Shown here piece by piece: positions 1 through 64,000 of a stretch of DNA of 64,000 nt. The notes under the pieces were generated by a model. That model was not told where the DNA came from and made no database searches. It saw only the letters and a program-made list of their open reading frames with translations. This DNA comes from the human T2T-CHM13v2.0 reference genome, Homo sapiens. The stretch lies in assembly GCF_009914755.1 (NCBI RefSeq), contig NC_060929.1, one strand, 5' to 3'. How positions within the stretch are numbered: position 1 is the stretch's first letter; the number at the start of each line of letters is the position of its first letter. The position numbers were made by a program, and so were the translations under genes.

Positions 1-175
1 CAGGGAAGAAGCCTCAAGGCTTCTTCTGACCCAGCCTCAGAAGTTACATACCATCACTTCCACTCCATTCTATTACAAGCAAGTCATTAAGACCAGCCTA
101 GATTCAATAGACTGGCATGATCACATTGCAGAAGAGCATGTTGCATGGCAGGTACTGTCACCATCTTTGGAAAAG
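1..175. mobile_element. Old MaLR LTR fragment (MLT1-type)
   Basis: Motifs cctcagaagt..accatcacttccactccattctatt..aagcaagtca..ccagcctagattcaa and catctttggaaa resemble MLT1 LTRs. Confidence 0.55.
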
Positions 176-3100
176 GTAAAAAGTCACAATGCATATGAAA
201 ATACTGATCAGGCTCAAGGTAAAAACTGTTGAGGCTTAAACTAATGACAACTATTCTAAAGTGACAGTAATATATACCATAAAAAGAATGTACTAAAATC
301 ATTTATTAAAAGATACTAGAAAATTATGACAACTATTCGTTATTAGGTTCACGTCTTACGATGAATTATCTGAATACTTATTGTGTTTTTACTAGTTAAA
401 TTTTATAAAAAATAGTTCTATGGTCTCTATATTATACTATAATTTTGAAAAATACAATGAGCATATACAAATAAGGTTCTGAATGTCCTTCTGAATAGTT
501 TAGTGTTTCTAAACAATTTACACAAACAAAATTTGAGCCTAATAAGAAAATATATGCAAACCATCATTGAAAATAATTGACCACATTGCACTGAGGGAAA
601 AAATACATGTTATATTAAACGCTGTACTACTGACATTCCAAGAAGTATAACAGGGGAGCAGACTACTTAGAAAAATACAGGCAAGTGAAAAGAAAATGTT
701 ATAAAGAAAATCATAAATAAAAATTCTATATTTACTATGCATTAAGGGGAAGTGGATCATTGTAAAGTTCTTTAGCAATCTCATTTACATGAGATAAAAG
801 GTTTTCATGCCTGCTGGCATAGCTACAGTGATGGCTTCATGAATTTTCTTTTCTTTTCTTTTTTTTTTTTTTCTACAGTAGTCCTATGCTGTGTTCATAT
901 AGCAAAAAACAACAAGATTTTTCCTGGCACATCACTTGACATGTAACCTGAAAAGAAATTCTTAAATGTTTACACTCACTCTTATCACATCATCATCAAC
1001 TAAGTTAGCCAAAATGTGGTGTGCTTTGTACTGACCACATTAAAGTAATGGTAGGAAAACCCATGAGAAAATCAACTTTAATATGAAAATGGGAGTGAGG
1101 TACTTTCTAGAATTATTGGACATGACTAGTAGGGAGCAAGTTCCAATTTATCCTTCTGCATTGTAAAAATTTTTAGCTGATCCAAGACAAACAAAAATCT
1201 TTTAATCCCCCATGGAGAAAAAAAGAAAAGAAGATAGGTATGGTAATTTAAACTGTATAAACTAATTATCTGTCAAATATAAACATGATGCATTAGCTTG
1301 CACAGTCTTGCTTACATTTTTAATATCCAGAGTAAGTTCAATTTGGCCACAAGGCTACCACGATGTCACTTCCAGGTAAAGCGGCAGCAAAGACCTTAAA
1401 TTAAGTGTTTCAATTCATAATACAAAACAAAATCTTAATTTCTTTAAAATTTAAATGTTTCATATGTTTTAGAGGCACTAAGGGATGAGATAATTTTAGA
1501 CATTATTGAACATGTAATATGTTATAAGAGTGTATTTTCCATTGAAAATGAAAATATTAGTTGAGAAATTTGTTAATTGAAACTCCCCAAAGATGTCAAA
1601 TTTCACAAAAATTTACTTTTTGCTTATTTTTAAATATTTTGGACCAGTTTAATTAAAAAATATTTTCCCTACTAGCTTAGAATATCTAAACTACAAAAAT
1701 TAAAACCCTAAAGTGAATTACTGTTTACCCTTATAAATCTGTTTTAACTGATTCAATTCATTGACTCCCTCAACAGAGAGAGTTCTTATGCTCTTATTCT
1801 TGACAGCACCACTATAGTAAAATAAGTACAGTGTCTATCTTCTTATACTTTACTCAAGAAAAAATATGCACAAACTTTTTTCTAGAAATATTTAATGACA
1901 TGATAAATTATTCCTTCTTTAGATTTCTAATTAACTTCCATTATCAGTACAAAAAAATTAAAAGGGCTACACAGGAATCGCAGTTCAACTTTAAAAAGTC
2001 CTAAATTTCTTTCTTTTAACAATCTAAATTAAATAAATCAACTCTAGTTCCCTATCCATCTCCCTTTATTACTATTCTAGTCTTTCAATATGAGTGAGGT
2101 AAGCATCTGCTGCCCTTTGCACCAGACAGGGGCTAAAAACCCGTAAGAACTATACATATGTTTGAATTACTATATACAATTATCACTTCATAAACTTCCT
2201 AAAATAAGGGGAAAAATCCTACTAGGATTTTTTAACTTCAGAGTAATTTATTTGTTTCAATTTAGTCTTGCTATTACTTTAACACTTCAAAAATTAAGAA
2301 AAAAGAAGGGAAAAACATTTTAACTTAGTAGTTTGAATGAAAAGCAAACCAGGCAAAGCACTGAAAGCCAGCCTCATAATTTCACTGGGATAGTACTCAC
2401 TATAGACGCAGAGCTTGTTTTTTCCCCTGAATGATGGGAGAGCTTTCAGAGGCAGAAGCAGAAATATTAGAAGAAAACCTAACTTTTCCCACTGGTGGAA
2501 ATTGTTAAGGTTGACTACTGTTTAACAGAATTTAAATGGGGGAAAAACGGTTGAGAACAGATTCAAAGAGTATCTGGGAAATAGACCCAAACAGGTTGGT
2601 CCCTGAGGAAAGGCATGAATCATTTTATTCTGGAAATGAGCATCTCTCAGATAAGAAAGAGAAATTCATCCAACTAGATGCACAATTTTGATCCAGGAAA
2701 ATCTAGGAGTTGGCTAAGAGTAACTGAAGGAAACTAGTATTAAAAAGCAGGAAAGTTCCCTAAGTAACACCTGCTATTAAAACCTCACAGGCACTGAGGA
2801 AACTAAACCCAAACATTCAGCAACACAAAAGCCTAGTTTCTCTCAAAGGTAGAATTAGTCTGAAAGACCCAGCAAGTGAAAAGCTGATGAAAACTACGCA
2901 GTAAAAGGCAGCTGAATAGCTGGGAGAACCTCTGAGGTCAGCTAGGAAAGTGCCCTCCCATTCATTGTGACCTCCCACAGAGACCATTTAGAAAGTAAGA
3001 GGGTTCCAAGGAAACCACAAGTTCTACCAGACCTAGCAGTGGTGTCAGGTCAATCCTATCTTGGTCTGAACTCAAAGATGTCTGAACGCTCATCCAGACA

Positions 3101-6059
3101 AGATAGAAATTAAGCAAGAATATATTCTAAATCATTCTTACAATGACTTGGGAACTTACAATGCCCCACCCACTTGACTCTCCCCATAACTTCCTAAATA
3201 AATAAGAATGTGAATGTGGAGACAAAAACAGGTAGCTTCCATTTATATTCCAAATGTAAAATTTTGTTGAGATTCCCAATCCTCTTTAGCCTTCCCAGTG
3301 TTATTGCTACCTCTTGTATTTCTCTGTAGTGAATGAAGTTAGAATCCTACACAAAAAGAAAGGCGTAGGCCTGTGAGAGGAAAAATTGACAATGGAAAGA
3401 AAAGATCAGTGGTTATATTCCTGGTCTGGAAAAGATAAGGCTATATAGGTAGGTGGCCCATGATAAAACAGGTTCCACAGAATTAACTTATAGCAAGTTC
3501 CCAATGTTGTTTCACAAGGATATTCCAGGCTAGAGCAAAAAGTAAAAAGCCAGCCTTGTGTATTACAGCTATGATAAGATTTGTGATAAGATTTGCATAT
3601 GGAAAATATCCCCATAGTTTCTAATATACACGCTGAATTAAGGTGTACTATTGTAAAGAAGATAGAAGTCATTTTGTGATATCTGAAGACTTCCTATTTC
3701 CTTTATGTATTTGGGCTTTTGTCCATAATAAAAACTATAATATGACCTCATTTCTAAGATATTTTCCTTTATTTTCCCTTCTCATATCTATCTTAGGAAT
3801 GGCAAAAATAGGATAATGATGAGAATGAGGGATGAGCTAAGGTGATAAACAGGACAAGATAATAATCAAAGGAAAGCAAGAAGTAATACTGAAAGAATCA
3901 CGTAAGAGTGGTACAATGTTCCCGCAGAATTGGGGGCATCTCATTCAGAAATAGTATGCCTGAAGAATGTACATTCTTTCATTTATCCAGCCATTCTTTC
4001 ATCAAATATTTATTGAGTGCCAATTAAGTACAAACCACTAGGCTATCAAATTGAACATGATGTATTTTTACAGGCTTTAAATATGCTTACCTCCCTAAGG
4101 TATGAGAATTTTTACACTGCTCTTAACTGGTAATTCAATACATGCTTGCTAAAACATAGCTACATTGAAGAAAGGGCTAATATGTTGAGAGATTTCCCTA
4201 CCTATTAATCTAAGTTTCCAAAACTTCTGGAAGAAGCCATGGATCATTTAAGTCCATTTAATTTTTTTTCCTAAATTTGAATCCAGTTGTCCCCCTTATA
4301 CAATACTTGACTACTTTCTAAAATGAAATTGTGCCCTACAAAAATCATTCAGCCATTGACATAGTTTGAGTCTCAAGTCTTGCTTCAACAACCACAAACA
4401 GCTTTTGAATATCTTAGGTACTCAAGATACTATGTTCACACCAAACAAATTAGTTGCCTTGGGATGCAGAGTTCGAGCTGGAAGCATTCTGAAACAGTGA
4501 ACAGCTTTGGGAAATGTACTGGGTTACAGAACATAACAGTTATGCTATCCAAGTCAGTCTACCTAGTGTGGTAAGTATTTACTTCTCACCAAGTTGTATT
4601 TTCCCTTGTTTTCTTGCTAGTCTCTTCCTTCCTATTACTCCTTAAATGTGAGCCTTTTTCACACCTTTCTATCCCCAGGCCTCAATTCTTATTTTATCTT
4701 TACTACTTCATTAATTTAACCCACTCTTATCCCTTAATCCACTTTCTCTATGTTCTTCCTCCCTAATTTCAGATTTCTGCTAAGCATATCACAAGTCCCA
4801 TATCATCAGCCACATTAATTACAAATTATTTTTAATTTTTCTCTCTTCCTCAATACTTACAACTAGACAGTCTCTTTTCTTCTTCATTCTCATTCATTAT
4901 TTTCCATTTTATTTGTCACCATTTTAATTCAGGGGCTGAATTTTCAGCGTATATCAACACTATTAGAATAGCCTCCTAACTGTGTTGGCCTTTAATCCTT
5001 GCCTTTCTTCAGTCCTCATCATGCCCTCAGATTCACCATCCTAAAATATAATTTCCTATTTTTTGAATATGCTAAAAAATGACTATGGCAGACGAAGCAA
5101 AAGTTTCATCCAGTGTAGTTGGAAAAGTACTAATGAGAATTTGGAAAACCTAAATTTTCATGGTTAAACCACACTCAGTCTTTAAACAATGACATGTCCT
5201 TAACTTCTCCAGGTACCAGATTTCTTATCTATTCAAATGACTAAAATAAGCAGTTTTCAAACTTTTTAAAAGTTTTTGAACTGTAATGGATTGAGATGTT
5301 GTAAATGAATAAAAGATTTTTTTAATGAAAATTATTACTCAAGAGTTAACCAAGAACCCTTGAGAATTCTAGAATGGGGGTGGGGGTTTGAGTCAGATGC
5401 AGAAATAGCTATTTTAATGCTTTTGGAAATGATGAAGACGTTACCTAAGGCATCCAAAGTGGGATTACAGAGGAAAAGACAGTGTTCAGGCAATGATTTG
5501 GAAGTTTTGATAACTAGTTGGAGGTAAAGAAGAATAAAGAGGATAAAAAGAAGAGTCATTTATGTCATGGGTAACTAATTATATAGAGATTCAATTTAAT
5601 TAGAAAGAGAAAATAGAAGGAATTTGGATAGAGGAGAACTGAAATGCTTTGGTTAAAAGAGAAGGAGGCCAAGAACCTCTATGATTGGGTGTTCTCTCAT
5701 TCCTAGGCACGATCTACGGCCCTTCTACAATGCTCCAGGAATTCAGGGACTTCAGCATGAAACTGCTTTTCAGTGGGATAATTTCACAATCTCCTTGCAG
5801 TTTTAAAATTCTACCATCTGTTAGCTAAGCACTGATACTGTGTTTGATTTTTCTACTCTAGTTAAACAGCTCAGCTTAGTGTTCCTTAAATATACCTTAT
5901 ATTTTTCCAACTTCATCCAGTTTCTCTGATACACCTTCCCCAGCACTTGTCTTATCCAAATCCTAGTCATCATTCAAAAGCCAGTGCACATTTGCAGCAT
6001 TTAAACCTATACAGTATAGGGTTATTATCTGTATTACACTCATAGCAGTTAACTCTTGA

Positions 6060-6197
6060 TGTACACAGCTCGTATACCTTTCCAAACAGATTATGAACCC
6101 CTAAAGGGAGAAATTTTTATAAATCTTTGCACCTCCCATAGCTTCAATCCAAGTAATTTGTACATAAATAGGTATTCAAAAAAAGTTAATAAACAAA
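6060..6197 (+). mobile_element. L2 3' end fragment
   Basis: agattatgaacccct...tacataaataggtattcaaaaaaagtt..aaatga resembles the L2 terminus. Confidence 0.5.
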
Positions 6198-6872
6198 TGA
6201 TAGAAGTGACAGTGCATCCCTGGTGAAACCCCACCTCCAAGCCAAAGACAGTTTAAAGCCTGAAAGCCAAGCTAAAGGTCAAACCCACAGACTAGATTGA
6301 GAAGCTGTCTTCCCATTTGGCACATTTTTCTCTGTTTGATCCTCAGCATTCAACTATTTTACATACACCTACCCTTCCCTAATTGGTTTTTTACACTGTT
6401 GTGCCCACCTTTCAGTGGTGTCTTTGTTTTAACCTTTTTTGCATACTCACAAACCAATCAGAATGCATTCCCCTATTCTGAGCCCATAAAAGCCCTGGGC
6501 TCAGCCACACTGGGAGAGAAACCACCCGATTCCAGGTATTCAACCACCCTTGCATACTCTCTCCACTGAGAACTGTTTCATTGCTCAACAAAATTCTTCT
6601 CTGCCCTTCTCACCCTTCAATTGTTAGTGTATCCTCATTCTTCTTGGATGCGGGACAAGAACTCAAGAACCGCCAAATGCAGGTATAAGCTATAACACAG
6701 TCGGGCTGGGGCATGCCCAGCCCAGCCACAGACTGAGCTGGTGTGTAGGTGGGCCGAGTGGGTGGACTGCTTCCTGCGGCAGGCAGCACGGCTGAGCAAG
6801 ACTGGGGGGAGAGGTGGCATCACCAGCCAGAGGTCCCCAGCTTGCAAAGTGACTGAGAAAAATCCTGTGTCA
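6198..6872 (+). mobile_element. Solo ERV LTR (ERV1-like, subfamily uncertain)
   Basis: TG...CA termini (tgatagaag...cctgtgtca), CCAAT box (aaccaatcag) and a TATA-like cataaaa, in a GC-richer block. No clear TSD. Confidence 0.7.
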
Positions 6873-7142
6873 GAAGAATGATCCTAAATTATGTCTACCA
6901 AAATCACTTCCCTCAAGGATAATCCTCCCCTACAGCATAGTTACATTTGTTAGTAGTTGTGCCCTTGTCTTCTTTAAAAAGATATTAACAAATATATACA
7001 TTTTTAAGGTAAGTTTGACTTGGTAAGAAAACCTTTAAATCCACCTTGAAAATATCTGTACCTTCTTTTACAAGAGATTCTGAGTCTTTCCTTCTAGAGA
7101 GTTTAAAGCACCTGATCTTTGGGAACTGATAAGAACTATCTA

Positions 7143-7632
<490 letters not shown>

Positions 7633-8494
7633 CTAGTCTTGTGAGCACAAAATAGAGTGTCACATCATTATAGCTCTATCCATTATTTCTGGCTAAGTAA
7701 CTATTACTTATCTCATAGTATACATTCCATCAAAGACATAGTACTTGAAATTGTGAGGCTTTTATTTATTTAAAAAAGATATAAACCTCTAATCTCAGTT
7801 GTCAACCCCCATCAAAAACAAGACAACATAATAATTCAAATCTATAGTTTCGGGTAAGTGAAAGATGAGTTTTGCTAATGATTTTTTGTTTCTTTCCTTC
7901 ATATCAAAGGGAAAAGAATAAAAGTAAGAGATATATTCACTTTTCCAAGTTGCCAAAATACAATCATTTTAAATGAAGCTGGATAAAAAGTAAACAAGTG
8001 GCTATAAAAATATGACTCTACAAATCTAAGGTATTTAGATACACTTTTACTTAAAAAAATCTTTAACTTATTTTCTATGATTTCTACATCTCCCATAGTA
8101 AGTTATAAATTTTATGAATTTTACATCTCCAATTGTAAGTTAAAAATGCATGCTATTTTTGAAAGAATATCATGTTTTTTAAATTTTTTGATACTATTGG
8201 CAGCAATCACAGGCAGTGTAACATCAGCATGAAAATAGTAAGGAATAAAGATCTTTCCATTATCATCTTTTCACATTTACCAGAAACTGGATTATAATTT
8301 AAAAATATTTCAGTGAGAGAAGGGTGCTTATGATGTTTAAAATACATACTTTGAAAAAATATATATTATTTTTACAATAAAATGAACTTTAAATAAAGTC
8401 ATCCTGTTCTGTTTCTCTCTTTTCCACATTAGTTTCTTCATTTATTTCTTCATGGATTTCAGAAATCCATATCTATGTAAAATTCTAGTCTTAT

Positions 8495-8790
8495 AAGATA
8501 AATACATTCTGGAGATCCATTGTACAACATAGGGCATATGATTAACAATACTGTATTGTGTACTTAAAAATTTCTTAAGAGGGTATATCTTATGTTAAGT
8601 ACTCTTACCACAAAAGGGAAAAAATAAAGCAAAAAGGGGAGAACTTTTGGAGGTGACAGATAAGTTTATGGCATTGGTTGTGATGATGGTTTCATGGGTG
8701 CATACTAATTTCCAAACACATCAAGTTTACACATTACATATGTACAGCTTTTTGTATGTCAATCATACCTCAGTAACGTGGTTAAAAATA
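8495..8790 (+). mobile_element. Old L1M (L1MB/MC-type) 3' end
   Basis: ttctggagatc..tgtacaacat...gtacagctttttgtatgtcaatcatacctca..aaaaa. Confidence 0.75.
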
Positions 8791-10658
8791 AATTTTAGAA
8801 TGGCTGAAAATTACAACTATTCAGTTTATGGATGTCTCTCAATATGTGCACATACAAAAAACAACAGATGTCTTTCATAAGAAATGCTAAATGCCTGTGC
8901 ATGTAACATGGTAAATTTAAATTTTATTTCATTAAGTTTTTTAGTTTCCCATCTCAGAAGAGTGATTAGAACTCACTGAAAGGTGAAATTTAATCTGTTT
9001 TAAAGTAACTTTCCTGAATGTGAAATAATTAATAATTGCAGATATTTGGAAAATACAGTAATATACATAGACAAAAATAAAAATCATGCATTATCCCAAT
9101 ATCAAAAGATAGTCATTTTAACATTTTGGCCTATTTTAAATTAACAGAATTATTCATTATTTACCTCATTATGCCTCCAGTATTTCTTTTAAAAAGTAGT
9201 TTATGTGTCAATATTCATTCAATCTTATAGATAAGAAGTAACTATAAAATAATAAGACTAATTTTAAACATTTATACATGCAAGTGAACATTTTTAACGC
9301 TAAAAACGCAGCTACTGAAGAAAGTATTTTTTAGAATGCTTTCTTGAGTACTTTATTTTAAATTATTAAAGTATTTTAAAATTCAGTAGGTAAACATATT
9401 AATTACCATTATAGAAGTAATTCTGTAATAAACTCAAATGCAGAATATAACATTCTAGAATTTTACCAAAATCTTATTGTTTGTTCCTGTGTTTTCCATT
9501 TTCTTCCCCAAGTCTTTCAAACTATTATATTTACATGTTAGAAATAAATTTGTTAATCATTTTCAGAAATTATCTACTATTAAGAATTTAGGAAATCCTA
9601 TTCATGAAAATTACCATAAAAGAAATTAATGTATTTTTAAAAATCCAATTGTAATATAAAATCATGTAGGTCAAACTCTATCTTTTCACCAGCCTCCAAT
9701 TAAAAAACAAATCAGAGATGTATTACCATGAAAAGAAACTGGTTTTAAGATGTAATAAAAATGGCATCCAAGAATAAATCAAATCTCTTAAAACTAATAT
9801 TTAAATTAAAATTAAACATCTGACACAATGTGCTAATATTCATAATGAATTATAAAATTCAAATACTGATTTTTTTCTAAACTATATTTTCCAAGGACCA
9901 AATTACACAGTAAGAGGTTGTTCCTCCTTTAAAATCTACTCGAATTTTACTCCTACCTCTGGCTAATGCTCATTTCCAAAACCTATTTAAGTGTATTTCT
10001 AAAGCTAATAAGTGTGAATACTTTGAAATTTTCAAAGTGTCTTATGAATGCAAGATGATGATGATGATGAAAGTGACGATGACAACGATGATCATTTATC
10101 CAAGGCTTTTAGAAAGAGCTGCTAAATTAGTTCACTTTTCCCCTTAAGATCTCCATGTTGAACAGTAGGGTACATCTTTCTACAGAATGCAATTTTGGAA
10201 AAGTATTTATATGATTAATTTCTTAAAATGTAGGCTATCAAATATTGTATCTCCTTTAAGAGTAGAACACTGGCACTCTCTAATGCCATCTAGTTGTCAA
10301 AATTAGTGGAGACAATATCTCCCGTGACTGACAGGCCAAATCAAGGCACGCATCTCTTAGTATAAGGAAAAGATGAGATGGGGTACCCCACTCTATCCAA
10401 TTCCTCATATTCTTCATGGGTAGATCTCTGCTTTATTTCTTCTGTCAACCAAGGGTAAAAAAGGAAAATGAGGTTGTTCAGATAAATCCCATGTCCTGGG
10501 CCCTGCTTTATCTACTTTTTCTCTACTTTTTATTTGCAGTAGCATCCCATTCACTCAGATTGTTCCCCAAGAGCTATTGTTCAGTGTGTAACAAGCTTTA
10601 TGAGTACAATCAATGTCAGATGAGGTAATCACAAGCACTCTCACTTGAATAAGGTTAG

Positions 10659-11050
<392 letters not shown>

Positions 11051-12077
11051 TCATGCTATTTTGGAGGGTATAATTCTTCTGGCCATTTCTAACTCTTCAG
11101 TCTAAGGCTGAATTATTTTCCTTGGAAGAACAAGGTCTTTTTTCCCTTTTGAGCGCTGGTTCTGGTTTTTAAGGCATTTTACACAGAATGATGCCAGCCT
11201 CCACAAACTTGACAAGTATCCCTATGGTTAAGTTTTAGGTACTTACTATCAGTTATTTCCTCAGGCTCCAGCCCCAATTCACTTCCTCCCAACCAAGGAA
11301 ACTTGATTTCCTCCATCTTAAACTCAATCTGTCCCTCTTTTATGGTTAGTTCTGCAAACATGTTTCCCTAGCCCCTTCATAATACCATCTTCTCATTCTT
11401 ATCTTCACTGTTTTTTTTCTTTTCACAGTTCTACTTTCTGATACTATCAGCTCTCTAAAATCAGATTTGCAGTCCTTCTAAAAAAAAATGCTCAAGCCAA
11501 GGACACTCCACTGCCGTTCCTTAAGAATTAAAAAAAAAATTACATTTTCATTTTTGCACAGAATCTTCTACTCTTGTCTGGTATTTCCTTTAATCCACAA
11601 TAAATTTTATTTGGGGAAGTGAATTCAGCAGGGAAGATATTTAGCCTTATGATATATAACCAAAAGTTATAAAAGGAGAAGAATAGAGTATTTCTATATT
11701 TAATCAAAAATCTTATGTGCAAGGGAGAAATTTATCATTTACAGAAATCTTATAATGAATGTTTTTGTAGAATAAAAAAATTACTATATATTTAATTTTC
11801 ATAAAATCTGAAATTTCACAAATCAGACATGCTTAAAGATAAGAAATTTCTTTAATAGCTTAGAATTAGGCCTACGCTTTATCCTAAGCTTTAACAAGAC
11901 TCAAATGCCCCTTTCTATTTCACATTTAAAGTTATGAACCTACTTTTCAAGAAAAAAGAGACCAAACAATTTCTTAAGTACCAAAACAAAAGAATAGATG
12001 AGCCAGTGTATTTTTTAAGAGCAGTGGTTAAACAGAAAACTGACAGTGTAACTTTGTAAAATTATATGTTAACTTAC

Positions 12078-12162
12078 GTAATCATGGAAGGCTTTTGCTT
12101 CACTTGAGTGTTCACATGTTTCACGTCTCTCTGGAGCTGCACAGTAGAGATCCCAAAATACA
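12078..12162 (-). CDS. SSBP2: SSBP2 coding exon (inferred exon 4), 85 bp, end of LUFS domain
   Basis: Minus strand reads ttacttttttag|TGTATTTTGGGATCTC...CATGATTAC|gtaagt. The first T completes Cys, followed by [28 protein letters not shown]. The PERRETCEH sequence matches my recollection of SSBP2 rather than its paralogues. Confidence 0.96.
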
Positions 12163-12695
12163 CTAAAAAAGTAATCATGGTAACATTAAGAAAATCATAC
12201 AACACCAATATGAGAAATCACAATTCCAAAAGTAGAAGACATGTTTTTCTTTATACAAAATGTTTTGTCTTCAGAACAGATATCTATCTGAAAGACTTAA
12301 ACGCAAGCAAGGCTCTTCATGCAATAACAGTGTTACCATCTAGCCATCTTTCAGAAATGCTAAATAAGACTTTTATAAAAAAAAATTTATAGCAATAATT
12401 TAAAAATTGTCATTCTTATAACTGGCTGTTTACATGATATAAAACACTTGATTGGAGTAGCTGTAATACTTTTCACAATTTTCCCATGAAGAATAGAAAC
12501 AGTAAATAATATCCTAATTTAATAATTAAGGAATCAAGTGGTCCATTGATTTTTTTACAGATAATTTTGTTGTCCAACTCATAGGCCAATACCCTGACCA
12601 TTAAATTATATTCTTTAAACAAATGTATTTTCTAAATAATGGTGTTTTTCCCCACAGTTACCAAAATAGTTTAGTAACTTTGAAAATACATTGTT

Positions 12696-13599
12696 GGGAG
12701 GAGCCAAGATGGCCGAATAGGAACAGCTCCGGTCTACAGCTCCCAGCGTGAGCGACGCAGAAGACGGGTGATTTCTGCATTTCCATCTGAGGTACCGGGT
12801 TCATCTCACTAGGGAGTGCCAGACAGTGGGCGCAGGCCAGTGTGTGTGCGCACCGTGCGCGAGCCGAAGCAGGGCGAGGCATTGCCTCACCTGGGAAGCG
12901 CAAGGGGTCAGGGAGTTCCCTTTCCGAGTCAAAGAAAGGGGTGACGGACGCACCTGGAAAATCGGGTCACTCCCACCCGAATATTGCGCTTTTCAGACCG
13001 GCTTAAGAAACGGCGCACCACGAGACTATATCCCACACCTGGCTCCGAGGGTCCTACGCCCACGGAATCTCGCTGATTGCTAGCACAGCAGTCTGAGATC
13101 AAACTGCAAGGCGGCAGCGAGGCTGGGGGAGGGGCGCCCACCATTGCCCAGGCTTGCTTAGGTAAACAAAGCAGCCGGGAAGCTCGAACTGGGTGGAGCC
13201 CACCACAGCTCAAGGAGGCCTGCCTGCCTCTGTAGGCTCCACCTCTGGGGGCAGGGCACAGACAAACAAAAAGACAGCAGTAACCTCTGCAGACTTAAGT
13301 GTCCCTGTCTGACAGCTTTGAAGAGAGCAGTGGTTCTCCCAGCACGCAGCTGGAGATCTGAGAACGGGCAGACTGCCTCCTGAAGTGGGTCCCTGACCCC
13401 TGTGCCCCGAGCAGCCTAACTGGGAGGCACCCCCCAGCAGGGGCAGACTGACACCTCACACAGCCGGGTACTCCAACAGACCTACAGCTGAGGGTCCTGT
13501 CTGTTAGAAGGAAAACTAACAACCAGAAAGGACATCTACACCGAAAACCCATCTGTACATCACCATCATCAAAGACCAAAAGTAGATAAAACCACAAAG
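12696..13599. promoter_or_regulatory. L1 5'UTR CpG-rich bidirectional promoter (sense promoter and antisense promoter)
   Basis: YY1 site CAAGATGGCCG at 12705-12715 and high CpG density over about 12700-13200. The length matches UTRs lacking the 129-bp ZNF93-bound segment. Promoter activity is inferred from L1 family knowledge. Confidence 0.85.
12929..13144 (-). CDS. L1 ORF0 (71 aa), intact
   Basis: ATG at 13144 in the context GGGCAATGG. Translation MVGAPPPASLPPCSLISDCCASNQRDSVGVGPSEPGVGYSLVVRRFLSRSEKRNIRVGVTRFSRCVRHPFL* matches primate ORF0. Internal donors CCAG|GTGTGG (13039/13038) and CCAG|GTGCGT (12954/12953). Confidence 0.88.
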   Translation of the reverse strand: MVGAPPPASLPPCSLISDCCASNQRDSVGVGPSEPGVGYSLVVRRFLSRSEKRNIRVGVTRFSRCVRHPFL

Positions 13600-14616
13600 A
13601 TGGGGAAAAAACAGAACAGAAAAACTGGAAACTCTAAAACGCAGAGCGCCTCTCCTCCTCCAAAGGAATGCAGTTCCTCACCAGCAACAGAACAAAGCTG
13701 GATGGAGAATGATTTTGACGAGCTGAGAGAAGAAGGCTTCAGACGATCAAATTACTCTGAGCTACGGGAGGACATTCAAACCAAAGGCAAAGAAGTTGAA
13801 AACTTTGAAAAAAATTTAGAAGAATGTATAACTAGAATAACCAATACAGAGAAGTGCTTAAAGGAGCTGATGGAGCTGAAAACCAAGGCTCGAGAACTAC
13901 GTGAAGAATGCAGAAGCCTCAGGAGCTGATGCGATCAACTGGAAGAAAGGGTATCAGCAATGGAAGATGAAATGAATGAAATGAAGCGAGAAGGGAAGTT
14001 TAGAGAAAAAAGAATAAAAAGAAATGAGCAAAGCCTCCAAGAAATATGGGACTATGTGAAAAGACCAAATCTACGTCTGATTGGTGTACCTGAAAGTGAT
14101 GTGGAGAATGGAACCAAGTTGGAAAACACTCTGCAGGATATTATCCAGGAGAACTTCCCCAATCTAGCAAGGCAGGCCAACGTTCAGATTCAGGAAATAC
14201 AGAGAACGCCACAAAGATACTCCTCGAGAAGAGCAACTCCAAGACACATAATTGTCAGATTCACCAAAGTTGAAATGAAGGAAAAAATGTTAAGGGCAGC
14301 CAGAGAGAACGGTCGGGTTACCCTCAAAGGAAAGCCCATCAGACTAACAGCGGATCTCTCGGCAGAAACCCTACAAGCCAGAAGAGAGTGGGGGCCAATA
14401 TTCAACATTCTTAAAGAAAAGAATTTTCAACCCAGAATTTCATATCCAGCCAAACTAAGCTTCATAAGTGAAGGAGAAATAAAATACTTTATAGACAAGC
14501 AAATGCTAAGAGATTTTGTCACCACCAGGCCTGCCCTAAAAGAGCTCCTGAAGCAAGCGCTAAACATGGAAAGGAACAACCGGTACCAGCTGCTGCAAAA
14601 TCATGCCAAAATGTAA
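13600..14616 (+). pseudogene. L1 ORF1 (RNA-binding chaperone), disrupted by a nonsense codon
   Basis: MGKKQNRKTGNSK...NHAKM. An in-frame TGA at 13927-13929 (CGA>TGA) splits it into 109-aa and 218-aa ORFs. Confidence 0.95.
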
Positions 14617-14655
14617 AGACCATCGAGACTAGGAAGAAACTGCATCAACCAATGA

Positions 14656-18506
<3,851 letters not shown>

Positions 18507-19014
18507 ACAATGAGATCACATGGACACAGGAAGGGGAATATCACACTCTGGGGACTGTGGTGGGGTCGGGGGAGGGGGGAGGGATAGCATTGGGAGATAT
18601 ACCTAAGGCTAGATGACGAGTTAGTGGGTGCAGCGCAGCAGCATGGCACATGTATACATATGTAACTAACCTGCACAATGTGCACATGTACCCTAAAACT
18701 TAGAGTATAATAAAAAAAAAAAATTAAAAAAAAAAAAAAAGAAAATACATTGTTAACACTTCTTTTTTTCTCCTATTCAAGAACAGTGGGAAGTGAAGCA
18801 GACTGGGGGGGAAAAATTATGCTCCTTACAAAACATACAGCTCTGGTCATCCTTCCATCTACTAAATTAACAATGAGCACATACAAGGATTCAAAAATCA
18901 GGAAAGCAAATGTTTTAAAGTGTTGGCTATAAATAAAGGCAATTACAATTATCGATAGAGTTATTTTTTTATTCCACATTTCCCACCTATAAAAGTGGAA
19001 GGTAGATTAAGACA

Positions 19015-19225
19015 AGTAGTTAAGAGCACAGGCACTGGAGCAGGACATATCTGAGACAGAGCCAGACCTGCTGATTACCAGCTGTGACAGCCCTTGAGCA
19101 AGTTGCTTAAACTGATCAGAAACACAATTTCCTCCTCTATAAAATGGGGTTGCTGAGAAGATAAAATTTATACCATATATGCACAGTGTCTGACATATAA
19201 CAAGAATGTTATCAATAATATCATC
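19015..19225 (+). mobile_element. MIR
   Basis: agttaagagcacaggc..ctggag...gagcaagttgcttaa...tttcctcctctataaaatgggg core. Confidence 0.75.
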
Positions 19226-19897
19226 AACACTATAATTAGTTTGCATGAAAGCTTAAAATGCATATATATTTTTAAGGCAGGTCACTGTGGTAAGGGCACA
19301 CACGATGAGGATACAACAAAACTTGGTAAACTGAAGCCAGACTTTTTGTTTCAACCTTCAAAGATTCATTTAGTCTGGATCTCTCTCTCTCTTCTCAGCT
19401 AGGAGAAAACATTCTGTAAGCCTTACAATGCAAAGTTAAGTTCATAATTAATTCAGTAAAGTAAGATTACCTTCAGCGGGGAAAAACGTGAAAAACTGCG
19501 TATCGACATTATTTCCTTCTCAATTTCTATAATAAGCAGTAAATACAGAGAAAACAATAAAAACAAAAATAATTTAAGTAAATTTCAATATTTTTAGGAG
19601 AGTGAAAGTTATAACTGAAATCCTTGCAGCCTTACTGGGAATAATAAAACCCGTAGATAAACAAGGATACAGCTAAAAGTTTTTCACCTGGATCAAGTGT
19701 GTTATGCATTACAGTGTATTGCAGTAATGTTCTTAAAGAACTTCAAAGATCTTAAAACCGAAGTTTTGTAATGTAGTCTTTAAACTGTATTTAATCAAAG
19801 AATATTACATGCAGCATTATATGACAAACAATATAATATCTCTTCTTCTTTCCTAATTTCCCTAATTTCCACTCAAGTAACAGAAGACCTCTCTTGA

Positions 19898-20244
<347 letters not shown>

Positions 20245-20981
20245 CATTGTAGTACTTTTAAAAGATTACCTCACACAATGGACTGGGGGGAAATAATTTA
20301 TTGATTTATTGTTGGCGTATGCCCTAAGAGTTATTAAATAAACATCAGAAATAATTATTTCTAAATATATAGTTAAATTAAATATTTATCTTATAATAGT
20401 AACATTGTTCTACTTCTATTTCTATGTTTGCCTTTATGGATTTAGTGGAAGGTCAAATATTTATAAGACCAACCTTAGAGATTATAAAACAAGTGATTAA
20501 AAGAGGATAATTTTATAGGTGGTGTTTCTGAGAATCCTGTATTGCTTATACATGATCTTGTTTAACATAGGCAAAGAAATAGAGCCTTTAAAAACATGTC
20601 TCATGGCAAGCCTTGTGCTAGGTAGGTCCCATATCTTAGTGTCTAGGACAAGTGTGTATTATTTTCCATACATTTACAATGTCTATTCTATCATTCTAAA
20701 GATCAGTAAATCTTCAATTTTAAAAAAGCCCTACTCATCAGGAGAGTTTCATAATTAAGTCTATAATAATCTAGGATATGTTATGAAATTTACATGATAA
20801 AATTAATTAAAAATTAAATACAAATTTAGTTTTAGTGCTATGATATTCAAGTTTTAACACATGCCCCATCTATTTTATTAAGCATATGTATGTTCCTCCT
20901 TCTAAGAATCACAGGTAGGAAAGACATTTCAAAATTTTATCATTTTTAGAAAATTCGATCACATTTTGCCTATTTGTAAAA

Positions 20982-21212
20982 CAAGGTTGAGTATCCCTTA
21001 TCTGAAATTCTTGGGACCAGAAGTGCTTCAGATTTAAATTTTTTTTGATTTTGAAATATTTTCATTATACTTATACTTAGTGGTTGAGCATCCCAAATCT
21101 GAAAATCCAAATTCTAAAAGGCTCTAATAAGCATTTCCTTTGAGTTTCATGTTGGCACTCAAAAGTTTTAGATTTTGGATCTCAGGTTTTCAGACTAGGG
21201 ATGCTCAACCTA
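20982..21212. mobile_element. Tigger4/MER46-type DNA transposon (TcMar)
   Basis: Terminal inverted repeats aggttgagtatccct ... agggatgctcaacct, with internal ttgggaccagaagtg. Confidence 0.8.
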
Positions 21213-21595
21213 TATAGTGACTGGTATAATACCATCCTAATATTTGAGAACAATTGGCCATATCATGACATCAACAACAAAGGCTGTAGTAAGACCAAAA
21301 TATATGATTTTAGTCCACATTCTGCAATTAATCCATGCTTGGTTTTGTGAGCTAGTAGACAAATCACTTAACTATAATGTTATAGCCTTATTTAGAAAAT
21401 AATGAGGCTAAAACCAGAAGACTTCTATAAACCTTCATGAATAAAAAATTTAAAAACTATTTTCTTCCAGTAATATTTCAAATATGCATTAAATACCACG
21501 TCTATATAATATGCTGCCATACACTGCCCAAGAAAATAAAAAGGTATGTAATCCATGGCACAAATGTGACTATTGGTCCAAAACTAGTGATGAAT

Positions 21596-21647
21596 TCAAA
21601 ATTGCTCACTTGCTCAAAATTGCTCACTTGCTCAAAATTGCTCACTT
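21596..21647. repeat. 18-bp tandem repeat x2.9
   Basis: TCAAAATTGCTCACTTGC, perfect copies. Confidence 0.95.
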
Positions 21648-22889
21648 CACCTATATATGCTACATAACTTGATGTAAGGTTATATAGTATATATAAAAAT
21701 TTCACTAATATTTTTAACAAATGCTTTTGGCTGATATTATGACAATGTGATAATTAGTATACAAAAATGTAGACTTATCTCCTAGAGGAAGAAGTAGGAC
21801 TTTTAGTTTAGGTAAGTTTCATAGCAATACTTGATTTGTGCTTGGGTCGAGGGATTTTTCTGATGTACTTTAGTAAGCTATTCTGATGATCCACTGTACT
21901 TGTTCCTTTATCTCCAAGAGGGCCAAGCTCAGAAAATTTTGAACCTCTAAAGATGCAGACTTTGCCCCTCTACAACCTGAGATGCTGGTGACTAAGGAGC
22001 TTCTCAGTTCCTCTAATCCTACAACTATTAAACATGAAAGCAAATATTATCCTTGAAATGTAATGGGTTCATCATCATGAATAATACTTTAGAGTTTTAT
22101 ACACTCTTTATTCCCAAGCAGAAACAAGTGAAAATTTTATATTTTACAAATGAAGACACAGACTGAATACAGAGAAGCAAAACTTACAAAGTATTGAAGT
22201 CTTTGATCTCATATCATTTATTATTATTAAAATCTTCCCCTCATAAATCAAGAGAAAATACGGCATTCCCAAGTTGAAGATTCTCAACCAAACACTGTAT
22301 CTCCCTCTATTCCTGAGAATGTAAGTTGAAATGACTTAGGTAGCTTGTTAATATCTCAAGGGAACACAGAAAGCAAAATGGTTGTCAGAGAAGTCTACAA
22401 GGGTGAATAAACATGCCAGATGTGTCCCAGAAGATGGAATGCTAACATAATTATACAACTTATGCCACTGGCCAGATCTAGGACTACCCGACAACAAAAA
22501 TTTTTTAAAAGACAGAACAAAACAATAAAACGCCATGGAAAACATTTTTTCTGAGGAACAAGCCACGTTGTTATAAGCTCAAGTCTTAATAACTAAGGAA
22601 GTCATTTGTCTTTGTCCCAAAAATATATCAATGAATGTTAGTTACTGACAATCTCTGTTTAAGAAAACTATCCTATCCATTCATAAGACCAAAAACAGTT
22701 TCACATGAAATGTGTATGTACCTGTTCTTCATCTTAGAACTTCCCCATATGTATAACTTGTATTAATATTATTCCCTAGCATTACTTAATACCTTTAAAA
22801 ATGAAAGCATTAAATTTTGCTTCACTTTTATAAAATTCTCACAATACTCCTGGATTAGAAATCAATTTCTATTTTAAAATATAATGAAG

Positions 22890-23065
22890 ATAGTTACCAT
22901 TATTGAGTAAGTACTATACAAGCATCATATACGAAGTATCACATATTCAACATCTAATCCTTCTAATTATTATCCCCACTTTGTAGATGAAGGAACTGAA
23001 GCTTAGGTTAAATTAGATTAAATAATTTGCCTAAAGTCACACAGTGGCAGAGCTGGGCTTGAGCC
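22890..23065 (-). mobile_element. MIR
   Basis: attattatccccactttgtagatgaaggaactgaagcttag..aataatttgcctaaagtcacacag. Confidence 0.75.
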
Positions 23066-24385
23066 TTTTAATTATTACGTTATTTTGTTTCTAACGTGAG
23101 TGTGGTTTTAAGAGTTCTTAATGCAAGACTCCTTATTCTGATTATGGGCAGGTTTCTACAGTTCCAGCAGTCTGAGCAGCATCAGCTATTATAAGAGTGG
23201 GATGGATATCTGTACCAGATAAGACAGCAAGCACATTGTTAGCCTACCTTTGACCCCATGCACCAACTCATTTCCTGAATATCCTATGGCAACCACCCCC
23301 TCACCCTACATGCAGCTGCCAGGGATCCGTGGATGCCTCAATATAGACATGACTCAGAAGAGAAAACTTTTGAGTCCCATTTATATACACTGCCTGGAAT
23401 TAGCCACTCACAATGCTCAAATGGGAAATGTAATTAATGACTTATTAATAGTGGGACACTGAATTGAGCTCTGTGATTAAGAAATATGTGTTACTGAGAT
23501 GAGCACTGGTTACAATTCAGGAACTTGAATTCTAACTCTAAATTTGACCTTGGGCAAATAGTTTTTTGATTTATGTAAAAAGAGAAAATAAATGTTATGT
23601 ATTTTACAGTGTTTTATACAGAGACAAAGAGATGACATACGCAAAAGTAATTTTAAAAGAAGCTTAAAGGTACTAAAAATATTATAGAAAAAGTCTCATA
23701 TAGCTAGTATAGCGAAATAAAAAGTTTTCTAATTAACTTGAGTAACATTTGCCTCATTTTTCTTTCGAGTCCTTTACATTTAATGAAGATTCCCTCCGTT
23801 TTTTACAATGTTCTCTCCCCACCAAATTTTCCTCTGTATTCCACATGCCTTTCCTCTTCTCCCATGCTGAATTTTAGTTTTGTTCTCTATGGCCTATGTT
23901 TTTTGCCTTCTCTCTTGCTAACACTTTTTCTCCCTTCTCACTCTTATCAGCCTCCTCCTTCTAGCCCCGTTGTCACCTACACTGTCTTATACGATGCTTA
24001 GTTTAACCCAACTCAAATAGTTATTATACCTTGCCTGTTATAGGAAAGACATACCAGATGAGTAAAAACCAGTAAGCCAATTATAAATATTATACCATTC
24101 TAGTGAGCTAACTAATGCCATTGCACTTGTTTTCCTGTGGGTATTTGGTTATTCTTAGCTATACCTGATATTATTCATTAGGTTCTAAAATAATTAGAGT
24201 GCTAGCATACTACAAGATTGGACTTTCCACCACCAGGTGAAAGAAACAGAATTCTTAGAATAATCTTATATTTTATTTTCTCTACAATGTTATATATATT
24301 TGATTTCAGGATATAAATACAGGGGACCAAAGTCACTTTAAAAGGTGCTCTATATTTTTATTTTGTTAAATAAAAATGAGGTATA

Positions 24386-24684
24386 GGCTGGTTGTGGTGG
24401 CTCATGCCTGTAATCCCAGCACTTTGGCAGGCAGAAGCAGAGGCGAGTGAGTCTCGATCCCAGGAGTTTGAGACCAGCCTGGGCAACAACAGCAAAACCT
24501 CATCGCTACAAAAAAATATGAAAAAGTAGCTGGGCATGGTGATATGCTCCTTTAGTCCCAGCTACTCAGGAGGCTTAGGTGGGAGGATCACTTAAGCCCG
24601 GGAGATGGAGGCTGCAGCGAGCTATGATTGTGCCACTGCACTCCAGCCTGGGTGACCCTGTCTCAAAAAAAGAAAAAAAAAAAA
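24386..24684 (+). mobile_element. AluJ
   Basis: Diverged dimer (gggaggatcacttaagcccgggag, gagctatgattgtgcc) with A tail. Confidence 0.88.
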
Positions 24685-24686
24685 GG

Positions 24687-25039
24687 TGTACTTGTCTGCT
24701 CTCAAGCTGCTAATAAAGACATACCTGAGACTGGGTAATTTATAAAGGAATGAGGTTTAACTGACTCACAGTTCAGCATGGCTGGGGAGGCCTCAGGAAG
24801 CTTAGAATCCATGGCAGATTCACATGGCGACAGCATGGAGAAGAATGAAAGCTGAGCGAAGGGGGAAGCCCCTTATAAAACCACCAGATTGTGTGAGAAC
24901 TTACTATTTCTAGAATAGCATGGGGGAATCGCCCTCATGATTCAATTACCTCTCACCAAGTCCCTCCCACCACACGTGGGGATTATGGGAACTACAATTC
25001 AAGATGAGATTTGAGTGGGGACACAGCCAAACTATATCA
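24687..25039 (-). mobile_element. THE1/MST MaLR solo LTR
   Basis: gctaataaagacatacctgagactgggtaatttataaagg ... gagatttgagtggggacacagccaaactatatca. Confidence 0.9.
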
Positions 25040-25417
25040 AGAGATATGAGAGTTATAAAAGGCATCATATCAAGAGCTATAGTTTCTGCAATTAAAACTT
25101 TAAATAGAAAGTTTTTAAAAGCCTATGTTTTAAAATTGCACAAGTAAAAAAACACATTAACATCAGAAGAAAGAAGCTTATTGGCATTTTTATTTCTGGA
25201 ACTAATGTAAGAGTTGGGAATGTTTAACAAAAAGTACAAACAAGAAGCAAGTTTTCAGAGGGGATTTGATTCAGGTAAATGTATTATAAACTGGGATGCT
25301 GAGTATGGGGTAAATAAACTAAAAAGGAAAAGAAAAAGTGATTAGGGAAATCACATTAGAAACAAGGGAAAAAAGCTCCAGAAAGTCAATCACACAAATT
25401 TCTCTATCCTATATTAA

Positions 25418-25916
<499 letters not shown>

Positions 25917-26289
25917 TGATGCCAACTGAGTGTCTAAAGGCACAAATCTGATCACATCAGGGACCTGGTTTAAAATCTTTGGGATATAGTCCCAAATCCT
26001 TAATGTAAGCAGGACTTCATAATCTGTCCCCTGCTTTTGTCTCTTTATATTTTATCACTTCCTAATACTGGACCTATAGATGAACTGGTCCATACCAAAT
26101 TACCTGTCATTACTTGAGTGTATGATCATCCCTTTTGAGATTTCACATTATTCCTTGCTCCAATTACCCTTCTCTCACTCAACTTTCAGCTCAGCTCAGA
26201 TTCACTTTCTCTATGATGCCTTTTCTAACTCTCCCAAGCTAAAGTGAGTATTGCTCCTGTGTTGCTATTATAACCAGTACATATTTCTT

Positions 26290-26528
26290 TTTTAAGTTTA
26301 TTTCCAGCTTTATAGAGGTATGGTTGACAAATAAAAATTGTATATATTTAAGATGTACAATGTGAAGTTTTGATATACATATACTTTGGAAAATGATTAC
26401 CAAAATCAAGCTAATTAACATATTCATCACCTCACATAGTACCTTTTGTGTGTCCGTGTGTGTGTCTGGTAAGAACATTTAAGATCTACTCTCTTAGCAA
26501 ATATCAAGTCTATAATACATTATTATTA
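26290..26528 (-). mobile_element. L1MA-type 3' end inserted in L2-like sequence
   Basis: ttgacaaataaaaattgtatatattt...aagatctactctcttagcaaat, flanked by the repeat aaccagtacata(t/c)ttct. Confidence 0.8.
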
Positions 26529-28333
26529 AACCAGTACATACTTCTGCTTTAATACTTTTAAATTGTTTATCTTTCCTGCTATTTATTCCCTTGAGGACAA
26601 CAAGTTTTGCACTCTGTAAATATTTGGTGAAAAGGCTTAAACAACAGAACAATTCTAATTTAAAATATTCTATTAAAAAATGGAAATGAGAAGAAGTCAT
26701 AAAATTAACAACTGGTCCATCCAGCAGGGACTCTTAGGTTGAGCAAATGAGCAAGCAGTAAGTTCCTGAAGAATGCATGTTATCCTAATCATGTAGACCT
26801 CAACAGCAGCAACAGCTTTCCTGGTCAACATAAAAAGGCAACAATTATTAGAGTCCTGAATCCCTAACCTAGGGCACAGATTATGAAGTCCAGGTTGAAA
26901 GAGTTAAGGATAAGAAGGTCAGGCATCTGCTGGATTTAAAGCCCATGGTAATGGCTAGCGAAACACAATAATCAGGGAAGCTTAAGATCTGGGCATTTTT
27001 CTGAAAGATGAGATCCATAGCTCTCATCAGTTCTCAGAGGACCCCATGACTTCAAAACTGTTAAGAATCATTGATTTATATAGATGAAGGAGGCATCTCA
27101 AAGAGTATGTCAGTAGCTTTAGGGGAAAAAATATAAAACATTAAAAAACTGTACCTATATATTTAGCATGTACTAGATTTAAACTGAACAAATATAATCT
27201 AAAAATATTTATGTGCCCATTACTTACTTATTTGGTATCTACAGCTGAGTAAAAATTAAGTTATTTAAAATACCAACGCCATGGAAGAAGGGATCCCCTG
27301 AATCTAAGAGCCACAGAAAAAGGAAAAAAATGGCACATTTAAAAGCTGCACCGTCTGACAGCTAAGGTTAAAAAAAAAAAAAAAGCTACAGAAGCAAAAA
27401 GCCAAAGTATTGAGTAAGTTATTACCAAACATCTACAGTGTAGGAATAAGTTAAATTCATGAGAAAGCATGTAAAAGAGAAAGAGGTGTAAGAAACAAAA
27501 TTAATGCTACAATAGAACACTCTTAAAATCGTCACTTTGTTAACCCACTGATCCAAGTCAGACTCCTAAAATGGTCTCTTATGCCATTTGTAGACTTCAC
27601 TGGAAACACACAAAATGAAAAGGTGTCAACAGGTGAGGACACTCAATTACATTTGGAAAAAAAATTAAGTATTGACAGGCTAGATCTGGATATCATAAAT
27701 ACTATATAAAAAGAAAATTTGAATTTTATACTATTTACAAAATGCCAGTCTTAAACCCCAGGAAAACAGCATAATGATGGTGCTTAACTGTAGTGAACCG
27801 TTGGAACAACTCTGAACCAAAAGACCGCACCTGTTCCTGCCCTACATATGTGAGACAAACAGGGGAAACCCACAACCACAACTGACCAAGTGCGGTTCCA
27901 CTCACCATAGGACTTCTAGTATGGCATGCTTTCAGGAGAAAGATTAAAAACATGATGGCATTAAATAACGTTCCAAGGAAACCACGTGCATGGCACTCAA
28001 AGAGAGCTTTTGTTTTTTCCTCTTAAAGATGCTAAGAGACGAGTGTAAACCGTACTGAGTAAGAAATTCTTTTAATAGAAGAAATGGAAAAAAAAAAAAA
28101 ACACCCCACCTAGCTTGTCCATGTAAATACATGGACTACCAATTGCTGCTGCAGAAAAGTCACATTCCTGGGCATACTGGCATCACAATGCATTCATAAG
28201 CTACAATATTAACTAGGATTTAAACACTGCCTGGCAATATTTTGTGTGTGCTCCTACTCAGTTCTTTCTCTGGGTCTACTTAGAATTATTTCAAACTTTT
28301 CTTTAAAGACTATCCTTCACTCTCTTAAAAATT

Positions 28334-28361
28334 CATCATCATCATCACCACCACCACCACC
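28334..28361. repeat. (CAT)n(CAC)n microsatellite
   Basis: catcatcatcatcaccaccaccaccacc. Confidence 0.85.
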
Positions 28362-29718
28362 CTCAGTACCCTCACATCCTATTTTGCAGAGGAAAAAGAA
28401 AAGCTATCAGAATAAGAACTAATTTTTTGAACCCTAGATCAATTTGACTCATCATCATTTTACAGATGGTAAAACTGAGACTGAAAACAACAAAACCTTG
28501 CTGAAATGATAAGTAGTGGAGCTGAGACACTGAATCCACATGTTTTCCTTTCTCCTTGCCTCACCCTGCAACTCCACACACACCATGATCATACTGTAGA
28601 AAATTGGGAAGATAGAGGGGAAACCTCTACTTACAAGTAATGGAAATATTTGCAGAAAGAAAATCTCATCTGTAATCCAACCATATTAAAACAAATTATT
28701 TTTTTTCTCTTAATACCCATTTATGCTACACTGTACATGCAACACTATGTCCTGCTTTGTTAAAATGTCTTACGCATTTCTTTTGTCATTATATAGTGTT
28801 CATCATTATTAAATGTGTAATAACAGCCCAAGAACAAATGTACTATAATTTTTACAACGCTTCCTTTTATTTGCACATTCCCTAAACTTTTCTTTCGTTT
28901 CTATTCTGTCTTCTATTCCAACCTCTCTTCCAGTCAAATGCAAAATACTCCATGGGAAATTCCTCATGCATTTAGACAGTTAGTGGCAGGCTTGAGGAAG
29001 ATACGATATTAGGGGTAAGGACCTTAATCTAGGTTCCAAAAATTGTTAAATTCAGAAGGAAAGCCCTATGCATATATTCCAGATTGGCAGGAGGCAGGGA
29101 CATATAAGGAACAGTATTTTATTAGGAATAGAAGAAATGAACTTCTTGACATCAAACCTACAAACATTCCTGCATCTCCTCTTGCCACAAGGGTAGAGAT
29201 GGTCCTCTCCCCTCTCACTTCCCAGCATTTGTGCTTTGGACCTCCTTCTCTCAGGCCTTGTATGGGGTTTTAAACCATTAAAATCTCCTCTCTCCCTGTA
29301 TCTTCAGACTCTGCCCCTCTACTGTCTCCTTCTCTTAAACACTAAACATGCTAATGTCTCTCCCATCTAAAATGAAAAACTTCTTTTTCTAACCTACACT
29401 ATTCCTCCAGGTATCATTTCTCATCATAGATGAACCATTTTAAAGAGTTGACTATATACCATTTCCCACTTCCTACCTTCACAGTCACTTCTGAATCTGA
29501 AACATTCTTGTTTCCTAGCCCATTACTCAGCTTTATAAGTCATTGATGGCCTTTCCCTAAATCCTAAAAGGACATATGCATTCTGATTACTTTACCTTGC
29601 AGTCACAGTTGTCACTACTGACCTTTCTTCTTCCTTCAGAAAACCCTCACTTATTCTTGTTTTCTATTATGCTACACTCTCCTGATTTTCCTCCTACCTT
29701 TTTAGCTGAGCCTCTGTC

Positions 29719-30074
<356 letters not shown>

Positions 30075-30156
30075 TAATATTGCAAGGTTTCTGTACAAGG
30101 CTCATTTCCCTCCCCACTCATGGGTAATACCATTCAACCATCTCTCTCTCTCTTTC

Positions 30157-30280
30157 TTTTTTTAGAGATGAGGTATCGCTATGTTTCTCAGGCTGGATTC
30201 AAACACCTGGGTTCAAGTGATCCTCCCACCTCAGCCTCCTGAGTAGCTGTTACTATAGACACGCACCACTGCACCCAGCT
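30157..30280 (-). mobile_element. FLAM (free left Alu monomer)
   Basis: tttagagatgagg...gatcctcccacctcagcctcctgagtagct...ccactgcacccagct, a monomer of about 125 bp. Confidence 0.75.
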
Positions 30281-30594
30281 TCATTTCCCTCTCCTTTAAA
30301 CATCAGACCCATGTAACCAGATGCCTGCTCAACATCTCCACTTGGATGGTATGTATTTCAGTTTCAGCACAGGGCCTTAACAGCTGAACTCTTCACCAAA
30401 TCCTACCATTTCTACTTCAAGCTTATATCCCTCAAATCCTTCTACTTCTCTTGCTCCGCAATGATTATACACTAGTTCAAGTAACCATTCTCTACTCCTT
30501 ACTGCACGAGCCTTCTAAGTGCTCCTCTATTTCTGGACTTATTCGTGTTCCATCCATTATCTATTCTATAGAACTAGAGTGACATGGCTAAGAT

Positions 30595-31185
30595 TGTAAA
30601 CCTAAAATAAAATTGTAAGGTCCCCCAACCATCTAAATGGACTTCCTCCTTGGCCAGGGCACTCTTAAGATTTAACCTGAAAGACTGGTTCAGGCCATGA
30701 CAGGAAGTGGGAGTGGGACTTGCCTCATTATATTCTCCAGTGTTAACATCAACACAGACTTTAAATCTGATAAGAAGCATTTACAAGCTATTCTCGCTGA
30801 AGCCTGCTACAGGCTTCATCTGCGTAATAAGAAATTTGCTTTCCATAATTGCTTATCTTAATCCAGACAGTTCTTTTCCATTGATCCCAGGTCTTCAGAT
30901 AAACTCAACCAATTGCCAATCAGAAAATTTTTAAATCTACTATAACCTGGAAGCCCCTGCTTTGAGTAGTCTTGTCTTTCTAGATTGAACCAATGTATTT
31001 CTTAAATGTATTTGATTGAAGTCTCGTGTCTCCCTAAGATGTACGAAATCAAGCTGCACCCTGACCACCTTGGGAACATGTTCTCAGGACCTCCCAAGGG
31101 CTGTGTCAAGGGCCACGGTCATTTATATTTGGCTCAGAATAAATCTTTTCAAATTTTTTACAGAGTTTTACTCTTTTCTTTGACA
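30595..31185 (+). mobile_element. MER4-family (ERV1) solo LTR
   Basis: TGTAAACC...TTTGACA termini, 4-bp TSD AGAT (30591-30594, 31186-31189) and AATAAA near the 3' end. Confidence 0.88.
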
Positions 31186-32134
31186 AGATGTAAATAAACA
31201 GTATTACTCTCCTGCTTAAAAACTGCATTGTATTCTCTTTATATTTCAATTCAAATTCACAGTTTACAAATTCAGCCTCATCCCTAATCACTCTATCACC
31301 TCAATTTCCAACATAATGAATTTCTTTCTTTTCTTCCCATGTGCTATACTCTCTCTGCCTTTCACCTCTAAGTCTCTGCACATGGTATGGTTGATCCAAA
31401 ACATCCCCCTTCTCTATCTCTCCATGCTTTTCTGGCCAACTCTTATATCTACTTAATGCCTTGGCTTAGATATCAGCTCTTCCAGGTGAAATGTATTTGG
31501 CATGTGCCTATATGGCACTCTGCATATCCCCTTCAAATACGTCTCTCTCACTGCTTACTTCGTTATTTGTTTTCCCTATAGACTGTTATCAACAAGAGGG
31601 TAGGGATGTGTGTGTGTTTTATTCACTGGTGTGTCCACAGTATCAAGCATAGTATCTGGCCCATACAAGACACTGAGTAAGTATTTGTTGAGAGAATGCA
31701 ATAAACCTTCTAGGTTTGCATGGAGAAACAGGCTCAAAGCCTATGAATAAATGAAACTTTAAAAGATACCACTACCATGTGGTAGAAATACAAAGAAATA
31801 TAAAGGTATGAACATAACTTCTTCGAGGCAAAAAAAAAAAAATCCATTTGATTAGTTCAGTATCTGTTGAGCACTGTATCAGGTCACTATTTCTCATGAA
31901 TATGCTTTTCCAGTACAAGAAAATGAAGATAAACTTATTTCACTAACTGCTTATTTGTAACTTATTCCCCCCTTGTTCTTGGGAGTTTTGAGTTTGATGA
32001 GTAGCTGTTATTTTGGAACAAGATTGACCTATTACATAAAAGATGCCAATCAGATTATTATCTCCCATTCCCAATCTCCCCAAGAGGAAAAGTGAGGGTT
32101 TGAAGAAGCTATAATGGCATGCCAACGCTTATAA

Positions 32135-32485
<351 letters not shown>

Positions 32486-32539
32486 TGAAAGCAATCTTAT
32501 AACTAGTTTGACAATCAGAGAGTCAAGGCTACCAAGCCC

Positions 32540-32924
32540 TGCTCTCTCCCAAATTCATATATTGAAATGAAGGGTTGAGTTTTTAAATAAATTCCTGATT
32601 TGAGGGGGTGGGCATTACCAATGTGATGGTATTTGGAGATGGGGTCTTTGGGAAATCCTTAGGTTTAGATGAGATCATGAAAGTGGGACCATCATGATGG
32701 GACTAGTTCCCTTATAAGCAAAGACACAAACAGCTTGCTCTCCCCAATATGTAAGGACACAGTGAAAAGGTGACTGTCTACAAGTCAGGAAGACAGCCCT
32801 CACCAGAAACTGATCATCCTGGTATTTATCTTGTACTTCTAGCCTCTAGAATTGTGAAAAGTAAAATTCTGCTGTTTAAGCCACCTATTCTACGGTATTT
32901 TGTTATGGCATCCCAAGCCGTTAC
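32540..32924 (+). mobile_element. MLT1A-type MaLR LTR carrying a 45-bp foreign insert
   Basis: ccaaattcatat.ttgaaat...caatgtgatggtatttggagatggggtctttggga...ctgctgtttaagccacc..tggtattttgttatggca. Confidence 0.85.
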
Positions 32925-33166
32925 AGAATTGTACTTACAGTTGGAGATTCCACACACTGGTTCCAATTCCAGTTGAACTCAATAGTAGTATATTTAAGTT
33001 AAATTACACTAGTGCTGGTTTTTAAGGGTTTTTTAAAAAGTGCTACCTTCCAGAAAATTTTAGAAAATGAAAAAATAAAAAGGAAGCATGAAATCATAAA
33101 CAGGTATAGTACAGGCCTATTGAAATGCATCATCAAGCCAGTAAAAATGGAATAAAGGATACTTAC

Positions 33167-33228
33167 CACCACCAAGAATGTAAGAATCCTGGTGGTTCCC
33201 CCAATGTGATGTTTTTTTCCCATCTTAT
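33167..33228 (-). CDS. SSBP2: SSBP2 coding exon (inferred exon 3), 62 bp
   Basis: Minus strand reads tattcattttag|ATAAGATGGGAAAAAAAC...TCTTGGTGGTG|gtaagt. It translates to IRWEKNITLGEPPGFLHSWW plus TG, starting in phase 0 after the preceding exon. Confidence 0.96.
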
Positions 33229-33449
33229 CTAAAATGAATAAAAGAGATATTACTTTCCTAATAATACTTTTTTCCACACATATTACAAAGTAATAATATC
33301 CCCATTTAAAATACTATAGTAATATTTGAATTTTTCATCATTTTCATGATATTTTTTACCCAAGTTTTGCAAGTACTCATTTTACAAGTGATTTGTTGAC
33401 TGGATTAGTCTCAGAGAGATGTCACCACTATTTTCCTGAATTTGCTTCA

Positions 33450-34095
33450 TACTGTGCCAGTTATAAAGCTCTAGTCTTTCAGTTTTAAATCCATCTTTCT
33501 GTGGTCTTTCAGATGCTGAGACTGGAGATCCATACACTACCTTTGTCCTTCATTAAATGGCTTCCTGTTAGGTCCCATAAACTAAGAGATGCTCTAGAGG
33601 GAGACTGGAAGTAAGAAGAGGGGAAATGGATTTGTTTTCTGTTAGCTTACTATTCCTGTGAGGGTGACCCCAGCAGCAGTTCATCCAGTGATAATAGCTG
33701 TGACAATAGCTGGTTCCATTCTAGCTTTATCCCACACAACCAGAACCAGTCTCTTTGTGCCACTCAGAAGTATCAGCACAGCTGGGCAATATCTCTCTTC
33801 AGAGGTTAAAGGTAAATTTGAGCTCTTCAAGTAACAGCAGTCCCACACTCCCTCTCCTTAGAGGTCTAAGATTCAGCTCCCTGAGATTTCTCCTCCAATT
33901 TTTTTGATAACCACAAGCTCTTCCTTTTGGTGCCTCAGCCCTAGTGATTGCTCACTGAAATTATTGATTTTATGTAACTTCTGTGTGCTGTTGTTGCTTT
34001 CTTTAAAATCTGTTTAGCTATTTCCACATATTACATTCTCTGTTGAAACACTCAGCGTGCTTTTAATTGGTGTGGCTGTATTCTCACTGATACAT
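33450..34095. mobile_element. Old ERVL-type LTR (LTR33-like)
   Basis: tggcttcctgttagg...gctctagagggagactggaag motifs; boundaries approximate. Confidence 0.45.
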
Positions 34096-34149
34096 CACTT
34101 CAAATATCCTTTCATAAGGTAAAAATATTAAAAATATCTTCATTTTAAG

Positions 34150-34326
34150 CAGAATGGGATATGGGCATAAACTTTAACTTTCCTACATACTAGCTGTGTG
34201 AAGTTGCGAAAGTTACTTAAATCTTCTGTGACTCAGTTTCCTCATCTATAAAATGTGGTTAATAATAGTCACGTATATCACAAGGTTGTTGTGAGGAAAA
34301 AACTGGTTAGTACATGAAAATCACTT
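34150..34326 (+). mobile_element. MIR (resumes at about 35153-35190 after nested L1 and Alu)
   Basis: tactagctgtgtga..gaaagttacttaaatcttctgtgactcagtttcctcatctataaaatg. Confidence 0.8.
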
Positions 34327-34340
34327 AAAAGAGTAATTGA

Positions 34341-35181
<841 letters not shown>

Positions 35182-36670
35182 CTATTATTTTTTTTTTCTT
35201 TTACCTAGGAGGGTATCCCTGTAAAAACTTTATTACATCATCATTGTCACCAGCACCCACAAAATTCCAGTGATATTCTATATAAAAATATTCAAAGTAT
35301 TTAGGGTTGTGCCAAACAATTTTAACTTACTAATCAGAATAGTTTTCATCTTGCTGGAAACCATACATGTAACTAGGAAAAAGGAACAATCAGAGTTGGA
35401 ACTAAGCAACAATTGTCTATGCTCCTAGCATAAATGGAAAAAGTAAAAATGAATCATTTAAACAGAAAATTAAGCTTCTATTTAAAATCATTTCAGAATT
35501 AGTGCCCTGTTACACTGAGTTATCATGTATACCAAATTCAGATCACCATTAAAATATCATTCTAAAGGTAACTCCATTTTTGAGGTTTTTCTTTTCTTTC
35601 TTTCTGTTTCTTTTATTGAATCAGAAGGTATTTCAGGATCTTAAGGCACAAAAAACCACCATTATTACTGTCAATATGAACATCAATTATCACCACTCAC
35701 CCAGAAACTTGCAAGAGATTAGGCTTAATATTTTGACTTCAAATTATACCTTAAGGGTTGAGTTTTTAAATAAATTCGTGATTTGAGGGTGTGGGCAGAA
35801 GAAGACATAAGTCTCTCATAAAATAAGAGTTTTTAAAAGTTGCTGATATTAACTTTCTAATTGTTTACATTTCAGCTAAGTTAGAGTTTACTATAATAAA
35901 AATTTAAAACAAGGTCAATATCTCTAAAAAAGTAAAAGTTCTGACTAAATACTTTTGCATGGATGTCTGAATAAGTATTCATACAGTGCCTTTTCTAAGC
36001 ACTGGATAGCAGTAAACACAAAAGACAGAAATCCCTTCCTTTAGGGAAATTACACCTCAGTAAGGAAGATAGACCCAAACAAAGAAACAAACAAAAAAGT
36101 AAATTATGTTTATATGAGAAGGTGACAAATGCAGTGAAGGAAAACTAAGCAGAGAAGGGGGATAGAAAGAGCAGGAAAACAGTAAAGTGGAATTACAACT
36201 TTAAATACGGAGATCCAGAAAGATCTCAAAAAAAAAAAACTCTATGCATAAGTATATGCCTTAGTTTTTTTAGCTTAAATCATAAAAATTATGTAACAAT
36301 ACCCCAATCAGTAAAATATGCCCAGAGGCCCTTAATACTACTAAGAAGTGAACAACTGTAATTACAGATTTCAAAAAAATTCAAGGAATTCTTTCCATCA
36401 TCTACTATGTAAGAAGTTAGGAATTCTTATCCCAAAAGGACTTTTTAAAAGTTTTAAAACAGGAACTCAGAAAGTGGTCCTAAATGTAGAAACAACCAAA
36501 AATCCTCTTTAATAAAAAGATGAAAAAAGTTAAGTGTCATTAAAATCACTGAAATTGGTTGCATTTTCAGAGTTCTTAAGTACATAAAGTATAAATAAAT
36601 GGGAACCTTGAAGTAAAACAAGTAATTTGTTCTCAAAAAATAAGAGAAATTTTTTGAAGATTAGAAATGG

Positions 36671-36972
36671 GGCCAGGCGCAGTGGCTCACGCCTGTAATC
36701 CCAGCACTCTGGGAGGCAAAGGCAGGTGGATCACCTGAGGTCAGGAGTTTAAGCCAAAATGGTGAAACCCCATCTCTACTAAAAATACAAAAATTAGCCA
36801 GGCATGGTGGTGTGCGCCTGTAGTCCCAGCTACTCAGGAGGCGGAGGCAGAAGAATCACTTGAACCCAGGAGGCGGAGATTGCAGTGAGCCGAGATAGCA
36901 CCACGGCACTCCAGCCTGGGCGACAGAGTGAGACTCTGTCTCAAAAATAATAATATTGATAATAATAATAAT
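36671..36972 (+). mobile_element. AluS with (AAT)n tail
   Basis: Full dimer with a small internal deletion after aggagttt. Confidence 0.92.
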
Positions 36973-37232
36973 GTAATAGCCATTTTGAGGTGCTAAAAGG
37001 AAAAATTCCAGGGATTAAGGAACTTGAAGTTAGAAAAACTACATATGAACAATAAACCAGAACACATCATATAAATATAGGCCAGATCCTAATTTTAATT
37101 ATCCTAAGTGGTAATACAAATAATTTGTATATGTATGCCATCTTTTATCTGATAATTTCAGTTCATCGACATTTTATATTATCTTGGTTCATAAAAAATA
37201 AGAAATAATATTTAATGAGATTTATGAGAAAC

Positions 37233-37423
37233 AAAACTCTGATGTCCTGCTAAAATTATAATTTAGTCAAAAACCTATGTCTCATCCTTCTCTCAAAAAC
37301 TCTGATGTCCTGCTAAAATTATAATTTAGTCAAAAACCTACGTCTCATCCTTCTCTCAAAAACTCTGATGTCCTGCTAAAATTATAATTTAGTCAAAAAC
37401 CTATGTCTCATCCTTCTCTCAAA
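37233..37423. repeat. 63-bp tandem repeat x3
   Basis: Unit aaaactctgatgtcctgctaaaattataatttagtcaaaaacctatgtctcatccttctctca, with one T>C difference in copy 2. Confidence 0.96.
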
Positions 37424-39199
37424 CTTTTCTCTTACCACTTTTTCACTAGTTGGTATCTTCTTGAAAGAACATAAGAATAAATAAACCCTCACCAACGTAC
37501 TCAGACACACTAATATTCCTAATCACTAGAACCATCCTAATCATATGACCAGCAAATTTTTCAAAGTACTGTCCTTATGTTTCATCTCAGTTCATCTTGA
37601 CTTTACATAATATGACTGTGAAATAAATAGATTTTACTATACTCAGTTAAAAGAACAATGTGACATAGCTTATGGAGGAGTGAAAATGGCATGACTAGGT
37701 TTCAATGCCAGGGTGTGCGGGAGGTAGGATTAGACTCACAGTCTATGAGACCCACTGCCCCTCATCCTTACTAAGCAGCCTCCCCTCATGCACTTCCACA
37801 ACTTCCACAGTCCATCTCCAGCTGTCTCGGGAGATAAAGGACTAAAGGAAACTACCTATATGGTTTGTATTTGATATGGTCTTTTATGAGAAGAAGCCTG
37901 AGGTAATACATTTGTATTTTAAACAGTTTTACATCCTATTATTCCTCAGAGAAACTAAAAAAGCATCACATATATCATCATTTCATGCTCACAATATTTT
38001 TTACTACATAGTATTCATCCTTCTCTCCTTAAATTACAAGTCTGTGCCAGAAGCAGGTAAAACTTCCGTCCATCATACTGAAGTTAACATAAAATCCACC
38101 CTTTTATAGTTATTGAATGAACCACACTTAAAGCTATGTTTTAGGTATGTCCACAGAAGAGATGGTCTGTGTTTACACAGTGAATATTGCTAAGTCCAAA
38201 TGGATCACTATTCTAGATACCACTTGTTTAAAAAAAGCATAAAATGGTGCTCAAGAAGAGCCAAAATAGAATCCTGACCTGTAGAAAACTAAACCACATT
38301 CACTGTAGTATTGTTAGAAAAAAATGAAAATTAGAAACAGCCTGAGAAACATTCACTAGTGGTGACTGTAAAATAAATCTTGATACTTACATACTACAGA
38401 ACAGTGTGCTATCATTAAAAAGAATGAAATACAGCTACCTGGAAAGAGAATCATGCTCTACTGGTTTTTCAAGATGGAAATTTGGAAGGTTGGAGAATAT
38501 TATGTATAGCATAAAACCTTTCTGCTTGGAAAAAAAAAAGTATGTATACATACATATGTGTGCTTGTAGGTGTGTGTGCATTTTTAAAAATCACATCAAG
38601 CCTACAACTATTATCTGGAATAGGGAAAAGGAGGACTTTCATTTTAAATTATATTCTACGTAGTTTAATTTTGTTTTTTAGCAAATATGAATTAATGATG
38701 GGTGGTATTGAGGAATGGCCAGAAAATATTCCTAAATGTCAGCAGTCATGTTAAAAACAAATTTTCTGCTGTTTCTGAAGAGGTATTTTCTGTTGTATTG
38801 AGTTTCGTGGGCTTCAGGCCTATTTAGGTTTTTGGGTGGCATCTTTGCCAATAACATTTTCTCTTTATTCTGTTTCTTCTTCTTCCATTATCCCAGCATC
38901 AATGTGTATTTGCCCAGTCCTAAGGCTTTTTGCTGCTTAATTATCTACCTCACTTCCTTCTGTCATTTGACCAGCCAGGGGCTGTATTCTCCTTTAACTT
39001 TCATGTAAATCTCAAGGCCCATTCCTAATGCCATATTCTGCACTTCATGGCCTTGTCTATGAATATGCTGTTTTTATCATATGATCTAACATTTTCAGCA
39101 TTTCTTCATAAATGTAAAACCAAACATTGAATCATGAACAAAAGGTATATCAATAGGAAAAAGACATGTCTTGTGGTTTAATTATAAAATACATACTAT

Positions 39200-39540
39200 C
39201 TGATGGTCACATGTGGGAAATTTTACATATATGTAACAATTTTCATTGAAGCATTGTTTTAATTGAAAGAGACTGGAAACACCTAAATGTCCATCAGTAC
39301 AGGGCTAGTGAACTATATCATGGCACATTTCATAGAATGAAATATGCTACAACCATAAAAAGAGAATTATGACATTTCATGAACCAATATAACACAATTT
39401 CCAAAATCTAACAAGTGAAACAAAAATTAAAGCACAGAATGGTGTATAAGCTAACATTTGTACAAAAAAGAAAAAATGATATAGATGTACATACATAAAT
39501 ATATACAGGTATACACACACACATTTGCTTAATTTTTCAT
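39200..39540 (+). mobile_element. Old L1ME-type 3' fragment
   Basis: gaagcattgttt..aaagagactggaaacacctaaatgtccatcagtacaggg...catagaatgaaata. Confidence 0.6.
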
Positions 39541-39559
39541 TCTTATTTGCTTCTGGCAA

Positions 39560-39900
39560 GGTATACTGGTCATTTACCTATTATCTCTCAGCCCTACACC
39601 CACCCTTCTATACTCCATTCTATACTTGGGGCTGGGATTCTGAAAATCACATTTCCTAACCTCCTTGCCATTTGGCTTCCTGTTAAGTTCTGCCATCAGG
39701 AGACACTAGCAGGAGATCAAAAAACAGGAAAAAGAGAAGCTTCCTGCCTCTGGCTCCAAAAGTGAAGCCGGGATAGCACGATTCTGGATGCCGGCAGTAC
39801 CTTTTTGGGGGTTCTAGTCTTGTCAATGTGGGACCTCTTCAGCAGATCCAGACCCACTTCCACAGCATCTCCAACAATGCAGCAGCAGGTTTGAAGGTGA
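39560..39900. mobile_element. Old ERVL-type LTR (LTR33-like)
   Basis: cacatttcctaacctccttgccatttggcttcctgttaagttctgccatcaggagacactagcaggagat. Confidence 0.55.
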
Positions 39901-40135
39901 TGGGTTCCAAACTTTTCATAGTACCCATAAATCCTTTCATAATTTTTAATTTAAACCAATATCCAAAGAATATCTTTTAATACCATAAAACAATAAAACC
40001 AATTCCTGTGTTAAGAAAATAACCTGTATACCTATGTGTAAGTTTCTTTCTAGACTAAATTCCTGAGACTTCTAATTTAGACATAACCTACTGTTCCCAC
40101 CAATTTTCTAAAATCTCTCATGTATAGAAGCATGA

Positions 40136-40532
<397 letters not shown>

Positions 40533-40596
40533 TAAAGGCAATAGATGTTTAACAGGAAGAAAAAGCTGACTATACTTTGAAGCAGATCATCTAAAA

Positions 40597-40791
40597 CTGT
40601 GCTGTTCAACATGATACTCGGTAGTCACGTGTGGCTATTTCAGTTTAAAATTAAGTTAACTGAATGTTCCTCAGTTGCACTAGCCATATTTAAAGCTCAT
40701 AATAGTCACACATAATTAGTGGCTACCTTATTTAACAGCAAAGATTAGAGACCATTTCTATAATCACAGAAAGTTTTATTGAGTAGTGCTG
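40597..40791. mobile_element. MER3-like hAT-Charlie DNA transposon
   Basis: ctgtgctgttcaa...agtcacgtgtggctattt...ttcctcagttgcactagccatattt...atcacagaaagttttattg. Confidence 0.7.
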
Positions 40792-41639
40792 CTTTCTTTT
40801 AGAAGAATGAAAGAAGTCTTCCTAAAGAGGACTACCTCTTATTGGGAAAACTCCTTAATGGATCCTTTCTATTTTTGTTTTTATTTTTTTGACACAGAAA
40901 GACAGAAGCCACTAGGAATGGTGCAAAAGGAAGAATGCAGAGAGGAAAACAAATACTTGACTTTCTATGTAACAAGAATTTAGGAAGTTGCTCATGGTCT
41001 CTTAGGAAGAAGCTCGGGGGTCTGGAAGGATTCAGAAAAGGAAAAATGAGAGAGGTTATGAGAAGTCAACAAGATAGAAGGCAAAGGCATGCTGAGGAAA
41101 ACAGCTTAGTGAAAAATTCCCTGTAGCAAGGAGACCACAGAATTTAAGGTAGCTTATGTCTAGTATTCAAGTTAATGTTGGTGCCTATACTGTACAATGC
41201 CTAATCTTTTTGGCTATCCCTCAACCTTAAGTGAGAATCTTTCATACAAAAGAGCAATGAGTTAGTGGACCTCTGAAATCATGAGAAAAACAGAAAACTT
41301 CAGGCATAAAAAAGGGATAGACCATAAGAGGGAGAACCAGAGTGGGGCTATAATCACTCAACAAGAGCAAGAACCTACAGTACAAGAACCCTAAGCACCC
41401 AATAAAGGCTCACAGATACTGGAGAAGACTTGCAACAATCTACAATATTAGGGATTAGAGCTGGACCCATTTTTATAGAAAGAGTAACACCAAACAGTAG
41501 GATTATGGGCCATCCAAGTGACAGACACTTGGAACGCACATGTACACATCAGGCACATATTTATGCCTCTATTTTTGTTTAAATAAGAAACTATACAAGA
41601 TAGAAAAAAAGTTGGTCAAGATTTTTTAAAATGACACTT

Positions 41640-41840
41640 TTGAACACTTACTATAGGCCAGGCACTATTATAAGCAATGTGCATATACTAACTCATTTAA
41701 ACCACAGCATAACTAAAGTATTGTTACAATTATCATCATCTTATAACTAGGAAACTGAGAAAGTAAATAAGATGTAGAACATAATTTAAACCCAGGATGT
41801 CTGGCCCAAAGCAATTGCTTTTACCTCCTATACTATATTG
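41640..41840 (-). mobile_element. MIR
   Basis: tgaacacttactataggccaggcacta...actcatttaa...ggaaactgag. Confidence 0.65.
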
Positions 41841-43290
41841 CCTCAAAATTAAAGTTCGAGAGACTGGTTAGGAAATACTAATTAATATTTTCTCTCTTCA
41901 TATAGGTAAAAGGCAAACAGAACAGAGTTTTGGAGTCTATGATGCTCAATAATTTAGCAATCCTAATAAAATCTGAAGAAGGAATCCCTTAGATGTTTTT
42001 AAGCTTCTATTTCAGGCTAACTTGTTGGCTAACTTATGACAAAGAAGGGGTAGTCATAATGCAAAAATTTTAAGAAAGGGAAAAAATCTAGAATCTTTAT
42101 AAAACTCTAATTCTTAATTTCATTTGTTAAGGGTATTGAGCCTCATTCTGAGACATGAATACCATGCAAAACTTCAAGGAAGAGCAGCCATTATCTTTGT
42201 ATAACGAAATGATATGACCAGAAAAAGGATAGCTTCTAATGAATCTAAAGTAACAAAAGTTAATGTAGAATTGGAAAGAAGATTCCTTAGCATTCTGTTT
42301 GTAATTATTAAATGTTGAAGAATAACAAAGATAAAAGCAGAGGAAGGGCTTTGTATTGAGAATATCTCTAAATAATATTCCATTTTTTCCCCTTGGGAGT
42401 AAAAAAAAAATGAAAAGTCACATAAACTACATTTTGGATTCAGGTAGTGGTTTAAAATCTATCATGAATCAGAGGTAACACTGAGCTAGTTGGCACAACC
42501 TAGTTAGAGAAATGTTTTTATTTCTATTGTTAGTCCATTTTTTCTTTTAATTAAGAAAAAATGACTGGGTTAATAATAATGTGCCCCACTCTTCTGACTG
42601 ATAACAAAAGCCATCAAGAGCAGTCCAATTTCTGATAGCCCAGGACAAGGGCATTTTTAGAAAATCAAGATTGGGCAGCTGAGATACACATCTTGCTTGT
42701 TCAGATAATGCCTGGAGTTCCAGTTGGCCTTCTCGCAACTTCACCCAAAAGAACAAGCCCATACTAATGAAAGAAGTGACCCAGCACAGTAAAACCTGAT
42801 TCAGAAGAGCTCATTAACATCACGGTCCTTCTTAGCCTCATCTATCCAGAGGAAGAATGTCAAATTTGGAAGAAGTGGTCTACTTCTCCTTGAACCAGGG
42901 TGAGAACATTGGATAATGTTATAATAATTGATAACAATTGGTGCCATTTCAATCATTTCCATTTTATTATAATAACCAACTCAAATAAGTAAGTCTCCCT
43001 ATTTTACATTCCCATGGAACTATTTTGATTTAGGTAAAAACCTGGGGGTAGACTAGGGAGGATTTAGGTAAGATTGTTTTTTTACTACTCAGACCAGTTA
43101 AGAAGTCATTCTACAATAAGCGGCCTCAAATTTTCTGCCTGATCGAAGAGAAACTCAGAGAGAAAGCAACCCTCAACATAAATTATTACATTCTCTAAAA
43201 TATTACATTCTCCTTTTTTTTTTTTTTTTTACCATCCATGGTTAGGGCAAAAGGGCACCAAGACACCAGAGTACAAACCTGATGATGTCA

Positions 43291-43321
<31 letters not shown>

Positions 43322-45230
43322 AAAACCTTCAAAGGCTCCCTTTTTCCAAAGATAAAGTCCAACTTCCTGGCATGTATGCAAAGGTCTTCATGTGCAGGTC
43401 CCTGTAGATTGTACTATCACCTTAGGTGAAACCCTGGGAAAACCGTTCTAGGAAAAGCTACTTCTAAGGTGGAGAGGGGAGGAGAGTTTTAGGCAGAGGG
43501 AATATGCCACTGAGTAAAGCCCAGATGACAGAAGCCCCATGGTATACAGGAAAACCCAAGCAGCTAGATACTGTAGAACATAAAATGTGAGGGAGGAAAT
43601 AGCAAACTATTGTAATTTAACCAACTGAAATTATCAAGAACTCTAGGATGTACTCAGCAATGGCTTATCACAAATCTATCTCCAGGCTTCCATCTTTTAA
43701 GTTCAGATAATTTACGAGAATATATTTTCTCTTCTTTAGTTTTGTTTTTAAATAACTGTACAAATAATATATGTATTCCTTGTTTAAAAGAATTCTGTGA
43801 CTAAGGATAAAATCCCTTTGAACCCTTTAATGTCCCCACTCCCAAAACAACTAGTCTGGCATGTAAGTTCTTTCAGAACTTTTACTATACTTTATATTCA
43901 TACTATACTTTATATTCATAAATATGTACCCACAAAAATATATAGTATTACTTTATGTACTAGGGTTTCCAGATACATGGCATACTTTGGCTTTCTTCTC
44001 TTACTAGACAATGTTTTGGAAGTCTATCTACATAAGTCCAAATTAATCTAACTTATTATTTTACATTATTAAAAACTTACAGCTCAATTAATTTAGCCAT
44101 TCCCCTACATTGGTTATTTAGGTATTGATAATGCATTTTTACAGCACCATTCAGAGTTTGGCAGCCTAGATAGTGAAGAATAGTTCTGAAAATCACATAC
44201 ACTTATCTCCAAAGTCTAGAAATAATGTGTCTTCTTGGTGATAATAGTTCGTTTTCAGTTTGACGTCTCGTGTGAAAGTGAGGTAGACTAATAATTAAGA
44301 GAAATCCTCAGTTTTTGTATTCAAAATGCAGCCAGAGAAAATGAAATAATGACAAATACTTGTCAATATGTGTGAATCTCTTCTGAAATTCTGATTTCAT
44401 TTCCACCAAACAGTCCTAGAAATTCTGTATATACATTTTCCACTGAGCTCAAAGCCTAGGAGTCTAGTATCTAGTTATTTGCTTAATCCACATAATGCAT
44501 TTGAATCCAAATACTTGAACGTCCTTGAATAAGTTAGCAACATTTTTCTTTTTTGATGAGGTTTAATAATCACTGTATCTAATATCTTACAATGTTGGTA
44601 AGAAAATATAGTTTTGGGAACCTTCCAGGATTAAGTGAATTGAGCCAATTCAAAATGGTCCTTGATACAAGGAAGGAGATCATTAAATCTTTTAAGTTTC
44701 TACTGCATTAAAACAAAAATTTTAAATTTCCAGAGTGCACTATAGATTCCTTTAAGACACTGTAAGTTGACAGTGGTTAAGAATACAAAAAGACATCCTT
44801 TTTGCAATCTCAATCACTTCTTCTATAATATCAGTGAATGCGACTTAGAAAGGTCATTGCCCTAAGTCTTCTAACTAATGATTTCATGAAACACAGATAC
44901 ACCAAATTTTTGTTTTGATTTGAATAAACTTTTGAAATCAAATTTTTATTATACTGCATATATTCCTTCTATAGTAAAACAACTGAGTTCTTACATGTTC
45001 TGGCTAAACCTCTAAAATTCCTTATCTGCAAATAAGCCCTACCAGTTCACATATACTAGTTAATTAGAAATAAGAGTGAGGGTTGTGTGCGTTTGTTTAC
45101 TTTGAGCTGCAGCTAAATCTCAAGAAGGCTATACCTCAGGCAGGGAACTATTGGCAATGAGTTGTCTGTTGTGCTCTTGATGTGCTGGGGACCAAACTGG
45201 TGAGATCACCAGAGATAATACGATTTCAAG

Positions 45231-45665
45231 CAGCACTGTCCAACAGAAATAGAAACATGGGCCACAAATAAGAGCCACATGTATAATTTAAAATTTTTTA
45301 ATTTTTAATTTTTATGGGTACATAGTAGTATATATATTTATGGGGTACATAAGATATTTTGATACAGGCATATAATGTGTTATCTAATTTAAAACTTCTA
45401 ATAGCCACAAAAACTTTTAATAGCCACATTTAAAAAGAAAAGGTAAAATTAATTTTAGTAATATATTTTATTTTACCTAATATAGGCAAAATATTATCAC
45501 TTCAATGTATGACCAAAATTTTAAAATTATTAATATTTTATATTCTTTTGTTCACACTGTCTTTAAAATACTGTACTTCACACATATAGCACTTCTTAAT
45601 TGCATCATATTTCCAGTGCTCAAAAATCTATATATGGCTAGTATTTACCATATTGGACAGCACAG
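45231..45665. mobile_element. MER33-like hAT-Charlie element containing a short L1MA 3' fragment (~45295-45380)
   Basis: Inverted ends cagcactgtccaa ... ttggacagcacag, with internal tttttatgggtacatagtag...gatacaggcat. Confidence 0.7.
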
Positions 45666-45679
45666 ATATAGAGGAAAAA

Positions 45680-45905
45680 CCAAAAGCACTGGGATTAACA
45701 TAGACCTAAGTCTGAATTCTAGTTCCATAACTCACTAAGCTCTGTGGCCATGAGCCAGTTATATAAACACTCTGAGCCTTGTTGTCCTCATCAGTAAAAC
45801 GGAAAGAATATAACCTGCTATGCAAATTTCTTATAAGAATTAGAGATAATATATGTAAAATACCTTGGCACATTGTATGCCTGGCACATAACAGAGCTCA
45901 ATAAA
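45680..45905 (+). mobile_element. MIR
   Basis: agacctaagtctgaattctagttcca..tcactaagct...ctctgagcct..tcctcatcagtaaaacgg. Confidence 0.7.
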
Positions 45906-45971
45906 ATCCTCATCATCCTCATATACATAGGAGACAAACAAGCACCACTGTAAGAAAGGTCAAATTCCAGC

Positions 45972-46400
45972 CAACCTAGGTGCCTATCAGTGGTGGATTA
46001 GATGAAGATGGGGTACATATACACCATGGAATACTACGCAGCCTAAAAAAGAATGAAATCATGTCTTTTACAGCAAGATGGATTAAGCTGGAGGCCATAA
46101 TAATAAACAAATTAACACAAGAACAGAAAACCAAATACTGCACATTCTCACTTAGAAGTGGGAGCTACACATTGAGCACACATGGACATAAACACGGGAA
46201 CACTAGACACTACAGACTACTAGAGGTGAGAGGGAGGGAGGGGAACATGAATGGAAAAACAATCTATTGGCTGCTATGCTTACTACCTGGTGACAGTATC
46301 TATACCCTAAATCTCAGCATCACATAATATGCCCATGTAACAAACCTGCACAAGTACCTCCTTATCTAAAATAAAAGTTGAAATTAAAAAAAAAAAGAAA
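45972..46400 (+). mobile_element. Older L1P 3' end (L1PA13-16/L1PB-like)
   Basis: caccatggaatactacgcagcc..aaaaagaatgaaatcatgtc...ccatgtaacaaacctgcac...aaataaaagttgaaatt plus A tail. Confidence 0.85.
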
Positions 46401-46868
46401 GAAAGTGAAGGTGGAGAAGAGAAAGAGAAGAACTTGAAATAAGGTTATTAAAATGTTTTCTAACTACAATCAATCAGCGATCATCCATACAAAATAAACA
46501 AAATCCACATTTTCCAAAATTATGATATTGTTCGAGTGAGAGATATGGTTGAGGGTTTATAACTCTCACAAATTTTTTAGAGTAAATTTTTAAAATTTGC
46601 TTTCTTGATTATTGTTGCCATGCTAATATTACTTTCCATTTCTAAAAAGAGAAAATGGCTGGAAAGGTGACTAGAAGATTGAGTGGCACAGAAGTGGCAT
46701 GGGGATAAAAATGCTTATACATAATCTATAAAAACTATACTATGTATACGGATAACTAGGAATTCACTATATAATACATAACAAACTTTTTTCAAATAAT
46801 TATTATAGTGTGTTTTCCATTCATTTATATAAGATCAAAATGCAATACAGAAAATATATAAAACATAC

Positions 46869-46941
46869 CTCTGATAAAAATGTTTGAGCTGATTTCTGAG
46901 CTCCTACATGGAGCAGATATTCATATACGTAGAGTGCTAAC
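46869..46941 (-). CDS. SSBP2: SSBP2 coding exon (inferred exon 2), 73 bp, LisH motif
   Basis: Minus strand reads tttgttttccag|GTTAGCACTCTACGTATATGAATAT...TTTTTATCAGAG|gtatgt. It translates to (K)[24 protein letters not shown], the SSBP/SSDP LisH motif. Confidence 0.96.
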
Positions 46942-49358
46942 CTGGAAAACAAATAAAATATTTATTGAGAAGAGGAATATTAAAATTCATTCTTTAAATA
47001 ATGCACATCTTTCCATTGCTGAAATATCTTACACACTAACAGTGACCAAAAATAAACCCTTCCCATACTATTTCAATAGGAATTATTAATAATACATGTA
47101 TGTTCAGAAAGAACTTAAAGTAATTAAAAGTAGCACATGAAGAAAAAGACAAATGTATTTTTTCTTGGCAAGAAATATATAGAGATTTTTTCTTGAATCA
47201 TCTCACTTATCATAAGCTCATTCCCATTGCTATATCTATTAATAATCTCTAAATCCCATTTGAAGACATAATAACCTTTCATTAGTAAAAGAAATGAATT
47301 AAGTTAGTGAACTTTCCCAATACTTTATGTCCTTCAATCTTTTTGGCGAATGTTAATATAAACTCTAGCTGTTTGTAGAAACATATGCCACAACTTGCGT
47401 TGAATATCCATTTTAATATTTGCTCAGCAACTTCTCCTTATTCTTTAGATTTGATTGTTAAGCCAATAATACTTTAGTTTATAAGGCATTCAAATTCACA
47501 GCAAACTACAGCATTATGTAAACTTTAAAGATATCAGATCATATTAAGCATATGGGAGCTTACAGTTTAAAGGTTAACAAAATTATGTATAAATTTTTCA
47601 TTCAAATATAGAATATTCAATGTGTTGTATACACAAACTACTCTCATTATCTTGTGGATTCAGAATTTTGAAGCTACACCATGTGGCTCAATTTCAGTTG
47701 AGCTGTTAACAAAATATTATTCATAAACCCAAATTAGTCTGAGGCAGTATTTTTAATGATATCTTGGACCAATGCCCAGATAGCTCACAACAGTTCAGTT
47801 TCTGCTACACTATATTTACCAATATTGAACCAGGTTTACAGTAAACAATACAATGTAACAATAACCACAATTCTGTGGTTATAGTTGTACCACTTCTCTT
47901 GCCAAGCAGATTTTCGACTGTTAAAGATTGATGGCATTTACAAAAATGAGTATTTTCCTTATTTTCATGAAAACATATCATGCATCTGTCATGAAAAGAG
48001 AAAGCTTGTACAAATTCAGTTGCTCTGTCCATTTAATTCTTTCCCCATTCCAAAATTGCCAAATACTTAAAATGAGAGTTATTCTGTAGCTACTAAACAC
48101 CTTGAGAGAGTAGACCTGTTAAAGTTACTCATAGAAAGTAAGTTATTGACAGTGAGGATGAATGTAATTTAGAAACATCTCCAAACATATTCAAATTGAA
48201 TGACACTTCCTACATCAGTGCTTCTCAACTCTTTTTCCTACCCTAACACAATAAGCTATATAGCAGGCTCCTTTCAGTAGCAGGATCTCCCTGTGGAAGT
48301 GTGGCTTATCACCCAAAGTACATCATAAGGGATACAGGAAATTGGAATATTCCTGTAGTTTCAAACAATCCTGCTGGTGATTCTTATCACACATTCTTCA
48401 AACACATACCCCACACCTTGTTCCCTCCACTAGTGACTCTCAACTCTACCGCATGATTCAGTGCCCATGATGGCAAATTGTATCTTGGAAAAGGATAATA
48501 TTTGTAAAATCTTCTTGGATAGGCTGTGGAACCTCAAAATTGCCTGCCAGTGGCAGTTCTGCCCCACTGCCTGAAAAAAAAACATAGACTCAGGTAATTC
48601 CATGTGGCTTCTAAACCCTAAGCCTAGAGCCAAACCAGTGGTTAGCATAGGAAAGAAATCCACACCTAAGTAAAAGGCTGAACAATAAAGCTGGTCCACC
48701 AAGCTTGGGGAATTTGAAAGTGAGAGGCAGAGAGTGAATGAAGCAGGGGCACCATGACAGGCCTGGTATGGAGAGAACAGACTTCAGAACGGTCAAGGCC
48801 AGGGTACATCTGTGGCTGTGTCCTTTCAATAAACCCCATTCCTTTAAGTGAGTTACCTCCTTGTAACGTCTTCTTTTTCATATTAACGGGGGTAATATAG
48901 TTAGAAGCTTCTAAGTTTTCTTTAGTACCTAAGAAACAAAAAGTTTACCTATTTACAAGTAAAATTAAGTGACAGTCCTCACTTTCTCTCTCTATAAGTC
49001 TAAAACAGTGATTCTAAAAAATGTATTGGAAGGAACTGAGAATAACAGGGGGTAAGGGTTTCAACTGGAGATTCTGAAGTATCTTCTAAGGGTGTGAGCC
49101 CATCCTCCTACCATTAGAATCTGCTGTGGCAGCTCATTGTTACCAACAGGGTGATGAAGTGGGATCCGGCTGAGAAAACCTATCTATAATGCTACCTCAT
49201 ATATTCATGTTCTGCAATCTCCTTTGAACAAAATTAATGGTTCTCAGGCAATCAGAATCTATGCTCCAAAAAGGGTGTCAGGGAGCAATGCATGGGTGAA
49301 CAACTAATTAAGTCTACTGCCATGATGACTCCATAATACATGATCAGCAATCTCCAAT

Positions 49359-50460
49359 TTTTTTTTTTCATAGAATTTTTGGGAACGAGCTGTGTTTGAT
49401 TACATGAGTAAGTTCTTTAGTGGTGATTTGTGAGATTTTGGTGCACCCATCACCCGAGTAGCATACACTGTACCCAATTTGTAGTCTTTTATCCCTCACC
49501 CCCCTCCCACCCTTTCCCCCAAGTCCCCAAAGTTCACTGTATCACTTTTTTTTTTTTCATTATACTTTAAGTTCTGGGATACATGTGCGGAACGTGCAAG
49601 TTTGTTACATAGGTATGTATACACATGCCACGGTGGTTTGCTGCACTCATCAACCCCTCATCTACATTAGGTATTTCTCCTAATGCTATCCCTCCCTTAC
49701 CCCCTCACCCACCGACAGGCCCCAGTGTGTGATGTTCCCCTCCCTGTGTCCATGTGTTCTCATTGTTCAACTCCCACTTATGACTGAGAACATGTGGTGT
49801 TTGGTTTTCTGTTCCTGTGTTAGTTTGCTGAGAATGATGGCTTCCAGCTTCAACCATGTCCCTGCAAAAGACATGAACTCATCCATTTTTATGGCTTCAT
49901 AGTATTCCACAGTGTATATGTGCCACATTTTCTTTATCCAGTCTATCACTGATGGGCACTTGGGTTGGCTCCAAGTCTTCGCTATTGTGAATAGTGTTGC
50001 AATAAACATATGTGTGCATGTGTCTTTTTAGTAGAATGATTCATAATCCTTTGGATATATACTCAGTAATGGGATTGCTGGGTCAAATGGTATTTCCAGT
50101 TCCAGATCCTTGAGGAATCGCCACACTGTCTTCCACAATGGTTGAACTAATTTACACTCCCACCAACAGTGTAAAAGTGTTCCTATTTCTCCACATCCTC
50201 TCCAGCATCTGTTGTTTCCTGTCTTTTTAATGATCACCATTCTAACTGGCATCAGATGGTATCTCATTGTGGTTTTGATTTGCATTTCTCTAATGTCCAG
50301 TGATAATGAGCTTTTTTTCATGTTTGTTGGCTGCATAAATGTCTTCTTTTGAGAAGTAACTGTTCATATCCTGGACCCACTTTTTGATGGAGTTTTTTCT
50401 TGTAAATTTATTTAAGTTCTTTGTAGATTCTATATATTAGCCCTTTGTCAGATGGATAGA
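49359..50460 (-). mobile_element. 5'-truncated L1PA7-like element (49546-50460) plus L1PB-like 3' end (49359-49545) inside one TSD
   Basis: Two poly(T) tracts; TSD CAATCTCCAAT at 49348-49358 and 50463-50473. Confidence 0.88.
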
Positions 50461-50589
50461 ACCAATCTCCAATATTTTAATTATCACCTCTGTGTATAGG
50501 ATTTTCCAAACCTATCCCTGTAGTGACATCTTCCGTCCCAAGCTCCAAACCTACTTCTCCAAACTAAACTACTGTTTTAAGTTTGGTGT

Positions 50590-50861
50590 TTTTTGTTTTG
50601 TTTTTTTTTTTGAGACAGGGTCTTGCTCTATCATCTGGCTGGAGTGCAGTGGTGTGATCATAGCCATCTTCCTGCCTGCCTCAGCCTCCCGAGCAGCTTG
50701 GACTACAGTCACACACCACCACATCTGACTAATTTTTAATTTTTTTGGTAAAGACAGGGTCTTGCTATGTTGCCAAGGCTGGTCCCGAACTCCTGAACTC
50801 AAGAGATCCTCCTGCCTAGGCTTCCCAAAGTGCTGGGATTACAGGCATGAGCGACTGGACC
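50590..50861 (-). mobile_element. AluJ with internal deletion
   Basis: gagacagggtcttgctc...aagagatcctcctgcct..ctt.ccaaagtgctgggattacaggcatgagc. Confidence 0.85.
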
Positions 50862-51453
50862 TAGTCAGTTTGTTTCTAAAAATATGTTTCTCTCTTAAAT
50901 TGACCACGTCCAAAGTTAAATTCACCTTCTCCATCTGTTTTCATAGTACCTTTTGCTCACCTTGAATGGAACACAATTTCCCTGAAAGTCAGTTTTCTCA
51001 TGTGTCAAATAGGAAGAATAGTATTTTGCTTGTATTGTCAAAAGGATTAGAAAGCACAGTAAGTAATAACAATTGTTATAATTTTGGCCAATTACCAAAT
51101 CATGTATTGGATTCTAAGGACACTATCTCTCCCACATTTGCCACTCCTTTCTTTCCTCCTTCCTGCTCTGGAGGAACCACCAGGAGTCACAGCAAGAGCA
51201 GGAGCTATAATATTTGCTGTAGCTTCAGATTATGTATTTCCCATTAGCTCCCGACAAAAGGACACTGATTCACCAGAAATAAGAATGTCCAGAAAGTTCT
51301 GGGGGAACAGCCCGGAACAGTAATAAAAGATACTGTTTGAACACAAATGATTCCGGCAGAGGGGAGTGACATTGTCCATCCATGCAGGTAAATCACAGCT
51401 TGGTGCCATGTCTAGTAACGTGAGATCACCAAACAGAAGAACTCAACATTTTG

Positions 51454-51756
51454 AGCAGGGCATAGTGGCTCATGCCTGGGAGTAATCCCAGGAAGTGGAA
51501 GGCTGAGGCAGGAGGATAGCTTGAGCCCTGGAGTTTGAGACCAGCCTGGGCAACACAGCAAAACCCCATCTCTAATATATATATATACTTATATATATTT
51601 TAAAAATTAGCCTGTATGGCTCACACCTGCAGTCCCACTGATTTGGGAGGCTGAGGCAGGAGGATCACCTGAGCCCAGGAGTTCAAGGCTGCAGTGAGCT
51701 ATGATCCATCATCGTCCTCCAGCATGAACAATAAAGCCAGATCTTATGTCTTAAAA
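51454..51756 (+). mobile_element. AluJ, diverged
   Basis: ggaggatcacctgagcccaggagttcaaggctgcagtgagctatgat, with a TA-rich linker. Confidence 0.82.
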
Positions 51757-52597
51757 ATATACATATAAAGAAAAAGGCAACATTTTATTTGGATTACTAG
51801 ACAGTGAAAATTTAAAGATAAATATTGAATATACAAATATTTGAACAGTAATACTTTTGAATTAACATCTTCCTTTTCCTTTTTTTCATCTTTAAGAAAT
51901 TTAAGTACTTTATTAAAATACAGAGTGGCTATTTAGCAGAGTAGCTAATGTGATCTAAATACATAGAAACAAATTAACAAATACAGTAAGAGTCAGCTGC
52001 AAAAAGTAGAACCAGTCGTTTTTAAAAAACATTGATTAATGAAAAAGCCTATCAATGATTAATGGATCATACATCTTTAAATTATCTTCATTTCATTCTA
52101 ATTTTAAACTGGATATCAGTGACCAAGTTATCAAAATGATGACCAACAATTCTAGAGAGGGAGCCAAAGCCCGAAATGCAAAATATATCTGGTACAGCTC
52201 AGCACCTTCTTTACTCCTTGGTCACCACAGGCGCCTAAACTTTAAAAATAAGAACAGAGGTAGAGATTAAGATGGGAAGAACACAGAGAAAAGCCAAAGC
52301 CTGAGGTCATCATATAACACCCACACATGTGATGGATACTAGACTCACTGTCCCTCAACTACACACACGTGTACTCACAAATGCAGAGGGAGGCAGACTG
52401 GAAACATCAACCAACATTGACAAAATTCCAGAATTGGAATTGTATCGGTCTCCAGTTCTGACAGTCAAATATTCCTTCAACTAGGCTTCATGAATTCAAT
52501 ATCTATAGTAATTTGGATTAGAACAGGTCTTCAGTTTAATCTTCTATTTTTTAAGAGTAGGAGGACCCCACTTACTCTTTACTTTGCATGATTCTAA

Positions 52598-52952
<355 letters not shown>

Positions 52953-53089
52953 GATATATAAAAATTTAAAAAATACATAAAAGTGTTCAACTGTTGACTG
53001 TCCCTACAAAAATTAAATAAAATTAAAAAGCAATAAAGGACATAACATATAGCCTTATGTCAAGGCTAATATGTTTAATATATAAAGAG

Positions 53090-53157
53090 GTTTCTGGGGG
53101 AACAGGTGGTATTTGGTTACATGAGTAAGTTCTTTAGCGGTGATTTGTGAGATCTGT
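53090..53157 (-). mobile_element. 68-bp L1PB-like 3'UTR fragment between 50/51-bp direct repeats
   Basis: gggaacaggtggtatttggttacatgagtaagttctttagcggtgatttgtgagat; repeats at 53039-53089 and 53158-53207. Confidence 0.85.
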
Positions 53158-54890
53158 GACATAACATATAGCCTTATGTCAAGCTAATATGTTTAATATA
53201 TAAAGAGCACAAATAAAATGACATGTATATGAAGACCTATGAAGATCTTAATTTTTAAATAATGAGCAAGGTAAGAAAATGGAAATTCAAATAGGAAGAA
53301 TGGTTACACATGGCCTGTAAGTAACTCCAAAAAAAAAAAAAACTGTTCAACCTCCTAGTCATAAGCATTTCAAAATTTCACTAATGAATGTAGCAAAAAC
53401 TTTAAAAACATTAAAGTATTCAATGCCTATAAGGGTGAAATGTGAACGTGTAAATGGTGCAGCTTTTCAGGAAAATAACATGGCAAAATGAAAAAGTCAT
53501 AAGTTTTTTTTTTAAGTGCAGAACAGTTTGTATAGTATGCTCTCATCTGTATTACAGAAATATTGTATGTACATACAAGCACTGGAACAAGTCACTCCCA
53601 TGCTTCCCACGCTCATGGAATCATTTGAGTTCAAACAGTATCTTTTATTGCAGGCCTTTTTTCCTAGAGACTGGGGGCCTGGAATAAGAGGGAGAATTTT
53701 TTACCGCATAACTTTTCTTTTGTTTGATTACTTCCCCTGAGCTTATATTTCCTATTTAGAAAGAAATAAACAAGCAATAAAAAATTAAATACTAAACCTT
53801 TATATCCTTTTATATCCCAGCAATTTTTATTCTAAAATACTATTGTAAAGAATCAGAAAGCCAAACAATTTATAATAATGCCTGGGGCAAAATTATAGCA
53901 GTGAAAAACTGGCAATCTAAATATCTGAGAAAGAAGAAATAATTAGATTATGATAAATACATGTGATGGGGAAATATATTTTTGCAAAATGTTTAATGAT
54001 ATTAAGAAATGTTCATAATTCATTGCTAAAATTAAAACTCCCCAAATATATACAATGTGTGTAGAAAAAGAGTATAAGGAAATAAGAGTAATGGCTACTG
54101 GTAGAAACATTAACAAAAATAAGAAGTAACAGATGAAGTCCAACAAGTAGGAATGGGGCAGAAAAACTAAGTAAACCAGTGAAACTAGTATGGCCAACTT
54201 GGAGTTGGGCCAAATATCCCTGTGCCTCCCTCAGAAGGCCTAAGGGCAACTCTTATTACAGTACTGTCCTCTAATCAACAATCATAATGGTAGCTTTATG
54301 TCACCAGTAAAAGATTAAACTTTGTGGCACTCTAAACAAATATCGAAGGTATTCAGCTATATAAAAATATTAAATCTCTGGTTTATTTTCTGCAAATTCT
54401 TTTCCTAGTTTGTTGTGTGACTTAATTTTAGTCAGGTTTTTTAGAGGGAAGGAGGATTTAGCTATTTAAAATAAAATTTTGACAACAGAACAGAAACTTT
54501 ATTTTTTAATTGATAAATAAAAATTGTATAAAATTTTGTCATATAAATATTCATAATATACAACATGATGTCTTGATACATGTATATATTGTGGAATGAC
54601 CAAATCAAGCTAATTAACATATCCATTGCCTCAAATATTTATCTTTTCTGTGTGTGGTGAGAACACTTAAAATCTACTCTCTCAGCAACTTTCAAATATA
54701 TAAAACATTGTTATTAATAACAACTATAGTCACCACATTACCACATTGTACAATAGATCTCTTGAATGTATTCCTAATCTAAATGAACTTTTGTTATTTT
54801 AGACAAACATCTCCAAAATCCTCCCTACTGCCAGCCCGATGACCACCATTCTATGCTGCTTCTATGGCTTCAATGTTTTTAGATTCCATA

Positions 54891-55240
54891 CAACTGAGCC
54901 TCCTTATCTGTGGGTTCCGTGTGGTTGGATTCAACCAACCTGGGATCAAAAATACAAGCATCCCCCAGTATCCACGGGGATTGACTCCAATACCCCCACA
55001 GACACCAAAATCCACAGATGCTCAAGTCCCTTATACAAAATGGCATAGTATCTACACATAACCTGCACACATTCTTCTGTACATGTTAAATCATCTCTAG
55101 ATTACTCTACTACCCAGTACAATGTAAATGCTATACAGTTATACTTTTTTATGTTGTATTATTTTTTATTGTTGATTTTATTTTTTTCCAAATATTTTTT
55201 ATCCTTGAATGCAGAATCCACAGATACTAACGGCTGACTG
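54891..55240. mobile_element. MER2/Tigger-type DNA transposon composite at a TA site
   Basis: ta|caactgagcctccttatctgtgggttcc ... cacagatgctcaagtcccttatacaaaatggc ... cacagatactaacggctgactg|ta. Confidence 0.78.
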
Positions 55241-55344
55241 TATAAGTGAGATTATATAGTATTTGTCTTCCTCTGCCTCACTCATTTAACTTAACGTAAT
55301 GTCCTCCAGGTTCATCCATGTTGTCAAAATGACAGGATTTCCCT

Positions 55345-57783
55345 AATGAACATCGATGCGAAAATCCTCAATAAAACACTGGCAAACCGAATCCAGCAGC
55401 ACATCAAAAAGCTTATCCACCACGATCAACTTGGCTTCATCACTGTTATGCAAGGCTGGTTCAATAAATGCAAATCAATAAATGTAATCCATCACATAAA
55501 CAGAACCAATGACTAAAGCCACATGATTATCTCAACAGATGCAGAAAAGGACTTCGATAAAATTCAACATCTCATGTTAAAAACTCTCAATAAACTAGGT
55601 ATTGATGGAACATATCTCAAAATAATAAGAGTGATTTATGACAAACCCATAGCCAATATCATACTGAATGGGTAAAAGCTGGAAGCATACCCTTTGAAAA
55701 CTGGCACAAGACAAGGATGCCCTCTCTCACCACTCCTATCCAACATATTATTGGAAGTTCTGGCCAGGGCAATCAGGCAAGAGAAAGAAATAAAGGGTAT
55801 TAAAATAGGAAGAGAGGAAGTCAAATTGTCTCTGTTCGTAGATGACATGACTCTATATTTAGAAAACTCCAGTGTCTCAGCCCAAAAAATCCTTAAGCTG
55901 ATAAGCAACTTCAGCAAAGTCTCAGGATACAAAATCAATGTGCAAAAATCACAAGCATTCCTATACATTAACAAAAGACAAGTAGAGAGCCAAATCATGA
56001 ATGAACTCCCATTCACAACTGCTACAAACAGAATAAAATACCTAGGAATACAACTTACAAGGGATGTGAAGGACCTCTTCAAGGAGAACTACAAACCACT
56101 ACTCAAGAAAATGAGAGGACACAAACAAATGGAAAAACATTCCATGCTTATGGCTAGAAAGAATCATTATCATGAAAATGGCAATACTGCCCTAAGTAAT
56201 GTATAGATTTAATGCTATTCCCATCAAGCTACCATTGACTTTCTTCACAGAACTAAAAAAAACTACTTTAAATTTTATATGGAACCAAAAAAAGAGCCTG
56301 TATAACCAAGACAATCCTAAGCAAAAAGAACTAAGCTGGAGGCATCATGCTACCTGACTTCAAACTATACTATAACGCTATAGTATAGCAAAACGGCTAT
56401 AGTATACAAAACAGCATGGTACTGGTACCAAAACAGATATATAGACCAATGGAAAAGAACAGAGACCTCAGAAATAACATCACACATCTACAACCATCTG
56501 ATCTTTGACAAACCTGACAAAAACAATCAATGGGGATAAAAATGGTGCTGGAAAAATTGGCTAGCCATATGCAGAAAACTGAAACTAGACCCCTTCCTTA
56601 CACCTTACAAAAAATTAACTCAAGATGAATTAAAGACTTAAATGTAACACCTCAAACCATAAAAACACTAGAAGAAAACCTAGGCAATACCATTCAGGAC
56701 ACAGGCATGAGCAAAAACTCCATGACTAAAACACCAAAAGCAATGGCAACAAAAGCCAAAATAGACAAATGGGATCTAATTAAACTAAAGAGCATCTGCA
56801 CAGCAAAAGAAACTAGCATGAGAGTGAACAGGCAACCTACAGAATGGGAGAAAATTTTTGCAATCTACCCATCTGACAAAGGTCTACCAGAATCTACAAG
56901 AAACTTAAAAAAATGCACAAGAAAAAAACGAACAACCCCATCAAAAAGTGGGCAAAGTATATGAACAGACCCTTCTCAAAGAAGACATTTATGCAGCCAA
57001 CAAACATATGAGAAAAAGTTCATCATCACTGATTAGAAATGCAAATCACCACAATGAGATACCATCTCATACCAGTCAAAATGGCAATTATTAAAACATC
57101 AGGAAACAACAGATGCTGGTGAGGCTGTAGAGAAACAGGAATGCTTTTACACTGTTGGTGGGAATGTAAATTAGTTCAACCATTGTGGAAGACAGTGTGG
57201 CAATTCCTCAAGGACCTAGAACCAGAAATACCATGTGACCCAGCAATCCCATTACTGGGTATATACCCAAAGAATTATAAATCATTCTACTATAAAGACA
57301 TATGCACATGTATGTTTACTGCAACACTGCTTACAATAGCAAAGACCTGGAACAAACCCAAATGACCATCAATGATAGACTGGGTCAAGAAAATGTGGCA
57401 CATACACACCATGGAATACTATGCAGCCATAAAAAAGAATGAGATCATGTTCTCTGCAGGGACATGGATGAAGCTGGAAGCCATCATTCTCAGCAAACTA
57501 GCACAGGAAAAGAAAACCAAACACCACATGTTCTCAGTCATAAGTGGGAGTTGAACAATGAGAACACATGGACACAGGGAGGAGAACAACATAAACCGGA
57601 GCCTGTTGAGGGGTGGGGGGTCAGGGGAGGGAGAGCATTAGGACTAATACCTAATGAATGTGGGGCTTAACACCTAGATGACAGGTTGATAGGTACAGCA
57701 AACCACAATGGCGCATGTATACTACGTAACAAATCTGAACATTCTGCACATGTATCCTGGAACTTTAAAAAATTGTTTTTTAA
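55345..57783 (+). mobile_element. 5'-truncated L1PA8-like element (RT to 3'UTR, decayed)
   Basis: ORF2 remnants ([20 protein letters not shown]). TSD gacaggatttcc(c/t)t at 55331-55344 and 57785-57798. Confidence 0.92.
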
Positions 57784-58785
57784 AGACAGGATTTCCTTCT
57801 TGTTAAAGGTTGAATAGTATTCAATTTTGCATATATAGTCTATTTTCCTTCATCTGTTGATGGACACTAAGGTTGATTCCATATCTTGTCTATTGTGATT
57901 AAAGCGGCAATGACTATGGGAATGCAGATATCTCTCTGACATACTGATTTCATTCCCTGTGGATATACAGAGTGGGATTGCGAGATCATATGGTAGTTCT
58001 ATTTTTAATTTTTTGAGAAACCTCCGTACTGTTTTCCATAATGGCTGTACTAATTTATATTCCCACCAACAGTGTACAATGGTTCCCTTTCATCCACATC
58101 CTCAATAACACTTCTCTCTTTTTTTTTTTAATAACAGCCATTCTAACAGGTGTCAAGTGATACCTCATTTTGGTTTTAATTTGCATTTCTCTGATAATTA
58201 GTGACACTGAGCATTTTTTCATATACTTGTTGGCCATTGGTATGTTTTATTTTGAGAAATTTCTATTCATGTCCTTTCCCCACTTTGTAATTGGGTTGTT
58301 TTCTTGCTATCGAGTTGTCTGAATTCCTTTACATATTTTTGATATTAACCCCTTATCAGGGTTTGGTTCGTAAATATTTTCCCCCATTCCCTAGGTTGTC
58401 TCTTCACTCTGGGATTATTTCTCTTGCAGAAGCTTTTTAGTTTGATATTATCCCATTTACCTACTTTTGCTTTTGTTGGCTATGCTTTTGAGGTCATATC
58501 CATGAAATCATTGCTAAAAGCAATGTTGTGAAGCTTTTCACCTATGTTTTCTTCTAGTAGCTTTATGGTTTCAAGTCTTATGTTTAAGTCTTCAGTCTAT
58601 TTTGAGTTTGATTTTTGTCTGCGTTATGAGATGAGGGTCTAATTTCATTCTGCATGCAAATATAATACAGAACTTAGATACATTCATTGAATAAGCACTT
58701 AAGTGACTTCTCTCTGCCTAATCTATGAATTTTAAAATCTGAGAAAATGTCATTGCCATATCACCAAATAAAATTATTTCCAATT

Positions 58786-59098
<313 letters not shown>

Positions 59099-59123
59099 TT
59101 ACCTTATGAAAATTACAACTTCT

Positions 59124-59428
59124 GGCCGGGTGCATTGGCTCACACCTGTAATCCCAACCCTTTGGGAGGCTGAGGCAGGTGAATCACGAGGTCAGGAGTT
59201 CAAGACCAGCCTGGCCAAGATGGTGAAACCCCGTCTCTACTAAGAATACAAAAATTAGCTGGGCATGGTGGTGGACATCTGTAATCTCAGCTACTCAGGA
59301 GGCTGAGGCAGACAATTGCTTGAACCCTGGAGGCGGAGGTTGCAGCAAGCCAAGATCGAGCCACTACACTCCAGCCTGGGTGACAGAGCAAGACTCAATC
59401 TCAAAAACAGAAACAAAAAGAAAAAAAA
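59124..59428 (+). mobile_element. AluSg-like
   Basis: atcacgaggtcaggagttcaagaccagcctggccaagatgg, with TSD gaaaattacaacttct. Confidence 0.92.
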
Positions 59429-60653
59429 GAAAATTACAACTTCTAAGAAAGAAACCTGAATTCTTTCCATTCATATGAACAAAATCCATTACATGCTTGC
59501 CAACAGGTATCATCTAACAGTACTAGGACAGATGAACTATTTAACTAATTAGGTATCTACAACAGAGACTGTTACTTAAGTGTCTAATTACAGATTCTGA
59601 ACCATTCTTGTAAACGAATGAATGTACAGTCTGGGAAAGGAGTAAAGATCTTACTTTACTCAATTCTTTCTATGGTCTAGTTATCTAATTTGAGGTTAAA
59701 TATAATGCTCTAAAATTTAGAATTGGTAGAAAATAAGAAAGATAGGCAAGATATTAAAGGTAAGTTTTCTAAGACAGTATTGTGGATTCACAAACAAGTT
59801 TACCAAGAAACACATAAATAAAAGGTAAATACTGCCTTTTAATTACCTATTAGCTCACAGCTAATTCCTAACTCTCTTTCTACATATATACATGTCCGTA
59901 TGTATGTATGTATATAATACGACTATATATAACAAATCATTATTTAACAGAAGTCAGCTAATAAAATGGTCTTATTTTTAATCCCAATTTATAGAACAAT
60001 TAAAGTAGATATGACTTTGTATCACAGAAAAGATTTTTTAACTTTGTGAACAGGATTCATCAAGTGTTTCCTTACATTTTATGTGCTAGTTATAAAACCG
60101 TATGATTTAATATTCACAAAACTTTTCAGAAAATGTACTATATATAATGTGTGCCAGTTCTAGACAACATTTGATTATGCCTCACAATACTGAAGTACAC
60201 AGAGTTATGAACTATGCATAAATATCATTAGATAAGTGCCTATACAATGAGAAATCTAACTATCAATAAATGGCCACATCTGTCAACCTGACCATAATAT
60301 CCTATATCTACTTTTCTACTTAGGTCTGTCTATTACCTATTAAAGAACCTGTCTTTTGCAACCTATCCTTTTAATATTCAAAGAAAGTGTAGGGTTGAAA
60401 CTGAAAAGTAGCCATTTAATATGGGAAAACATCCAACTTTAGCAATGGGACAAATGATTTTGTTAGCATTTTGCCATTTTCTAACATTGAGCAACTAAAA
60501 AGATTCATATAAAAATAAGGCATGCAAATTAATGCATCCCCATTTGTAATTTTAAAATTCTTTGAGTTAATTCACTATATGTGCAAAGGTAGAGAAGAGA
60601 CAGTAAAATAACAGCTTCCAAAAATGGCTCTTCCTAATTTCTCTTGAAATTAA

Positions 60654-61062
<409 letters not shown>

Positions 61063-61465
61063 TAAAATAGTAGGTAACTAATAAATATTTTTGAATGCAT
61101 TAATGACTCTCTCAGACCACACATAGGCATTTGTAGAATCCTTTGGTTTCTTCTATTCAAGGCATTCAAGGAAAAAAGTTTTAAGATCTCCCCTTAGATA
61201 CCTATCTTAGCACAGCATCCTCTGATTCAGCCTCTCAATTAAATACCATACTGTTCGACAACATGGAAGTTACTAAACAATTCGTTCACACTGATTTCTA
61301 ATTTCTATACACAAACAGGAATTTTTTAGAAAGAAATAAATTGGCTTGTTTAATTGGGGTGACAGATTTTTGGTGTTTTCTTTGTTGTGTTTTATTAAAA
61401 AGATCCTCAAAAGCATCTTTCCTCCTTATTTCCTTTTAAAAGGAAATAAAGGAAGTCTGCCAAAG

Positions 61466-61868
61466 ATCAGATAGTTGTAGCAGTCTTATTTTCGGGTTCT
61501 CTGTTCTGTTCCACTGCTCTATGTGTCTCTTTTTGTACCAGTGCCATGCTATTTTGCTTACTGTAGCCTTGTAGTACAGTTTGATGCCAAGTAGCTTGAT
61601 GGCTCCAGCTTTGTTTTTTGCTTAGGATTGTCTTGGCTATTAGTGCTCTTTTTTGGTTCCATATGAATTTTAAAATAGTTTTCTCTACTTCTGTAAAAAA
61701 TATCAATGGTAGTTTAATGGGAAAAGCATTTAAATCTATAAATTGCTTTGGGCAGTATGGCCATTTTAATGATACTGATTCTTCCCATCCATGAGCATAG
61801 ATGGTTTTTCCACTTGTTTTTGTCATCTCTGATTTCTTTGAGCAGTGGTTTGTAGTTTTCCTTGTAAG
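61466..61868 (-). mobile_element. Internal L1P ORF2 fragment
   Basis: Translates to [12 protein letters not shown]...[20 protein letters not shown] and [26 protein letters not shown]. Confidence 0.88.
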
Positions 61869-62104
61869 CAAGGCTAGAGAATAAATAATAAAATGAAGGT
61901 AGAGGGCTATGGAAGGGGTATTTTAGAAAGAATGGTCTAGCTGCTGCCACACAGCACTGATGGATGGATATATCTAAAATCCTACATCTGAATTCCACTT
62001 CCTATCCTACACCCTTAAATCCCGGTATCAGTCACTAGAGAAGCCTCAGATATAGACAACGTAAAATAGATTAGGTTTTCCTAAAGATCTTCCAGAGTCT
62101 TTTC

Positions 62105-62406
<302 letters not shown>

Positions 62407-63886
62407 TTGGAGTCATTTTAGATCTAGAAAAGAACCTCTCTTATTCCTGTATAATTCCAGTGTGGACCAATGATACTTATCAATGTCCAAATGTGATTCC
62501 TAGGTGACAAAATGCCAATAGTTAGCTGGATCACAGCCAGCTGAAGAGCAGTAAGGAGCATTTGGCAGCTTTTGAAAGGCTGCTCATAAGACTGTGAGTA
62601 GTTATAGCAGTGAAACAGGATCAGCCTGATCAAATGTTCAAAGCGCTTGCAACCTGCTGTTAAGGAGGTGTGAAAAATTAGAAATCTGTTTTTAACATTG
62701 TCTTTTTTAAGTTCCTCATTATTAACACTTAAGCTAAAAAACAGATTCAGAGTGTCAAAATCTCTGCCAATGGAACCAAATAACATGAATACCCAGCCTT
62801 TGTTTTAAACACACTTATAACGTATTTTTTATATTTTCAATGAGTTTTAGAGAAATAGATAACTGACATACTACATACAGATAATGAAGATACTGAACTG
62901 AGCATTAGTAATGTTCTAGAACAGGAATAATTGCATTAGTTAACACAGACAGAGACATCAATGAAAAATTTAACAACTAGATGGATAGTTGGGCATAAAA
63001 AAGTACTACTTTGCTGATGTTTCATTGATGTCATATATTATAAACAAGTAATACTGAGCATGTAGGTTTGGGATTAAATAATTTGGTGTGGCCAGAAATG
63101 TAAACACTTACCTCATATAGAAAGGCAATTTCAAAATTAAAATGACTACTATCAACTTTGGAGAACTGAAAAGGGCAAAGGCATAAAAATGTAAATTTTT
63201 AAAAACTAATTAAATCAATGTTATATTATAAATAATTATCTATAGAGTTTAGTAAAAATTTCCATTCAATCTTGCTTAGCAGTATACATTGGTATTACTG
63301 TGCTGGGTGCACTTGTTAATATGATTTGCTCTACTTCAATCCAATTTGAAGATCATCCTTTATACACAGGCTCCCACTTTCTATGGAATCTTGATATACA
63401 CAGATTGTCATAATCTTTACTTTCTGTCTGTGTTATCCTCACAGAGAGCATATTGTCCTTTATATCCTCCCAAGACACTGGTGGCTTCTTAATACTTGTT
63501 GACTAACCTTGGAAGTCTTGCTGTACTCTATTTCAATGTTTTCACATAAAAATTAACACCAGAACCAGACTTCCACTCATGCCATGGAGGAGAATGTGGG
63601 ATTTGACCTCTTGCTGTAAACAACTAAAAACTGGATATAGGAAACAACTGTTTTTAGACACGGGACAAAAGGCAATGCTTCCCAGCAATACCTTGATGAA
63701 AGGGGAAAAAATAGGTGGAGTCCTATCATCATCCTAGCTTTTTGCCTCAGGGCAAATTCCAGAACACAGTACAAGGACGGAGACATCCAAATACAGAACA
63801 ACAGTCTCTTGAGTTGAGACCAAGATTTGGAGGAGGCTGAGGCAGCTGGAATTTATGAGGCAGAGTACCAGACAGAAGGGATACAG

Positions 63887-63888
<2 letters not shown>

Positions 63889-63934
<46 letters not shown>
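63889..63934. repeat. (AC)23 microsatellite
   Basis: Uninterrupted 46-bp AC run. Confidence 0.98.
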
Positions 63935-63937
<3 letters not shown>

Positions 63938-64000
63938 CCAACAATCCATATAGGGGTTCCTTTACTAGAGCAGGCAAAGAACCATTGCTCCCACAGGGCT

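What the first reader, a model, noticed from the sequence alone, without database searches (positions are those of the whole stretch)
12078..13144. Predicted in-frame L1 ORF0-SSBP2 fusion driven by the L1 antisense promoter
Seen: the L1 5'UTR lies about 530 bp from the exon 4 acceptor, with its antisense promoter pointing in the SSBP2 direction. ORF0 is intact and has a strong Kozak context (GCAATGG). Its downstream donor TCC AG|GTGCGT (last exonic base 12954) is phase 2, which is the phase exon 4 requires. Splicing across a 791-nt intron (12953-12163) gives ...VTRFS-S(AG+T)[18 protein letters not shown]..., i.e. 63 ORF0 residues plus Ser replacing about the first 66 residues of SSBP2. Known: L1 antisense promoters produce spliced chimeras (e.g. 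L1-MET), ORF0 can fuse to nearby exons, and the SSBP LisH/LUFS domain mediates dimerisation and LDB1 binding. Inference: L1 demethylation (embryo, germline, tumours) could produce a hominid-specific SSBP2 isoform lacking LisH that cannot join the LDB1 complex normally. I cannot tell whether it has already been reported.
Basis: partly seen in the sequence, partly recalled or inferred. Interest (0 to 1): 0.82.

Follow-up and report, generated by a model that had tools for sequence, protein, structure and literature searches.

The report
L1 antisense promoter feeding SSBP2 exon 4
A young L1 retrotransposon inside the human SSBP2 gene can start backwards transcripts that splice into SSBP2, and one splice choice would give an in-frame ORF0-SSBP2 protein, but such transcripts from this locus are already catalogued and the protein itself is unproven.

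Summary
The sequence observation holds. A full-length L1 (12696-18740, + strand, perfect 14-bp target-site duplications) lies antisense in SSBP2, 530 bp from exon 4. ORF0 (13144-12929, 71 aa) is intact with GCAATGG at its start. The donor CAG|GTGCGT (last exonic base 12954) is phase 2, and joining it to exon 4 (12162) reads ...RFS-S-VFWDLY... in the SSBP2 frame.

The kind is known: ORF0 has two internal splice donors and forms fusions with nearby exons (Denli 2015, as described by later papers). The locus is also known.
- Criscione 2016 Table S7 lists two NT2 embryonal-carcinoma ESTs that start antisense in this L1 and overlap SSBP2 exons. They are flagged as previously identified, but filed in the category where another EST suggests exonisation.
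- Lanciano 2024 shows this L1 promoter unmethylated in 2102Ep, half-methylated in H1 and methylated in ten other lines.

Not shown: which donor the ESTs use, or any protein. One EST starts downstream of the ORF0 AUG. By U1 pairing the strongest donor (12891) lies after the ORF0 stop, and the other ORF0 donor (13039) is out of frame. Frame compatibility has a 1-in-3 chance.

Verdict: an ordinary, probably minor, member of a known class. Interest is low to moderate.

The parts
12696..18740 (+). Full-length L1 (6045 bp with its A-tail), annotated L1HS in hg19 and hg38. It lies antisense to SSBP2 in the intron upstream of exon 4.
   Evidence: It is flanked by perfect 14-bp target-site duplications. 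The 5'UTR is 907 nt with 39 CpG, observed/expected 0.52. In this assembly ORF1 carries one in-frame stop and the ORF2 frame is lost. Published flank and L1 primers match at 12583-12602 and 12719-12738, giving the published 156-bp amplicon. That identifies the element as hg38 chr5:81616090-81622140.
12682..12695 (+). 5' target-site duplication, with its twin at 18741-18754.
   Evidence: The two 14-mers are identical and are the only two copies in the window.
13145..13300 (-). L1 antisense-promoter start zone that would include the ORF0 AUG (L1 nt about 453-608).
   Evidence: The 5' end of EST DA725935 maps to about 13188 and that of DA727994 to about 13076. This comes from mapping hg19 coordinates with the L1 anchor, and is good to a few nt. 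There is no AUG between 13300 and 13145. Criscione reports antisense starts within the first 600 bp of the 5'UTR, the primary one at about nt 400.
12929..13144 (-). ORF0: 71 codons plus stop, with the start codon at L1 nt 452-450.
   Evidence: The numbering agrees with Garza 2023, who place the middle base of the ORF0 start codon at nt 451. Criscione gives the length as 71 aa. There is no Pfam family.
13031..13041 (-). First donor inside ORF0, CAG|GTGTGG, last exonic base 13039 (L1 nt 347). It is phase 1 and out of frame with exon 4.
   Evidence: It has 7 of 9 consensus matches and a U1 duplex energy of -7.1 kcal/mol.
12946..12956 (-). Second donor inside ORF0, CAG|GTGCGT, last exonic base 12954 (L1 nt 262). 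It is phase 2 and in frame with exon 4.
   Evidence: It has 8 of 9 consensus matches. Its U1 duplex energy is -7.8 kcal/mol, third of 66 GT sites.
12883..12893 (-). Third donor, CAG|GTGAGG, last exonic base 12891 (L1 nt 199). It lies 38 nt after the ORF0 stop, so its use leaves ORF0 unfused.
   Evidence: It has 8 of 9 consensus matches. Its U1 duplex energy is -11.6 kcal/mol, the best of 66 GT sites.
12163..12953 (-). Predicted 791-nt intron of the chimeric transcript. It comprises L1 nt 261-1 plus 530 nt of AT-rich unique flank and ends in the native exon 4 acceptor, ...CTTTTTTAG|T.
12078..12162 (-). SSBP2 coding exon of 85 nt. It enters in phase 2 and encodes residues 67-94: the end of the LUFS helix alpha3 and the start of the SSDP region.
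   Evidence: Hub annotation.

Best explanation
This is an ordinary instance of a known mechanism. A fixed, full-length young L1 sits antisense in an SSBP2 intron. Its CpG-rich bidirectional 5'UTR promoter is silenced by DNA methylation in most cells and is open in embryonal or pluripotent cells.

When the promoter is open, its antisense side starts transcripts that splice from L1 donors into SSBP2 exon 4. The result is 5'-truncated L1-SSBP2 chimeric mRNAs.

Only the subset that starts upstream of L1 nt 452 and also uses the donor at 12954 carries the in-frame reading ORF0(1-63)-Ser-SSBP2(67-end). The other combinations give ORF0 alone (donor 12891), an out-of-frame read (donor 13039) or no ORF0 start at all (starts near nt 400).

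The fusion protein is therefore permitted by the sequence, but it is probably a minor product and it is unproven. If made, it would lack the LisH dimerisation helices.

Shown: the anatomy, the frame, published ESTs and published methylation. Inferred: donor choice, translation, and loss of LDB1 binding.
For: Sequence:
- ORF0, the donor phases and the exon 4 frame are as stated.
- The element is full length with target-site duplications.
- The 5'UTR is still CpG-rich.

Locus identity: primers from Lanciano 2024 Table S3 match uniquely and give the published 156-bp amplicon.

Transcripts:
- Criscione 2016 Table S7 lists SSBP2 with ESTs DA727994 and DA725935. [quoted passage not shown]
- By my mapping, DA725935 runs from about 13188 (44 nt upstream of the AUG) to about 12088, inside exon 4.

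Methylation (Lanciano 2024):
- bs-ATLAS-seq values are 0.10 in 2102Ep, 0.56 in H1 and 0.85-0.99 in the other 10 of 12 lines.
- MeDIP gives 0.85% in 2102Ep against 14-38% in HCT116, MCF7 and K562.

Mechanism class:
- ORF0 has two internal donors and fuses to downstream exons (passages).
- 57 of about 3200 genic ORF0 loci were seen fused to a gene exon (Criscione passage citing Denli).
Against: - Criscione put SSBP2 in the table of cases where an independent EST supports exonisation of the L1 rather than initiation.
- Pinson 2022 Table S2 found only unspliced L1/flank read pairs at this locus: 6 reads in 2 of 8 gliomas and 1 read in 1 of 3 controls. The entry is marked LCT_validated FALSE and could simply be SSBP2 pre-mRNA.
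- Lanciano's table calls the sense L1 'not_expressed' in both 2102Ep and H1.
- None of the exons of the 89 RefSeq SSBP2 transcripts that the hub table lists lies in this L1 (hub annotation).
- EST DA727994 starts at about 13076, below the AUG.
- Criscione places the primary antisense start at about nt 400.
- Donor 12891, after the ORF0 stop, pairs best with U1.
- For the best-studied analogue, L1-MET, the authors of PMC12032326 state that no stable truncated protein forms.
Confidence: 0.7

Rival explanations
1. The in-frame ORF0-SSBP2 protein is made at meaningful levels in embryonic, germline or tumour cells. It acts as a distinct SSBP2 isoform that cannot enter the LDB1 complex.
For: - The frame is open across the junction, the AUG has a strong context and no AUG lies upstream.
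- One NT2 EST starts upstream of the AUG.
- The promoter is unmethylated in embryonal carcinoma cells.
- An in-frame product would escape nonsense-mediated decay, unlike the alternatives (inference).
- LisH alpha1-alpha2 form the obligate SSDP dimer, and the dimer's alpha3 surface binds LDB (Renko 2019 passages). The fusion lacks residues 1-66.
Against: - Donor use and translation were not shown by any search.
- A competing donor that pairs better with U1 lies after the ORF0 stop.
- The primary antisense start at about nt 400 is below the AUG.
- The L1-MET precedent gives no stable protein.
- No main text links SSBP2 with ORF0, L1HS or LINE-1 chimeras. Searches found 0 papers, and one search found 1 unrelated paper.
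Confidence: 0.15
2. There is no antisense-promoter initiation at this copy. The ESTs and read pairs come from SSBP2 pre-mRNA, or from SSBP2 transcripts of the normal promoter that exonise a piece of the antisense L1. Their apparent 5' ends are truncated cDNAs.
For: [quoted passage not shown]
- The Pinson read pairs are unspliced and on the gene strand.
- A crude scan finds an acceptor-like site at 13103. Paired with donor 12954 it would make a 150-nt, stop-free cassette in frame between exons 3 and 4.
Against: - Two independent ESTs from the same embryonal carcinoma cell type both end inside the known antisense start zone, the first 600 bp of the 5'UTR.
- The promoter is unmethylated in another embryonal carcinoma line.
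- Criscione marks the transcript as previously identified.
Confidence: 0.12
3. Antisense-promoter transcripts are real but never encode the fusion. They start near L1 nt 400 or use donor 12891 or 13039. They are therefore non-coding, decay-prone, or at most encode ORF0 alone or an N-terminally truncated SSBP2 from a later AUG. Any effect comes through transcriptional interference with full-length SSBP2.
For: - EST DA727994 starts at about 13076 and lacks the ORF0 AUG. From that start the only AUGs before the end of exon 4 are a one-codon ORF and an out-of-frame AUG.
- The primary antisense start is at about nt 400.
- Donor 12891 has the best U1 pairing of 66 GT sites.
- The L1-MET literature describes interference with the host transcript and non-functional peptides.
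Against: - EST DA725935 starts at about 13188, upstream of the AUG.
- Donor 12954 has 8 of 9 consensus matches, and its U1 pairing (-7.8 kcal/mol) lies within the range of the three native SSBP2 donors in the window, -5.7 to -11.0 kcal/mol.
- Reviews state that the two donors inside ORF0 are used genome-wide.
Confidence: 0.3

Closest known systems
ORF0-exon fusion transcripts of primate L1 (Denli et al. 2015, Cell 163:583). The paper is not held here; it is known through passages in Criscione 2016, Hancks & Kazazian 2016 and a 2026 review.
   Same: The ORF0 is antisense, 71 aa, and starts at L1 nt 452-450. It holds exactly two consensus-like donors. A nearby host coding exon lies downstream on the same strand, and one donor is in frame with it.
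   Different: Use of the in-frame donor and translation are not shown for SSBP2. I could not see whether SSBP2 is among the 57 reported fusions.
L1-MET: an L1 antisense-promoter transcript from MET intron 2.
   Same: An intronic antisense L1 whose hypomethylated antisense promoter produces a 5'-truncated host transcript that starts downstream of the host start codon.
   Different: L1-MET is experimentally characterised and is reported not to give a stable truncated protein. For SSBP2 only two ESTs and methylation data exist. The SSBP2 junction is in frame with ORF0.
L1-BCAS3 and the other L1 chimeric transcripts of Lanciano et al. 2024.
   Same: An unmethylated young-L1 promoter acts as an alternative promoter for the adjacent exon. 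The SSBP2 L1 is in the same methylation atlas.
   Different: SSBP2 does not appear in that paper's supplementary files beyond the methylation and MeDIP tables. The word search of 9 files hit only files 4 and 5, and file 4 is cut in storage.

Membership tests
L1 antisense-promoter chimeric transcript | A young L1 (L1HS to L1PA8) with a complete 5'UTR, lying antisense to the host gene and upstream of a host exon. | tested here: met
   The element is full length with target-site duplications. The 5'UTR is 907 nt. It is annotated L1HS. It lies 530 nt from exon 4.
L1 antisense-promoter chimeric transcript | The transcript 5' end lies on the antisense strand within the first ~600 bp of the L1 5'UTR. 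| tested here: met
   The published 5' ends of the two NT2 ESTs map to about L1 nt 496 and 384. The coordinates come and the anchor; the mapping is mine and is good to a few nt. I did not see the raw EST sequences.
L1 antisense-promoter chimeric transcript | A splice from an L1 donor into an annotated host exon. | tested here: inconclusive
   Both ESTs come from the spliced-EST set and overlap SSBP2 exons. Their block structure, and so the donor used, is not in the table.
L1 antisense-promoter chimeric transcript | Initiation in the L1 rather than exonisation of the L1 within a longer host transcript. | tested here: inconclusive
   The locus is filed in Table S7 because an independent EST supports exonisation. 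No CAGE or 5'RACE data can be reached here.
ORF0-exon fusion protein | An intact ORF0 with an AUG in a good context. | tested here: met
   ORF0 is 71 aa with G at -3 and G at +4, and it is the first AUG.
ORF0-exon fusion protein | A donor inside ORF0 whose phase matches the downstream coding exon. | tested here: met
   Donor 12954 is phase 2 and exon 4 needs phase 2. The other internal donor, 13039, is phase 1 and does not match.
ORF0-exon fusion protein | The in-frame donor is actually used in transcripts that contain the ORF0 AUG. | not testable with these tools
   No EST sequences, RNA-seq or long reads are available. One of the 2 ESTs includes the AUG by my mapping.
ORF0-exon fusion protein | Evidence of translation (ribosome footprints or peptides). 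| not testable with these tools
   No such data can be reached here.
LDB1-binding SSBP/SSDP protein (LUFS domain) | The LisH helices alpha1-alpha2 that form the obligate dimer. | tested here: not met
   The fusion skips the exons at 46941-46869 and 33228-33167. The first of these gives a weak LisH match (PF08513, E 0.014), below the gathering score as expected for a 24-residue piece. Residues 1-66 are replaced. The role of the dimer is from Renko 2019 passages.
LDB1-binding SSBP/SSDP protein (LUFS domain) | The alpha3 residues that contact the LDB LCCD (V65, F66, L69, Y70 in fly numbering, the VFWDLY motif). | tested here: met
   The motif is encoded at the start of exon 4 and kept in the fusion. 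The N-terminal part of alpha3 and the dimer context are lost.

The most novel reading that the evidence does not exclude
A human-lineage L1 insertion has created a methylation-gated ORF0(1-63)-SSBP2(67-end) protein that is expressed in pluripotent or embryonal cells. It keeps the LDB-contacting VFWDLY segment and the whole C-terminal region but cannot dimerise through LisH. It therefore acts as a lineage-specific modulator, either dominant-negative or independent of LDB1, of the LDB-SSBP enhancer-looping and Wnt-enhanceosome core.
Probability: 0.06. Interest if true: 0.6.

Novelty: new member of a known kind. Interest (0 to 1): 0.3.

Why it matters
SSBP2 is a core partner of LDB1 in enhancer-promoter looping complexes. 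A transposon-born isoform without the dimerisation domain, switched on only when this L1 is demethylated, would be a neat example of L1-driven protein diversification in early human cells or tumours.

As it stands, the mechanism is textbook for young L1s and the chimeric transcript from this locus is already in a published catalogue. What remains open is a routine question: which donor is used, and is the product translated? The practical value is a concrete, checkable candidate for anyone surveying ORF0 fusions. It also carries a caution: junction reads alone cannot separate promoter use from exonisation at this locus.

Tried and rejected
**Papers not held**
- Denli 2015, Matlik 2006, Macia 2011, Speek 2001 and the id I recalled for Wheelan 2005 are not held.
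- I therefore could not see which earlier source lists L1-SSBP2, or whether it is one of the 57 ORF0 fusions.

**Supplementary files answered 'closed'**
- This happened for C-GATE PMC3472293, Adami 2025 PMC12791003 and Garza 2023 PMC10619931. These tables may name SSBP2.

**Earlier findings of the scan**

**Main-text searches**

| Search terms | Papers found |
|---|---|
| SSBP2 + antisense promoter + LINE-1 | 0 |
| SSBP2 + L1HS | 0 |
| SSBP2 + LINE-1 + chimeric | 0 |
| SSBP2 + retrotransposon + alternative promoter | 0 |
| ORF0 + SSBP2 | 1, an unrelated Staphylococcus paper |
| SSBP2 / L1PA2 / chimeric, any two of three | no listed paper linked SSBP2 to an L1 |

**Other dead ends**
- Pfam on ORF0 gave no family.
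- Kaer 2011 gave nothing on antisense L1 acceptors in the 5'UTR.

**Limits of the tools**
- No splice-site model such as MaxEntScan is available. I used consensus counts and U1 duplex energies as crude proxies.
- No primate genomes, EST sequences, RNA-seq, CAGE or Ribo-seq can be reached. Lineage specificity, donor use, start sites and translation stayed untested.
- I sent no structure or complex job. The fusion is a joined sequence, its C-terminal 13 exons and LDB1 lie outside the window, and a fold would not settle whether the RNA exists.
Full report
**1. Observation**

Reading the minus strand and listing ORFs confirms each sequence claim.
- ORF0 runs 13144..12929, 71 codons plus stop. Its start sits in TGGGCAATGGTGG, with G at -3 and G at +4.
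- The donor CAG|GTGCGT has its last exonic base at 12954, 191 nt from the A of the ATG. That is 63 codons plus 2 nt.
- Exon 4 (12162..12078, 85 nt) gives the SSBP2 reading only if its first base completes a codon. Joining the three annotated exons in the window gives one open frame...HSWW-C-VFWDLY....
- The 28 residues of exon 4 are identical to positions 67-94 of SSBP2 chain 8hib_A.
- The spliced frame reads ...RFS-S-VFWDLY... and stays open to the end of exon 4. The later exons lie outside the window.
- The intron is 791 nt and the unique flank between the L1 and the acceptor is 530 nt.

**2. The element**

The L1 proper is 12696-18740 (6045 bp). It is bounded by a perfect 14-bp target-site duplication that occurs only at those two places in the window.

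Its 907-nt 5'UTR keeps 39 CpG, observed/expected 0.52, whereas the 530-nt flank has one CpG.

In this assembly ORF1 has one in-frame stop at codon 110, and the ORF2 frame is lost after about 515 codons.

If L1 nt 1 is set at the masked start 12693, the ORF0 start codon falls at nt 452-450. That agrees with Garza 2023, who place the middle base of the ORF0 start codon at nt 451 (passages).

**3. Alternative donors and starts**

There are 66 GT sites on the minus strand between 13300 and 12166. Three of them match at least 7 of 9 positions of MAG|GTRAGT.

| Last exonic base | L1 nt | Position relative to ORF0 | Frame with exon 4 | U1 5' end duplex energy |
|---|---|---|---|---|
| 13039 | 347 | inside, phase 1 | out of frame | -7.1 kcal/mol |
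| 12954 | 262 | inside, phase 2 | in frame | -7.8 kcal/mol |
| 12891 | 199 | 38 nt after the stop | ORF0 left unfused | -11.6 kcal/mol, best of 66 |

- The first two fit the 'two splice donors within ORF0' of the literature (passages).
- The three native SSBP2 donors in the window range from -5.7 to -11.0 kcal/mol on the same measure.
- The U1 motif is recalled, and this measure is a crude proxy for donor strength.
- The in-frame donor is therefore plausible but not favoured.
- The ORF0 AUG is the first AUG for any start between 13300 and 13145. A start near 13075 lacks it and meets only a one-codon ORF and an out-of-frame AUG before the end of exon 4.

**4. What is already published on this locus**

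(a) Criscione 2016, BMC Genomics (PMC4908685). I saw passages, section 7 and supplementary Table S7.
- Table S7 lists SSBP2 with two NT2 ESTs: DA727994 (hg19 chr5:80738471-80912292, minus) and DA725935 (80911304-80912404, minus).
- The source is given as L1HS(+). [quoted passage not shown]
- Table S7 is the set kept apart because an independent EST supports exonisation of the L1.

(b) Pinson 2022 (PMC9396940, Table S2).
- It gives the L1HS as hg19 80911909-80917937.
- It reports an unspliced L1/flank chimera, with reads 0,0,4,2,0,0,0,0 in 8 gliomas and 1,0,0 in 3 controls.
- The entry is marked LCT_validated FALSE and LCT-EST literature FALSE.

(c) Lanciano 2024 (PMC10879037; Tables S2, S3 and an expression table).
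- The element is hg38 chr5:81616090-81622140, detected in 12 of 12 cell lines.
- Methylation is 0.10 in 2102Ep, 0.56 in H1 and 0.85-0.99 in the other ten lines. I assigned these values by the order of the cell-line list; the 2102Ep and H1 values are confirmed by the per-line table.
- MeDIP gives 0.85% in 2102Ep against 38.3% in K562, 18.9% in MCF7 and 14.2% in HCT116.
- The sense L1 is called 'not_expressed' in 2102Ep and H1. The hg38 copy is listed as intactORF1. One transduction is credited to the locus in Tubio 2014.
- Their two primers hit the window once each, at 12583-12602 and 12719-12738. The 156-bp spacing equals the published amplicon, so the locus identity is certain.

**5. Mapping the ESTs**

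I anchored hg19 80911909 to window 12693. The uncertainty is a few nt, from 0/1-based conventions and from where the repeat alignment starts.
- DA725935 spans about 13188 to about 12088. It begins about 44 nt upstream of the ORF0 AUG (L1 nt about 496) and ends inside exon 4.
- DA727994 begins at about 13076 (L1 nt about 384), about 68 nt below the AUG, and extends 174 kb downstream through later SSBP2 exons.
- So one of the 2 ESTs could encode ORF0. The tables do not give exon blocks, so the donor used is unknown.
- Criscione states that L1HS antisense ESTs start within the first 600 bp, with the primary start at about nt 400 (section 7). Many antisense transcripts therefore begin below the ORF0 AUG.

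**6. Consequence for the protein (inferred)**

- The skipped exons encode ...[24 protein letters not shown]... This gives a weak LisH match (PF08513, E 0.014), below the gathering score as expected for a 24-residue piece. They also encode the start of helix alpha3.
- Renko 2019 (passages) show that alpha1-alpha2 form an obligate LisH dimer. They also show that alpha3 residues V65, F66, L69 and Y70 (fly numbering, the VFWDLY motif) are needed for LDB LCCD binding.
- That motif is at the start of exon 4 and would be kept. The dimer that presents it would be lost.
- Loss of normal LDB1 binding is therefore likely, but it is not a simple 'domain absent' case.
- ORF0 itself has no Pfam family. ORF0p is described as nuclear and close to PML bodies (Honda 2020 passage citing Denli).

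**7. Comparison with what is known, and novelty**

- The mechanism belongs to the class of L1 antisense-promoter chimeric transcripts and ORF0-exon fusions.
- Criscione, citing Denli, gives 57 of about 3200 genic ORF0 loci with an observed exon fusion.
- The L1-SSBP2 chimeric transcript is catalogued and flagged as previously known.
- From the shares of Criscione's reference sets (57 of the 89 published transcripts are Denli's; 45 published and 37 C-GATE entries were re-found), I estimate roughly a one-in-three chance that SSBP2 is already in Denli's fusion list. This is inference.
- In main texts I found nothing that links SSBP2 to ORF0, L1HS or LINE-1 chimeras.
- The best-studied analogue, L1-MET, is reported to give no stable truncated protein (passage).

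**8. Verdict**

- Antisense-promoter-driven L1-SSBP2 transcripts very probably exist in embryonal carcinoma cells.
- The in-frame ORF0-SSBP2 product is allowed by the sequence but rests on an unverified start and donor choice. Its frame match had a 1-in-3 prior. There is no evidence of translation.
- It is a new, or possibly already listed, member of a known kind.
- 'Hominid-specific' was not testable. The annotation says L1HS, while the 3'UTR carries GAG at 18618-18620 where, from recall, the youngest human subfamilies carry ACA or ACG. The age is therefore uncertain.

Noticed in passing
window 13927-13929 (ORF1 codon 110) and about 16225 (ORF2): In this assembly the L1's ORF1 has one in-frame stop after 109 codons, and the ORF2 frame is lost after about 515 codons. 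Lanciano 2024 lists the hg38 copy as 'intactORF1' and credits the locus with one transduction in Tubio 2014. This may be an allelic difference between assemblies.
   Followed up: partly
window 18618-18620: The L1 3'UTR reads GAG at the trinucleotide that, from recall, is ACA in Ta and ACG in pre-Ta L1HS. Yet hg19 and hg38 annotation call the element L1HS. Subfamily and age are therefore uncertain, and so is whether the insertion is human-specific or shared with other apes.
   Followed up: no
window 13103 (minus strand, L1 nt 411): There is an acceptor-like site, a 12 of 15 pyrimidine tract followed by CAG, inside ORF0. Paired with donor 12954 it would define a 150-nt, stop-free cassette in phase with SSBP2 exons 3 and 4. 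That would be an in-frame exonisation inserting 50 residues into helix alpha3. It may relate to the exonisation EST that placed this locus in Criscione's Table S7.
   Followed up: no
window 13295-13297 to 13145 (minus strand): The ORF0 frame is open for 50 further codons upstream of its AUG, back to a TAA at 13297-13295. No other AUG lies in that stretch.
   Followed up: no
hg38 chr5:81591849-81598022, outside the part of the window studied: Lanciano's table lists a second full-length L1 (L1PA4, + strand) in SSBP2. It is methylated at 0.81-0.98 in all 12 lines, including 0.89 in 2102Ep. The hypomethylation is therefore specific to the younger element and is not a property of the whole gene body.
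   Followed up: no
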